A program made the position numbers and the translations under genes. Shown here in pieces: positions 1 through 64,000 of a stretch of 64,000 nucleotides of DNA. Each line of letters starts with the position of its first letter. Positions within the stretch are counted from its first letter, which is position 1. The stretch is from Escherichia coli (GTDB lineage: Bacteria > Pseudomonadota > Gammaproteobacteria > Enterobacterales > Enterobacteriaceae). The DNA is taken from NCBI RefSeq assembly GCF_003334405.1, contig NZ_QOWM01000004.1. One strand, 5' to 3'. The notes beneath the pieces are model-generated. The model saw only the letters and a program-made list of their open reading frames with translations. It searched no databases and had not been told where the DNA came from.

Positions 1-1
1 C

Positions 2-1636
2 GATCCGCGCTATACCGACACCGGTGCCGGGCGCGAAGATGAGTGGATCCCTATTCGTCCGGGAACAGATGCCGCACTGGTTAACGGTCTGGCGTACGTC
101 ATGATCACTGAAAACCTGGTGGATCAGGCATTCCTCGATAAATATTGCGTTGGCTACGATGAGAAAACCCTGCCAGCCAGTGCGCCGAAAAATGGCCACT
201 ATAAAGCTTATATTCTGGGTGAAGGGCCAGATGGCGTGGCTAAAACGCCGGAATGGGCCTCGCAAATCACTGGTGTTCCGGCAGACAAAATCATCAAATT
301 GGCTCGTGAAATCGGTAGTACCAAACCGGCGTTTATCAGCCAGGGATGGGGCCCGCAGCGTCACGCTAACGGTGAAATCGCAACCCGTGCTATCTCGATG
401 CTGGCGATTCTGACCGGTAACGTTGGTATTAACGGAGGCAACAGCGGCGCGCGTGAAGGTTCATACAGCTTACCGTTTGTCCGTATGCCGACCTTGGAAA
501 ACCCGATCCAGACCAGCATTTCGATGTTTATGTGGACCGATGCCATTGAACGTGGCCCGGAAATGACGGCGCTGCGTGATGGTGTACGCGGGAAAGATAA
601 GCTGGATGTGCCGATCAAAATGATCTGGAACTATGCCGGTAACTGCCTGATTAACCAGCATTCTGAAATCAACCGTACCCATGAAATCCTTCAGGATGAT
701 AAGAAGTGCGAGCTGATTGTGGTTATCGACTGCCACATGACCTCATCGGCGAAATATGCTGACATCCTGCTGCCTGACTGCACCGCTTCCGAACAGATGG
801 ACTTTGCGCTGGATGCATCCTGCGGGAATATGTCTTACGTGATTTTCAACGATCAGGTGATTAAACCGCGCTTTGAATGTAAGACCATCTATGAAATGAC
901 CAGCGAACTGGCAAAACGTCTTGGCGTTGAGCAACAGTTTACTGAAGGCCGTACCCAGGAAGAGTGGATGCGGCATCTGTATGCCCAGTCGCGGGAAGCG
1001 ATTCCTGAACTGCCAACGTTTGAAGAGTTCCGCAAGCAGGGGATCTTTAAAAAGCGCGACCCACAAGGGCATCACGTTGCTTATAAAGCCTTCCGTGAAG
1101 ATCCGCAGGCAAACCCACTGACTACGCCATCGGGCAAAATTGAGATTTATTCGCAGGCGCTGGCTGACATTGCCGCTACCTGGGAATTGCCTGAAGGCGA
1201 TGTGATCGATCCACTGCCGATCTACACGCCGGGCTTTGAAAGTTATCAGGATCCGCTGAACAAACAGTATCCGCTGCAGCTTACAGGTTTCCACTATAAA
1301 TCTCGCGTTCACTCAACTTACGGCAACGTTGATGTGCTGAAAGCGGCTTGCCGTCAGGAAATGTGGATCAACCCGCTTGATGCCCAAAAACGCGGTATCC
1401 ACAACGGCGATAAAGTCAGGATCTTTAACGATCGTGGTGAGGTTCATATTGAGGCGAAAGTGACGCCACGAATGATGCCGGGTGTGGTCGCACTGGGTGA
1501 AGGTGCCTGGTATGACCCGGATGCAAAACGTGTCGATAAGGGTGGTTGTATTAACGTACTGACCACTCAACGTCCGTCTCCTCTCGCTAAGGGGAATCCG
1601 TCACATACAAACCTTGTTCAGGTTGAAAAGGTGTAA
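2..1636 (+). CDS. dmsA: DMSO reductase catalytic subunit DmsA, C-terminal about 545 codons (5'-truncated by window edge)
   Basis: Frame is open from nt 2 with no stop before the track ORF 101..1636; translation DPRYTDTGAGREDEWIPIRPG...MITENLVDQAF... is a molybdopterin oxidoreductase; immediately followed by dmsB and dmsC. Confidence 0.9.
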   Translation, partial: DPRYTDTGAGREDEWIPIRPGTDAALVNGLAYVMITENLVDQAFLDKYCVGYDEKTLPASAPKNGHYKAYILGEGPDGVAKTPEWASQITGVPADKIIKLAREIGSTKPAFISQGWGPQRHANGEIATRAISMLAILTGNVGINGGNSGAREGSYSLPFVRMPTLENPIQTSISMFMWTDAIERGPEMTALRDGVRGKDKLDVPIKMIWNYAGNCLINQHSEINRTHEILQDDKKCELIVVIDCHMTSSAKYADILLPDCTASEQMDFALDASCGNMSYVIFNDQVIKPRFECKTIYEMTSELAKRLGVEQQFTEGRTQEEWMRHLYAQSREAIPELPTFEEFRKQGIFKKRDPQGHHVAYKAFREDPQANPLTTPSGKIEIYSQALADIAATWELPEGDVIDPLPIYTPGFESYQDPLNKQYPLQLTGFHYKSRVHSTYGNVDVLKAACRQEMWINPLDAQKRGIHNGDKVRIFNDRGEVHIEAKVTPRMMPGVVALGEGAWYDPDAKRVDKGGCINVLTTQRPSPLAKGNPSHTNLVQVEKV

Positions 1637-1646
1637 GGAGTAACCG

Positions 1647-2264
1647 ATGACAACCCAGTATGGATTTTTTATTGATTCCAGCCGTTGCACCGGTTGCAAA
1701 ACCTGCGAGCTGGCCTGTAAAGACTACAAAGATTTGACGCCAGAAGTCAGCTTCCGCCGCATTTATGAATATGCTGGCGGCGACTGGCAGGAAGATAACG
1801 GTGTCTGGCACCAGAACGTGTTTGCCTACTATCTGTCGATTTCATGTAACCACTGCGAAGATCCGGCTTGTACTAAAGTCTGCCCGAGCGGTGCGATGCA
1901 TAAACGTGAAGATGGTTTTGTTGTGGTCGATGAAGATGTGTGCATTGGCTGCCGCTACTGCCATATGGCTTGCCCGTATGGCGCACCGCAATATAACGAA
2001 ACGAAAGGCCATATGACCAAATGCGATGGTTGTTATGACCGTGTTGCGGAGGGTAAAAAGCCGATCTGTGTTGAATCTTGTCCGCTGCGGGCGCTGGATT
2101 TCGGCCCTATCGACGAGCTGCGTAAAAAACATGGCGATCTGGCGGCCGTTGCGCCGTTGCCGCGAGCTCACTTTACCAAACCGAATATTGTGATCAAACC
2201 CAATGCCAATAGCCGCCCGACCGGGGATACCACTGGCTATCTGGCAAACCCGAAGGAGGTGTGA
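1647..2264 (+). CDS. dmsB: DMSO reductase iron-sulfur subunit DmsB
   Basis: ORF 205 aa, MTTQYGFFIDSSRCTGCKTCELACKD; multiple CxxCxxCxxxCP ferredoxin motifs; length matches E. coli DmsB. Confidence 0.95.
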   Translation: MTTQYGFFIDSSRCTGCKTCELACKDYKDLTPEVSFRRIYEYAGGDWQEDNGVWHQNVFAYYLSISCNHCEDPACTKVCPSGAMHKREDGFVVVDEDVCIGCRYCHMACPYGAPQYNETKGHMTKCDGCYDRVAEGKKPICVESCPLRALDFGPIDELRKKHGDLAAVAPLPRAHFTKPNIVIKPNANSRPTGDTTGYLANPKEV

Positions 2265-2265
2265 G

Positions 2266-3129
2266 ATGGGAAGTGGATGGCATGAATGGCCGCTGATGAT
2301 CTTCACGGTCTTCGGGCAATGTGTAGCAGGTGGTTTTATCGTTCTGGCTTTGGCGCTGCTCAAAGGCGACCTGCGAGCAGAAGCCCAGCAGCGTGTTATC
2401 GCCTGCATGTTTGGTTTATGGGTGCTGATGGGCATTGGCTTTATCGCCTCTATGCTCCATCTTGGTTCACCAATGCGCGCTTTTAACTCGCTCAACCGGG
2501 TAGGGGCTTCAGCACTCAGTAACGAAATCGCCAGCGGTTCGATCTTTTTTGCCGTAGGCGGCATCGGCTGGTTGCTGGCAATGCTGAAAAAGCTGTCACC
2601 GGCATTGCGTACGCTGTGGCTGATAGTGACGATGGTTCTTGGCGTCATCTTTGTCTGGATGATGGTGCGTGTGTATAACAGCATTGATACCGTTCCGACC
2701 TGGTACAGCATCTGGACGCCGATGGGCTTCTTCCTGACGATGTTTATGGGCGGCCCGTTACTGGGTTACCTGTTGTTGAGTCTGGCTGGCGTCGATGGCT
2801 GGGCGATGCGTCTGCTGCCAGCAATTTCTGTACTGGCACTGGTAGTGAGTGGCGTGGTGTCAGTGATGCAGGGCGCAGAGCTGGCGACTATTCATAGTTC
2901 TGTGCAGCAGGCCGCAGCGCTGGTGCCGGACTATGGTGCGCTGATGTCCTGGCGGATCGTGCTTTTGGCCGTTGCCCTGTGCTTGTGGATTGCACCACAG
3001 CTAAAAGGTTATCAGCCTGCGGTTCCGCTACTTTCTGTATCATTCATTCTGCTTCTGGCAGGGGAATTAATCGGTCGCGGCGTATTCTATGGTTTGCATA
3101 TGACCGTGGGGATGGCCGTCGCAAGCTAA
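2266..3129 (+). CDS. dmsC: DMSO reductase membrane anchor subunit DmsC
   Basis: ATG at 2266 one nt after the dmsB stop (RBS aaggagg upstream); 287 aa hydrophobic protein MGSGWHEWPLMIF...; track ORF 2203 start is an in-frame extension overlapping dmsB. Confidence 0.9.
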   Translation: MGSGWHEWPLMIFTVFGQCVAGGFIVLALALLKGDLRAEAQQRVIACMFGLWVLMGIGFIASMLHLGSPMRAFNSLNRVGASALSNEIASGSIFFAVGGIGWLLAMLKKLSPALRTLWLIVTMVLGVIFVWMMVRVYNSIDTVPTWYSIWTPMGFFLTMFMGGPLLGYLLLSLAGVDGWAMRLLPAISVLALVVSGVVSVMQGAELATIHSSVQQAAALVPDYGALMSWRIVLLAVALCLWIAPQLKGYQPAVPLLSVSFILLLAGELIGRGVFYGLHMTVGMAVAS

Positions 3130-3136
3130 TCATAAC

Positions 3137-3170
3137 AACCGGGGTTTCGGCCCCGGTTCTCTTTTATTTC
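3137..3170 (+). terminator. Rho-independent terminator after dmsC, overlapping the convergent ycaC stop
   Basis: 8-bp stem aaccgggg/ccccggtt with loop tttcgg (3137..3158), followed by ctcttttatttc. Confidence 0.6.
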
Positions 3171-3790
3171 TGCTTCGTTAACGTGTCATAACTGGTCATC
3201 AAATTACGATAATCAGGAATGTGGTTAGAGAACAACGTCGCCAGTCCTTCAATATCATTACGCCAGTCGCGATGCAGCTCGCACGCCACGCCGAACCATG
3301 TCATCAATTGCGCACCAGCTTGCGACAAGCGATCCCATGCCGAATGCCGGGTAATTTCATTAAAGGTCCCTGACGCGTCAGTCACGACAAAGACGTCAAA
3401 CCCTTCTTCAATGGCTGAAAGCGCCGGGAATGCCACGCAAACTTCGGTTACCACACCGGCAATAATTAACTGTTTTTTACCTGTCGCTTTGACAGCTTTT
3501 ACAAAATCTTCGTTATCCCAGGCGTTAATATTTCCCGGGCGAGCAATGTAAGGTGTATCGGGGAATTGTGCTTTCAGTTCTGGAACTAATGGGCCGTTAG
3601 GACCGGTTTCAAAACTGGTGGTAAGAATAGTTGGTAAGTTGAAATACTTAGCCAGGTCACCCAGCGCCAGCACGTTATTTTTAAACTTATCGGGTTCGAT
3701 ATCCCGTACAAGGGAAAGTAAACCAGCCTGGTGATCAACAAGCAAAACGGCAGCATCATTTTTATCAAGACGAACATACGGTTTGGTCAT
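3164..3790 (-). CDS. ycaC: isochorismatase-family hydrolase YcaC
   Basis: ORF 208 aa, MTKPYVRLDKNDAAVLLVDHQAGL...; length and sequence match E. coli YcaC. Confidence 0.9.
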   Translation of the reverse strand: MTKPYVRLDKNDAAVLLVDHQAGLLSLVRDIEPDKFKNNVLALGDLAKYFNLPTILTTSFETGPNGPLVPELKAQFPDTPYIARPGNINAWDNEDFVKAVKATGKKQLIIAGVVTEVCVAFPALSAIEEGFDVFVVTDASGTFNEITRHSAWDRLSQAGAQLMTWFGVACELHRDWRNDIEGLATLFSNHIPDYRNLMTSYDTLTKQK

Positions 3791-4103
3791 CCTCTTCTCC
3801 TTTCGAGAGTCAGTGGTACGTCTGAAATCGATCAGACGCGATGCATTGCTCTGAAAGCATAGACGGGAAATATGAGTTTGCTGTGACCATGAAATTTTTC
3901 GACTGAACGAAGCGTATGAAATTTGTGTTAGTTCAATAAAAACAATCAGATGAGACTAATCATCTCTTCAGCATTAGCGTTATGAATGAGTAATATAAAT
4001 CGATAATACCGCCGCTGGGATATCGCGTATTTTCACCCATTGACAATGTTTTTGGCGGTGGCATGATGCGCATGAAATTTGAACTTCCTCACGGTTTTAA
4101 TTC

Positions 4104-5252
4104 ATGTCCACGTATACCCAGCCTGTCATGCTTTTGCTGTCTGGCCTGCTTTTGTTGACTCTGGCGATTGCGGTGTTAAATACACTCGTGCCGCTTTGGC
4201 TCGCCCAGGAACACATGTCCACATGGCAGGTAGGCGTTGTCAGCTCATCCTATTTTACCGGCAACCTTGTCGGTACATTGCTGACAGGGTATGTCATTAA
4301 GCGCATTGGCTTTAACCGCAGCTATTATCTGGCCTCCTTCATTTTTGCCGCTGGCTGTGCCGGCCTTGGCCTGATGATTGGATTCTGGAGCTGGTTGGCT
4401 TGGCGTTTTGTCGCGGGCGTCGGCTGTGCCATGATTTGGGTGGTTGTTGAGAGCGCGCTGATGTGCAGTGGGACGTCACGTAACCGTGGGCGTTTGCTTG
4501 CTGCGTATATGATGGTTTATTACGTGGGAACGTTTTTAGGCCAGTTACTGGTCAGCAAAGTTTCAACCGAGCTGATGTCCGTATTGCCGTGGGTTACAGG
4601 TTTGACGTTGGCAGGGATCTTACCGCTGTTGTTTACGCGTGTGCTGAATCAGCAGGCTGAAAACCATGATTCGACGTCAATTACGTCAATGCTAAAACTC
4701 CGTCAGGCGCGGCTTGGCGTGAATGGCTGCATTATCTCAGGAATCGTTCTGGGATCTCTATATGGCCTGATGCCGCTGTACCTCAATCACAAAGGGGTGA
4801 GCAATGCCAGCATTGGTTTCTGGATGGCGGTACTGGTCAGTGCGGGTATCCTTGGACAATGGCCGATTGGACGTCTGGCGGATAAGTTTGGTCGACTGCT
4901 GGTGTTGCGTGTTCAGGTCTTTGTCGTCATTCTCGGCAGTATCGCGATGCTTAGCCAGGCGGCGATGGCCCCAGCGTTATTCATCCTCGGTGCCGCTGGC
5001 TTTACGCTATATCCGGTGGCGATGGCATGGGCTTGCGAGAAAGTTGAACATCATCAACTGGTGGCGATGAACCAGGCCTTACTGTTGAGCTATACTGTGG
5101 GAAGTCTGCTTGGCCCGTCATTTACCGCTATGCTAATGCAGAATTTCTCCGATAATTTATTGTTTATCATGATCGCCAGCGTATCGTTTATCTATTTGCT
5201 GATGCTGCTGCGCAACGCCGGTCATACGCCGAAACCCGTTGCTCACGTGTAA
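4104..5252 (+). CDS. ycaD: MFS-family transporter YcaD
   Basis: ORF 382 aa, polytopic membrane protein [35 protein letters not shown]...; matches YcaD length. Confidence 0.9.
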
Positions 5253-5260
5253 ATGAATTC

Positions 5261-5304
5261 AAGCAGAGTGTGAACTTACTGTTTCACACTCTGCTTTTTT
5301 GTTT
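5261..5304 (+). terminator. Rho-independent terminator of ycaD
   Basis: 14-bp perfect stem aagcagagtgtgaa / ttcacactctgctt followed by tttttgttt. Confidence 0.75.
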
Positions 5305-5461
5305 CTTCTATCTGACTTGCTTTATTCCAAATTTTATTCGTTTAAAAATAAAATGTGCAGCAGGTTATAATTTTGCATTTCGCTATTTCCGCACTTCTTA
5401 TTTGCCGCGCATAATCCCTCGTTTTACAGATGCCCCTTTAATTTTGGCGAAGGATTTGTCT

Positions 5462-6892
5462 ATGGCTGGGAATGTTCAGGAAAAACAGTTGCGATGGTAC
5501 AACATTGCGCTGATGTCTTTTATCACTGTCTGGGGTTTTGGCAACGTTGTTAATAACTATGCCAACCAGGGGCTGGTGGTTGTTTTTTCATGGGTGTTTA
5601 TCTTTGCACTCTATTTCACACCTTATGCGCTAATTGTTGGTCAGTTAGGCTCGACCTTCAAAGATGGGAAGGGCGGGGTCAGTACCTGGATTAAACACAC
5701 GATGGGACCCGGACTGGCTTATCTCGCCGCGTGGACCTACTGGGTGGTGCATATTCCCTATCTGGCACAAAAACCCCAGGCAATTCTGATTGCGCTCGGT
5801 TGGGCGATGAAAGGCGACGGTTCGCTAATCAAAGAATATTCAGTCGTAGCGTTACAGGGGTTAACGCTGGTGCTGTTTATCTTCTTTATGTGGGTTGCTT
5901 CACGCGGTATGAAATCGCTGAAAATCGTCGGTTCTGTGGCAGGGATTGCTATGTTTGTTATGTCGCTCCTGTATGTGGCGATGGCGGTAACCGCGCCTGC
6001 AATTACTGAAGTGCATATTGCGACCACAAACATTACCTGGGAAACGTTCATTCCTCATATCGACTTTACCTACATTACCACTATTTCAATGCTGGTTTTC
6101 GCGGTTGGCGGAGCAGAGAAGATTTCTCCTTACGTTAATCAAACGCGCAACCCAGGAAAAGAATTTCCAAAAGGGATGTTATGCCTGGCGGTGATGGTTG
6201 CGGTTTGTGCCATTCTGGGCTCGCTGGCGATGGGGATGATGTTTGATTCGCGTAATATCCCGGATGACTTAATGACCAACGGTCAGTATTACGCCTTTCA
6301 GAAGCTGGGCGAGTATTACAACATGGGTAATACTTTAATGGTGATTTACGCCATTGCGAATACCCTGGGACAAGTAGCGGCGCTGGTATTCTCGATTGAT
6401 GCCCCGCTTAAAGTGCTATTAGGTGATGCTGACAGCAAATATATTCCAGCCAGTTTATGTCGTACCAACGCTTCTGGTACGCCCGTTAATGGCTATTTTC
6501 TGACCCTGGTACTGGTGGCGATTCTGATTATGCTGCCGACTCTCGGCATTGGTGATATGAACAATCTCTATAAATGGCTGTTGAACCTTAATTCGGTAGT
6601 GATGCCGCTGCGTTATTTATGGGTATTTGTTGCATTTATTGCAGTCGTTCGCTTGGCGCAGAAATATAAACCAGAATATGTCTTTATTCGTAATAAGCCT
6701 CTGGCAATGACCGTCGGGATTTGGTGTTTTGCCTTTACCGCCTTTGCCTGTTTGACGGGGATCTTCCCGAAAATGGAAGCCTTCACTGCAGAGTGGACCT
6801 TCCAGTTGGCGCTGAATGTTGCAACGCCGTTTGTGCTGGTAGGATTAGGACTGATATTCCCGCTGCTGGCGCGTAAAGCGAATAGTAAATAA
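5462..6892 (+). CDS. ycaM: putative APC-family transporter YcaM
   Basis: ATG at 5462 gives 476 aa (MAGNVQEKQLRWYNIALMSF...), the length I recall for YcaM; the track ORF from 5270 runs through the ycaD terminator and is an over-extension. Confidence 0.85.
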   Translation: MAGNVQEKQLRWYNIALMSFITVWGFGNVVNNYANQGLVVVFSWVFIFALYFTPYALIVGQLGSTFKDGKGGVSTWIKHTMGPGLAYLAAWTYWVVHIPYLAQKPQAILIALGWAMKGDGSLIKEYSVVALQGLTLVLFIFFMWVASRGMKSLKIVGSVAGIAMFVMSLLYVAMAVTAPAITEVHIATTNITWETFIPHIDFTYITTISMLVFAVGGAEKISPYVNQTRNPGKEFPKGMLCLAVMVAVCAILGSLAMGMMFDSRNIPDDLMTNGQYYAFQKLGEYYNMGNTLMVIYAIANTLGQVAALVFSIDAPLKVLLGDADSKYIPASLCRTNASGTPVNGYFLTLVLVAILIMLPTLGIGDMNNLYKWLLNLNSVVMPLRYLWVFVAFIAVVRLAQKYKPEYVFIRNKPLAMTVGIWCFAFTAFACLTGIFPKMEAFTAEWTFQLALNVATPFVLVGLGLIFPLLARKANSK

Positions 6893-7801
6893 TTATTGTG
6901 GTCGGTGACGCTGACTCTGGCAGATCTGACCCGTTTTTACATAATCGAGAAATGCGCGCAAGCCGCAGGACATATACTGGCGGTTTGGATAATAGATCTG
7001 GAAGCCTGGACGCTCTGTGCTCCAGTCTTCCAGTACACATTCTAAACGACCAGTATCAAGGTACTCCTTGATCTGTTCATAGAGCAGATACCCGATACCA
7101 GCACCCATCAAAACGGCCTCCAGTTCAGCATCAACATCATCCAGAATGATATTTCCTGCGACAGCAATTTCCAGCTCCTTTGCAAATTGCCAGTGGAAAG
7201 GTTTGCCGCTGGGATAACGAAAAACAACACATTGATGATTAAGCAGATCATGAGGATGGCGGGGTTTGCCATATCTTGCAAAGTACTCTGGCGTTGCTGC
7301 TACACATAATTTCACTGGCGGGCCGATCGCCACGCTGATCATATCTTTTTCGACGATGCAACTAAGTCGAACGCCAGCGTCAAAGCCCTGTTGGACGATA
7401 TCGACAAGAGAGTCGTCAGTTGTGAGCTCGACTTTAATATCAGGATATTCACGTGTGAAACCAACCAGTAAAGACATTAAAAATATACGTGCAGCTACCC
7501 GGGCGGCATTGATTTTGAGCGTTCCTGTCGGTGTCAGACGAAAATCATTCATCTCATCTAACATGATCTGAATTTCGTCGAAAGCTGGGCGCAATCGTTC
7601 ATAGAGATTAGAACCCGCTTCCGTTAACGATACGCTTCGGGTTGTCCGATTGAATAAGCGAATTTTAAGACGTTGTTCCAGTGTTTTAATACTATGGCTA
7701 ATGGCGGACGAGGATAAGCCTAACTCATCGCCCGCTGCACGAAAGCTTTGATTACGGGCCACGGCAAAGAAAGTGGCAAAGTCAGACATATTCATCCGCA
7801 T
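6893..7801 (-). CDS. ycaN: LysR-family transcriptional regulator YcaN
   Basis: ORF 302 aa with N-terminal LysR helix-turn-helix (FRAAGDELGLSSSAISHSIKTLEQRL); divergent from ycaK. Confidence 0.9.
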   Translation of the reverse strand: MRMNMSDFATFFAVARNQSFRAAGDELGLSSSAISHSIKTLEQRLKIRLFNRTTRSVSLTEAGSNLYERLRPAFDEIQIMLDEMNDFRLTPTGTLKINAARVAARIFLMSLLVGFTREYPDIKVELTTDDSLVDIVQQGFDAGVRLSCIVEKDMISVAIGPPVKLCVAATPEYFARYGKPRHPHDLLNHQCVVFRYPSGKPFHWQFAKELEIAVAGNIILDDVDAELEAVLMGAGIGYLLYEQIKEYLDTGRLECVLEDWSTERPGFQIYYPNRQYMSCGLRAFLDYVKTGQICQSQRHRPQ

Positions 7802-7824
7802 TAGTGAAAATCCTTCATTAACTC

Positions 7825-7850
7825 ATCCTGAATCATCACGTTTACAGGAT
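7825..7850. promoter_or_regulatory. inverted repeat in the ycaN-ycaK divergent intergenic region (candidate LysR-type operator)
   Basis: ATCCTG-N14-CAGGAT perfect 6-bp arms between the divergently transcribed LysR regulator ycaN and ycaK. Confidence 0.3.
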
Positions 7851-7900
7851 TATGCCGCCTGCGTAAAGTGCGCTCCAGAACTTAACGTGGAGGTAAAATT

Positions 7901-8491
7901 ATGCAGTCTGAACGTATTTATTTGGTATGGGCCCATCCTCGTCATGATTCATTGACCGCACATATTGCTGATGCGATCCATCAGCGGGCAATGGAGCGGA
8001 AAATACAGGTGACGGAACTCGATTTATATCGGCGTAATTTCAACCCAGTGATGACGCCGGAAGATGAACCAGACTGGAAGAATATGGATAAACGTTATTC
8101 TCCAGAGGTTCATCAGCTTTATTCAGAGCTGCTTGAACATGACACGTTAGTGGTGGTTTTTCCTCTCTGGTGGTACAGCTTCCCGGCAATGCTAAAAGGA
8201 TATATTGACAGAGTATGGAATAATGGGCTGGCTTATGGAGATGGGCACAAATTACCATTCAATAAAGTTCGTTGGGTGGCGCTGGTTGGAGGAGACAAAG
8301 AATCATTTGTCCAGATGGGCTGGGAAAAAAATATAAGCGATTATTTAAAAAATATGTGCAGTTATCTTGGTATTGAAGATGCCGATGTCACTTTCTTGTG
8401 TAATACAGTGGTATTCGATGGGGAAGAACTTCACGCGAGCTATTATCAGTCGTTATTATCTCAGGTACGGGATATGGTAGATGCACTATAA
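7901..8491 (+). CDS. ycaK: flavodoxin-like NAD(P)H dehydrogenase (quinone) family protein YcaK
   Basis: ORF 196 aa, MQSERIYLVWAHPRHDSLTAHIADAIHQRA...; matches YcaK. Confidence 0.9.
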   Translation: MQSERIYLVWAHPRHDSLTAHIADAIHQRAMERKIQVTELDLYRRNFNPVMTPEDEPDWKNMDKRYSPEVHQLYSELLEHDTLVVVFPLWWYSFPAMLKGYIDRVWNNGLAYGDGHKLPFNKVRWVALVGGDKESFVQMGWEKNISDYLKNMCSYLGIEDADVTFLCNTVVFDGEELHASYYQSLLSQVRDMVDAL

Positions 8492-8530
8492 GATGTGTTA
8501 AAAACGCTGTAGCAGAATGAAGCGCGGAAT

Positions 8531-8563
8531 AAAAAAGCGGCAACTCAATAAAGTTGCCGCTTT
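8531..8563 (-). terminator. Rho-independent terminator of pflA (minus-strand polarity)
   Basis: 8-bp stem gcggcaac / gttgccgc (8537..8560); plus-strand A6 at 8531..8536 gives a U-tract on the minus-strand transcript. Confidence 0.6.
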
Positions 8564-8572
8564 ACGGGGAAA

Positions 8573-9313
8573 TTAGAACATTACCTTATGACCGTACTGC
8601 TCAAGAATGCCTTTCACGCGTTCCATGGTCTCTTTCTTCGGTGGTTTAACACCGTCGAGTTTGTACTCTTCACCCATTGCCACCCATTTGTGTTTGCCCA
8701 GCTCGTGGTAGGGGAGAAGCTCGATTTTCTCAACGTTGCCCATATCACGGGTAAATTCACCGAGGCGATGCGCTGAATCGTCATCGTCAGACCAGCCTGG
8801 GACAACAACGTAGCGGATCCACACCTTCACATTTTTGTTCGCCAGATATTTAGCGAACTCCAGCGTGCGGTGGTTGGAAACTCCAACCAGATTTTGGTGG
8901 ATCTCGTCGTTCATCTGTTTGAGATCGAGCATTACCAGGTCGGTTACTTCCAGCAGTTCATCAATCACCGGATCGTAACGACGAACAAAACCGTTGGTGT
9001 CCAGACAGGTATGAATGCCTTCTTTTTTGCAGGCGCGGAACCAGTCACGAACAAACTCAGCTTGCAGGATTGCTTCACCGCCGGATGCGGTAACGCCGCC
9101 GCCGGAAGCGTTCATAAAGTGGCGATAGGTCACCACTTCCTTCATCAAATCTTCAACGGTAACTTCTTTACCGCCATGCGTGTCCCAGGTGTCGCGGTTA
9201 TGACAATACAGGCAGCGCATCAGGCAGCCCTGGAAAAAGGTGATAAAGCGAATACCTGGGCCGTCTACGGTTCCACAGGATTCAAAGGAGTGAATGCGAC
9301 CAATAACTGACAT
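8573..9313 (-). CDS. pflA: pyruvate formate-lyase activating enzyme (radical SAM)
   Basis: ATG (cat on plus) at 9311..9313 gives 246 aa [39 protein letters not shown] with the CxxxCxxC radical-SAM motif; track ORF adds 9 spurious N-terminal codons. Confidence 0.95.
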
Positions 9314-9436
9314 TGCGGTGTTTCTCCAGATGTGGCCCATCTGAGGCCGTGTTGGTGCGCAGCTCGAAGGCTACGTCGAGTCTGTTTTGGCAGTCACCTT
9401 AAAGTATAGATAGCTGACAAAAAAGGCTCTCGCGCT

Positions 9437-9462
9437 AAAAAAGGCCCCACTTTCGTGGAGCC
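9437..9462 (-). terminator. Rho-independent terminator of pflB
   Basis: Stem ggccccac / gtggagcc (one G-U pair in RNA) at 9443..9462, preceded on plus by A6 (U-tract on minus). Confidence 0.55.
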
Positions 9463-9504
9463 TTTATTGTACGCTTTTTACTGTACGATTTCAGTCAAAT
9501 CTAA

Positions 9505-11787
<2,283 letters not shown>

Positions 11788-11841
11788 GTAACACCTACCT
11801 TCTTAAGTGGATTTTTTATTTACTGCGTACTTCGACAACCA

Positions 11842-12699
11842 TTAATGGTGGTCGTTTTCACGCAGGTAAATGACCCAGTATGTCAACCCAACCAACAAAC
11901 CACCACCGATAATGTTGCCGATCGTAACCGGAATCAGGTTATCAGTGATGAAATTCATCACGGTCAGGTGAGAAAAATTTTCCGGTGCAGAACCGACTGC
12001 GGTCCAAAATTCCGGGGATGCGAAGTCGCGGATTACAATACCCATCGGGATCATAAACATGTTTGCGATACTGTGCTCAAAACCGCTGGCAACAAACATC
12101 GCGACCGGCAGCACCATAATGAACGCTTTGTCCATCAGGCTGCGGCCAGAATAACTCATCCATACTGCCAGACATACCATCAGGTTTGCCAGGATACCAA
12201 GACAGACGGCCTCAATAAAAGTATGGTGCACTTTGTGGTCGGCGGTTTGTAGGACGTTTAGTCCCCATTGACCATTTGCGGTCATATACTCGCCGGAAAG
12301 CCACATTAAAAGTACAAACAGCAGTGCGCCGACCAGGTTGCCAAAATAGACATTTAGCCAGTTTTTCGCCAACTGACCCCAGGTGATGCGCCCACTCGCC
12401 TTAGCAACAACAATCAACACGGTGGAAGTAAAGAGATCGGCTCCGCAGACAACACAAAGAATCAGCCCCAGAGAGAAGCAAATGCCGCCAACCAGTTTTG
12501 CCATGCCGAAGGGCATTGTGCCTGTGCCAGTGGTTGCTGTGATATAGAAGACGAATGCGATTGAGATGAAAACACCGGCGGTAATCGCCAGATAGAAAGT
12601 CTTAAGCGGATGTTTCGTTGCTTTATAGACACCCGCCTCTTCGGCCACTTTGGCCATTGCAGCAGGAAGTAAAAGATCAAAAGGGTTGTCAGCTTTCAC
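11842..12699 (-). CDS. focA: formate channel FocA
   Basis: 285 aa from a GTG start (cac on plus at 12697..12699), reading MKADNPFDLLLPAAMAKVAEEAGVYKATKHPLKTFYLAIT...; the track ORF from ATG at 12873 is a 58-codon upstream extension into the promoter region. Confidence 0.9.
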   Translation of the reverse strand: MKADNPFDLLLPAAMAKVAEEAGVYKATKHPLKTFYLAITAGVFISIAFVFYITATTGTGTMPFGMAKLVGGICFSLGLILCVVCGADLFTSTVLIVVAKASGRITWGQLAKNWLNVYFGNLVGALLFVLLMWLSGEYMTANGQWGLNVLQTADHKVHHTFIEAVCLGILANLMVCLAVWMSYSGRSLMDKAFIMVLPVAMFVASGFEHSIANMFMIPMGIVIRDFASPEFWTAVGSAPENFSHLTVMNFITDNLIPVTIGNIIGGGLLVGLTYWVIYLRENDHH

Positions 12700-12749
12700 A
12701 CTAACTCTCTCTTTATTAAGTCGGCGACGAGATACTAACAAAGCATTAT

Positions 12750-12763
12750 AGATGAGAAATTGA
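12750..12763 (-). promoter_or_regulatory. FNR-type binding site upstream of focA-pflB
   Basis: TTGATatagATCAT matches the FNR consensus TTGAT-N4-ATCAA at 9 of 10 positions; lies 51-64 bp upstream of the focA GTG start; focA-pflB is a known FNR-activated operon. Confidence 0.45.
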
Positions 12764-13104
12764 TATAGATCATATCTCGCCTGGCTTATAGGCCCGTAAC
12801 TCGCATGGTTTTTATGCAAATACGGAGTAAATATTTGATTATCCAAATAAAAATAAATTTTAAAAATTAACAAATGAGTTGAATTTTTTCCGCATCCTCC
12901 GCTAAAACAGTTAATTAAAAGGGAGCATCAGGCGAATAAAGTAACAATATCGATCGTATTTATTAAATACAAATTACCGATATTTAACCTTATAATTACA
13001 ATTATTTTATTAATGCAAATATATGTAAAGCGGGGCATTAAAAAAACGCCCCGTAATATAACTCAGACTAATCATTAAGCCTACATTGCGTAGGCTATTT
13101 GATT

Positions 13105-14865
13105 TTATTTTGCCCAGAATGCTGCTTTGGCGCGCTGCAGCTTTTCGTAGGCCTTCAACAACGACTGATGTGCAGCAAACGCGTGCAGATCGCTATCTAC
13201 CGGTTGCAGGCCGTAAAACGCCGCTTCGCCGCTCATTGCCGCACTGGCGGCTTCTACGGCATCTGCGCCGTACATGCGAACAAACGCATTCAGATATTGC
13301 AGCGGCTGGCGATCTTCTTCCTGTGCCAGTAATAACAACGTTTGCAGGCAGCGATAATAGTTGGCGCGTTCCGGACTAAATACTGATGAGTTAAACTCCA
13401 TCGTCCATTCGGTCCAGACCAGAGCCTGTTCCAGATCGCCACCAGCCAGCGCCAGCATGGCTTTTAATTCACCGATACGCAGGGTGTACCAACCGTTATC
13501 CGACCCGGTCGCCAGACCCAACAGCTCACGCACGCGGGTAAAGTCATCAAAACCTTCTTCATCCAGTTGCTCGATGAGGTTCAGGTAATCTTCTTTTTCC
13601 CACTCGCTGCCTGGTAGCGAAAGAATCGTTTCACGTAAATGGCTGCCCATACTGTTATTCGCGAGCCACAGATCTTCAGCCGGATAAATATCGGACATGC
13701 CAGGCACGATAATACGGCAAGCATAAACGCCCAGATGCTCGTAATCGGCAATATAAACTTCTTTATCTTCTTTGTTGAAGATAGCCATCAGTGTGGCGAA
13801 CTCTTCTTCCGTGGTGCCGGAGAAATTCCAGTCCACAAACGGATAATCGGCATCCTGCTTGAACAGGTCCCAGGAGATTAAACCGCTGGAATCGATAAAG
13901 TGCGTTTCGAGGTTGGTATGTTCAGCGACTTCTTCATCATCGAAGGTTGGCGGAGTAAACACATCCAAATCTTTCAGGCCACGACCTTGCAGCAGCTCGG
14001 TCACGGTACGTTCCAGTGCTACGCCAAAATCAGGATGCGCACCGAAAGAGGCAAAGCAGGTACCGTTAGCAGGATTGAACAGTACCACGCAAATCACCGG
14101 ATACTGGCCGCCAAGCGAACCGTCATAAGCGAAGATTGGGAAACCCTCCGCTTCCAGCGTTTCGATGGCTTCAACTACTGCTGGGTAACGCGCCAGCACG
14201 TCTGCCGGGATCTCTGGCAGGCTGATGCTTTCAGCAATAATGCGGTTTTTCACGTAGCGTTCGAAAACTTCAGACAATCCCTGAACGCGTGCTTCGTTGC
14301 GGGTATTACCTGCGGACATACCGTTGGAGACGTACAGGTTACCAATGATATTCATCGGAATATAAACGGTCTGATTGTCGGACTGACGCGTAAACGGCAG
14401 GCCGCAAATACCACGATCTTCGTTACCGGATTGTAGGTCAATCAGCATGCTGCCGGTCAGTTCATTCTCCGGATCATAAAACGCGCGCAGACGGTCATCG
14501 AGCAGCCCTTCTGGCACATCGTCATTTTCGGTCAGTGGGAACCATTTTTCGTTGGGATAATGCACGAACGGACCGTTGGCGATGGTTTCGCCCAGCCAGA
14601 AGTCCGCAAAAAAGTAGTTGGTTGAGAGACGCTCGAAATATTCACCGAGTGCAGAAGCCAGCGCCGCTTTCTTGGTTGCGCCTTTACCGTTGGTAAAACA
14701 CAGTGCGCACTCTTTGTCGCGAATATGTACAGACCAGACGTTAGGCACGGGATTCAGCCAGGAGGCCTCTTCAATCTGAAAGCCGAGGTCTGAAAGTTTT
14801 TGCTGGAAGCGAGCGATGGAATCTTCCAGAGCGGCATCTTTGCCGGGGATAAATGTTTGCGTCAT
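13105..14865 (-). CDS. ycaO: YcaO-domain protein (ribosomal protein S12 methylthiolation accessory factor)
   Basis: ATG at 14863..14865 gives 586 aa MTQTFIPGKDAALEDSIARFQQKLSDLGFQIEEASWLNPVPNVWSVHIRD...; matches E. coli YcaO. Confidence 0.92.
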   Translation of the reverse strand: MTQTFIPGKDAALEDSIARFQQKLSDLGFQIEEASWLNPVPNVWSVHIRDKECALCFTNGKGATKKAALASALGEYFERLSTNYFFADFWLGETIANGPFVHYPNEKWFPLTENDDVPEGLLDDRLRAFYDPENELTGSMLIDLQSGNEDRGICGLPFTRQSDNQTVYIPMNIIGNLYVSNGMSAGNTRNEARVQGLSEVFERYVKNRIIAESISLPEIPADVLARYPAVVEAIETLEAEGFPIFAYDGSLGGQYPVICVVLFNPANGTCFASFGAHPDFGVALERTVTELLQGRGLKDLDVFTPPTFDDEEVAEHTNLETHFIDSSGLISWDLFKQDADYPFVDWNFSGTTEEEFATLMAIFNKEDKEVYIADYEHLGVYACRIIVPGMSDIYPAEDLWLANNSMGSHLRETILSLPGSEWEKEDYLNLIEQLDEEGFDDFTRVRELLGLATGSDNGWYTLRIGELKAMLALAGGDLEQALVWTEWTMEFNSSVFSPERANYYRCLQTLLLLAQEEDRQPLQYLNAFVRMYGADAVEAASAAMSGEAAFYGLQPVDSDLHAFAAHQSLLKAYEKLQRAKAAFWAK

Positions 14866-14994
14866 GAAAATCACTTTAGTCGTACGGAAAGCGCGCAATA
14901 ATACGGGTTTTATCTCAAAGGCGCTATCACCGCCGCCATGCCGATGAACTGTTGACTATGCTTTTAGCGGATAAACCACGTTAAGAGCATAAAA

Positions 14995-15687
14995 ATGAAG
15001 GCGTTCGATCTCCACCGTATGGCATTTGATAAAGTGCCTTTTGATTTCCTTGGCGAAGTTGCACTACGTAGTCTTTATACCTTTGTACTGGTCTTTTTGT
15101 TCCTCAAAATGACCGGAAGACGCGGTGTGCGGCAGATGTCGCTGTTTGAAGTTTTAATCATTCTGACGCTGGGATCAGCGGCGGGAGATGTGGCGTTTTA
15201 TGATGATGTGCCGATGGTCCCGGTACTTATCGTCTTTATTACTCTGGCGTTGTTATACCGCCTGGTAATGTGGTTGATGGCGCACAGTGAAAAACTGGAA
15301 GATCTTCTGGAAGGCAAGCCAGTTGTCATTATTGAAGATGGCGAGCTGGCCTGGTCGAAACTCAATAACTCCAACATGACGGAATTTGAGTTCTTTATGG
15401 AGCTACGATTGCGTGGCGTGGAGCAGCTGGGGCAGGTACGTCTGGCGATTCTCGAAACCAACGGGCAAATCAGTGTCTATTTCTTTGAAGATGACAAGGT
15501 GAAACCGGGTTTACTTATTTTACCCAGTGATTGTACGCAGCGTTACAAAGTGGTGCCGGAGTCGGCGGACTATGCCTGTATTCGTTGTAGTGAAATCATT
15601 CATATGAAAGCGGGGGAAAAACAATTATGTCCGCGCTGTGCAAATCCAGAATGGACGAAGGCAAGTCGGGCAAAACGGGTGACCTGA
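14995..15687 (+). CDS. ycaP: DUF421-family membrane protein YcaP
   Basis: ORF 230 aa, MKAFDLHRMAFDKVPFDFLGEVALRSLYTFVLVFLFLKMTGRRGVRQMSLFEV... Confidence 0.88.
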   Translation: MKAFDLHRMAFDKVPFDFLGEVALRSLYTFVLVFLFLKMTGRRGVRQMSLFEVLIILTLGSAAGDVAFYDDVPMVPVLIVFITLALLYRLVMWLMAHSEKLEDLLEGKPVVIIEDGELAWSKLNNSNMTEFEFFMELRLRGVEQLGQVRLAILETNGQISVYFFEDDKVKPGLLILPSDCTQRYKVVPESADYACIRCSEIIHMKAGEKQLCPRCANPEWTKASRAKRVT

Positions 15688-15733
15688 CAGTAAAAACATC
15701 GGCTTTTTGCTAATAATCCGAGAGATTCTTTTG

Positions 15734-15749
15734 TGTGATGCAAGCCACA
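15734..15749. promoter_or_regulatory. CRP-like site upstream of serC
   Basis: TGTGAtgcaagCCACA versus consensus TGTGA-N6-TCACA (9 of 10 half-site positions); about 140 bp upstream of the serC ATG. Confidence 0.3.
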
Positions 15750-15885
15750 TTTTTGCCCTCAACGGTTTTACTCATTGCGATGTGTGTCACTGAATGATAA
15801 AACCGATAGCCACAGGAATAATGTATTACCTGTGGTCGCAATCGATTGACCGCGGGTTAATAGCAACGCAACGTGGTGAGGGGAA

Positions 15886-16974
15886 ATGGCTCAAATCTTC
15901 AATTTTAGTTCTGGTCCGGCAATGCTACCGGCAGAGGTGCTTAAACAGGCTCAACAGGAACTGCGCGACTGGAACGGTCTTGGTACGTCGGTGATGGAAG
16001 TGAGTCACCGTGGCAAAGAGTTCATTCAGGTTGCAGAGGAAGCCGAGAAGGATTTTCGCGATCTTCTTAATGTCCCCTCCAACTACAAGGTATTATTCTG
16101 CCATGGCGGTGGTCGCGGTCAGTTTGCTGCGGTACCGCTGAATATTCTCGGTGATAAAACCACCGCAGATTATGTTGATGCCGGTTACTGGGCGGCAAGT
16201 GCCATTAAAGAAGCGAAAAAATACTGCACGCCTAATGTCTTTGACGCCAAAGTGACTGTTGATGGTCTGCGCGCGGTTAAGCCAATGCGTGAATGGCAAC
16301 TCTCTGATAATGCTGCTTATATGCATTATTGCCCGAATGAAACCATCGATGGTATCGCCATCGACGAAACGCCAGACTTCGGCGCAGATGTGGTGGTCGC
16401 CGCTGACTTCTCTTCAACCATTCTTTCCCGTCCGATTGACGTCAGCCGTTATGGTGTAATTTACGCTGGCGCGCAGAAAAATATCGGCCCGGCTGGCCTG
16501 ACAATCGTCATCGTTCGTGAAGATTTGCTGGGCAAAGCGAATATCGCGTGTCCGTCGATTCTGGATTATTCCATCCTCAACGATAACGGCTCCATGTTTA
16601 ACACGCCGCCGACATTTGCCTGGTATCTATCTGGTCTGGTCTTTAAATGGCTGAAAGCGAACGGCGGTGTAGCTGAAATGGATAAAATCAATCAGCAAAA
16701 AGCAGAACTGCTATATGGGGTGATTGATAACAGCGATTTCTACCGCAATGACGTGGCGAAAGCTAACCGTTCGCGGATGAACGTGCCGTTCCAGTTGGCG
16801 GACAGTGCGCTTGACAAATTGTTCCTTGAAGAGTCTTTTGCTGCTGGCCTTCATGCACTGAAAGGTCACCGTGTGGTCGGCGGAATGCGCGCTTCTATTT
16901 ATAACGCCATGCCGCTGGAAGGCGTTAAAGCGCTGACAGACTTCATGGTTGAGTTCGAACGCCGTCACGGTTAA
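15886..16974 (+). CDS. serC: phosphoserine aminotransferase
   Basis: ORF 362 aa, [46 protein letters not shown]... Confidence 0.97.
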
Positions 16975-16993
16975 TGCCGAAATTTTGCTTAAT

Positions 16994-17023
16994 CCCCACA
17001 GCCAGCCTGTGGGGTTTTTATTT
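16994..17023 (+). terminator. intergenic hairpin with U-tract between serC and aroA (partial terminator or attenuator)
   Basis: 8-bp stem ccccacag / ctgtgggg with loop ccagc, followed by tttttattt. Confidence 0.55.
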
Positions 17024-17044
17024 CTGTTGTAGAGAGTTGAGTTC

Positions 17045-18328
17045 ATGGAATCCCTGACGTTACAACCCATCGCTCGTGTCGATGGCACTATTAATCTGCC
17101 CGGTTCCAAGAGCGTTTCTAACCGCGCTTTATTGCTGGCGGCATTAGCACACGGCAAAACAGTATTAACCAATCTGCTGGATAGCGATGACGTGCGCCAT
17201 ATGCTGAATGCATTAACAGCGTTAGGGGTAAGCTATACGCTTTCAGCCGATCGTACGCGTTGCGAAATTATCGGTAACGGCGGTCCATTACACGCAGAAG
17301 GTGCCCTGGAGTTGTTCCTCGGTAACGCCGGAACGGCAATGCGTCCGCTGGCGGCAGCTCTTTGTCTGGGTAGCAATGATATTGTGCTGACCGGTGAGCC
17401 GCGTATGAAAGAACGCCCGATTGGTCATCTGGTGGATGCGCTGCGCCTGGGCGGGGCGAAGATCACTTACCTGGAACAAGAAAATTATCCGCCGTTGCGT
17501 TTACAGGGCGGCTTTACTGGCGGCAACGTTGACGTTGATGGCTCCGTTTCCAGCCAATTCCTCACCGCACTGTTAATGACTGCGCCTCTTGCGCCGGAAG
17601 ATACGGTGATTCGTATTAAAGGCGATCTGGTTTCTAAACCTTATATCGACATCACACTCAATCTGATGAAGACGTTTGGTGTTGAAATTGAAAATCAGCA
17701 CTATCAACAATTTGTCGTAAAAGGCGGGCAGTCTTATCAGTCTCCGGGTACTTATTTGGTCGAAGGCGATGCATCTTCGGCTTCTTACTTTCTGGCAGCA
17801 GCAGCAATCAAAGGCGGCACTGTAAAAGTGACCGGTATTGGACGTAACAGTATGCAGGGTGATATTCGCTTTGCTGATGTGCTGGAAAAAATGGGCGCGA
17901 CCATTTGCTGGGGCGATGATTATATTTCCTGCACGCGTGGTGAACTGAACGCTATTGATATGGATATGAACCATATTCCTGATGCGGCGATGACCATTGC
18001 CACGGCGGCGTTATTTGCAAAAGGCACCACCACGCTGCGCAATATCTATAACTGGCGTGTTAAAGAGACCGATCGCCTGTTTGCGATGGCAACAGAACTG
18101 CGTAAAGTCGGCGCGGAAGTGGAAGAGGGGCACGATTACATTCGTATCACTCCTCCGGAAAAACTGAACTTTGCCGAGATCGCGACATACAATGATCACC
18201 GGATGGCGATGTGTTTCTCGCTGGTGGCGTTGTCAGATACACCAGTGACGATTCTTGATCCCAAATGCACGGCCAAAACATTTCCGGATTATTTCGAGCA
18301 GCTGGCGCGGATTAGCCAGGCAGCCTGA
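17045..18328 (+). CDS. aroA: 3-phosphoshikimate 1-carboxyvinyltransferase (EPSP synthase)
   Basis: ORF 427 aa, [57 protein letters not shown]... Confidence 0.97.
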
Positions 18329-18371
18329 ATAAACAACGGGCAATAAATAGCCAAATCTTTCTTTATCAAAA

Positions 18372-18398
18372 CGTCGGCACATTGTCGGCGTTTTTTTT
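18372..18398 (+). terminator. putative terminator of aroA
   Basis: cgtcggc acattg tcggcg can pair only with two G-U wobbles in RNA; followed by T8 (18391..18398). Confidence 0.45.
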
Positions 18399-18496
18399 CG
18401 GACCTTGTGAGTCATTTTGATTAATGGTAGCGTCGCTTGTCAATGTAAGTTGTTGATACATAATATTTATATATGATTAATCAACGGATGATTCAC

Positions 18497-19261
18497 ATGA
18501 AGAATACTAAATTACTGCTGGCGATTGCGACCTCTGCAGCATTACTGACAGGGTGTCAAAATACCCACGGTATTGATACCAATATGGCTATCAGCTCCGG
18601 TTTAAATGCCTATAAAGCAGCAACATTAAGCGATGCCGATGCAAAAGCGATTGCCAATCAGGGCTGTGCCGAAATGGACAGCGGCAATCAAGTCGCAAGT
18701 AAATCCAGCAAGTACGGTAAACGTCTGGCAAAAATCGCCAAAGCATTGGGTAACAATATTAATGGCACGCCGGTCAACTATAAGGTTTATATGACCAGCG
18801 ACGTCAACGCATGGGCGATGGCGAACGGCTGTGTTCGTGTCTACAGTGGCCTGATGGACATGATGAATGACAACGAAATTGAAGGCGTTCTGGGCCATGA
18901 ACTGGGCCACGTCGCGTTGGGTCACTCGCTGGCTGAAATGAAAGCTTCTTATGCGATCGTTGCCGCACGCGATGCCATTTCAGCTACCAGCGGTGTGGCT
19001 TCCCAGCTTTCCCGCTCACAATTAGGTGATATCGCAGAAGGCGCTATCAATGCTAAATACTCCCGTGATAAAGAGTCCGAAGCAGATGATTTCTCCTTTG
19101 ATCTGTTGAAGAAACGTGGCATCAGCACCCAGGGGCTGGTTGGCAGCTTTGAAAAACTGGCTAGCCTGGATGGCGGTCGCACCCAGTCCATGTTTGACTC
19201 TCACCCACCATCAACAGAGCGTGCGCAACACATCCGTGATCGTATCGCCTCTGGTAAGTAA
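18497..19261 (+). CDS. ycaL: M48-family metallopeptidase lipoprotein YcaL
   Basis: ATG at 18497 gives 254 aa MKNTKLLLAIATSAALLTGCQN (lipobox LTGC) with zinc motif HELGHVALGH; track ORF adds 8 codons upstream. Confidence 0.9.
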   Translation: MKNTKLLLAIATSAALLTGCQNTHGIDTNMAISSGLNAYKAATLSDADAKAIANQGCAEMDSGNQVASKSSKYGKRLAKIAKALGNNINGTPVNYKVYMTSDVNAWAMANGCVRVYSGLMDMMNDNEIEGVLGHELGHVALGHSLAEMKASYAIVAARDAISATSGVASQLSRSQLGDIAEGAINAKYSRDKESEADDFSFDLLKKRGISTQGLVGSFEKLASLDGGRTQSMFDSHPPSTERAQHIRDRIASGK

Positions 19262-19433
19262 ATCATTGTCATCTTTCGGGCTGGTCTTCTGCCAGCCCGC
19301 TATAATTGCGCAATAAATCCCCATCTGAATACAGACAAAACTGGTTTTTGCACACAACGTTAACGATTTGTGGCGTCGGCGCGTATAATGCGCGCGGTTA
19401 TGTTAACGGTACGCCTGTTTTAAGGAGATAAAG

Positions 19434-20117
19434 ATGACGGCAATTGCCCCGGTTATTACCATTGATGGCCCAAGCGGTGCAGGGAAAGGCACCTTGTGTA
19501 AGGCTATGGCGGAAGCGTTGCAATGGCATCTGCTGGACTCGGGTGCAATTTATCGCGTACTGGCATTGGCGGCATTACATCACCATGTTGATGTTGCGTC
19601 GGAAGATGCGCTGGTACCGCTGGCATCCCATCTGGATGTACGTTTTGTGTCGACCAATGGCAATCTGGAAGTGATCCTCGAAGGGGAAGATGTCAGCGGC
19701 GAAATTCGTACTCAGGAAGTGGCGAATGCAGCTTCACAAGTCGCGGCATTCCCACGCGTTCGTGAAGCATTATTGCGTCGCCAACGCGCGTTTCGCGAAT
19801 TACCAGGTCTGATTGCCGATGGCCGCGACATGGGAACGGTGGTATTCCCTGATGCACCAGTGAAAATTTTCCTTGACGCCTCCTCGGAAGAACGTGCGCA
19901 TCGCCGCATGCTACAGTTGCAGGAGAAGGGCTTTAGTGTTAACTTTGAGCGCCTTTTGGCCGAGATCAAAGAACGCGACGACCGCGATCGTAACCGAGCG
20001 GTAGCGCCACTGGTTCCGGCAGCCGATGCTTTAGTGTTGGATTCCACCACCTTAAGCATTGAGCAAGTGATTGAAAAAGCGCTACAATACGCGCGCCAGA
20101 AATTGGCTCTCGCATAA
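19434..20117 (+). CDS. cmk: cytidylate kinase
   Basis: ORF 227 aa, [48 protein letters not shown] (P-loop). Confidence 0.97.
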
Positions 20118-20227
20118 GCGACCGAATTTGCAGTACCCCCGTTGCAATGGAATGACAGCGGGTATGTTAAACAACCCCATCCGGCATGGAGCCAGGTGGA
20201 CGTTAAATATAAACCTGAAGATTAAAC

Positions 20228-21901
20228 ATGACTGAATCTTTTGCTCAACTCTTTGAAGAGTCCTTAAAAGAAATCGAAACCCGCCCGGGTTCTATCGTTC
20301 GTGGCGTTGTTGTTGCTATCGACAAAGACGTAGTACTGGTTGACGCTGGTCTGAAATCTGAGTCCGCCATCCCGGCTGAGCAGTTCAAAAACGCCCAGGG
20401 CGAGCTGGAAATCCAGGTAGGTGACGAAGTTGACGTTGCTCTGGACGCAGTAGAAGACGGCTTCGGTGAAACTCTGCTGTCCCGTGAGAAAGCTAAACGT
20501 CACGAAGCCTGGATCACGCTGGAAAAAGCTTACGAAGATGCTGAAACTGTTACCGGTGTTATCAACGGCAAAGTTAAGGGCGGCTTCACTGTTGAGCTGA
20601 ACGGTATTCGTGCGTTCCTGCCAGGTTCTCTGGTAGACGTTCGTCCGGTGCGTGACACTCTGCACCTGGAAGGCAAAGAGCTTGAATTTAAAGTAATCAA
20701 GCTGGATCAGAAGCGCAACAACGTTGTTGTTTCTCGTCGTGCCGTTATCGAATCCGAAAACAGCGCAGAGCGCGATCAGCTGCTGGAAAACCTGCAGGAA
20801 GGCATGGAAGTTAAAGGTATCGTTAAGAACCTCACTGACTACGGTGCATTCGTTGATCTGGGCGGCGTTGACGGCCTGCTGCACATCACTGACATGGCCT
20901 GGAAACGCGTTAAGCATCCGAGCGAAATCGTCAACGTGGGCGACGAAATCACTGTTAAAGTGCTGAAGTTCGACCGCGAACGTACCCGTGTATCCCTGGG
21001 CCTGAAACAGCTGGGCGAAGATCCGTGGGTAGCTATCGCTAAACGTTATCCGGAAGGTACCAAACTGACTGGTCGCGTGACCAACCTGACCGACTACGGC
21101 TGCTTCGTTGAAATCGAAGAAGGCGTTGAAGGCCTGGTACACGTTTCCGAAATGGATTGGACCAACAAAAACATCCACCCGTCCAAAGTTGTTAACGTTG
21201 GCGATGTAGTGGAAGTTATGGTTCTGGATATCGACGAAGAACGTCGTCGTATCTCCCTGGGTCTGAAACAGTGCAAAGCTAACCCGTGGCAGCAGTTCGC
21301 GGAAACCCACAACAAGGGCGACCGTGTTGAAGGTAAAATCAAGTCTATCACTGACTTCGGTATCTTCATCGGCCTGGACGGCGGCATCGACGGCCTGGTT
21401 CACCTGTCTGACATCTCCTGGAACGTTGCAGGCGAAGAAGCAGTTCGTGAATACAAAAAAGGCGACGAAATCGCTGCAGTTGTTCTGCAGGTTGACGCAG
21501 AACGTGAACGTATCTCCCTGGGCGTTAAACAGCTCGCAGAAGATCCGTTCAACAACTGGGTTGCTCTGAACAAGAAAGGCGCTATCGTAACCGGTAAAGT
21601 AACTGCAGTTGACGCTAAAGGCGCAACCGTAGAACTGGCTGACGGCGTTGAAGGTTACCTGCGTGCTTCTGAAGCATCCCGTGACCGCGTTGAAGACGCT
21701 ACCCTGGTTCTGAGCGTTGGCGACGAAGTTGAAGCTAAATTCACCGGCGTTGATCGTAAAAACCGCGCAATCAGCCTGTCTGTTCGTGCGAAAGACGAAG
21801 CTGACGAGAAAGATGCAATCGCAACTGTTAACAAACAGGAAGATGCAAACTTCTCCAACAACGCAATGGCTGAAGCTTTCAAAGCAGCTAAAGGCGAGTA
21901 A
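20228..21901 (+). CDS. rpsA: 30S ribosomal protein S1
   Basis: ORF 557 aa, [49 protein letters not shown]...; repeated S1 domains. Confidence 0.98.
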
Positions 21902-21911
21902 TTCTCTGACT

Positions 21912-21945
21912 CTTCGGGATTTTTATTCCGAAGTTTGTTGAGTTT
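21912..21945 (+). terminator. weak hairpin with U-rich tail after rpsA
   Basis: 6-bp stem cttcgg / ccgaag with 10-nt loop, then tttgttgagttt. Confidence 0.4.
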
Positions 21946-21947
21946 AC

Positions 21948-21976
21948 TTGACAGATTGCAGGTTTCGTCCTGTAAT
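21948..21976 (+). promoter_or_regulatory. candidate sigma70 promoter of ihfB
   Basis: -35 TTGACA (21948..21953), 17-bp spacer, -10 TGTAAT (21971..21976); about 85 bp upstream of the ihfB ATG. Confidence 0.5.
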
Positions 21977-22060
21977 CAAGCACTAAGGGCGGCTACGGCC
22001 GCCCTTAATCAATGCAGCAACAGCAGCCGCTTAATTTGCCTTTAAGGAACCGGAGGAATC

Positions 22061-22345
22061 ATGACCAAGTCAGAATTGATAGAAAGACTTGCCACCCAGC
22101 AATCGCACATTCCCGCCAAGACGGTTGAAGATGCAGTAAAAGAGATGCTGGAGCATATGGCCTCGACTCTTGCGCAGGGCGAGCGTATTGAAATCCGCGG
22201 TTTCGGCAGTTTCTCTTTGCACTACCGCGCACCACGTACCGGACGTAATCCGAAGACTGGCGATAAAGTAGAACTGGAAGGAAAATACGTTCCTCACTTT
22301 AAACCTGGTAAAGAACTGCGCGATCGCGCCAATATTTACGGTTAA
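22061..22345 (+). CDS. ihfB: integration host factor beta subunit
   Basis: ORF 94 aa, [94 protein letters not shown]. Confidence 0.98.
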
Positions 22346-22371
22346 GTTTTTTACTCAAACTTGAACGAGAG

Positions 22372-22397
22372 AAAAGCACCTGTCGGGTGCTTTTTTC
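22372..22397 (+). terminator. Rho-independent terminator of ihfB
   Basis: 9-bp stem aaaagcacc / ggtgctttt with loop tgtcg, T-tract continuing to 22396. Confidence 0.7.
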
Positions 22398-22552
22398 ATT
22401 TCTCTAATCTGGAACTGGAAGCTGCCTCGCAGAGTTTTGAACAGTTTTCACCCTTTCGTTAAATTCTTCTGAATATGCCTCGGGGAACGCAAAATTCCCA
22501 CCAGACAACCGCTCAACAAAGTTGCACACTTTCCATAAACAGGGAGGGGTGC

Positions 22553-45811: not shown

Positions 45812-47212
45812 TTAGAAGCTGGCGTTACGCGGAGTACGTGGGAACGGAATCACATCACGTACGTTTTGCACGCCAGTTACGTAAGCAATCAGACGTTCAA
45901 AACCAAGACCGAAACCTGAATGCGGAACAGTACCGTAGCGACGCAGATCGCGATACCACCAGTAATCTTCTTTATTCAGGCCCATTTCCAGCATACGCTC
46001 GTCCAGCACGTCCAGACGTTCTTCACGCTGGGAGCCACCAATGATCTCACCGATGCCCGGAGCCAGAACGTCCATAGCCGCAACGGTTTTACCGTCTTCG
46101 TTAAGGCGCATATAGAACGCTTTAATATCTTTCGGATAGTTTTTAACCACTACCGGTGCTTTAAAGTGTTCTTCCGCCAGATAACGCTCATGCTCAGAAG
46201 AGAGATCGACTCCCCAGTAAACCGGGTTTTCAAACTTCCTGCCGCAGTTTTCGAGAATGGTCACTGCGTCGGTATAATCCACCTGCGCAAAATCGGCTTC
46301 AATGAAGCGTTCCAGACGTGAAACGGCATCTTTATCTACGCGTTCAGCGAAGAATTTCATGTCGTCAGCGCGTTCTTCGAGAACCGCTTTGAAGACATAT
46401 TTCAGCATGGCTTCAGCCAGACCCGCAATATCGTTCAGGTTAGCAAACGCCACTTCCGGCTCCAGCATCCAGAATTCCGCCAGGTGACGGCTGGTGTTGG
46501 AGTTTTCAGCACGGAAAGTCGGGCCGAAGGTATAAATTTTGGACAATGCGCAAGCGTAGGTTTCGCCGTTCAACTGGCCAGATACGGTCAGGAAAGACTC
46601 TTTACCAAAGAAGTCTTTGTCGAAATCCACTTTGCCCTGATCGTTACGCGGCAGGTTTTCCAGATCCAGCGTAGAAACGCGGAACATTTCGCCTGCACCT
46701 TCGGTATCAGATGCGGTAATCAGTGGCGTTGAAACCCAGAAGAATCCCTGCTCGTTAAAGAAGCGATGCAGCGCCTGCGCCAGCGTATGGCGAACGCGCG
46801 CGACGGCACCAATCAGGTTTGTGCGCGGACGCAGGTGAGCGACTTCACGCAGATACTCAATGCTGTGGCGTTTTGCCGCCATCGGGTAAGTGTCTGGATC
46901 TTCAACCCAACCAGCAACTTCAACCTTGCTGGCCTGAATTTCAAATTGTTGCCCCTGGCCCGGCGACGCCACGACTTTACCCGTCACAATGACCGAGCAG
47001 CCGGTGGTCAGACGCAGGACGTCTTCATTGTAATTGGGCAGAGAATTATTGATGACAGCCTGTACAGGATCAAAGCAGGAACCGTCATAAACGGCGAGGA
47101 AGGAGATGCCAGCTTTTGAATCTCGGCGGGTACGTACCCATCCGCGCACGGTGACTTCGCTGTCAACGGCTACACGGCCCTGGAGTACGTCGGCTACAGG
47201 CACAACGCTCAT
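45812..47212 (-). CDS. asnS: asparagine--tRNA ligase
   Basis: ATG (cat on plus 47210..47212) gives 466 aa [45 protein letters not shown]...; track ORF from 47257 adds 15 codons. Confidence 0.96.
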
Positions 47213-47347
47213 AATATTCTCTCTGTTAATAGTCGGAAAAAATAAACACTTGTCCACCCGTAAATGGGGGGATACCTATGTTACCTGGCATCTGCAATCA
47301 GACAAGCAGAATTCGCAAATGCAGCGAAAGATTTCGGAATTAAAGGT

Positions 47348-47372
47348 AAAAAAAGGGAGCCGATTAGCTCCC
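47348..47372 (-). terminator. Rho-independent terminator of pncB
   Basis: Plus-strand A7 (47348..47354), then stem gggagc / gctccc with loop cgatta, 9 nt downstream of the pncB stop. Confidence 0.6.
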
Positions 47373-47380
47373 TGATGATA

Positions 47381-48583
47381 TTAACTGGCTTTTTTAATAT
47401 GCGGAAGGTCGAACGCTTTGCGCAGCGCCCGAACAAACGCTTTATCATGGCAGATAGTTTTGCCAGGGCTGTCAGAAAGTTTCGCCACCGGTTTACCGTT
47501 ACACTCTACCAACTTAATGACAATATTCAGGGGTTTTACCTGGGGGATATCGCAGGTCAGGCGAGTCCCAATACCAAAACTTAATTGCACGCGGGAAGAG
47601 AAGTGGCGGTATAGCTCAACCGCTTTGCGTAAATCCAGATTGTCAGAGAAAACCAGCGTTTTACTCTGTGGATCAATTCCCAGCTTTTCATAATGTGCAA
47701 TGGCTTTTTCACCCCATTCAACCGGGTCGCCAGAGTCATGACGCAGGCCCTGATACCGACTAGCGAACTCGACACCGAAATCACGCAGGAAAGCATCCAT
47801 AGTGATGCAGTCGGTTAATGCAATGCCAAGTTGGTCGGGATACTCTTCCAGCCAGGCAGCAAGTGCAGCTCGCTGGCTGTTGGCTAGATCCGGGCTGATT
47901 TGCTGATGTGCCTGGAACCATTCGTGTGCCTGTGTTCCCATCGGCGTGAGGGAAAGCCGACGCGCCAGATCGTAGTTGCTGGTGCCCACAAACCAGGATT
48001 CCTGTTGCAGACGCTTAACGATGGTTTCTTGTACTTCGCGAGAAAAACGGCGACGGGTGCCAAAATCCATCAGATGGAAGCGCGACATATCAAGACCGGC
48101 GGTTAACGCCGAGAAGTCGACTAATTTGCTTTCCAGCGTGTCGAGGGCTTGCGCAACGTCGGCCTGCGGTGAGCGATAGCGATGTACCATTTCACTGATA
48201 ACCGCCAGCAAAGGAACTTCCCAGAGGATGACTTCACGCCACGGGCCGCTTAAACGAATATCCAGCTTGCCATTATCGTTGGACACGGTGACTTGTTCCG
48301 GGTTAAAGCGGAACTCGCGTAACCAGTTAAGATAGTCGGCCTTAAAGAAAGGCAGGGCAGAAAGCCACTGATATTCATCATCCTGCAGGCGCAGGTGCTG
48401 CATCGCCTGAACCTGTTCACGAATAGCATCGGCATAAATACCCAGCAGATCGTCACCTCGGCAACGAAACTCCGCCGCGACATGCACATCGTAATAGTGA
48501 TGAAACACGGCTTGCTGCATATGCAACTTATAAGCATCTGTATCCAGCAACGAGTGCAGAACAGGAGAAGCGAATTGTGTCAT
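47381..48583 (-). CDS. pncB: nicotinate phosphoribosyltransferase
   Basis: ATG (cat on plus 48581..48583) gives 400 aa [45 protein letters not shown]...; track ORF from 48631 would start inside the NadR operator. Confidence 0.95.
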
Positions 48584-48612
48584 AGGTGCGCAGTAGCGTC
48601 CTCGTACAGGAG

Positions 48613-48630
48613 CGTTTAGTACAATAAACA
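48613..48630. promoter_or_regulatory. NadR-type operator upstream of pncB
   Basis: cGTTTAgtacaaTAAACA palindrome resembling the NadR box TGTTTA-N6-TAAACA, 30-47 bp upstream of the pncB start. Confidence 0.45.
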
Positions 48631-48848
48631 TCTTCAGGAACTGCTGGAGTATACCTTGTTTCGCAATTTATTGAACCCCGATCACACCATATGCCACCTT
48701 TCTGGTCGATGGCATTACGCGGTGTATGTTATAAAAATGTAGCAATAAAGGCGTTTGTACCTGAAAAGATGAAGATTCTGCATAGCGCGATTTACGCAAC
48801 AGGAATAGACTGAACACCAGACTCTATAAAAGATGCTAAAGGTTATTT

Positions 48849-51461
48849 ATGACTCAACAGCCACAAGCCAAATACCGTCACGATTATCGTGCGCCGGATT
48901 ACCAGATTACTGATATTGACTTGACCTTTGACCTCGACGCGCAAAAGACGGTCGTTACCGCGGTCAGCCAGGCTGTCCGTCATGGTGCATCAGATGCTCC
49001 CCTTCGTCTCAACGGCGAAGACCTCAAACTGGTTTCTGTTCATATTAATGATGAGCCGTGGACCGCCTGGAAAGAAGAAGAGGGCGCACTGGTTATCAGT
49101 AATTTGCCGGAGCGTTTTACGCTTAAGATCATTAATGAAATAAGCCCGGCGGCGAATACCGCGCTGGAAGGGCTTTATCAGTCAGGCGATGCGCTTTGCA
49201 CCCAGTGTGAAGCCGAAGGTTTCCGCCATATTACGTATTATCTCGACCGCCCGGACGTGCTGGCGCGTTTTACCACCAAAATTATTGCCGATAAAATCAA
49301 ATATCCCTTCCTGCTTTCCAATGGTAACCGCGTTGCGCAAGGCGAACTGGAAAACGGACGCCATTGGGTACAGTGGCAGGACCCGTTCCCGAAACCGTGC
49401 TACCTGTTTGCGCTGGTGGCAGGCGACTTTGATGTACTGCGCGATACCTTTACCACGCGTTCTGGTCGCGAAGTAGCACTGGAGCTGTACGTCGATCGCG
49501 GCAACCTTGATCGCGCGCCGTGGGCGATGACCTCGCTGAAAAACTCCATGAAATGGGATGAAGAACGCTTTGGCCTGGAGTATGACCTCGACATCTATAT
49601 GATCGTCGCGGTGGATTTCTTCAATATGGGCGCAATGGAGAATAAGGGGCTGAATATCTTTAACTCCAAATATGTGCTGGCCCGCACCGACACCGCCACC
49701 GACAAAGATTACCTCGATATTGAACGCGTTATCGGCCATGAATATTTCCATAACTGGACCGGTAACCGAGTGACCTGTCGCGACTGGTTCCAGCTCAGCC
49801 TGAAAGAAGGTTTAACCGTCTTCCGCGATCAGGAGTTCAGCTCTGACCTTGGTTCCCGCGCAGTTAACCGCATCAATAATGTACGCACCATGCGCGGATT
49901 GCAGTTTGCAGAAGACGCCAGCCCGATGGCGCACCCGATCCGCCCGGATATGGTCATTGAGATGAACAACTTCTACACCCTGACCGTTTACGAGAAGGGC
50001 GCGGAAGTGATTCGCATGATCCACACCCTGCTTGGCGAAGAAAACTTCCAGAAAGGGATGCAGCTTTATTTCGAGCGTCATGATGGTAGTGCAGCGACCT
50101 GTGACGACTTTGTGCAGGCGATGGAAGATGCGTCGAATGTCGATCTCTCCCATTTCCGCCGTTGGTACAGCCAGTCCGGTACACCGATTGTGACCGTCAA
50201 AGACGACTACAATCCGGAAACCGAGCAGTACACCCTGACCATCAGCCAGCGCACGCCAGCCACGCCGGATCAGGCAGAAAAACAGCCGCTGCATATTCCG
50301 TTTGCCATCGAACTGTATGATAACGAAGGCAAAGTGATCCCGTTGCAGAAAGGCGGTCATCCGGTGAATTCCGTGCTGAACGTCACTCAGGCGGAACAGA
50401 CCTTTGTCTTTGATAATGTCTACTTCCAGCCGGTGCCTGCGCTGCTGTGCGAATTCTCTGCGCCAGTGAAACTGGAATATAAGTGGAGCGATCAGCAACT
50501 GACCTTCCTGATGCGTCATGCGCGTAATGATTTCTCCCGCTGGGATGCGGCGCAAAGTTTGCTGGCAACCTACATCAAGCTGAACGTCGCGCGTCATCAG
50601 CAAGGTCAGCCGCTGTCTCTGCCGGTGCATGTGGCTGATGCTTTCCGCGCGGTACTGCTTGATGAGAAGATTGATCCAGCGCTGGCGGCAGAAATCCTGA
50701 CGCTGCCTTCTGTCAATGAAATGGCTGAATTGTTCGATATCATCGACCCGATTGCTATTGCCGAAGTACGCGAAGCACTCACTCGTACTCTGGCGACTGA
50801 ACTGGCGGATGAGCTACTGGCTATTTACAACGCGAATTACCAGAGCGAGTACCGTGTTGAGCATGAAGATATTGCAAAACGCACTCTGCGTAATGCCTGC
50901 CTGCGTTTCCTCGCTTTTGGTGAAACGCATCTGGCTGATGTGCTGGTGAGCAAGCAGTTCCACGAAGCAAACAATATGACTGATGCGCTGGCGGCGCTTT
51001 CTGCGGCGGTTGCCGCACAGCTGCCTTGCCGTGACGCGCTGATGCAGGAGTACGACGACAAGTGGCATCAGAACGGTCTGGTGATGGATAAATGGTTTAT
51101 CCTGCAAGCCACCAGCCCGGCGGCGAATGTGCTGGAGACGGTGCGCGGCCTGTTGCAGCATCGCTCATTTACCATGAGCAACCCGAACCGTATTCGTTCG
51201 TTGATTGGCGCGTTTGCGGGCAGCAATCCGGCAGCGTTCCATGCCGAAGATGGCAGCGGTTACCTGTTCCTGGTGGAAATGCTTACCGACCTCAACAGCC
51301 GTAACCCGCAGGTGGCTTCACGTCTGATTGAACCGCTGATTCGCCTGAAACGTTACGATGCCAAACGTCAGGAGAAAATGCGCGCGGCGCTGGAACAGTT
51401 GAAAGGGCTGGAAAATCTCTCTGGCGATCTGTACGAGAAGATAACTAAAGCACTGGCTTGA
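48849..51461 (+). CDS. pepN: aminopeptidase N
   Basis: ORF 870 aa, MTQQPQAKYRHDYRAPDYQITDIDLTFDLDAQKTVVTAVSQ...; zinc motif HEYFHNWTGNRVTCRDWFQLSLKEG. Confidence 0.98.
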   Translation: MTQQPQAKYRHDYRAPDYQITDIDLTFDLDAQKTVVTAVSQAVRHGASDAPLRLNGEDLKLVSVHINDEPWTAWKEEEGALVISNLPERFTLKIINEISPAANTALEGLYQSGDALCTQCEAEGFRHITYYLDRPDVLARFTTKIIADKIKYPFLLSNGNRVAQGELENGRHWVQWQDPFPKPCYLFALVAGDFDVLRDTFTTRSGREVALELYVDRGNLDRAPWAMTSLKNSMKWDEERFGLEYDLDIYMIVAVDFFNMGAMENKGLNIFNSKYVLARTDTATDKDYLDIERVIGHEYFHNWTGNRVTCRDWFQLSLKEGLTVFRDQEFSSDLGSRAVNRINNVRTMRGLQFAEDASPMAHPIRPDMVIEMNNFYTLTVYEKGAEVIRMIHTLLGEENFQKGMQLYFERHDGSAATCDDFVQAMEDASNVDLSHFRRWYSQSGTPIVTVKDDYNPETEQYTLTISQRTPATPDQAEKQPLHIPFAIELYDNEGKVIPLQKGGHPVNSVLNVTQAEQTFVFDNVYFQPVPALLCEFSAPVKLEYKWSDQQLTFLMRHARNDFSRWDAAQSLLATYIKLNVARHQQGQPLSLPVHVADAFRAVLLDEKIDPALAAEILTLPSVNEMAELFDIIDPIAIAEVREALTRTLATELADELLAIYNANYQSEYRVEHEDIAKRTLRNACLRFLAFGETHLADVLVSKQFHEANNMTDALAALSAAVAAQLPCRDALMQEYDDKWHQNGLVMDKWFILQATSPAANVLETVRGLLQHRSFTMSNPNRIRSLIGAFAGSNPAAFHAEDGSGYLFLVEMLTDLNSRNPQVASRLIEPLIRLKRYDAKRQEKMRAALEQLKGLENLSGDLYEKITKALA

Positions 51462-51468
51462 TAAATAA

Positions 51469-51498
51469 CCGAATGGCGGCAATAGCGCCGCCATTCGG
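51469..51498. terminator. 12-bp hairpin between the convergent pepN and ssuB genes (shared terminator)
   Basis: Perfect stem ccgaatggcggc / gccgccattcgg with spacer aatagc, 8 nt after the pepN stop and 6 nt before the ssuB stop. Confidence 0.55.
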
Positions 51499-51503
51499 GG
51501 AAT

Positions 51504-52272
51504 TTACCCCTGTTTTCTCAGGCGAGTTTCAGATTCACCACGTTGCATCACCCGTTGCAACACCTCCGCTTCCAGCTCCGCTAATCGCACCGACCCTAAT
51601 CGACGCGGACGGGGGATATCCACTGTCAAATCCAGACCAATTTTTCCCTCTTCAATTAACAGCACCCGGTCAGCCATCGCTACCGCTTCGCTCACATCAT
51701 GCGTCACCAACAGTACGGTAAAGCCGTGCTCCTGCCAAAGTGACACAATCAAATCCTGCATCTCGAGTCGCGTTAAGGCGTCCAGCGCCCCGAGCGGTTC
51801 ATCAAGCAACAATAATCCCGGTCGATGAATCAACGCTCTTGCCAGCGCCACTCGCTGTTTCTGCCCGCCAGAAAGTGCGGCAGGCCATTCCCCTGCGCGA
51901 TTCTCCAGTCCTACCGCAGCCAACGCTCGACGTGCGGCATCGCGCCACTGGCCTTTAAGGCCTAACCCAACGTTATCAATCACCGATTTCCACGGTAGCA
52001 GACGCGCATCCTGAAACATCATTCGCGTGTCTTCCTGAATTTCAGCCAGCGGTGTGGTGCCCGCTAACACATCGCCTGCGGTTGGCGTTTCCAGACCTGC
52101 CAGCAGGCGCAGCAGGGTACTTTTGCCACCACCGCTGCGGCCCACCACCGCCACAAACTGACCTGCCGGAATATGTAAATCCAGTTGGTTCAGGACGATA
52201 TTTTTCCGCGTAATGTTTGCTTACTGCATTGAGCAACAATGGCGTGCCCTGGTTCAGACGAGCAGTATTCAT
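51504..52272 (-). pseudogene. ssuB: aliphatic sulfonate ABC transporter ATPase SsuB, disrupted by a +1 frameshift in a T5 run (52201..52205, plus strand)
   Basis: ATG at 52270..52272 reads [23 protein letters not shown] for 23 codons, then goes out of frame (ORF 52042..52272, 76 aa); the Walker A and rest of the ABC ATPase ([15 protein letters not shown]...LSGGQKQR...) lie in another frame (51504..52154); removing one T restores a 255-codon ORF. Confidence 0.8.
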
Positions 52273-53060
52273 ACCGTGGCCTCCTTCAAATGATAAGCCG
52301 GGTTCCAGCGCAACCAGAGGCGCTCTAACAGCTGCGCGCTGACGTCAGCCAGTTTGCCGAGCAGGGCGTAAAGAATAATAGCGACTACCACCACGTCCGT
52401 TTGCAAAAACTCCCGCGCATTCATCGCCAGATAACCAATGCCTGAATTGGCAGAAATGGTTTCGGCAACAATCAGCGTCAGCCACATCAGGCCCAACGCA
52501 AAACGCACGCCGACCATAATTGAGGGCAGGGCACCAGGCAGGATCACATGGATAAACAGCGGTATGCCGGATAATCCATAGCTACGCGCCATCTCCACCA
52601 ACCCGCGATCGATATTACGGATGCCATGCCAGGTGTTGATATAAATGGGGAATAGCGTACCGAGCGCCACCAGAAAGATTTTTGCGGATTCATCAATGCC
52701 AAACCACAAAATCACCAGCGGGATCAGCGCCAGATGCGGCACGTTGCGCAACATCTGAATTGAGGTATCCAGCAGCCGTTCTCCCCAGCGAGATAGCCCG
52801 CTAATCAGTCCCAAAATCAACCCCAGCGATCCGCCAATTGAAAAGCCAATCAGCGCCCGCCAGGAGCTGATCGCCAGATGCTGCCACAGTTCGCCGCTGG
52901 CGGAGAGCGTCCAGAACGCCGTCACCACTCCTTCCGGTGAAGGCAAAATACGCGTCGACAGCCAGCCAACCGAGGAGGCCAGTTGCCACACCGCCACGAT
53001 GCCCACCGGTAAAAACCAGGGGGCAACGCGCAATAACCACTTCTTCACTGGCGTTGCCAT
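52269..53060 (-). CDS. ssuC: aliphatic sulfonate ABC transporter permease SsuC
   Basis: ATG (cat at 53058..53060) gives 263 aa [34 protein letters not shown]...; 3' end overlaps the ssuB start by 4 nt. Confidence 0.93.
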
Positions 53061-53070
53061 TATTTCTTCC

Positions 53071-54216
53071 TTAGCTTTGCGCGACTTTACGGGGGATAAA
53101 ATCATTCGCCACCGCTTCGCCTTGCGGATTCAGCGGCTGCGGCTGGGGAATTTCCGGGATGGCGACATCCAGAAGCGGGAACAGCAACTCGCCAACCCGA
53201 TACGCTTCTTCCAGATGCGGATAGCCCGAAAGCACAAAACTGTCGATGCCAAGCGCGGCATATTCGTTGATTCGCGCAGCGACCGTAGGACCATCGCCCA
53301 CCAGCGCCGTCCCGGCACCGCCGCGCACTAAGCCAACGCCCGCCCATAAATTGGGGCTGATCTCCAGATTGTCGCGCTTGCCGTTATGTAACGCCGCCAT
53401 TCGCTGTTGCCCTACGGAATCCGTCCGGGCGAATGCGGCCTGTGCTTTGGCGATAGTTTCATCATCAAGATGCGAGATTAACCGCTCGGCGGCCTGCCAC
53501 GCTTCGTCGTTAGTTTCACGAACAATCACATGCAGACGAATACCGAAACGAATTTTGCGTCCATGCGCGGCAGCTTTCGCCCGCACTTGTTCGATTTTCT
53601 CTTTAACCAGTTCCGGCGGTTCGCCCCAGGTGAGGTAGAGATCAACCTGTTCTGCCGCCAGCTCCTGGGCGACATCTGACGATCCGCCAAAGTAAAGTGG
53701 CGGATACGGCTGTTGAATCGCCGGGAAGAGCAGTTTTGCTCCGCGCACATGAATATGTTTACCGTTGAAATCGACGGTTTCTCTCTGCAATAAACGCCGC
53801 CAGACCTGGGTAAATTCCGCCGAGGCTTCGTAGCGCTCGCTATGATCAAGGAACACTCCGTCGCCTGCCAGCTCTTGTGGATCGCTGCCTGTGACCAGGT
53901 TAAACAACGCACGTCCATTTGAGAGACGGTCAAGCGTGGCGGCCTGGCGGGCGGCAACGGTAGGTGAGGTTACGCTGGGACGCAGGGCGACAAGAAACTT
54001 CAGCCGCTGCGTCACCGGGATCATCGATGCGGCAACCAGCCACGCATCTTCGCAGGAGCGCCCCGTTGGAATTAGCACACCGGTATAGCCAAGACGATCC
54101 GCCGCTTGCGCAATTTGTTGCAGATAACCGTGATCAACCGGGCGTGAACCTTCTTCCGTTCCCAGATAATGCCCGTCACCGTGGGTCGGTAAAAACCAGA
54201 ACATATTCAGACTCAT
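53071..54216 (-). CDS. ssuD: FMNH2-dependent alkanesulfonate monooxygenase SsuD
   Basis: ORF 381 aa, [59 protein letters not shown]... Confidence 0.96.
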
Positions 54217-55172
54217 AATTGTTTTCCTTCCAGTTGAGTGGGCTGCCAGATGCGCTGGCGAATATCGACTTTTTTCGGCACCAGACGATTTTCATAAAAC
54301 AGATCTGCCGTTTGCTGCTGTAAGGCGGCAACCTCGGCGTTAACCGGTTTGATGGTGGTAGGAGGGCGATGATCTAAGTAAGAGGCAATCACCGGTGCCG
54401 GTAAGCCCATCGTTTTTGCCAGTAAAGCGATGCTTTGCTCGCGCTGGCTGCGGGTTAACGCATCGGCCTCACTAAAGGTTGCCAGTACGCCCTGAATAAA
54501 AGCGCCGTTTTTTTCTGCATAGGGACGAGCTGCCAGATAAAACGATCCAGTTTGATTGAGATCGGTGCCGTCTTTCAGCACCCGCACGCCGCCCTGTAAT
54601 AATGCAGCAGAGTAGTAGGGATCCCAGATAGCCCAGGCGTCAACGTTACCTTGCTGGAACGCGGCGCGGGCATCAGCGGGCGTCAGGTAAGTGGGTTGGA
54701 TATCGGTAAACTTAAGTCCGGCCTGACGCAGTGCACGCAGTAAAAGGTTGTGTGAACTGGAACCTTTCTGAAAGGCAACTTTGTGACCTTTAAGATCGGC
54801 TACGGTTTTGATCGGGCTGTTTTCTGCCACCAGAATCACTTCGGCTTTGGGCTTCGGTGGCTCGACGCCCACGTACACCAAATCAGCCCCGGCAGCCTGG
54901 GCAAAGATTGGCGGAATATCCCCGGTACTGCCGAGATCAATACTGCCAACGTTTAACGCTTCCAACATTTGCGGACCCGCGGGGAACTCCACCCAGGAGA
55001 TTTTTGATTCCGGATAGCGTTTTTCCAGTAACTGGTGGCTTTTTGCCAGCACCATACCAATACTGCCTTTCTGATAGCCTATACGTAACGCTTCAGGCGA
55101 GGATTCTGCAGCAACCGCAAAAGTAGAGACGCTAAGCAATCCCGCCAGCGCCAGTTTAATGATGTTACGCAT
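54213..55172 (-). CDS. ssuA: aliphatic sulfonate ABC transporter periplasmic binding protein SsuA
   Basis: ATG (cat at 55170..55172) gives 319 aa [36 protein letters not shown]...; overlaps ssuD and ssuE ends. Confidence 0.93.
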
Positions 55173-55740
55173 GGGCATTACCTCGCAGAGACAGAAGGTC
55201 AGGAACCTGAACATCGCGGCGGTGCAATGCCTGCCAGAAAGTTTCTAGCGCGGTATCAAGACGGGTTTGCAGATTTGGCGTGAACTGGGGTCTGTGATGG
55301 TAATCAATTACTTGTGAGTCATCGGCAAACACGCCGTGCAGGATCTCCTGAGCTTTCAGTGCGCTTAAAACTGGTTTAAGGGCATAATCGACCGCCAGCA
55401 GATGGGCCACGGTACCGCCCGTCGCCAGCGGTAGCACCACTTTGCCTTGCAAAGCGCGTTCTGGCAGCAGGTCGAGCAGGGTTTTCAACGCACCGGAATA
55501 GGCGGCTTTATACACAGGCGTGGCGACAATCAGCCCATCGGCCTGTTGCAGCTGTTCGGTGAAGGTCTTGAGTGCCGGACTATCGAAACGAGCATAAAGT
55601 AGATCTTCCGGGGCGAAGTTTTGCAGATTCCAGTGATAAACCTCTACATCCAGGCCATTTAGTTTTTCCCGCGCATATTCCAGCAAGGAGCTGGAGCGAG
55701 AAGGAAAGCGAGGACTACCCGCCAGGGTGATGACACGCAT
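55165..55740 (-). CDS. ssuE: NADPH-dependent FMN reductase SsuE
   Basis: ORF 191 aa, MRVITLAGSPRFPSRSSSLLEYAREKLNGLDVEVYHWNLQNFAPEDLLYARF... Confidence 0.95.
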   Translation of the reverse strand: MRVITLAGSPRFPSRSSSLLEYAREKLNGLDVEVYHWNLQNFAPEDLLYARFDSPALKTFTEQLQQADGLIVATPVYKAAYSGALKTLLDLLPERALQGKVVLPLATGGTVAHLLAVDYALKPVLSALKAQEILHGVFADDSQVIDYHHRPQFTPNLQTRLDTALETFWQALHRRDVQVPDLLSLRGNAHA

Positions 55741-56095
55741 ACTCTCTCCTTATAACCAATTGTTCTTTTTTTGTTAACATTGATAACAATTCGGTCAGTC
55801 TGTCGGAGAGACAAGAAAATTCCAAATATAAATTTTGTGTATCTTTTTCTGAAAATAAACTAAAGAAAGGGCTTTATATATCACGCATATTTATTTATTG
55901 GATAGTCATTAGATGTTGAATCAATGAATTACTCGTTCAGTTAATATTTAAATATTCATGAAATCTATAAATTAAAGATTTGTCACTTATTGGATTTAGT
56001 ATGCTTGATTTAAATGGCGGACAATTATTGTTATTATTAAGTCTAATGTCATTTAAAGGCATTATCATATTTACGAAGAGATCAGGATGATAACG

Positions 56096-56635
56096 ATGAA
56101 AAAAAGTGTATTGACGGCGTTTATAACTGTGGTATGTGCAACGTCCAGCGTTATGGCTGCTGATGATAATGCTATCACGGATGGCTCAGTAACATTTAAT
56201 GGTAAAGTTATTGCTCCAGCTTGTACCCTGGTAGCTGCGACGAAAGATTCCGTGGTGACTTTGCCAGATGTTAGTGCCACGAAGTTGCAAACCAATGGTC
56301 AGGTTTCTGGCGTGCAAATTGATGTGCCAATTGAATTAAAAGATTGTGATACTACCGTAACAAAAAATGCAACGTTCACCTTTAATGGCACTGCGGATAC
56401 TACTCAGATTACAGCGTTTGCTAACCAGGCCTCATCTGATGCTGCTACAAACGTGGCCCTGCAAATGTATATGAATGATGGTACAACGGCCATCACGCCA
56501 GACACAGAAACCGGGAACATTTTGTTGCAGGATGGAGATCAGACGTTGACTTTTAAAGTTGATTATATCGCTACGGGGAAAGCGACTTCAGGTAATGTGA
56601 ATGCGGTAACAAATTTCCATATTAACTATTATTAA
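56096..56635 (+). CDS. elfA: chaperone-usher fimbrial major subunit ElfA (YcbQ)
   Basis: ATG at 56096 gives 179 aa MKKSVLTAFITVVCATSSVMAADD... with signal peptide; first gene of the elf cluster. Confidence 0.9.
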   Translation: MKKSVLTAFITVVCATSSVMAADDNAITDGSVTFNGKVIAPACTLVAATKDSVVTLPDVSATKLQTNGQVSGVQIDVPIELKDCDTTVTKNATFTFNGTADTTQITAFANQASSDAATNVALQMYMNDGTTAITPDTETGNILLQDGDQTLTFKVDYIATGKATSGNVNAVTNFHINYY

Positions 56636-56717
56636 TAGAACTCATTAATTGTTTTATTAATTAGTACCCCTCCAGTGTTCTGGAGGGGATATTCATATTT
56701 TTTAAGAGTGACTATTT

Positions 56718-57419
56718 ATGAAAACTTGCATAACAAAGGGAATTGTGACCGTAAGTTTAACGGCAATATTACTCAGCTGCTCATCCGCATGGGCGGCAGG
56801 TAAAGGCGGGATTGGACTTGCAGCAACACGTCTTGTTTATTCAGAAGGTGAAGAGCAAATTTCACTGGGTGTACGTAACACCAGTCCGGATGTTCCTTAT
56901 CTTATTCAGTCATGGGTGATGACCCCAGATAATAAAAAATCAGCAGACTTTATTATTACACCACCGCTATTTGTGCTGAATCCGGCAAATGAGAATCTGT
57001 TACGCATTATGTACATTGGAGCGCCGTTGGCGAAAGACAGAGAAACCCTTTTCTTCACTAGCGTACGGGCAGTCCCTTCAACAACGAAGCGGAAAGAGGG
57101 AAATACCCTGAAGATTGCCACACAAAGCGTCATCAAACTTTTCTGGCGACCAAAAGGTTTAGCGTATCCCTTAGGCGAGGCTCCGGCGAAACTGCGTTGC
57201 ACTTCGTCAGCTGACATGGTTACGGTCAGTAACCCAACACCTTATTTCATTACCCTGACAGACCTGAAAATAGGTGGAAAAGTAGTTAAAAATCAAATGA
57301 TTTCCCCCTTTGATAAATACCAATTTTCTCTGCCAAAGGGGGCCAAAAATAGCAGCGTAACGTATCGAACCATCAATGACTACGGGGCGGAAACGCCGCA
57401 ACTCAACTGTAAATCGTAA
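56718..57419 (+). CDS. elfD: fimbrial periplasmic chaperone ElfD (YcbR)
   Basis: ORF 233 aa, PapD-like chaperone; MKTCITKGIVTVSLTAILLSCSSAWAAGKGGIGLAATRLVYSEGEEQISLGVRN... Confidence 0.92.
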   Translation: MKTCITKGIVTVSLTAILLSCSSAWAAGKGGIGLAATRLVYSEGEEQISLGVRNTSPDVPYLIQSWVMTPDNKKSADFIITPPLFVLNPANENLLRIMYIGAPLAKDRETLFFTSVRAVPSTTKRKEGNTLKIATQSVIKLFWRPKGLAYPLGEAPAKLRCTSSADMVTVSNPTPYFITLTDLKIGGKVVKNQMISPFDKYQFSLPKGAKNSSVTYRTINDYGAETPQLNCKS

Positions 57420-57443
57420 GCCGTCTTCAGTTAAGAGAGCGAG

Positions 57444-61105
<3,662 letters not shown>

Positions 61106-61116
61106 CGCGTGAACGT

Positions 61117-64000: not shown

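Follow-up and report, generated by a model that had tools for sequence, protein, structure and literature searches.

The inverted repeat upstream of ycaC in Escherichia coli and its reading as a leader stem-loop

A perfect inverted repeat lies just upstream of ycaC in Escherichia coli, and it raises the question of whether it acts as DNA, as an operator for ycaC, or as RNA, as a stem-loop in the 5' untranslated region. The window, i.e., the whole stretch of 64,000 nucleotides analysed, is the E. coli dmsABC/ycaC/ycaD region, with ycaD at 4104..5252 on the plus strand. Positions 3819..3838 read CGTCTGA-AATCGA-TCAGACG, which gives two perfect 7-bp arms (3819-3825 and 3832-3838) around a 6-nt spacer, 29-48 nt 5' of the ATG of ycaC (ORF 3164..3790, minus strand). 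The sequence and the ORF agree exactly with the arms, spacer and distance to the ATG given in the first-pass annotation. The features of the locus are:

3164..3790, minus strand: ycaC CDS, encoding an isochorismatase-family cysteine hydrolase of 208 aa
3791..3802, minus strand: Shine-Dalgarno (SD) region AAGGAGAAGAGG, 5' of the ycaC ATG (3790) and unpaired with the stem-loop
3818..3839, minus strand: predicted ycaC 5'-UTR stem-loop, mRNA +11..+32, with 5' arm GCGUCUGA, loop UCGAUU and 3' arm UCAGACGU
3849, minus strand: ycaC transcription start site (TSS; G, +1), from Kim et al. 2012 (PMC3415461, supplementary file 2) in converted coordinates
3854..3863, minus strand: ycaC -10 region TCTATGCTTT, with the hexamer TATGCT at -12..-7 and a C at -13
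3886..3902, minus strand: conserved upstream box TCGAAAAATTTCATGGT at -37..-53 in the ycaC promoter region, outside the hairpin

We compared the repeat with chance expectation. Perfect inverted repeats of at least 7 bp with 3-10-nt spacers numbered 78 in the 64-kb window, as against 34 ± 6 in dinucleotide shuffles. The ycaC repeat by itself is within chance expectation, and it is the comparative and positional evidence, rather than the repeat itself, that lifts the ycaC hairpin above chance. A serious rival explanation, less probable than the reading we prefer, is that the repeat is a functionless chance quasi-palindrome, whose survival in Escherichia reflects short divergence and whose arms change together by template-switch mutation, not by selection on the RNA. 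It is favoured by the commonness of repeats of this size, at least one of which was held by 17% of the shuffles of the 313-bp ycaC/ycaD intergenic region. The E. coli genomes carry the ycaC repeat at one place each, and related copies in the window were zero. Many copies would be expected of a REP/BIME or other dispersed palindrome class, whereas the ycaC hairpin is single-copy; the hairpin as a repeated element was rejected for this reason.

The position of the repeat relative to the transcription start was determined from published data. The ycaC TSS has been reported at NC_000913.2 position 944839 on the minus strand (89 reads, UTR of 59 nt, upstream sequence ...CCCGTCTATGCTTTCAGAG; PMC3415461), and we converted it to window position 3849 by the coordinate offset from the MG1655 ycaC coordinates. 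The Cappable-seq and Romero et al. supplements gave no TSS entry for the ycaC region. The basis of the ycaC TSS is one data set, the promoter motif and the conservation of that motif: the start lies 6 nt downstream of TATGCT, within TCTATGCTT, and the -10 region is invariant in 13/13 aligned leaders. We take TCTATGCTT/TCTATGCTTT to be a sigma-S-type extended -10, judging by its consensus. Such a -10 region fits the strong RpoS dependence of ycaC, which is 653-fold in strain EDL933 (PMC2907692).

Because the start is at 3849, the repeat occupies +12..+31 of the 59-nt ycaC leader and is inside the transcript. The first-pass annotation had placed it between the divergent ycaC and ycaD promoters. 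This placement was wrong, as the repeat is downstream of the ycaC TSS, and 236 bp separate it from the ycaD start at 4074. The latter position is from the same table of Kim et al. 2012 (PMC3415461) and fits the ycaD promoter TTGACA-16-CATGAT (with TG; window 4040-4074), leaving a 30-nt leader. A ycaC start downstream of 3819 would have spoken against a leader stem-loop; the mapped start is upstream of the repeat.

The promoter region holds several further elements. E. coli, Salmonella, C. sedlakii and the lineages represented by L108, L154 and L156 all carry the conserved box TCGAAAAATTTCATGGT, which could be an activator site or an UP-like element. Its core AAATTTCAT occurs in three copies in the ycaC/ycaD intergenic region (3886-3902, 3916-3924 and 4072-4080), the third of which overlies the ycaD start. 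The sequence ATATTTCCCGTCTAT (3859-3873, minus strand) is an ATA-N9-TAT motif of the Nac/LysR type that overlaps the ycaC -10, in agreement with the mention of ycaC as Nac-regulated in PMC9068703 and PMC10100675. Off the repeat, at about -83 to -130 relative to the ycaC TSS, are a BaeR box and a GAD-box-like match; both were rejected as readings of the repeat because they are located elsewhere. It is plausible, from these motif matches, that the regulators listed for ycaC have their candidate sites elsewhere than the repeat, namely the Nac-type site over the -10 and the BaeR- and GAD-box-like sites upstream.

Next, the operator question was considered. A dimeric regulator of the CRP/FNR type, with the core TGA-N6-TCA, might bind the palindrome centred at +21.5 and block ycaC transcription, for example in the FNR repression listed in RegulonDB. 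We consider this improbable. Its attractions are the core itself with the right spacing, matches of 7/10 to the FNR consensus TTGAT-N4-ATCAA and of 8/10 to the CRP consensus TGTGA-N6-TCACA, a position at +21 that could serve as a roadblock, and the listing of ycaC with Fnr(-) (PMC2907692, PMC6469107). However, FNR-like matches with at most 3 mismatches numbered 326 in the window, or about 1 per 200 bp, so the match is at background, and both half-sites of the CRP-like match are missing the same G. Recognition by FNR and CRP is conserved among enterics, and a real operator should therefore retain its sequence. The arms of the ycaC repeat are instead unconserved between related genera: they differ in C. 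sedlakii (CCCGG/TCGGG) and in the lineage L154 (CCGGA/TTTGA). Where the DNA palindrome is broken in this comparison, the RNA pairing survives through G.U. Arms that diverge between genera but remain paired disfavour an operator. Among published transcription-factor peaks, none was found on the repeat, and the only ycaC-assigned peak found was that of YcjW (ChIP-exo, 944588-944606, signal/noise 47.8; PMC8464067). This peak corresponds to window ~3598-3616, inside the ycaC CDS and about 200 bp from the repeat, if the coordinates are those of NC_000913.2; if they are those of version.3, it falls in dmsC, about 1 kb away. The operator suggested in the first-pass annotation was not borne out, and the ycaC palindrome should not be annotated as one.

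We then examined the repeat as RNA. In the ycaC sense, the stem consists of 7 Watson-Crick pairs (3819-3825/3832-3838) and an outer G.U pair (3839/3818), 8 bp in all, with a predicted dG of -12.2 kcal/mol. The hairpin segment is more stable than shuffled sequence (z of -4.4 for 28 nt and -2.4 for 41 nt); for the whole 89-nt leader plus start, z was only -1.5. In the predicted fold of +1..+89, the hairpin stands alone, with 10 nt single-stranded on its 5' side and 27 nt, including the SD, downstream. The SD sits 3' of the hairpin in a separate, weak 4-bp hairpin. A CUCUC pyrimidine run (window 3791-3808, minus strand; mRNA +41..+54) can pair with the SD GGAG in this 4-bp mini-hairpin; since its two sides hardly vary in any lineage, covariation is uninformative about it. 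The unpaired probability of the SD was 0.52 for the intact hairpin; complementing either arm in silico gave 0.48-0.52. A structure that sequesters the ribosome-binding site (RBS), such as a thermometer or a riboswitch platform, was rejected on these in silico grounds: the stem is self-contained, and breaking it leaves SD accessibility unchanged. We also rejected an SD-sequestering outer helix (CUUUCAGAG with CUCUCGAAAG) that was seen in the first 81-nt fold, because its 5' strand is upstream of the ycaC TSS and is not in the transcript.

Several other candidates were tried on the hairpin. An Rfam search of 3500-4400 left it unmatched and returned only two chance snoRNA matches elsewhere (E = 1.9 and 9). 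The CsrA-type GGA loop motif is absent from the UCGAUU loop and from the loops of other alleles (CCGAUU, ACGAUU and AUGAUU). A GATC (Dam) site in the stem/loop was rejected since it is missing from the common C-loop alleles, and a mini-ORF (AUG at +4, CAU CGC GUC UGA) since its AUG is lost in three of the homologous loci (L001, L126 and L157).

A leader hairpin containing GC pairs, as this one does, resembles an intrinsic terminator or leader attenuator. Unlike these, the ycaC stem is followed by ACCACUGAC with no U-tract; a terminator scan gave no match at the hairpin, and in Term-seq data the only 3' end is after ycaC (944900/1), with none in the ycaC leader. An intrinsic terminator or attenuator was rejected on this evidence. 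A related idea is that the nascent hairpin acts by attenuation or by stabilising a pause of RNA polymerase immediately ahead of the SD, at about +43 to +45. By the sequence, 13 nt separate the end of this stable nascent hairpin from a C45/G46 step, as might suit a pause by the pause consensus. The G at -10 of that consensus is nevertheless absent, and with the same lack of a U-tract and of a leader 3' end counting against it, we regard this mechanism as very unlikely. A different hairpin, AACCGGGG-TTTC-GGCCCCGGTT, lies at window 3133-3160 between the convergent dmsC and ycaC genes. The mapped ycaC 3' end (MG1655 944900/1) corresponds to window 3133/4, for which reason this hairpin is probably a bidirectional terminator.

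The variation of the leader within the species was surveyed in 5,426 complete E. coli genomes, in which six alleles account for 96.5%:

K-12 allele: no change; 1943 genomes
Variant C: loop U>C; 1444 genomes
Variant B: outer G.U > A-U, and loop C; 625 genomes
Variant C with deletion: 1-nt deletion in the 3' arm; 666 genomes
Variant B with deletion: 1-nt deletion in the 3' arm; 364 genomes
Variant D: stem G-C > A.C; 195 genomes

All 8 pairs are kept in five of the six alleles (93% of genomes), and the stem-breaking A.C allele, which is weakened to -6.4 kcal/mol, is rare (3.6%). The two 1-nt-deletion alleles (19%) refold to 8 pairs through a G.U pair with a 5-nt loop, at dG of -8.4 and -8.7 kcal/mol. 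These data bear on the chance quasi-palindrome in both directions. Polymorphism in E. coli is concentrated in the repeat region, as expected for quasi-palindromes, and in variant B a G>A change improves the DNA palindrome further. On the other hand, the five high-frequency alleles are all 8-paired and the sole breaking allele is the 3.6% one; moreover, the rescue of the deletion by a G.U pair is not what template switching would yield. One E. coli strain (NZ_CP025903.1) carries an IS1A insertion between ycaC and ycaD.

We made further comparisons with the leaders of other enterics. A scan of genome contigs gave mostly distant, non-syntenic ycaC loci (e.g., Pseudomonas and Marinobacter), and an earlier metagenome sequence pattern gave zero matches. 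The syntenic ycaD-ycaC-dmsC loci were obtained by protein-cluster look-ups and a metagenome pattern search (54 contigs). The compared leaders are taken as orthologous because the -10 and the box TCGAAAAATTTCATGGT are conserved in them. Divergent Escherichia, with ycaC CDS 84-93% identical to that of K-12, retain the stem, and their substitutions fall mainly in the loop, apart from one U-A > U.G change. In C. sedlakii (CDS 81% identical), a hairpin GCACCCGG-UUGGUU-UCGGGUGU occupies the same position with a dG of -13.0. Transitions account for all of the 7/16 stem-base differences between E. coli and C. sedlakii, which leave 8/8 pairs intact; the flanking leader does contain transversions, and the stem differences include none. 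The simulated probability of keeping 8/8 pairs after 7 substitutions was 0.008 with a 2:1 transition share and 0.10 when all were forced to be transitions.

In an alignment of 13 distinct leaders, 89.4% of the stem cells were paired, compared with 23-47% when the partners were slid by 1-3 columns. Double-sided changes occurred in 4/8 pairs, and the covariation score was 0.42 as against 0.28 in shuffles, of which 0/500 reached 0.42; these covariation statistics come from 13 related sequences, from one of which the structure was derived. Compensatory change as expected of a cis-acting RNA structure was thus found, although it is moderate only, given the 13 related sequences and pairwise probabilities of 0.008-0.10. 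When G.U pairs were included, 93/104 cells were paired in the sense RNA and 82/104 in the antisense, and Watson-Crick pairing in DNA gave 75/104; at the level of events, this wobble asymmetry is only about 8 vs 5. Intermediates along the path U-A > U.G > C-G were present in three loci (L001, L126 and L156) and in a further variant, E.

The hairpin is not kept everywhere. Weak versions were found in L108 (5 bp, -6.1), L156 (-7.9, imperfect) and L154 (-2.2, imperfect); in Salmonella (diarizonae-type), it is reduced to scattered pairs, and in the C. freundii complex it is deleted. Because it is weak, scattered or deleted in these lineages, the hairpin must be dispensable. Members of the C. freundii complex (L002 and L092-L101) have the same synteny with a shorter ycaC leader and a different -10 (TAGACT or CAGACT, then TAA), and the leader of C. 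werkmanii has the BaeR-box-like sequence TTTCTCCAG. The conservation of the repeat across the family, proposed in the first-pass annotation as a check, had a divided outcome: pairing is retained in Escherichia and C. sedlakii, degraded in Salmonella and two further enteric lineages and deleted in the C. freundii complex.

The comparative data again cut both ways for a chance quasi-palindrome whose arms co-change by mutation. The loss or erosion of the hairpin in several enteric lineages is what it would predict, and the all-transition simulation, at P 0.10, is lenient towards it. It is less easily reconciled with the intact stems of Escherichia at only 84-93% CDS identity, with zero transversions in the 7 stem differences from C. 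sedlakii, or with the far lower pairing in the slid-partner controls. Overall, we hold this explanation to be possible and to be taken seriously, though less probable than an RNA stem-loop.

Outside the syntenic loci, YcaC is widespread and highly conserved, and most homologous loci are non-syntenic. The YcaC of E. coli is 85-91% identical at the amino-acid level to proteins of Pseudomonas, Marinobacter, Burkholderiales, alpha-proteobacteria and a Geobacter MAG. Identity so unusually high at such distances suggests horizontal spread or very strong constraint. In 79 diverse ycaC loci (L001-L080), compared with shuffled sequence only, the segment -80..-12 is predicted to fold more stably (mean z -1.64, with 39% below -2). 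In many Pseudomonas loci, a co-oriented gene is followed by a GC-rich hairpin that lacks a U-tract and lies some 25 nt ahead of the ycaC start codon.

Taken together, these results favour the stem-loop of the 5' UTR, the other function that the first-pass annotation had offered: the TSS is upstream, the fold is stable, and compensatory and wobble changes are seen in Escherichia and C. sedlakii. We put at roughly one half the probability that the ycaC mRNA, which is sigma-S-dependent, forms a stem-loop in its 59-nt leader and that the repeat is this stem-loop seen at the DNA level. The best reading of the sequence comparisons is that of an autonomous, lineage-restricted 5'-UTR stem-loop that would be under weak structural selection in Escherichia and the C. 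sedlakii lineage. It is a previously undescribed, ordinary leader hairpin. The hairpin presumably works as a self-contained cis-acting module of the RNA, and its action would be neither RBS occlusion nor termination. Its selective weight would be small, such that some lineages have lost it.

Two known classes of leader structure were compared with the ycaC stem-loop. Protectors of the ompA type act only with at most a few unpaired 5' nucleotides. Like them, the ycaC hairpin is short and stable, is close to the 5' end, lies 5' of the RBS without depending on it, and belongs to a message abundant in slow growth. It differs in that the stem is preceded by 10 unpaired nucleotides, which is too many, and a 5'-terminal stabiliser of the ompA type was rejected accordingly. 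The second class is that of obstacles to RNase E scanning from the 5' end, in which, as in the ycaC leader, a structured element separates that end from cleavage sites farther downstream. Scanning is effectively impeded by bound proteins, ribosomes and coaxial pairing (pseudoknots, sRNA duplexes), and a simple orthogonal stem-loop is readily bypassed by the scanning enzyme (PMC9943677). Set against these, the ycaC hairpin could obstruct RNase E only with a bound protein.

As to its role, our guess, a tentative one, is a modest post-transcriptional effect on a stationary-phase message, through a handle for an RNA-binding protein and/or through mRNA persistence. A sequence-specific reader of the loop is unlikely, given the variation in the loop, whose first position is U, C or A. 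Searching the literature for ycaC together with Hfq returned nothing relevant. In its most specific form, the hairpin would be a lineage-specific handle for a structure-reading RNA-binding protein (e.g., of the ProQ or cold-shock type) that obstructs RNase E and ties the lifetime of the ycaC mRNA to stationary phase. We rate this form as a long shot. It would place atop sigma-S control a post-transcriptional layer that Escherichia and C. sedlakii gained and other lineages lost.

The practical value of the present analysis is modest, in that the promoter, the TSS and the leader layout of ycaC are now fixed. Natural alleles of the locus also form a series in which to study a simple leader hairpin that is not terminal: 8-bp stems, a re-registered deletion, a mismatch allele and hairpin-less lineages. 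ycaC is among the most strongly RpoS-dependent genes of E. coli, and a hairpin kept by compensatory change in its leader suggests a post-transcriptional input beyond the listed regulators (RpoS, BaeR, FNR, Nac and the GadE cascade).

Follow-up and report, generated by a model that had tools for sequence, protein, structure and literature searches.

The divergent ycaN-ycaK gene pair of Escherichia coli: a candidate LysR module with a putative operator at the ycaN start codon

The divergent genes ycaN and ycaK of Escherichia coli form an uncharacterised example of a well-known kind of module, a LysR-type regulator beside its target, and strong comparative evidence supports the module. The first-pass annotation of this DNA had proposed such a small unit of regulator and divergent target, and that proposal is borne out by conservation of the pair, by conservation of the length and the sequence of the spacer between the genes, and by deletion of both genes as a unit. 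On balance, and with some confidence, we favor a reading in which ycaN and ycaK are a self-contained two-gene cassette that works as a classical LysR module, with YcaN acting through an inverted repeat at positions 7802..7820, directly before the ycaN start codon. This box is a much better operator candidate than the palindrome at 7825..7850. All positions are those of the window, the whole 64-kb stretch of DNA that was analyzed.

The divergent genes and their distribution

The window consists of E. coli K-12-like DNA with the gene order dmsABC-ycaC-ycaD-ycaM-ycaN-ycaK-pflA-pflB-focA. The gene pair occupies the following positions:

6893..7801, minus strand: ycaN, LysR-type transcriptional regulator of 302 amino acids (open reading frame and RefSeq annotation)
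7802..7900: spacer of 99 bp between the divergent genes ycaN and ycaK (from the ends of the open reading frames)
7901..8491, plus strand: ycaK, NAD(P)H oxidoreductase of the Flavodoxin_2 fold, 196 amino acids (open reading frame, Pfam, and NCBIfam)

The divergent arrangement of the two genes across 99 bp had been described from the sequence alone, and its coordinates and sequence were confirmed by the open reading frames and by RefSeq, where identical E. coli DNA is annotated as carrying a LysR family regulator (ycaN) and an NAD(P)H oxidoreductase (ycaK). The assignment of YcaN to the LysR family and of YcaK to the flavodoxin-like proteins also held. YcaN fits the LysR layout, with an N-terminal winged-helix DNA-binding domain and a C-terminal LysR substrate-binding domain in approximately 300 amino acids, and solved LysR regulators align with it over the full length (3mz1, E-value 3.9e-33; CrgA, 3hhg, 3.4e-29). 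Many NCBIfam LysR models match YcaN, and in the NCBIfam search no equivalog cut-off was reached. The best models were YafC (155.7, cut-off 470) and AaeR (121.8, cut-off 425); these two E. coli LysR paralogues provide the nearest models to YcaN, yet YcaN lies outside both named families.

YcaK matches Pfam Flavodoxin_2 (PF02525) with an E-value of 4.1e-40 and passes the NCBIfam equivalog NF007280 (NAD(P)H oxidoreductase) with 354 bits against a cut-off of 162. Its solved relatives are NQO1, NQO2, KefF, and bacterial quinone reductases, which align with residues 2-116 only, at E-values of 1e-14 to 1e-8. YcaK has the Pfam family and the N-terminal flavin-binding region in common with NQO1, NQO2, KefF, and the bacterial Flavodoxin_2 quinone reductases. 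We found no activity or substrate for YcaK in the literature, where the protein appears only within oxidoreductase screening libraries.

At its 3' end, ycaN meets the convergent gene ycaM: the stop of ycaM (plus strand) is at 6892, and the stop codon of ycaN (minus strand) begins at 6893. Because there are no intergenic bases between these convergent genes, their transcripts must overlap, and ycaM-ycaN is among the convergent "excludons" found by RNA-seq (PMC12288877). Overlap with the ycaM transcript means that ycaM expression could interfere with ycaN expression. At the far end of the pair, "ycaK.3UTR" was recovered by RIL-seq among the RNA partners of the candidate small RNA AceK-int (PMC8175672); this corresponds to window positions 8492..8572, the 3' end of ycaK and its UTR. 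GC content was compared as a possible mark of recent transfer: that of the cassette is 43-47% and that of pflB about 51%, and ycaM and ycaD are about as low as the cassette.

We scanned one genome per species for YcaN orthologues. YcaN was found at 59-74% identity in only 11 species, and the next tier of matches stood at 44%. The species are Limnobaculum, Rahnella, two Cedecea, two of the Serratia proteamaculans group, two "Enterobacter sp.," two Symbiopectobacterium, and Caballeronia, which is a beta-proteobacterium. A divergent gene for a YcaK homologue (50-57% identity) lies 99-104 bp upstream of ycaN in every one of them (11/11). When the E. coli locus is included, no genes other than ycaN and ycaK are shared by all 12 loci. 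The flanking genes differ, and ycaC, ycaD, and ycaM show no linkage to ycaN outside E. coli.

Within E. coli, 3328 of 5426 complete genomes carry the ycaN/ycaK spacer, in every case with an identity of at least 99%, and the cassette is missing from about 39% of the genomes. The segment corresponding to window positions 7006..8516 is deleted in strain 121, in which both genes have been lost as a unit. What is left there is a 111-nt remnant of the 3' end of ycaN between ycaM and pflA (locus L082, 3501..3710), annotated as a partial pseudogene. Because ycaN and ycaK are linked in all of the orthologous loci and have been deleted as a unit, they appear to be gained, kept, and lost together. A record of O157:H7 EDL933 matches the ycaN 3' remnant only, and the species-representative scan gave no match in the GTDB representative of E. 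coli.

Some matches to the cassette were filed as plasmids. All of these are E. coli records with near-identical sequence and all were typed as non-mobilizable; several are chromosome-sized, and these are therefore probably chromosomal sequence. We rejected plasmid carriage of the cassette on these grounds.

The YcaN protein of Caballeronia sp. dw_276 (L003) is 72% identical to that of E. coli, which makes it closer than most of the Enterobacterales proteins, and the spacer has the same architecture; two metagenome loci (L108 and L126) were grouped with this observation. The resemblance suggests that the two-gene unit has been transferred between classes. In Candidatus Symbiopectobacterium sp. 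"North America" (L012), the ycaK open reading frame is truncated and the ycaN match starts at residue 63. Both genes look degraded in this symbiont, and the spacer is still conserved.

Conservation of the spacer and a candidate operator

The 72 nt next to the ycaN ATG could be aligned across the 11 species with no indels, and 31 of the 72 columns are invariant. Among four-fold sites in the ycaN and ycaK genes (taken from codons with an invariant amino acid), 1 of 84 is invariant. The features of the spacer are as follows:

7802..7820: candidate YcaN recognition site, TAGTGAA-N5-TTCATTA (from its conservation, its uniqueness, and the boxes of paralogues)
7823..7833: conserved block 2, consensus CCATCTCAAAT, E. 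coli TCATCCTGAAT (alignment of orthologous spacers)
7825..7850: palindrome ATCCTG-N14-CAGGAT of the first-pass annotation (present, at chance level, and not conserved)
7841..7846, plus strand: predicted ycaK -35 element, TTTACA (consensus scan; invariant in 12 species)
7849..7854, minus strand: candidate ycaN -10 element, CATAAT, inside the ycaK promoter spacer (proposed from its conserved A-T core)
7864..7869, plus strand: predicted ycaK -10 element, TAAAGT (consensus scan; invariant in 12 species)
7889..7893, plus strand: ycaK Shine-Dalgarno sequence, GGAGG, 7 nt before the ATG (read from the sequence)

The two hexamers of the predicted ycaK promoter are separated by exactly 17 nt in all 12 species, which is within the 16-18 nt range of sigma-70 promoters. 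TTTACA-N17-TAAAGT was the only sigma-70-like site returned by a consensus scan of 7700..8000, and it matches 9 of 12 consensus positions. From these hexamers we infer that ycaK transcription starts near 7876. At the place of the ycaK Shine-Dalgarno sequence, the orthologues have a GAG-type purine-rich motif (GAGA or similar).

The conserved blocks 7823..7833 and 7838..7853 cover approximately -53 to -23 of the predicted ycaK promoter; this is the expected region both of a LysR activation site and of the ycaN -10 element. Block 7823..7833 may be part of an activation-binding site, part of the ycaN 5' leader, or both. The candidate ycaN -10 element reads nATAAT or nATAGT in the other species. 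When we searched for the ycaN promoter, no site passed the minus-strand consensus scan and CATAAT had no convincing -35 element, and no clear ycaN promoter was found in a published study either (PMC9308461).

The E. coli sequence differs from those of all orthologues in block 2, and E. coli and Limnobaculum are the two most divergent species there. All 10 of the other aligned orthologues also have three residues (E-G-P or similar, following HW[QE]F, after residue 206; approximately 7180..7186) that are missing from E. coli YcaN. Given the deviation in block 2 and this unique three-residue deletion, the E. coli copy of the cassette may work atypically or weakly.

The spacer also contains one copy of a 13-nt direct repeat, ATTATGCCGCCTG at 7849..7861, whose other copy, ATTATGCAGTCTG at 7898..7910 (85% identity), contains the ycaK start codon. 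In the first copy, an ATG at 7852 opens an open reading frame of four codons (ATG CCG CCT GCG TAA) upstream of the predicted ycaK start. The repeat is probably due to chance.

The box at 7802..7820 abuts the ycaN start codon. Its core, TGAAAATCCTTCA at 7805..7817, is a T-N11-A dyad of the form TGAA-N5-TTCA. In the 12 orthologous spacers, most of the arm positions are invariant and the center is variable; the ycaN Shine-Dalgarno sequence (TCCTT, 7812..7816, as read on the plus strand) lies inside this variable center. The box is centered on 7811, approximately -65 from the predicted ycaK start at 7876, a position that is itself predicted because the start is. Its half-site centers are 12 bp apart, or about one helical turn, and this spacing fits a LysR DNA-binding-domain pair because such a pair covers about one turn (PMC2724274).

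The box is unique in the 64-kb window, where it has a matrix score of 24.8 and the next best site, inside pflB, has a score of 12.8; the matrix scan found no copies near ycaC, ycaD, or focA or elsewhere in the window. A metagenome scan for box-N20-TTTACA-N17-TAAAGT returned 42 loci, and all 42 are flanked by ycaN and ycaK. Thirty-five of these are identical to E. coli, and seven come from other lineages.

We also analyzed 69 loci of more distant YcaN-like regulators, at 37-44% identity; they come from alpha-, beta-, and gamma-proteobacteria. In 15 of these 69 paralogues, compared with 1.25% of control windows, an ATGAR-N5-YTCAY box stands before the ATG at the offset seen in ycaN. The paralogue box (TGAR-N5-YTCA) ends 3 nt before the ATG, and a few more paralogues are one mismatch away from it. 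The divergent partners of these paralogues are not ycaK; they encode cupins, aldo-keto reductases, alpha/beta hydrolases, MFS transporters, CMD-family proteins, Ahr-like aldehyde reductases, and a WrbA-type quinone reductase. Because the same box is found at the same offset in paralogues that have other partners, we conclude that the box travels with the regulator gene and not with the target gene. Such a box, which follows the regulator whatever the target, is what a cognate operator would be expected to show.

A search for a second site identified an abutting TGAG-N5-TTAA in the consensus, which is degenerate in E. coli and Limnobaculum and is only 13 bp out of register. The spacer alignments contained no clear second conserved T-N11-A dyad, and none at the 15-bp spacing seen with CrgA.

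Published data and rival explanations

The first-pass annotation named no established effector or regulon for YcaN. ChIP-exo and deletion RNA-seq data have in fact been published, so that part of the statement needs amending; what stands is that a 2024 review, which lists PycaC and PycaD for YcaN, still counts it among the regulators of unknown role and unknown ligand (PMC11495319). Gao et al. (2021; PMC8464067) performed ChIP-exo with YcaN-8myc in glucose M9 and obtained six weak peaks (signal/noise 1.06-4.45), at cspE, ynjB, yobF, ung, rho, and yihQ; none is in the ycaN/ycaK spacer. Rodionova et al. (2022; PMC9068703) analyzed a ycaN deletion by RNA-seq in late-exponential cultures and found 702 changed genes. 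Expression of ycaC was down and that of ycaD and focA was up, ycaK was not named, and the role of YcaN was left "unknown"; a table in the same paper gives ycaC and ycaD as predicted sites. Our literature search found no paper that names ycaK as a YcaN target or defines an operator.

Published surveys thus point to ycaC, ycaD, and focA, whereas the comparative evidence points to ycaK as the conserved partner. If the surveys are taken at face value, ycaN and ycaK would be mere neighbors, YcaN would control ycaC, ycaD, focA, or distant genes, and the box would serve in ycaN autoregulation only. The expression changes in the deletion strain, the predicted sites at ycaC and ycaD together with their listing in the 2024 review, and the absence of a ChIP-exo peak at ycaK all speak for this explanation, which we nevertheless regard as unlikely. 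The box occurs nowhere else in the window, including upstream of ycaC, ycaD, and focA, and outside E. coli it is ycaK that is always linked to ycaN, and ycaC, ycaD, and ycaM never are. Because 702 genes changed in late-exponential cultures, most of the effects of the deletion are likely to be indirect.

The ChIP-exo peaks bear on the same question. The peaks in Dataset S4 of PMC8464067 are given in the older U00096.2 numbering, which we converted to NC_000913.3 (by about +778 ahead of the IS insertions and about +1977 beyond them). None of the six peak regions, at these shifted coordinates, contained the box; the best scores were 3.5-6.7 out of 24.8. The yihQ peak, at about 4066580, recurs in the lists of many unrelated regulators (PMC8464067), which suggests that it is a technical hot spot. 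The missing peak at ycaK is weak evidence because the six peaks look non-specific. Both ycaN and ycaK are weakly expressed in glucose M9, and the 8myc tag at the C terminus of YcaN may interfere with oligomer formation.

The palindrome that had been put forward as the candidate YcaN operator, ATCCTG-N14-CAGGAT at 7825..7850, is in our judgment very unlikely to have that role. The repeat is present exactly as described, with both 6-nt arms perfect, and it is in the right spacer. It covers approximately -51 to -26 of the predicted ycaK promoter, the usual place of LysR activation sites, and both of its arms fall inside partly conserved blocks: the left arm is within block 7823..7833, and the right arm overlaps the -35 hexamer. 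When we counted perfect 6-nt inverted repeats with a spacer of 0-30 nt, a comparable repeat occurred in 34% of dinucleotide-preserving shuffles of the 99-bp spacer and in 42% of real 99-nt windows across the same 64 kb, and so the repeat is at chance level. The expectation of 0.01 per window for the exact pattern is a post-hoc number, and further 6-nt inverted repeats are present in the ycaN/ycaK spacer.

The palindrome is also absent from the orthologues. In the corresponding columns of the 11 orthologous spacers, 0-3 of the 6 arm positions are complementary; the left arm in other species is ATCTCA or ATATCA, and the right arm is CAGAAT, CAGAAC, or CAGCGC. None of the seven non-E. coli metagenome copies contains it. 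The arm centers are 20 bp apart, about two helical turns, as against about one turn for the LysR DNA-binding-domain pair. The invariant -35 hexamer TTTACA largely accounts for the right arm, and the left arm exists because E. coli departs from the block 2 consensus. Judged from the alignments, the palindrome arose as a side effect of substitutions in the activation-site/-35 region that are specific to the E. coli lineage, and it is not the primary operator.

Two further explanations concern the box at 7802..7820 itself. It is highly improbable that the inverted repeat works at the RNA level, with a hairpin of the ycaN 5' leader sequestering the Shine-Dalgarno sequence. The two arms could pair in a 7-bp stem that would place the Shine-Dalgarno sequence in and beside the loop, and 85.7% of cells are paired. 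Compensatory changes are absent, however, all 12 sequences keep an A-C mismatch, the arms are invariant in sequence and not merely in pairing, and there is no Rfam match; both the form of the motif, exactly T-N11-A, and its position at -65 are those of a LysR box. We likewise find it hardly credible that the box serves another regulator, such as Nac or a CRP-like protein. A predicted Nac regulation of ycaK, ycaC, and ycaD is mentioned in PMC9068703, and EcoCyc is said to predict it for ycaK, but by eye the box is unlike TGTGA-N6-TCACA (CRP) or ATA-N9-TAT (Nac). It also accompanies YcaN-like genes in alpha- and beta-proteobacteria regardless of which gene is divergent, and this association with the LysR gene across classes makes a foreign regulator unlikely.

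A proposed mechanism and its relation to known systems

In the reading that we favor, the two-gene cassette with box 7802..7820 as the recognition site, YcaN would bind the box at approximately -65 of the ycaK promoter and would thereby sit on the ribosome-binding region and 5' leader of its own gene. From the box, a YcaN oligomer would reach a less symmetric activation site at the -35 region (approximately -50 to -25; blocks 7823..7833 and 7838..7853). Without effector, YcaN would hold down its own weak promoter; with effector, it would switch ycaK on or relieve ycaK repression. Because the -35 hexamer (TTTACA) is already good, the ycaK promoter may not need an activator, and YcaN could be a pure repressor.

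The effector would most likely be a small hydrophobic electrophile, a quinone or carbonyl compound, or a product of one, and YcaK would reduce such compounds. This class of effector is suggested by the reductase partner of YcaN and by the redox and carbonyl partners of its paralogues. No cysteine is invariant among YcaN orthologues, which makes conserved thiol sensing unlikely and ligand binding more likely; we rejected thiol-based sensing by YcaN for this reason.

A wider reading, which we offer only tentatively and as a possibility rather than an expectation, is that ATGAR-N5-YTCAY at the regulator start codon is the operator of a large undescribed subfamily of YcaN-like LysR regulators that govern electrophile-responsive detoxification cassettes. 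The subfamily would extend through alpha-, beta-, and gamma-proteobacteria, and each member would be paired with a different small redox- or carbonyl-detoxifying enzyme: a quinone reductase of the YcaK or WrbA type, an aldo-keto reductase, an Ahr-type aldehyde reductase, a cupin, or a CMD protein. If this were true, ycaN-ycaK would be the E. coli representative of a mobile cassette family, and the palindrome found only in E. coli, together with the three-residue deletion in YcaN, would be a sign that the switch has been rewired or has decayed in this lineage.

YcaN is among the E. coli K-12 LysR regulators for which a role and a ligand are still unlisted after ChIP-exo and RNA-seq. The present analysis offers base-precise predictions of its operator (7802..7820) and of the target promoter (7841..7869), and it narrows the search for an inducer to quinones, electrophiles, and reactive carbonyls. 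This is an incremental advance, in that the architecture is that of a textbook LysR module and about 39% of E. coli genomes do without the cassette.

The classical LysR layout has a recognition site of the T-N11-A type near -65, an activation site near -35, and a divergent autoregulated gene (PMC2724274). The ycaN/ycaK locus resembles it in its divergent genes, in the T-N11-A dyad at approximately -65 of the predicted target start, and in the conserved -35 region. It differs in that the YcaN box stands directly against the start codon of the regulator and includes its Shine-Dalgarno sequence, a placement that is conserved through the YcaN-like subfamily, and in that the ycaK promoter already has a near-consensus -35 element.

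A closer parallel is provided by CrgA of Neisseria meningitidis (PDB 3HHG), which represses its own gene and activates the divergent quinone reductase gene mdaB; the inducer of the CrgA-mdaB system, alpha-methylene-gamma-butyrolactone, acts indirectly (PMC2724274). CrgA is the second-best solved relative of YcaN and aligns over its full length, at an identity of only about 30%. A P-T-G motif in YcaN aligns with P-Q-G in CrgA and corresponds to the P-x-G hinge, a rigid element that leads from the linker helix to the regulatory domain (PMC11495319); P-x-G is invariant in the 11 orthologues. Regulators of the CrgA-like subclass form an octameric ring, and the comparison with YcaN was by sequence alone.

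For CrgA, two T-N11-A sites at a spacing of 15 bp have been footprinted, whereas the ycaN/ycaK spacer has one clear box, and the boxes differ in sequence and in half-site spacing (TGAA-N5-TTCA for YcaN and TGA-N5-TCA in the CrgA footprint). We take MdaB and YcaK to belong to separate families with a common fold. The 63-bp footprint of CrgA ends in its TGA-N5-TCA dyad beside an ATG, and in both systems a LysR regulator is divergent from a small NAD(P)H quinone-oxidoreductase gene, with LysR motifs in a short spacer that also carries the -35 element of the target and the -10 element of the regulator, each predicted in the case of ycaN/ycaK.

Follow-up and report, generated by a model that had tools for sequence, protein, structure and literature searches.

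The closest described relative of the gene considered here is E. coli YcaO itself (EcYcaO; UniProt P75838; PDB 4Q84, 4Q85 and 4Q86), which is the same gene, with 586 of 586 residues identical and the same chromosomal context, and the only difference is that between the name carried by the database entry, that of an S12 accessory protein, and the function since demonstrated at uL16 Met82. Cryo-EM and LC-MS/MS had revealed that Met82 of the ribosomal protein uL16 carries a backbone thioamide, for which YcaO was suggested as the maker (PMC7550191). Rice et al. (Biochemistry 2026) subsequently reported that EcYcaO directly thioamidates uL16 Met82 (PMC13063428). In that work the ~16-Da modification at uL16 Met82 was gone from ribosomes of the Keio ycaO deletion strain, with high-resolution MS/MS distinguishing loss of the thioamide sulfur from loss of an oxygen atom; co-expression led to complete uL16 thioamidation, which was not reached with ATP-site variants such as E202A; and purified MBP-YcaO modified full-length uL16 in vitro in a reaction needing ATP, MgCl2 and Na2S (PMC13063428). 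Neither digested uL16 nor peptides of 11 and 21 residues served as substrates, and folded uL16 is bound with a Kd of 9.8 nM through a large electrostatic interface (PMC13063428). A proteome-wide AlphaFold3 screen gave confident scores only for uL16, uL29 and YcaO itself, and uL16 alone placed a loop, the one containing Met82, into the YcaO active site (PMC13063428). The orthologues of K. pneumoniae and P. aeruginosa make the same uL16 modification. Deletion of ycaO causes no growth defect by itself in LB or M9, and in minimal medium it suppresses the slow growth caused by deletion of roxA (PMC13063428).

Two other families offer useful comparisons. The methanogen enzyme acting on a glycine of McrA (TIGR03266; M. 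jannaschii MJ1094, PDB 6PE3 and 6PEU) shares the YcaO domain and carries out ATP-dependent backbone thioamidation, both the McrA and the uL16 enzymes target a folded or large protein near its active centre, and M. jannaschii is without tfuA and yet has the modification, as is the case in E. coli. However, EcYcaO is only distantly related to the methanogen type, matching 6PE3 with an E-value of 7e-4 and scoring 39.1 bits on TIGR03266 against a cut-off of 365. The methanogen protein is 385 aa long, lacks the YcaO_C/TPR segment and is usually paired with tfuA, and short McrA peptides suffice as its substrate, in contrast to EcYcaO, which acts on uL16 only when this is full-length and folded. Neither the score nor the adjacent tfuA gene of a TfuA-associated thioamide YcaO is found at the locus described here. 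The TOMM cyclodehydratases (SagD, TIGR03604; McbD; LynD/PatD) have in common with EcYcaO the YcaO ATP-binding fold and amide O-phosphorylation, although their nucleophile is a Cys, Ser or Thr side chain and that of EcYcaO is external sulfur. EcYcaO scores well below the TOMM threshold (43.7 bits on TIGR03604 against a cut-off of 219.25) and, unlike the TOMM enzymes, has no E1-like, Ocin-ThiF or RRE partner, no dehydrogenase, no nearby precursor and no C-terminal PxPxP motif.

The ycaO gene and its product

The window analysed here is a 64,000-nucleotide stretch of E. coli DNA, and the features that enter the argument are these:

9505..11787, minus strand: pflB (NCBIfam)
11842..12699, minus strand: focA (NCBIfam)
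13031..13104, minus strand: ycaO 3' untranslated end with two hairpins, at 13070..13104 and 13031..13053 (RNA folding)
13105..14865, minus strand: ycaO coding sequence, 586 aa plus stop codon (open reading frame list and translation, PDB identity, NF040716, RefSeq)
13123..13647, minus strand: C-terminal, TPR-like YcaO_C domain, aa 407-581 (Pfam PF18381, E 3.5e-65)
13693..14691, minus strand: catalytic YcaO domain, ATP/Mg2+-dependent and amide-activating, aa 59-391 (Pfam PF02624, E 4e-75)
14866..14994, no strand assigned: divergent ycaO/ycaP intergenic region of 129 bases, the presumed ycaO promoter
14995..15687, plus strand: ycaP (DUF421), the neighbour in RefSeq, with serC and aroA coming next

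The ycaO reading frame runs from an ATG at 14865 to a stop codon at 13105..13107 and its translation has 586 residues. The longest mechanical frame starts at a TTG at 14898, 11 codons upstream of the ATG, and would give 597 residues; the orthologues match the 586-residue form in length. An open frame of ~590 codons in DNA of ~50% GC is far beyond chance, and the product is identical from residue 1 to 586 to PDB 4Q84, 4Q85 and 4Q86 (100% identity, 1356 bits); the crystal structures with a bound ATP analogue have this identical sequence. RefSeq names the gene at this position ycaO, between focA and ycaP (DUF421), and the 2.5-kb stretch containing it (12600..15100) occurs in every complete E. coli genome searched (5426 of 5426), with many of the copies 100% identical. 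The gene is already known: it is annotated, its product has been crystallised and its substrate has been published since 2026, and as a find from a genome scan it holds nothing new.

The domain assignments are equally clear. The PF02624 match spans the whole of the model (positions 1-325 of 325) and the TIGR00702 score of 574.8 bits lies far above its cut-off of 75.65 in NCBIfam, both placing the protein in the YcaO superfamily, and the NCBIfam equivalog NF040716 (917.2 bits against a cut-off of 700) together with YcaO_C places it in the uL16-thioamidating group. YcaO_C, of ~150 residues, is a tetratricopeptide-repeat domain through which the protein dimerises and which may help to bind uL16 (PMC13063428).

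Residues E75, E78, E199, E202, R203 and R286 are all present, and in an alignment reaching down to 34% identity they are kept in 28 to 31 of 32 relatives. Five of these (E75, E78, E199, R203 and R286) are reported to bind ATP and Mg2+ in the 2014 EcYcaO structure paper. E202 is named as an ATP-site residue by Rice et al. (PMC13063428), and every residue mutated in that study is found here at its stated position (L55, F57, R79, D88, E202, R295, T317, E320, D325, L329, R444, R463 and F491). The computed pI is 4.38, with 92 acidic (D+E) and 42 basic (K+R) residues, in the acidic range of the uL16 group; a value of 4.4 has been reported for EcYcaO, and acidity complementary to basic uL16 is the criterion used by those authors (PMC13063428). 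The N-terminal, YcaO and YcaO_C segments are each acidic (pI 4.3-4.75), and the full-length relatives are mostly acidic as well (pI mainly 4.3-5.6), which fits the charge complementarity that Rice et al. proposed.

Flanks and neighbourhood of ycaO

In the identical K-12-type region in RefSeq the gene order is pflA, pflB, focA, ycaO, ycaP, serC, aroA, ycaL, cmk, rpsA, and within ~20 kb on each side of ycaO the RefSeq annotation contains no gene for an E1-like/ThiF protein, an Ocin-ThiF (RRE) protein, TfuA, a ThiS/MoaD-like protein or a dehydrogenase. The combination of an adjacent E1-like or Ocin-ThiF partner with a precursor gene is absent. We note in addition that a PADLOC scan of YcaO and YcaP for known defence systems gave no match, and that assignment was set aside.

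Because the substrate of a characterised YcaO enzyme is in most cases a precursor peptide whose gene lies close by (PMC13063428), a cryptic RiPP enzyme with a short precursor gene left unannotated in a flanking intergenic region has to be considered. The longest ORF in the two flanks (12700..13104 and 14866..14994) has only 36 residues; it starts with ATG, lies at 12928..13038 on the minus strand directly downstream of ycaO, and is accompanied in 12700..13104 by several ORFs of 21 aa, and no ORF of at least 20 aa lies wholly within 14866..14994. The 36-residue ORF is nevertheless a poor candidate for a precursor gene, in that it begins within the putative terminator hairpin described below, runs through poorly aligned promoter DNA of 31% GC, and has no counterpart in Klebsiella or Pantoea. 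The orthologous loci compared were those of Klebsiella (YcaO 91% identical) and of two Pantoea-type genomes (85%), and no small ORF of 12 aa or more, from either flank, recurred from one genus to another among the four genera compared. An Rfam scan of 11500..16500 (E<=1) had no match and thus revealed no known RNA element on either side of the gene. These observations, the TOMM comparison given above and the fact that a real distal protein substrate, uL16, is now known together make a hidden precursor gene barely credible.

Most of the first-pass annotation of this DNA agrees with these results. It had placed a 586-aa ycaO gene at 13105-14865, which the PDB 4Q84 identity and RefSeq confirm, and had named focA-pflB and ycaP as its neighbours, as RefSeq and NCBIfam also do. 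Its statement that no E1-like, Ocin-ThiF-like or precursor gene is adjacent holds over the ~20 kb of annotation on each side and among the flank ORFs, and its report of no ORF longer than 60 aa in 12700..13104 and 14866..14994 is in keeping with the maximum of 36 aa. The assignment to a non-RiPP class of YcaO is sustained by the TIGR03604 score below cut-off and by the lack of a precursor and of a partner, and the conserved small precursor-like ORF beside ycaO, named in advance as the finding that would count against this assignment, was looked for across genera and not found.

The position of ycaO upstream of the formate genes raises a different possibility, that it is coupled to the focA-pflB-pflA operon, for example by modifying PflB or by responding to anaerobiosis. 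E. coli, Klebsiella and Pantoea share the order ycaO-focA-pflB-pflA on one strand, Watson et al. had remarked on this synteny among Gammaproteobacteria (PMC7550191), and the other known protein thioamide is likewise found in an enzyme of anaerobes. The structure of the spacer argues otherwise. The ycaO 3' end folds with an energy of -29.8 kcal/mol (z = -4.07 relative to shuffled sequences), and the second hairpin, at 13031..13053, is G+C-rich, is followed by a U-rich stretch and is a probable transcription terminator, judged from its sequence. Klebsiella and Pantoea have at the equivalent place their own, different hairpin and a U-rich stretch (a U-run in Pantoea), and terminator-like hairpins in three genera fit a monocistronic ycaO that would be insulated from focA. 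RNA folding was more informative than consensus scanning at this end of the gene: a promoter and terminator consensus scan of 12600..15100 gave counts equal to those of shuffled sequence and overlooked the second hairpin, whose loop is short in the folded form. Nor did that scan turn up a strong sigma-70 match between ycaO and ycaP.

Good conservation in the ycaO-focA spacer is limited to one block at its focA-proximal end, where there are an FNR-like site, TTGATATAGATCAT, at 12760..12773 and a hexamer of the CTATAAT type. From what is known of the pfl operon we take this block to be non-coding DNA of the focA-pflB promoter, and conservation confined to this separate promoter speaks against a coupling to ycaO.

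The relatives of EcYcaO bear on the same question. When representatives clustered at 50% identity were searched exhaustively, 2679 YcaO relatives were found, 665 of them at E<=1e-30, and the neighbourhoods of several are as follows:

Klebsiella (91% identity) and Pantoea-type (85%): ycaO-focA-pflB-pflA on one strand, serC-aroA-cmk-rpsA on the other side; the Pantoea-type loci lack ycaP
P0121 (67%): an RNase G/E-like gene and lysS on one side, a cmoB-type methyltransferase gene on the other
P0122 (53%): a ClC channel gene and a YkuD-like gene
P0123 (54%): an OsmC-YcaO fusion with unrelated neighbours
P0124 (51%): a short contig, neighbours without identification

In the neighbourhoods of P0121 to P0124 (51-67% identity) there is no focA-pfl, no TfuA, ThiS or E1-like protein and no conserved small ORF. 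Since the synteny is lost in these relatives from outside Enterobacterales, whose neighbourhoods all differ from one another, the linkage mirrors lineage history rather than function, and from the comparison of gene orders the ycaO-focA-pfl arrangement appears to be an inherited synteny of Enterobacterales and not a functional operon. The thioamide is moreover present in ribosomes of aerobically grown cells, focA-pfl is transcribed independently (PMC7550191), and PflB, FocA and PflA are without a confident score in the proteome-wide AlphaFold3 screen (PMC13063428). We thus regard a role in the formate operon as highly improbable. What is constant in the YcaO subfamily is that the gene stands alone.

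uL16 as the substrate, and the S12 connection

We consider it very probable that the product of ycaO is a trans-acting thioamidase of folded uL16, the product of rplP encoded elsewhere, and that it stands alone and has no role in the focA-pfl operon. The uL16 function comes mainly from one recent paper from one laboratory (PMC13063428) and not from sequence tools; the checks made here, of pI, of the presence of the mutated residues and of active-site conservation, agree with that paper. Architecture, charge, active-site conservation, the absence of partners and the probable transcriptional insulation are as expected of a trans-acting housekeeping modifier.

A plausible course of the reaction can be outlined. 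YcaO acts in trans as a homodimeric, very acidic, ATP/Mg2+-dependent amide-activating enzyme, and uL16, a highly conserved housekeeping protein, would be recognised through its fold and through charge complementarity, with its long basic loop entering the YcaO active site. By analogy with the steps established for the superfamily, a sulfur nucleophile would attack the backbone carbonyl of Met82, and ATP would then phosphorylate the hemiorthoamide oxygen, after which phosphate would leave. The product is a backbone thioamide near the peptidyl-transferase centre, adjoining the 3-hydroxy-Arg81 made by RoxA. A substrate recognised by fold and charge calls for neither a leader-peptide partner nor an adjacent precursor, which would account for the stand-alone appearance of the gene. 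The case also illustrates how the substrate of an orphan YcaO, one without a precursor gene beside it, can be a housekeeping protein encoded at a distance.

RefSeq and NCBIfam nonetheless label the protein an S12 methylthiotransferase accessory factor, and a primary role as an accessory to the RimO-dependent beta-methylthiolation of S12 Asp88 is the reading that this name conveys, although the label is only a name and describes no feature of the sequence. The underlying data are those of Strader et al. 2011, as summarised by Rice et al. (PMC13063428), in which YcaO co-purified with tagged S12 and deletion of ycaO lowered the S12 modification from 99% to 84%. That effect is small, however, and Rice et al. 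argue that it is indirect at most: RimO needs no partner to modify an S12 peptide in vitro, and deletion of rimO abolishes the modification fully (PMC13063428). The AlphaFold3 complexes with uS12 (ipTM 0.31) and RimO (0.16) are not confident (PMC13063428), side-chain methylthiolation does not require the backbone amide activation that a YcaO domain provides, and both rimO and rpsL lie outside the annotated 42.5-kb stretch around ycaO. We therefore hold a primary S12 role to be quite improbable, and the effect of YcaO on S12 and RimO is probably indirect. The co-purification of YcaO with S12 and uL29 in earlier work may point to additional roles of YcaO. In a weaker variant of the sulfur-relay reading given below, likewise unlikely, YcaO would work on ribosomes during their assembly and not on free uL16, and this would be the source of both the small effect on S12 and the contact with uL29.

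Two statements of the first-pass annotation are superseded by the uL16 work: it had linked YcaO to the RimO-dependent methylthiolation of S12, and it had attributed thioamide formation to YcaO enzymes of other bacteria, whereas EcYcaO itself forms a thioamide, at uL16 Met82 (PMC13063428). The survival of the S12 name in RefSeq and NCBIfam explains the RimO reading. That name is misleading for an enzyme that makes a rare backbone thioamide in uL16, by the peptidyl-transferase centre.

Sulfur delivery, OsmC fusions and a ycaI variant

Returning to the thioamidation of uL16, the sulfide used in vitro is non-physiological and E. coli is without TfuA (PMC13063428). TfuA is likewise absent from seven distinct neighbourhoods of relatives and from the E. 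coli locus examined here. One relative, P0123 (locus L009), is a fusion of OsmC and YcaO parts that is 54% identical to EcYcaO and passes both TIGR03549 and NF040716 (867 bits). As in other OsmC/YcaO fusions (TIGR03549), its YcaO and YcaO_C part is orthologue-like; the protein is acidic (pI 4.72) and stands alone in its locus. It differs from E. coli YcaO in having an extra N-terminal OsmC-like domain of ~145 aa, and EcYcaO itself scores 682 on TIGR03549 against a cut-off of 900. This OsmC-like domain is of the thiol-peroxidase fold and contains cysteine.

A possible reading of the fusion is that uL16-type YcaO enzymes obtain sulfur through a cysteine persulfide or thiol relay, with the fused OsmC-like domain serving as the relay and a separately encoded carrier doing so in E. 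coli, and this we think unlikely. When the P0123 domain was compared by BLASTP with E. coli OsmC, from which it is distant, the match was not significant (E = 9), and we accordingly make no claim that the P0123 cysteines correspond to the catalytic ones of OsmC. Fusion to OsmC is not a general trait of long YcaO forms: among 14 long relatives (650-1470 aa) only one has OsmC, and the rest have a peptidase S41/PDZ domain, a methyltransferase or none. The TIGR03549 fusions might still bear on the sulfur-delivery step, and are a lead that goes beyond the published work cited here.

A separate observation concerns ycaI, elsewhere in the window. Relative to the K-12-type strain ER1709 there is a 5-bp deletion (CTGGC) at ~24130 within ycaI that splits this ComEC-family gene into two ORFs. 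The window probably stems from an HS-like strain, since the variant is present at >=99% identity in only 20 of the 5426 complete E. coli genomes, including that of E. coli HS, in which RefSeq annotates ycaI as frameshifted.

Genes flanking ycaO

The immediate surroundings of ycaO (window 13105..14865, - strand; product the uL16 thioamidase EcYcaO) and of its relatives include the following features.

Window 14995..15687: ycaP, a DUF421/YetF-like gene
Window 12700..13104: ycaO-focA spacer, 405 bp, 31% GC
L005/L006, upstream of ycaO: RNase E/G-like gene and lysS
L005/L006, downstream of ycaO: cmoB-type tRNA methyltransferase gene

In both E. coli and Klebsiella ycaP is situated between ycaO and serC, and its product has no match among the NCBIfam profiles. 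The Pantoea-type loci (L002/L003:5687-6000), where ycaO and serC are directly divergent, are without ycaP, and hence ycaO has no conserved partner in ycaP. At L005 and L006, the loci of 67%-identical relatives on metagenomic contigs, RNA- and translation-related genes lie on both sides of ycaO, and focA-pfl is absent around it (L005/L006:4363-8801), although this RNA and translation setting may be a coincidence.

On the other side of the E. coli gene, comparison of E. coli with Klebsiella and Pantoea shows that conservation of the spacer is limited to its focA-proximal end. This end includes an FNR-like half-palindrome, TTGATATAGATCAT, at window 12760..12773, some 67 bp before the GTG of focA, together with an IHF-like match at window 12828, and most likely corresponds to the anaerobic promoter region already known for focA-pflB.

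We also note that the focA-ycaO-ycaP stretch is covered at less than 80% in a single one of 5426 complete E. coli genomes. In E. coli KFu015, isolated from river water (NZ_CP147130.1), IS1A is inserted somewhere in this stretch; the match to window 12600..15100 is broken into two parts, with an annotated IS1 transposase.

A fusion of OsmC-like and YcaO domains

One relative of EcYcaO, the cluster representative P0123, has a composite architecture.

L009:6001-8190: P0123, an OsmC-like, YcaO and YcaO_C fusion of 729 aa

Its N-terminal part is an OsmC-like domain with cysteines at positions 50, 59, and 112, and the YcaO plus YcaO_C part is related to EcYcaO at the orthologue level, with 54% identity. 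P0123 passes the cut-offs of both TIGR03549, the OsmC-domain/YcaO fusion family, and NF040716, the NCBIfam equivalog of the EcYcaO group. A BLASTP comparison of the OsmC-like domain with E. coli OsmC gave no significant match. The fusion possibly hints at sulfur or redox handling in uL16-type enzymes that lack TfuA, a partner protein of some other thioamide-forming YcaO proteins.

Other observations in the window

A TTG-start open reading frame of 750 aa (window 9514..11766, + strand) lies antisense to nearly all of pflB (9505..11787, - strand). It is most likely a putative 'shadow' frame arising from the strong codon bias of the highly expressed pflB, rather than a real gene.

Relative to strain ER1709, the window has a 5 bp deletion (CTGGC) at approximately 24130 that breaks ycaI (22475..24812), a ComEC-family gene whose intact form encodes 754 aa in K-12-type strains, into two open reading frames (22475..24139 and 24120..24812). 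The window probably derives from an HS-like strain, since of the 5426 complete E. coli genomes only 20 reach 99% identity or more to this variant, and E. coli HS, in which RefSeq records ycaI as a frameshifted pseudogene, is one of them.

Follow-up and report, generated by a model that had tools for sequence, protein, structure and literature searches.

An inverted repeat, a CRP-like box and a leader stem-loop upstream of serC in Escherichia coli

The spacer between ycaP and serC in Escherichia coli (198 nt) contains a CRP-like box and a perfect inverted repeat, CCACAGG-N12-CCTGTGG, which raises the question of whether the repeat is an operator, a leader RNA hairpin or neither. The window that we analysed, a stretch of 64,000 nucleotides read on one strand, holds the E. 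coli ycaP-serC-aroA locus, as its open reading frames show:

14995..15687, open reading frame of ycaP
15886..16974, open reading frame of serC, with the ATG at 15886
17045..18328, open reading frame of aroA
15878..15888, + strand, Shine-Dalgarno sequence GAGGGG with the serC ATG (15886), read from the sequence; GTGGTGAGGGGAAATG is nearly invariant in an alignment of 80 loci
15810..15816, left repeat arm CCACAGG, at -2..+5 of the main promoter and in a conserved core block
15829..15835, right repeat arm CCTGTGG, at +18..+24 of the mRNA and within the 5' strand of a leader stem-loop

serC-aroA is a textbook mixed-function operon. Each of the 5,426 complete E. coli genomes has a match to a 271-nt stretch around the repeat, with ycaP and serC as its annotation, and positions 15780..15900 are identical among K-12 strains. 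Control of serC-aroA by Lrp, CRP and GcvB is already published, and the stretch in front of serC is an ordinary, already characterised regulatory region. Our preferred reading, which we hold to be probably correct, is that the CRP site is real, that the palindrome is not a functional unit and that the stem-loop acts in RNA. The outcome has little importance beyond tidy annotation. Its use would be to place the CRP box at -70.5 and not at -86.5, and to mark an eye-catching repeat as a decoy.

Since the numbering of the upstream sites depends on the 5' end that is chosen, we start with the promoter, for which the following features are relevant:

15812, + strand, major transcription start site A (U00096.2 position 956802), giving a 74-nt leader, from the Kim 2012 table and Cappable-seq
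15828, + strand, alternative 5' end, giving a 58-nt leader, the 5'UTR start of a published serC::gfp fusion
15775..15780, + strand, putative -35 hexamer TTGCGA, assigned from its place 17 nt upstream of TAAAAC and from its conservation, not by experiment
15795..15803, + strand, putative extended -10 element TGaTAAAAC, 8 nt upstream of the start at 15812
15817..15822, + strand, AATAAT, a -10-like hexamer in the repeat spacer, from a consensus scan

The supplementary table of Kim 2012 gives the serC start as 956802, with a 5'UTR of 74 nt and an upstream sequence that ends in ...GATAGCCA. Cappable-seq gives the same position with a score of 392, together with two minor sites, one scoring 5.1 (956827) and the other 1.9 (956834). 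Two genome-wide surveys of primary 5' ends, made independently, thus agree on 15812, which is the third base of the left repeat arm. Transcription, whose starting point relative to the repeat had been raised in the original prediction, accordingly has its major start inside the left arm. The sources are nevertheless in conflict, as the construct of a 2025 GcvB study (PMC11878033, Table S4) has a serC insert that begins acctgtggtcgcaatcg..., i.e., with a 5'UTR cloned from A15828. Pairing in the leader stem-loop begins exactly at this position, and the 15828 end could result from processing or mark a minor second start. For serC, the supplements of Conway 2014 and Mendoza-Vargas 2009 yielded nothing, and Table S1 of Latif 2018 is uninformative in that it gives serC-aroA by transcription-unit coordinate only. 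Taking 15812 as the start moves it 16 nt upstream of the 5' end in the GcvB study and renumbers every upstream site.

The best promoter that we infer for 15812 consists of TTGCGA, a 17-nt spacer and the extended -10 element TGaTAAAAC, and coincides with the most invariant blocks of the alignment, ATTGCG and AATGATAAAACCGATA. Within the 80 Enterobacteriaceae loci aligned, ATTGCG is nearly invariant and AATGATAAAACCGAT almost so. A candidate reading of the conserved ACAGGAAUAA 5' end as a CsrA or Hfq (ARN) site was dropped, Salmonella and Enterobacter being without the GGA/ARN pattern.

Our initial model took 15828 as the start and the hexamer within the repeat spacer as the -10 element, and was demoted by the two genome-wide start maps. 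The consensus scan does return ATGATA (15794..15799) and AATAAT (15817..15822), separated by 17 nt, as a possible secondary promoter. If this promoter with its start at A15828 were the relevant one, the repeat would amount to spacer plus initial transcribed sequence, and the stem-loop would stand at the very 5' end as a hairpin stabilising the mRNA. The match to the consensus, the cloning of the 5'UTR from A15828 in PMC11878033, the retention of AATAAT in the three Escherichia lineages examined and the exact coincidence of the first base of the stem-loop with 15828, which leaves no nucleotide unpaired at the 5' end, all agree with such a promoter. However, Cappable-seq has no entry at 956818 (window 15828), the position expected from an AATAAT promoter, and Kim 2012 likewise has 956802; the hexamer reads AATAAC in most other genera, without the critical final T, and the 15828 end may have been produced by processing. 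We therefore regard it as unlikely that this is the promoter that matters; if it were, the numbering would change and the verdict on the repeat would not.

With the start at 15812, the upstream box can be placed:

15734..15749, CRP-like box TGTGAtgcaagCCACA, read from the sequence, with its centre at 15741.5

The box centre lies at -70.5 from 15812, or at -86.5 from 15828. The sequence TGTGATGCAAGCCACA, found exactly where the original prediction had put a CRP-like site, agrees with TGTGA-N6-TCACA in 9 of its 10 consensus bases; it takes the form TGTGA-N6-CCACA and has a T-rich 3' flank. CRP-like sites with at most one mismatch occur four times in the 64 kb, this box being one of them, and by a rough estimate of our own about two would be expected, so by count alone the box is only suggestive. 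It is more than chance because it is conserved across genera. A box with at most two mismatches lies at a fixed 62-63 nt from the GATAAAACC anchor in 73 of the 80 Enterobacteriaceae loci, the best CRP site is 62-63 nt from the anchor in 75 of them, and in Cedecea the consensus is perfect; three exceptions among the 80 loci carry an insertion of approximately 150 nt that pushed the site beyond the 260 nt extracted. In addition, serC is listed among the known cAMP-CRP targets recovered by genomic SELEX, at the level of the region and not of the base. We consider the box to be a genuine and already catalogued site, predicted here at base level.

Class-I CRP sites (TGTGA-N6-TCACA with the centre near -61.5, -71.5 etc., as in lac at -61.5 and malT at -70.5) normally activate transcription. 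The serC box resembles them in its 9/10 consensus match, T-rich 3' flank, centre at -70.5, conserved spacing and recovery by SELEX, but CRP is reported to act negatively on serC, in antagonism to Lrp. This negative effect was reportedly judged to be indirect. A conserved, SELEX-bound site at a class-I-like position sits awkwardly with a negative, indirect effect of CRP; a speculative idea is that CRP interferes with the Lrp activation complex. The title of the 1997 paper by Man, Pease & Winkler, which PMC11878033 cites, agrees with the control of serC-aroA by Lrp and CRP on which the original prediction drew; the negative sign of the CRP effect and its antagonism to Lrp are taken from that title too. 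In the mechanism that we favour, CRP-cAMP would bind the upstream box centred at -70.5, and the promoter would fire at 15812 via TTGCGA and the extended -10 TGaTAAAAC.

A second, weaker CRP-like sequence, TGCGAtgtgtgTCACT, is present at 15776..15791 and overlaps the putative -35 hexamer. Its centre is at -28.5 relative to 15812 and 8 of its 10 positions fit the consensus; GTGTCACTG is conserved in many, not all, genera.

The inverted repeat itself is as described in the original prediction. The arms CCACAGG (15810..15816) and CCTGTGG (15829..15835) are separated by the 12-nt spacer aataatgtatta and match perfectly over 7 bp; the repeat as a whole lies between 76 and 51 nt upstream of the serC ATG (15886). 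How often would such a repeat be expected by chance? Counting perfect 7-bp inverted repeats whose spacer is 0-20 nt long, we find 167 in the 64-kb window, compared to a uniform expectation of 82 and to 96 +/- 12 in first-order Markov simulations. For the 198-nt ycaP-serC spacer, 24% of Markov simulations contain at least one such repeat (P ~0.24), and on its own the repeat is without statistical weight. As a side observation, the window-wide number is approximately 1.7 times the Markov expectation, presumably owing to terminators and REP-like elements.

We next turn to conservation. The left arm is exactly CCACAGG in 34 of the 80 loci and CCACAGT or CCACATG in others, which is explained by the arm being the start-site region; the right arm has no conservation outside E. 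coli. The dyad is perfect in one of the 80 loci, that of the window itself, and has at most one mismatch in five. Among 10 distinct Escherichia alleles, three of the seven dyad pairs vary, all by breaking the dyad and with no compensation at all. Examples are A15814T, found in three sampled E. coli genomes, and the right-arm alleles CCCGCGG (strains GTEN_23 and N96) and CCTGCGG (locus L002). The exact 34-mer that contains the repeat is present in 4,103 of 5,426 E. coli genomes, and 1,117 have one mismatch anywhere in the 34-mer, whether in the arms or not.

These patterns bear directly on the proposal that the palindrome is an operator. In its most explicit form, the dyad would bind a dimeric repressor over the start and the -10 region and so block RNA polymerase. 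One candidate is YeiE, a LysR-type sulfite sensor, and a CRP-dependent repressor, which has reportedly been proposed for serC, would be a second. In common with dyad operators such as lacO1 and those of TrpR, LexA and the LysR family (T-N11-A), the serC repeat is a perfect 7-bp dyad over a start and a -10-like sequence: its left arm occupies -2..+5, and the two arms bracket AATAAT. Were 15828 a true second start, they would flank its -10 at -18..-12 and +2..+8, a position typical of classic operators. Moreover, a region detected for YeiE by ChIP-exo is reported to overlap the RNAP-occupied serC promoter, serC being among the repressed targets, and the left arm is inside a strongly conserved block. 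However, that conservation is accounted for by the start site, and the dyad as a whole differs from the known operators in being unconserved, uncompensated, polymorphic within E. coli (the common alleles A15814T and CCCGCGG destroy it) and statistically expected. Half-sites that are 19 bp apart, centre to centre, are also atypical for LysR T-N11-A boxes. For YeiE, the published text and supplements, as far as they were available to us, give neither its motif nor peak coordinates, and no DNA site is described in the paper on its structure. With the dyad perfect in a single one of the 80 loci, and with variable pairs in Escherichia that only ever break, the operator proposed in the original prediction was not supported, and we think it quite improbable.

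The other half of the original proposal, a leader RNA hairpin, fared differently for the two arms. RNA folds place the right arm in a stable element, to which we refer as stem-loop II:

15828..15857, + strand, leader RNA stem-loop II, ACCUGUGGUCG / loop CAAUCGAU / UGACCGCGGGU, from RNA folds, with 11 pairs of which 3 are G.U

Thus, the right arm does take part in a hairpin, but its real partner lies downstream, at 15847..15857, and not in the left arm. The 74-nt leader folds to the same helix as the leader from 15828. Both strands of stem II are transcribed and the helix (-16.9 kcal/mol) dominates the predicted ensemble, with pair probabilities above 0.99 for the nine inner pairs, 0.84 for the closing pair and 0.55 for the outermost. 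The left arm, by contrast, is cut by the start: from the major start only ACAGG is transcribed, allowing at most five of the seven pairs to form in RNA, and from 15828 none of the left arm is. The truncated repeat helix (5+3 pairs, -3.3 kcal/mol) has an equilibrium probability of approximately 0.003. The repeat therefore fails as a leader hairpin, since its two arms are not both in the transcript, its pair probability is 0.003 and covariation is absent.

The three G.U pairs make stem II a sense-strand-specific structure, which points to RNA and not to a DNA dyad. In the 10 Escherichia alleles taken together, pairing is kept in 97.2% of cells; one-sided changes that preserve pairing affect seven of the 11 pairs, as switches of U.G to C-G or U-A, G-C to G.U, G.U to A-U and A-U to G.U, while three alleles carry one transversion each that breaks one stem II pair. 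The right-arm U>C changes are instructive, as they break the repeat but turn U.G pairs of stem II into C-G pairs and so strengthen it. Double compensations do not occur among these 10 alleles, and the shuffle control was not significant; we take the support within the genus to be suggestive and not proof. The whole E. coli leader is unremarkable in its folding (z ~ -0.9). The apex of the stem-loop, 15839..15848, is in itself a perfect 10-bp palindrome, CAATCGATTG, with a ClaI site; it gives the top of the helix two possible registers and is conserved only within Escherichia.

A reading of this element as an intrinsic terminator or attenuator was ruled out, as no terminator-like site is found between ycaP and serC in 15600..15950 and stem II is followed by UUAAUAGC. 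The search of 15600..16000 with Rfam 15 covariance models returned a chance hit only (E = 2.4), and in five orthologous loci nothing reached the gathering score.

In more general terms, the complementarity of the arms, which is specific to E. coli, could have a function either as an operator of YeiE or another repressor for serC-aroA, or as a co-transcriptional switch between an alternative helix I and stem-loop II. We consider this very unlikely. Were the switch to exist, it would set the decay rate of serC mRNA or its sensitivity to GcvB. Helix I would be a 5'-terminal RNA helix in which ACAGG (+1..+5) pairs with CCUGU (+18..+22), extended by UAA/UUA. It would form first during transcription, or fully on read-through from ycaP, and would affect 5'-end decay or the access of GcvB or the ribosome. 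Five of the seven left-arm bases are indeed transcribed from the major start, and nascent RNA of 24-40 nt has helix I as its best fold (-5.9 kcal/mol). If transcribed from upstream, the full repeat would reach -13.8 kcal/mol (z = -3.4), and the lack of a terminator-like site between ycaP and serC is compatible with such transcripts. Against this, helix I has its equilibrium probability of 0.003 to set against more than 0.99 for stem II, every substitution breaks it, without covariation, and it is absent from other genera, close relatives included. Furthermore, the breaking substitutions strengthen stem II, the opposite of what a selected, balanced switch predicts. Taken together, we find a switch hardly credible. 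Extrusion of a DNA cruciform was dismissed on general grounds, the 7-bp arms being short and the loop 12 nt.

We therefore return to the reading of the palindrome as a decoy that most likely arose as a chance match. The left arm is the start-site region (-2..+5) of a conserved promoter, and the right arm (+18..+24) belongs to the 5' strand of an 11-bp leader stem-loop whose partner is downstream. The complementarity between the arms would then be a chance feature specific to E. coli, giving at most a transient 5-bp helix in nascent RNA. Stem-loop II most likely acts post-transcriptionally, upstream of the putative GcvB site and the Shine-Dalgarno sequence.

What could such a stem-loop do? The 5' hairpin of ompA is reportedly an example of a 5'-UTR stem-loop that stabilises mRNA. 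The serC hairpin resembles stem-loops of this type in its predicted stability (-16.9 kcal/mol), its location near the 5' end, its sense specificity and the retention of structure while the sequence varies. It is unlike them in that stem II is not 5'-terminal on the major 74-nt leader, where a single-stranded tail of 16 nt precedes it; it is 5'-terminal only on the 58-nt species. On that species, whether minor primary or processed, it could be a protective 5'-terminal hairpin. More generally, it could serve as a stable structural module that keeps the stretch bound by GcvB and the ribosome single-stranded.

The candidate GcvB site lies between the stem-loop and the Shine-Dalgarno sequence:

15862..15873, + strand, CA-rich box AGCAACGCAACG, putative GcvB R1 pairing site in the serC 5'UTR

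GcvB represses a serC translational fusion via its R1 seed and lowers serC-aroA mRNA (PMC11878033), and the same study reports an IntaRNA pairing of serC with GcvB nt 72-84. We infer that the GcvB target bases are those of AGCAACGCAACG. As in the GcvB-regulated leaders of dppA, oppA and gltI, a CA-rich stretch is located 5-16 nt upstream of the Shine-Dalgarno sequence and R1-dependent repression is published; the serC box, however, lies beyond the coordinates of the original prediction, and the repeat arms are outside the putative pairing region.

Comparison across genera separates the serC leaders into a short and a long form, with lengths measured from the -10 anchor to the ATG:

Short leaders, 55-58 nt, without hairpin and without CA-rich box: Enterobacter, Kluyvera, Kosakonia, Buttiauxella, Cedecea and others
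Long leaders, 73-109 nt: Escherichia, Salmonella, Citrobacter, Raoultella, Pseudocitrobacter, Superficieibacter, Pluralibacter and others

In our set of loci, the short form comprises L010, L016-L018, L022, L063-L080 and others, and the long form the window, L004-L015, L019 and L059. In the long leaders, hairpins whose sequences are unrelated occupy the same position, one per leader, and each precedes a CA-rich box that takes the form (A/G)ACAACAnnGCAACG. This fold is predicted for every one of the 29 distinct long leaders, with a mean z of -2.5 relative to dinucleotide shuffles. The hairpin sequences of different genera cannot be aligned column by column, and among the long-leader genera it is apparently the structure of the stem-loop that is conserved and not its sequence. 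Stem-loop and CA-rich box come and go together across enterobacterial genera, which is a useful outcome of the comparison, and the dimorphism looks like the modular insertion or deletion of a unit of hairpin plus sRNA target.

Several minor observations were made along the way. Loci L052, L053 and L058, from Raoultella terrigena and two Enterobacter sp. genomes, have the insertion of approximately 150 nt mentioned above, approximately 15 nt after GATAAAACC, where it parts the conserved -10/discriminator from the start-site-proximal block GGAATAAC. The insertion begins GTACCCGTCATACTTCAGG..GCATGTGCG, which we take to resemble an ERIC/IRU element; an inverted-repeat scan of the L052 insertion gave no clear terminal repeats, and there was no Rfam match. 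Two Citrobacter loci (L007 and L024) have CACAGGAATTATCG in the loop of the leader hairpin; it nearly repeats the start-site-proximal CCACAGGAATAAC block approximately 30 nt upstream, a likeness that suggests a local duplication.

Finally, the serC-aroA spacer contains a terminator-like hairpin at 16994..17014 (+ strand), CCCCACAG-ccagc-CTGTGGGG followed by TTTTTATTTC, with the T-run extending to 17024. Internal termination has reportedly been described for the serC-aroA operon, and the hairpin fits it. Its stem happens to have CCACAG/CTGTGG in common with the promoter repeat.

Follow-up and report, generated by a model that had tools for sequence, protein, structure and literature searches.

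A U-poor hairpin between rpsA and ihfB at which most rpsA transcripts end and the ihfB message begins in Escherichia coli

Most rpsA transcripts of Escherichia coli have their 3' boundary, and the transcripts initiated at the ihfB promoter (ihfBp) their 5' boundary, at one hairpin located between rpsA and ihfB. About 60-70% of full-length rpsA transcripts end at C22010, directly downstream of this hairpin, while the remainder run on into ihfB. The element is probably a leaky, U-poor terminator or 3'-end hairpin of rpsA, which doubles as the 5'-terminal stem-loop of ihfB mRNA. Both RNA ends are already contained in published supplementary tables; we found no study that discusses the hairpin. 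A literature search returned no dedicated study of the rpsA terminator or of the ihfB leader hairpin with respect to RppH or RNase E, and ihfB appeared there only as a qPCR reference gene.

The analysed stretch of DNA (the window) comprises 64,000 nucleotides and includes the gene order ycaL-cmk-rpsA-ihfB-ycaI-msbA. Window coordinates equal the NC_000913.3 (v3) coordinates minus 941,767 and the U00096.2 (v2) coordinates minus 940,990; the latter relation was confirmed by the position of ihfB, 963051..963335, in the table of Kim et al. (2012). The RefSeq annotation of strain MG1655 (NC_000913.3) places rpsA at 961995..963668 and ihfB at 963828..964112. The 201-nt stretch around the hairpin is shared, with an identity of 99% or more, by all 5426 complete E. 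coli genomes. The features of the locus are listed in Table 1.

Table 1. Features of the rpsA-ihfB intergenic region and its surroundings, in window coordinates.
Feature	Position	Strand	Basis and remarks
rpsA coding sequence (30S protein S1)	20228..21901	+	Open reading frame and MG1655 RefSeq annotation; transcripts end at the hairpin
Weak hairpin with T-rich tail, terminator-like by scan	21912..21933	+	Follows the rpsA stop directly; rpsA 3' end mapped elsewhere
-35 element TTGACA of the ihfB promoter	21948..21953	+	Sequence; invariant in 10 Enterobacteriaceae taxa
-10 element TGTAAT, 17 nt after the -35; G at position 2, C at -13	21971..21976	+	Sequence, alignment
Transcription start of monocistronic ihfB mRNA	21984..21985	+	Kim et al. 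(2012), Cappable-seq, SMRT-Cappable-seq
Hairpin: AAGGGCGGC paired with GCCGCCCUU over 9 bp; loop UACG at 21994..21997, of the UNCG type with a C-G closing pair	21985..22006	+	Sequence, fold, covariation
Major RNA 3' end of rpsA and cmk-rpsA transcripts	22010	+	Term-seq 963777(+), SMRT-Cappable-seq
Shine-Dalgarno sequence GGAGG of ihfB	22052..22056	+	Sequence; outside the hairpin, not sequestered (leader fold)
ihfB coding sequence	22061..22345	+	Open reading frame list and MG1655 annotation
Canonical ihfB terminator (comparison)	22369..22397	+	Scan; 3' end 22398; -17.8 kcal/mol

The perfect 9-bp stem with a 4-nt loop, which an earlier sequence-only reading of this DNA had recognised at 21985..22006, is borne out by the sequence. 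The stem is extended to 10 bp by pairing of T21984 with A22007, a pair confined to E. coli and E. albertii. Tetraloops of the type UACG, when closed by a C-G pair, belong to the extra-stable UNCG class. The RNA fold of the 9-bp hairpin with its 3' tail to position 22010 had a free energy of -19.5 kcal/mol (z = -5.2), and that of the 10-bp form -20.9 kcal/mol (z = -5.9); none of 200 shuffled sequences folded as well in either case. With seven G/C pairs and this range of free energies, the stem has the stability expected of an intrinsic terminator and exceeds that of the ihfB terminator. A scan of positions 21000-23000 against Rfam 15 at a permissive threshold revealed no family match, the only overlapping one being PhrS (16.8 bits against a gathering threshold of 37; E = 0.22).

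Since it saw no U-tract, the sequence-only reading had concluded that the hairpin is not a terminator. This is contradicted by the published 3'-end maps, in which a major and apparently bicyclomycin-insensitive end lies at C22010. The Term-seq data of Adams et al. (2021) contain a 3' end at 963777(+), supported in the two growth conditions by 9925 and 5221 reads; its last base, according to the sequence printed for it, is the C of ...GCCGCCCTTAATC, window position 22010. These numbers are comparable to or above those for the ihfB terminator, whose 3' end was located at 964165 by Term-seq (8916 and 2842 reads in the two conditions) and at 964164 by SMRT-Cappable-seq. The intrinsic-terminator score given for 963777 was 14.4, values of at least 3 suggesting intrinsic termination (Adams et al., 2021). 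The Rho score was 1.34 and not significant, but it compares 800-nt windows, of which the downstream one is filled by ihfBp transcription, so that Rho-independence is only weakly tested by this value. The site at 963777 is not discussed in the text of Adams et al. (2021).

In the SMRT-Cappable-seq data, 109 of the 337 reads that start at 961720 end at 963777 and 67 read through, while for the 77 reads starting at 961861 the corresponding numbers are 38 and 15. Both ends carry the label 'novelTTS', i.e. they were not classed as a known terminator or attenuator. Thus, as at an intrinsic terminator, the published maps place an in vivo 3' end a few nucleotides after the stem on transcripts that started upstream. 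C22010 is located 4 nt past the full stem and 6 nt past its G/C core; the corresponding distance from the core is 8 nt in the ihfB terminator. The U-tract falls short of the approximately five or more U in eight positions that mark intrinsic terminators: the sequence following the 10-bp stem, ATCAATGC, has two T in eight positions, while the hairpin tail counted from the G/C core, UUAAUCAAU, has four U in nine.

The consensus terminator scan did not call the rpsA-ihfB hairpin and selected the weak hairpin right after the rpsA stop codon. The 44-nt stretch holding the latter (21902-21945) folded with -14.3 kcal/mol. The two position-sorted excerpts of the Term-seq list show no 3' end between 961969 and 963777, and so none at this weak hairpin. 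In related genera, a hairpin of different sequence occupies the same position upstream of the ihfB -35 element.

The end at 22010 quite likely arises by leaky, factor-independent termination, because the published terminator score and the apparent insensitivity to bicyclomycin coincide with a terminator-like geometry (6 nt past the G/C core, near the 8 nt of the ihfB terminator) and because the homologous stem of Aeromonas, which is followed by a full T-tract, is a canonical terminator. Transcripts of rpsA and cmk would then be released, with some leakage, by the 7-bp G/C core (GGGCGGC/GCCGCCC) together with the imperfect U-tract UUAAUC, the first two U of which would pair with the two A at the stem base. 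After release, the hairpin would shield the 3' end of rpsA mRNA from 3' exonucleases.

The same points argue against a role as a processing barrier only. According to this explanation, transcription from the rpsA promoters passes the hairpin; the resulting longer RNAs, which include ihfB sequence, are either cleaved beyond it (RNase E acting in the A/U-rich sequence AAUCAAUGCAGC would be one possibility) or end elsewhere, and 3' exonucleases then trim them back to the hairpin, which would merely stabilise the 3' end of rpsA mRNA in the manner of a REP or other stem-loop. We regard this as unlikely, but exonucleolytic trimming must be kept in consideration because a real U-tract is missing, the 3' end lies just 4 nt past the full stem and the Rho score is confounded by transcription from ihfBp. 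Two further observations agree with it: the read-through extensions in the SMRT-Cappable-seq data have a median of 149-193 nt and so end inside ihfB, which suggests decay intermediates, and many mapped 3' ends are stated to be processed (Adams et al., 2021).

With regard to the other boundary, the sequence-only reading had placed the hairpin at the extreme 5' end of the ihfB transcript, and three published 5'-end maps agree with this placement. Cappable-seq detected a strong ihfB start at U00096.2 position 962975 (window 21985; score 364.9). The start listed by Kim et al. (2012) is 962974 in v2 coordinates (window 21984; 71 reads), with a printed upstream sequence ending in ...TGTAATCAAGCACT / ...CCTGTAATCAAGCACT. 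An ihfB transcript extending from 963751 to 964164 (v3) was recorded by SMRT-Cappable-seq. Since these starts map to 21984/21985, the monocistronic ihfB mRNA begins at the first base of the stem; they lie upstream of 22006, the position past which, in the sequence-only reading, a start would have left the hairpin out of the message. The spacings given in that reading hold as well, with the hairpin beginning 9 nt after the -10 element at 21971..21976 and its 3' end located 54 nt before the ATG at 22061. As in known 5' stabilisers, where a stable hairpin occurs within about 0-2 nt of the primary 5' end, start and stem coincide at 21984/21985.

The promoter itself is backed by a peak of RpoS holoenzyme in genomic SELEX between rpsA and ihfB, at 962934 in v2 coordinates (window 21944). 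In a study of sigma-38 promoters, ihfBp had a -35 match and was one of only two such promoters with a recognisable -35 element. The sigma-70 consensus scan listed no promoter here, its pattern allowing nothing but A as the second base of the -10 hexamer, which is G in ihfBp; the three mapped starts and the SELEX peak overrule this miss as evidence against the promoter. The ihfB start is rather far from TGTAAT (8-9 nt), and an overlapping TAATCA (21973..21978) lies at the canonical distance, so the hexamer in use may be either of the two.

Cappable-seq also revealed a second strong start at v2 position 963022 (window 22032; score 111.7), with an enrichment equal to that of the main start. It is a T without a recognisable -10 or -35 element and is absent from the SMRT-Cappable-seq and Kim et al. 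(2012) lists. This position is just past the 3' edge of a 9-nt stretch (approximately 22021..22029, in CAGCAACAGCAGCCGC) unique to E. coli and E. albertii. Another feature of the region is the motif AATCAA, which flanks the hairpin on both sides, at 21974..21979 (TGTAATCAAGCAC...) and 22007..22012 (...CCCTTAATCAATGCA); in Citrobacter, the repeat TAATCAATG is present on both sides. AATCAA resembles the WATCAA core of the IHF consensus, and the two copies could represent candidate sites for autoregulation by IHF or the trace of a promoter insertion.

In the predicted fold of the ihfB leader, the hairpin forms an isolated 5' domain. Both RppH and the 5' sensor of RNase E need unpaired 5' nucleotides. 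The space between the rpsA stop codon and the hairpin is occupied by the ihfB promoter in Escherichia and closely related genera, and the message, which starts at the first stem base, has no unpaired 5' nucleotide. By analogy with known stabilisers, such a paired 5' end should hinder RppH and 5'-end-dependent RNase E and thereby lengthen the life of ihfB mRNA. Indirect support comes from Salmonella, in which the half-lives at 7 h were 4.93 min for ihfB mRNA and 2.19 min for ihfA mRNA. When coding regions were swapped there, the message with the ihfB untranslated regions was the longer-lived one (3.38 versus 2.64 min); both untranslated regions were exchanged in this experiment and the effect was modest. 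Judged from the Citrobacter sequence, Salmonella probably carries the same hairpin.

Two other features of the leader were noted. A small CCT...AGG hairpin at 22040..22050, directly 5' of AACCGGAGG, appears to be kept across the Enterobacteriaceae with varying sequence (GCCTTTAAGG, CCTGGACAGG, TCCTTAAAAGGA, CCTGAAAGG) and may affect translation initiation of ihfB. An ATG at 22012, right after the main hairpin, opens a frame of 38 codons (22012..22128), which runs across the ihfB start in another reading frame. As an upstream open reading frame it was rejected for want of a Shine-Dalgarno sequence and because its ATG, though present in Citrobacter werkmanii, is missing from most other aligned genera.

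If the hairpin terminates transcription, polymerases that started at ihfBp would meet the same terminator at +26, and part of their output would perhaps be lost as an RNA of about 26 nt. The predicted 26-nt RNA is outside the range of the present libraries, from which it is excluded by size selection. A promoter-selective terminator is also conceivable, although we consider it distinctly improbable. Here, about two thirds of the polymerases from the rpsA promoters would be stopped, while those from ihfBp would largely bypass the hairpin, either through sigma being still near the RNA exit channel or through NusA not being loaded yet; for the ihfB message, the hairpin would then act as a protective 5' cap only.

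Even less probable is that stabilisation of the ihfB mRNA 5' end is the sole function of the hairpin, with no role for rpsA. The start at the first stem base, an invariant spacing between promoter and hairpin, and the Salmonella stability data are all consistent with such a function. As an exclusive reading, however, it is contradicted by the 3'-end maps, which locate the end of full-length rpsA transcripts 4 nt past the hairpin, and by taxa with a hairpin directly after the rpsA stop codon but no promoter upstream of it.

These taxa emerged from a survey of homologous spacers, which were collected by a scan for IhfB in one genome per species; it yielded 80 loci with 72 distinct rpsA-ihfB spacers. 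The best hairpin was significant (p at most 0.01 against composition-preserving mononucleotide shuffles) in 65 of the 72. In an alignment of 15 taxa, 90% of the cells were paired, as opposed to 44-59% in slid controls, and six of the 10 pairs showed double compensatory changes; none of 500 shuffles reached these values. Loops of the UNCG or GNRA type were found in 11 of 28 distinct four-base loops, against 4.7% expected (binomial p of about 2e-8, which is approximate as the lineages are not independent). The covariation and the loop types therefore indicate selection on an RNA structure and not on a DNA half-site.

The position of the hairpin is more widespread than its sequence. Spacers of 60-90 nt were found in Yersinia, Rahnella, Hafnia, Edwardsiella, and Budvicia, with a U-poor hairpin 5-7 nt after the rpsA stop codon and hence too little space for a promoter in between. 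Stems of another sequence occupy this place in Pantoea, Erwinia, Pectobacterium, Photorhabdus, and Proteus, and the arms have wholly changed with retention of pairing in Pectobacterium, Erwinia, Photorhabdus, and Vibrio. Aeromonas possesses AAAAGGGCGGC-ATTGC-GCCGCCCTTTTTT, i.e. the E. coli core AAGGGCGGC/GCCGCCCTT followed by a full T-tract; canonical terminators also follow rpsA in Vibrio and Pseudoalteromonas. The promoter TTGACA-17-TGTAAT was detected only in Escherichia, Citrobacter, Kluyvera, Pseudocitrobacter, Pseudescherichia, Superficieibacter, and their allies. Ten Enterobacteriaceae taxa all show the same 8 nt between its -10 element and AAGGGCGGC. The sequence upstream of the hairpin differs in Enterobacter sp. 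Ag1 and Mangrovibacter, which have retained the hairpin itself, with UUCG as the loop. The most conserved blocks of the spacer are the hairpin together with the ribosome-binding site.

Since the hairpin is present where no promoter precedes it, it must be older than the ihfB promoter. In the spacers compared, a hairpin follows the rpsA stop codon in most gamma-proteobacteria, so that it is primarily an rpsA 3'-end element; the layout with a promoter in front, which makes the hairpin 5'-terminal on ihfB mRNA, arose later and is specific to one clade.

Some of the other spacers displayed features of their own. In the eight Vibrio loci examined, the spacer measures 166-235 nt (about 200 nt in most), and a conserved promoter-like block TTGTTG-17-TATAAT is located about 40 nt before ihfB, so that the order is terminator then promoter, the reverse of that in E. 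coli. A motif ACGGTAGTT(T/A)AG occurs just after the hairpin, approximately 15-35 nt before the ihfB ATG, in 14 loci from Yersinia, Rahnella, Hafnia, Edwardsiella, Pectobacterium, Photorhabdus, Proteus, and Arsenophonus. Often, a small AGCTGCAAAGCT hairpin with a GCAA loop comes next and abuts the Shine-Dalgarno sequence.

The comparative data also bear on the idea, offered as an alternative in the sequence-only reading, that the palindrome binds a protein. A dimeric regulator bound to an operator that spans +1..+22 of the ihfB promoter, for example in autoregulation or growth-phase control, could account for a perfect palindrome that overlaps the start site, for the high sequence conservation of the GGGCGG core within the Enterobacterales and for the flanking AATCAA motifs. 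Outside the Enterobacteriaceae, however, the arms change completely while pairing is kept, so that no half-site is conserved; enrichment of UNCG and GNRA loops is a property of RNA; an RNA 3' end maps at the foot of the hairpin; and the hairpin also occurs in taxa without a promoter in front of it. In the literature searched, we found no regulator recognising a site of this type. With stems that covary for pairing and loops that are RNA-type tetraloops, the protein-binding palindrome lacks support, and we consider an operator very improbable.

The hairpin is real, conserved, and beyond chance. It was detected in 5426 of 5426 complete E. coli genomes, 5332 of which are at least 99% identical over 36 nt; the other 94 differ by one base in these 36 nt. 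It occurs at a median of one place per complete genome (maximum two), with nothing annotated there. In the window, the hairpin pattern was found once with up to three mismatches allowed, against 0.04 expected by chance. Ten perfect hairpins of at least 9 bp with loops of 3-8 nt are present in the 64-kb window, whereas 1.27 ± 1.06 were expected from dinucleotide shuffles; five of them reach -18 kcal/mol or below (0.03 expected), and the rpsA-ihfB hairpin is the third most stable. Given these numbers, the covariation and the RNA ends mapped on both sides of it, a chance palindrome without function has a negligible probability.

Other perfect hairpins of at least 9 bp in the window are located at 51469..51498, 5261..5296, 45630..45666, 8534..8563, 56667..56688, 45776..45799, 39019..39040, and 44069..44096 and presumably represent terminators. 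The strongest hairpin of the window is CCGAATGGCGGC-AATAGC-GCCGCCATTCGG (-24.1 kcal/mol). Two natural variants of the rpsA-ihfB hairpin, from the strains AMSHJX01 and KH_005, were inspected; they carry the changes G21998A and C21996T. The former breaks the loop-closing C-G pair, and the latter turns the loop UACG into UAUG, as in Superficieibacter. An origin from a REP or mobile element was rejected, as REP sequences occur in many copies and this hairpin is single-copy. Processing by RNase III was likewise rejected, since a 10-bp stem is too short for this enzyme.

The element is ordinary in kind but used twice, one hairpin serving two messages, and is an uncharacterised member of several known kinds. 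Leaky intercistronic intrinsic terminators and attenuators with imperfect U-tracts are known, for example, inside the ribosomal-protein operons of E. coli. The rpsA-ihfB hairpin shares with them the G/C-rich stem, a stable tetraloop, the 3' end a few nucleotides downstream, here apparently insensitive to bicyclomycin, and the partial read-through that couples the downstream gene to the upstream one. It differs from them in that its U-tract is cut to UUAAUC, with the first two U paired, and in that a promoter is located upstream of the hairpin, so that ihfB's own transcripts must pass it.

The hairpin in the 5' untranslated region of ompA was reportedly described by Emory, Bouvet and Belasco in 1992 as a 5'-terminal mRNA stabiliser. 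Like it, the hairpin studied here is stable, leaves 0-1 unpaired nucleotides at the triphosphorylated 5' end and stands apart from the ribosome-binding site. Unlike it, this one is a pre-existing, probable terminator of the upstream gene, which became 5'-terminal once a promoter arose in front, and a stabilising role is suggested by analogy. Stem-loops at 3' ends and REP elements, such as the malE-malF REP, block 3' exonucleases. As in malE-malF, the stable 3' end of an upstream message coincides with a G/C-rich intergenic hairpin that lacks a U-tract; unlike REP, ours is single-copy in the E. coli genome, lacks the REP consensus and is orthologous by position across gamma-proteobacteria. The Vibrio locus has the same succession of rpsA, hairpin, and ihfB, but there the hairpin possesses a full T-tract and the TTGTTG-17-TATAAT promoter lies about 130 nt downstream without overlap. 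The Vibrio ihfB mRNA, unlike that of E. coli, does not start with a hairpin.

These findings have consequences for terminator prediction. The scan based on sequence alone picks the wrong hairpin, namely the weak one with a U-tract at 21912, while the real 3' end is carried by a U-poor G/C hairpin. The layout with a promoter before the terminator also offers a natural system for comparing the action of a terminator on polymerases that started 26 nt and 2 kb upstream.

IhfB and ribosomal protein S1 are both abundant proteins linked to growth rate. The hairpin sets the share of ihfB expression that is coupled to rpsA, with about one third read-through, as opposed to the share driven by the gene's own stationary-phase promoter. 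The excess of IhfB over IhfA reported in Salmonella rests on a longer-lived ihfB mRNA, and the hairpin probably contributes to this greater stability. Should the promoter-selective mode of action prove true, the same 22 nt would set a growth-phase switch between rpsA-coupled and autonomous, sigma-S-driven synthesis of IhfB.

Follow-up and report, generated by a model that had tools for sequence, protein, structure and literature searches.

A probably recent one-base insertion in a short A-run as the likely cause of ssuB inactivation in a small ST10-complex-like sub-lineage of Escherichia coli

The analysed stretch of Escherichia coli DNA, which in the following is called the window and comprises 64,000 nt at its full length, contains the genes for aliphatic sulfonate uptake and use in the order ssuE-ssuA-ssuD-ssuC-ssuB, followed by the convergent pepN, which is the same arrangement as in MG1655. 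The gene ssuB is the last one of the ssuEADCB operon, and its neighbours pepN and elfA are common to the window and K-12. The features that matter for the following considerations are these:

51469..51498, minus strand: terminator-like hairpin of 13 pairs, 3' of ssuB, in the gap to the convergent pepN
51504..52272, minus strand: whole ssuB pseudogene, 769 nt, corresponding to MG1655 b0933 plus one inserted A
51504..52154, minus strand: downstream ORF of 216 aa with a GTG start, corresponding to SsuB residues 40-255 (ORF list and profile match)
52042..52272, minus strand: product of the frameshifted frame, 76 codons, with 23 native SsuB residues, 53 out-of-frame residues and a TGA stop
52201..52205, minus strand: A5 homopolymer, site of the +1 insertion (window bases against the MG1655 alignment; k-mer searches of finished genomes)
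52269..53060, minus strand: ssuC (permease), intact, with a TGA stop that overlaps the ssuB ATG (ATGA)
53071..55740, minus strand: ssuD, ssuA and ssuE, all intact and with the sequence of MG1655 (nucleotide comparison)

On the plus strand of the window, positions 52201-52205 read TTTTT, which is gcggAAAAAtatcg on the minus strand that encodes ssuB, and the run, at 52205-52201, stands there in the context ...CAT TAC GCG GAA AAA TAT CGT.... The wild-type run is A4, with GCG GAA AAT ATC encoding A-E-N-I, and when the ssuB region of the window is aligned with MG1655, the extra A is the single difference over 901 nt. In MG1655, ssuB (b0933) is annotated with 768 nt, that is 255 codons and a stop, and removal of one A from the run in the window gives a SsuB of 255 codons, which matches the length of b0933. 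As the gene stands, the ORF that begins with the ssuB ATG at 52272 ends at 52042 after 76 codons, and the ABC-ATPase core, from Walker A via THD to RLRKQG, lies in a different frame that ends at 51504. A sequence-only reading of this DNA had described the T5, the ATG frame of 76 codons with its stop, the core in another frame and the 255-codon protein that results from the removal of one A, and it had concluded that one extra base in a run of four A (+1) cuts Walker A off from the start codon; all of this is borne out by the window bases, the ORF reading and the comparison with the run of MG1655 ssuB. A start codon that would combine the T5 with an intact ATPase was sought and none was found: after its TAA at about 52221, the core frame has no ATG, GTG or TTG until the GTG at 52154 is reached, no ORF of this frame other than the 216-aa one has a canonical start, and gene callers give just this fragment, which lacks residues 1-39.

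The remainder of the operon shows no sign of a wider defect. The same reading had taken ssuEADC to be intact, which is correct, as each of these genes is identical to its MG1655 counterpart, and from position 52206 to 57624 the window has zero nucleotide differences from MG1655. Relative to MG1655, there is thus no decay beyond the inserted A, neither in ssuB nor in ssuEADC. As ssuC is intact and its stop overlaps the ssuB ATG, the translation start of ssuB is unaffected, and as the operon ends with ssuB and the hairpin follows, no polar effect on other genes is to be expected.

The domain content of the products was assessed with the SsuB equivalog profile NF008420 of NCBIfam, which has 257 positions and a curated cut-off of 395 bits. 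The restored 255-aa protein scores 497.6 bits, the 216-aa ORF 426.8 bits with a match to profile positions 41-255 of the 257, and the 76-aa product 19.2 bits with only its residues 1-24 matched. The cut-off is therefore exceeded by both the restored sequence and the 216-aa ORF, but there is no uninterrupted ORF of about 255 aa that would extend over the whole profile, the break lying after codon 23. The 216-aa ORF contains Walker A, the signature LSGGQ, Walker B and the H-loop, and it begins with Val40, five residues before Walker A, which means that the strands beta1-beta2 and the aromatic residue of the A-loop are missing. In an alignment with MalK (1q12), query residues 14-212 of SsuB correspond to 6-213 of the chain, and as the match of SsuB to solved nucleotide-binding domains, that of MalK included, begins with its residue 14, residues 14-39 are part of the fold. 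By ungapped offset, SsuB Tyr21 would correspond to MalK Trp13 and thus would be the aromatic residue of the A-loop. Residues 14-39 being absent from the 216-aa ORF, a complete ABC_tran nucleotide-binding domain is not present in one polypeptide, and residues 24-39 are encoded by neither the 76-aa nor the 216-aa product. The only candidate for a ribosome-binding site upstream of the GTG at 52154 is a weak AGG. Because residues 24-39 occur in neither product and only this weak AGG precedes the GTG, a functional ATPase is not expected. Judged from its sequence, the locus is an ssuB pseudogene that would contribute no functional member of the SsuB family.

Deposited entries of the fragment nevertheless bear the name 'aliphatic sulfonates transport ATP-binding subunit' (OSM93182.1, STL64534.1). 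As its 426.8 bits exceed the cut-off and as it carries the name of the ATPase in the databases, score-based naming hides the inactivation, and this is the practical lesson for annotation, as this type of inactivation can be concealed in the same way elsewhere.

The genome background is that of a close relative of K-12. The window aligns to MG1655 941,769-1,005,773 with 99.969% identity, the differences being 13 SNPs and 3 indels, and most variants relative to MG1655 are common to natural ST10-complex-like isolates, for example M217, by which the source is to be regarded as an ST10-complex-like E. coli and not as K-12. Of the three indels, one is a 5-bp deletion in ycaI, one shortens the A8 of the ompF leader to A7, and one is the insertion in ssuB. 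Among the missense changes relative to MG1655 are MukB Q379E (35688), LdtD Q10R (39303), YcaL T220K (19155) and ElfC Q61R (57625). The latter was considered as a marker of the sub-lineage and was dismissed, because at least 1,000 contigs carry the exact protein.

Still closer relatives exist for a part of the window, as six finished genomes match positions 39001-64000 over 24,999 nt. Two of the six, EH09-18-41 and NCTC9100, were checked base by base, and over these 25 kb the extra T at 52201 and a SNP at 55899 are all that sets the window apart from them. This SNP lies in the intergenic region of ssuE and elfA, 159 nt upstream of the ssuE start, where the window has a T like MG1655 and the two genomes have a C; an ssu promoter would be expected at this place. 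On the basis of this comparison, the ssuB insertion is to be regarded as the sole coding change in the 25 kb that is specific for the sub-lineage.

As three of six apparently private changes relative to MG1655 and M217 are indels, an error-prone assembly or a mutator lineage had been considered, but this idea had to be given up, as the ycaI deletion is widespread and the T7 of the ompF leader is found also in EH09-18-41 and NCTC9100. In ycaI, which encodes a ComEC-family protein (window 22553-24812), one copy of a tandem CTGGC (5 bp) is lost at about 24126-24135, which breaks the gene into two ORFs, one of 528 aa (554 aa with the mechanical start further upstream) and one of 230 aa. The exact product of the latter occurs in 722 blocks of the public collection, and the deletion is also present in finished genomes with intact ssuB (AP025209.2, CP122496.1, OY754357.1), which makes this allele an old and widespread pseudogene that is unrelated to the ssuB lesion. 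The run in the ompF 5' leader (window 45228-45234, minus strand) is A7 instead of the A8 of MG1655 (GTCATAAAAAAAACCATGAGGG) and sits 11 nt upstream of the ompF Shine-Dalgarno sequence. Being common to EH09-18-41 and NCTC9100, the A7 is to be regarded as a real polymorphism, and the variant in the ompF leader as well as the elfC Q61R change belong to the background polymorphisms.

A central question with any single-base change in a homopolymer is whether it exists in the organism, as homopolymer indels are common assembly errors, and the extra T might have been a miscall in a strain with a truly intact ssuB. The sequence-only reading had itself made this reservation, which can now be dropped. 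In 5,426 finished E. coli genomes, a 43-mer with A5 has no match, whereas its A4 counterpart, a 42-mer, matches 4,934 of them. The 43-mer has less than 28 nt on either side of the run and therefore seeds only in genomes with A5, and the negative result is validated by the 4,934 matches of the A4 counterpart. These matches also argue against a systematic error in this context, as the context is read there as A4. The exact 76-aa frameshift product is not found as a called protein in the public collection, and carriers of A5 were reached through an exact look-up of the 216-aa ORF, which gene callers report on 23 contigs. In this way, A5 with the flanks of the window was found in four other data sets, which are the NCBI assemblies GCA_024592625.1 and GCA_024592615.1 and the Logan re-assemblies of the raw runs SRR10342420 and ERR1948962. 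The Logan assemblies, whose raw runs come from different archives, are 100% identical to the window over 13,968 nt (SRR10342420) and 5,396 nt (ERR1948962), and in 20,651 nt of GCA_024592625.1 there are 2 mismatches, which both fall into a REP-like palindrome. As the four data sets either differ from the window's own record or are shorter than 64 kb, they are not that record. The two GCA assemblies have adjacent accession numbers and probably come from one study; a search of the literature for SRR10342420, ERR1948962, GCA_024592625, GCA_024592615, JANJGP and JANJGO gave no match.

The only place where the two GCA assemblies differ from the window is 42537-42605 in the gloC-aspC intergenic region, one having an AA deletion in an A6 and the other two SNPs in the palindrome (gccggatgcggcacgagcgccttatccggcctac), and this may be either real micro-variation or noise of short-read assembly in a repeat.

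A true error at the very same run is known from the NCTC draft GCA_900450035.1 (UGEQ01000001.1; window 41504-62157), which has an A3 there. This draft contains six 1-nt indel sites in 20.6 kb, including the A3 in ssuB, and its indels also split ssuD (81 + 278 aa) and ssuC (86 + 183 aa), and its A3 is a clear homopolymer assembly error. The example shows that the run can be misread, but the A5 is reproduced in the same lineage, on an identical haplotype in four other data sets, and the other two indels of the window relative to MG1655 are real shared alleles, which makes an artefact very improbable. Because the same allele occurs together with the same haplotype in the four other data sets, A5 is inherited in a small sub-lineage. 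Methodically, this means that a real homopolymer frameshift can be separated from an assembly error without reads when the exact downstream ORF is looked up in independent assemblies.

With A5 as an inherited allele, it may be asked whether frequent changes of the run from A4 to A5 and back switch sulfonate uptake on and off. The lesion lies in a homopolymer, and both the +1 state (A5) and the -1 state (A3) occur in public assemblies, but the A3 comes from the error-ridden draft GCA_900450035.1 mentioned above. A phase-variable locus would have a long tract with both lengths being common, and the tract of ssuB has only 4-5 nt, whereas known contingency tracts usually have at least 7 nt. Moreover, A4 is so frequent and A5 so completely absent among the finished genomes, and A5 tracks one haplotype, just as expected for a single inherited event, that phase variation can practically be dismissed.

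A different way to retain a function would be recoding, in which a full-length functional SsuB is made from the A5 allele by +1 ribosomal frameshifting or by slippage of the RNA polymerase. The lesion lies in an A-run, and the frame would be restored to ...AENIVL... if one A were dropped in the RNA, or if a +1 shift took place with tRNA-Glu on GAA in the P-site. Also, non-programmed frameshift suppression in E. coli has been found to reach 1-10% in aggregate with 1-bp deletions (PMC10861913), but these measured suppressions are -1 events and not the +1 or -2 events that would be required here. With respect to transcriptional slippage, runs that are prone to it have about 9 A/T in many bacteria (PMC1088944), and the 5 nt of the ssuB run are far below that. 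The site shows neither a known +1 slippery motif nor an in-frame stop or a rare codon, a Shine-Dalgarno-like stimulator is missing upstream of it, and as A5 is absent from the 5,426 genomes, there has been no selection to decode it. The site cannot be called 'programmed', because it arose once and recently. Some leaky full-length SsuB from the A5 allele is possible, but recoding to a functional SsuB is highly unlikely.

It is thus very likely that a genuine and recent insertion, from A4 to A5, inactivates ssuB in a small ST10-complex-like sub-lineage. Most likely, replication slippage in codons 23-24 of ssuB created the A5. Translation of ssuB would begin normally at the ATG, coupled to ssuC via the ATGA overlap, the ribosome would be out of frame after Glu23 and would stop at codon 77, and a complete nucleotide-binding domain would be found in no polypeptide from this locus. 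We infer a loss of ssuB function from these frames and from the domains they retain. Without ATPase subunits an ABC importer does not work, and SsuABC, the importer of alkanesulfonates, is therefore predicted to be inactive, while SsuA, SsuC, SsuD and SsuE could still be produced under sulfur starvation. Hybrid Tau/Ssu transporters are not known to function. It would be expected that the sub-lineage has lost growth on sulfonates that enter solely via SsuABC and has retained the use of taurine via TauABCD, provided that tauABCD, which lies outside the window, is intact. According to the works of van der Ploeg 1999 and Eichhorn 2000, in the form in which PMC4501297 and PMC6906117 cite them, aliphatic sulfonates cannot be used without the ssuEADCB cluster, and the substrates of SsuABC and TauABC overlap only partly.

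Whether such a loss brings an advantage is a separate aspect. The knockout might be adaptive in the sub-lineage, for example by avoiding a toxic sulfonate or by saving costs in a sulfur-replete gut, and ssuB has indeed been disrupted independently in other strains. In the 5' region of ssuB that corresponds to window 52150-52272, an IS1 end abuts about codon 18 (L024/L025), a 16-bp tandem duplication (GTGGCGGTGGTGGGCC) is found in the Walker A region in five samples (L022), and nonsense mutations in other E. coli are K19* (L013) and Q29* (L023). Some further contigs with the 216-aa ORF have no true lesion and are artefacts, with N-gaps (L012, L020) or a poly-A patch (L017). Despite the independent disruptions, knockouts are very rare, with 23 contigs read that have the 216-aa ORF, several of which are artefacts, and intact copies are found in thousands, as indicated by a protein cluster of 2,907 members and by the 4,934 genomes. 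This rarity fits an occasional neutral or mildly deleterious loss, and a selected loss is therefore unlikely. In a more speculative form, the A5 could be a leaky, frameshift-suppressed allele with low SsuB, or a positively selected knockout directed against a toxic substrate of SsuABC; if this were true, for which the chances are rather poor, the sub-lineage would be a natural test case for +1 error frameshifting or for selection against sulfonate uptake. With the far more probable plain inactivation, the ssuB of this sub-lineage should be annotated as a frameshifted pseudogene, and there is little significance beyond the correct annotation.

Among the known systems, the ssuB of E. coli K-12 (b0933, WP_001090506.1) resides at the same locus, in the same operon order and with the same neighbours, and only one base differs, the extra A of the window in codons 23-24, which results in a 76-codon product and an ATPase core that has lost its start. 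Cases that likewise have an ORF broken at an A/T run, and in which transcriptional slippage rescues the product, are mxiE of Shigella, dnaX of Thermus and IS elements with 9A/9T (PMC1088944), as well as tssM of Citrobacter rodentium (PMC4256274). The cases of PMC1088944 have runs of about 9 nt, whereas the run of ssuB has 5 nt and its interruption occurs in 0 of the 5,426 finished genomes. Much closer are the lineage-specific pseudogenes that have arisen by homopolymer frameshifts in E. coli and Shigella, with which ssuB shares the single-base indel in a short run, the small clade, the lack of any additional decay and the intact neighbours. Single-base slippage pseudogenes of E. coli and Shigella are routinely flagged as 'frameshifted' by PGAP. 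Within the same window, the 5-bp deletion in ycaI represents an older and far more widespread frameshift pseudogene, and in comparison with the pseudogenes caused by frameshifts in short homopolymers, ssuB is a typical case without any material difference, that is, an ordinary pseudogene of a well-known kind.
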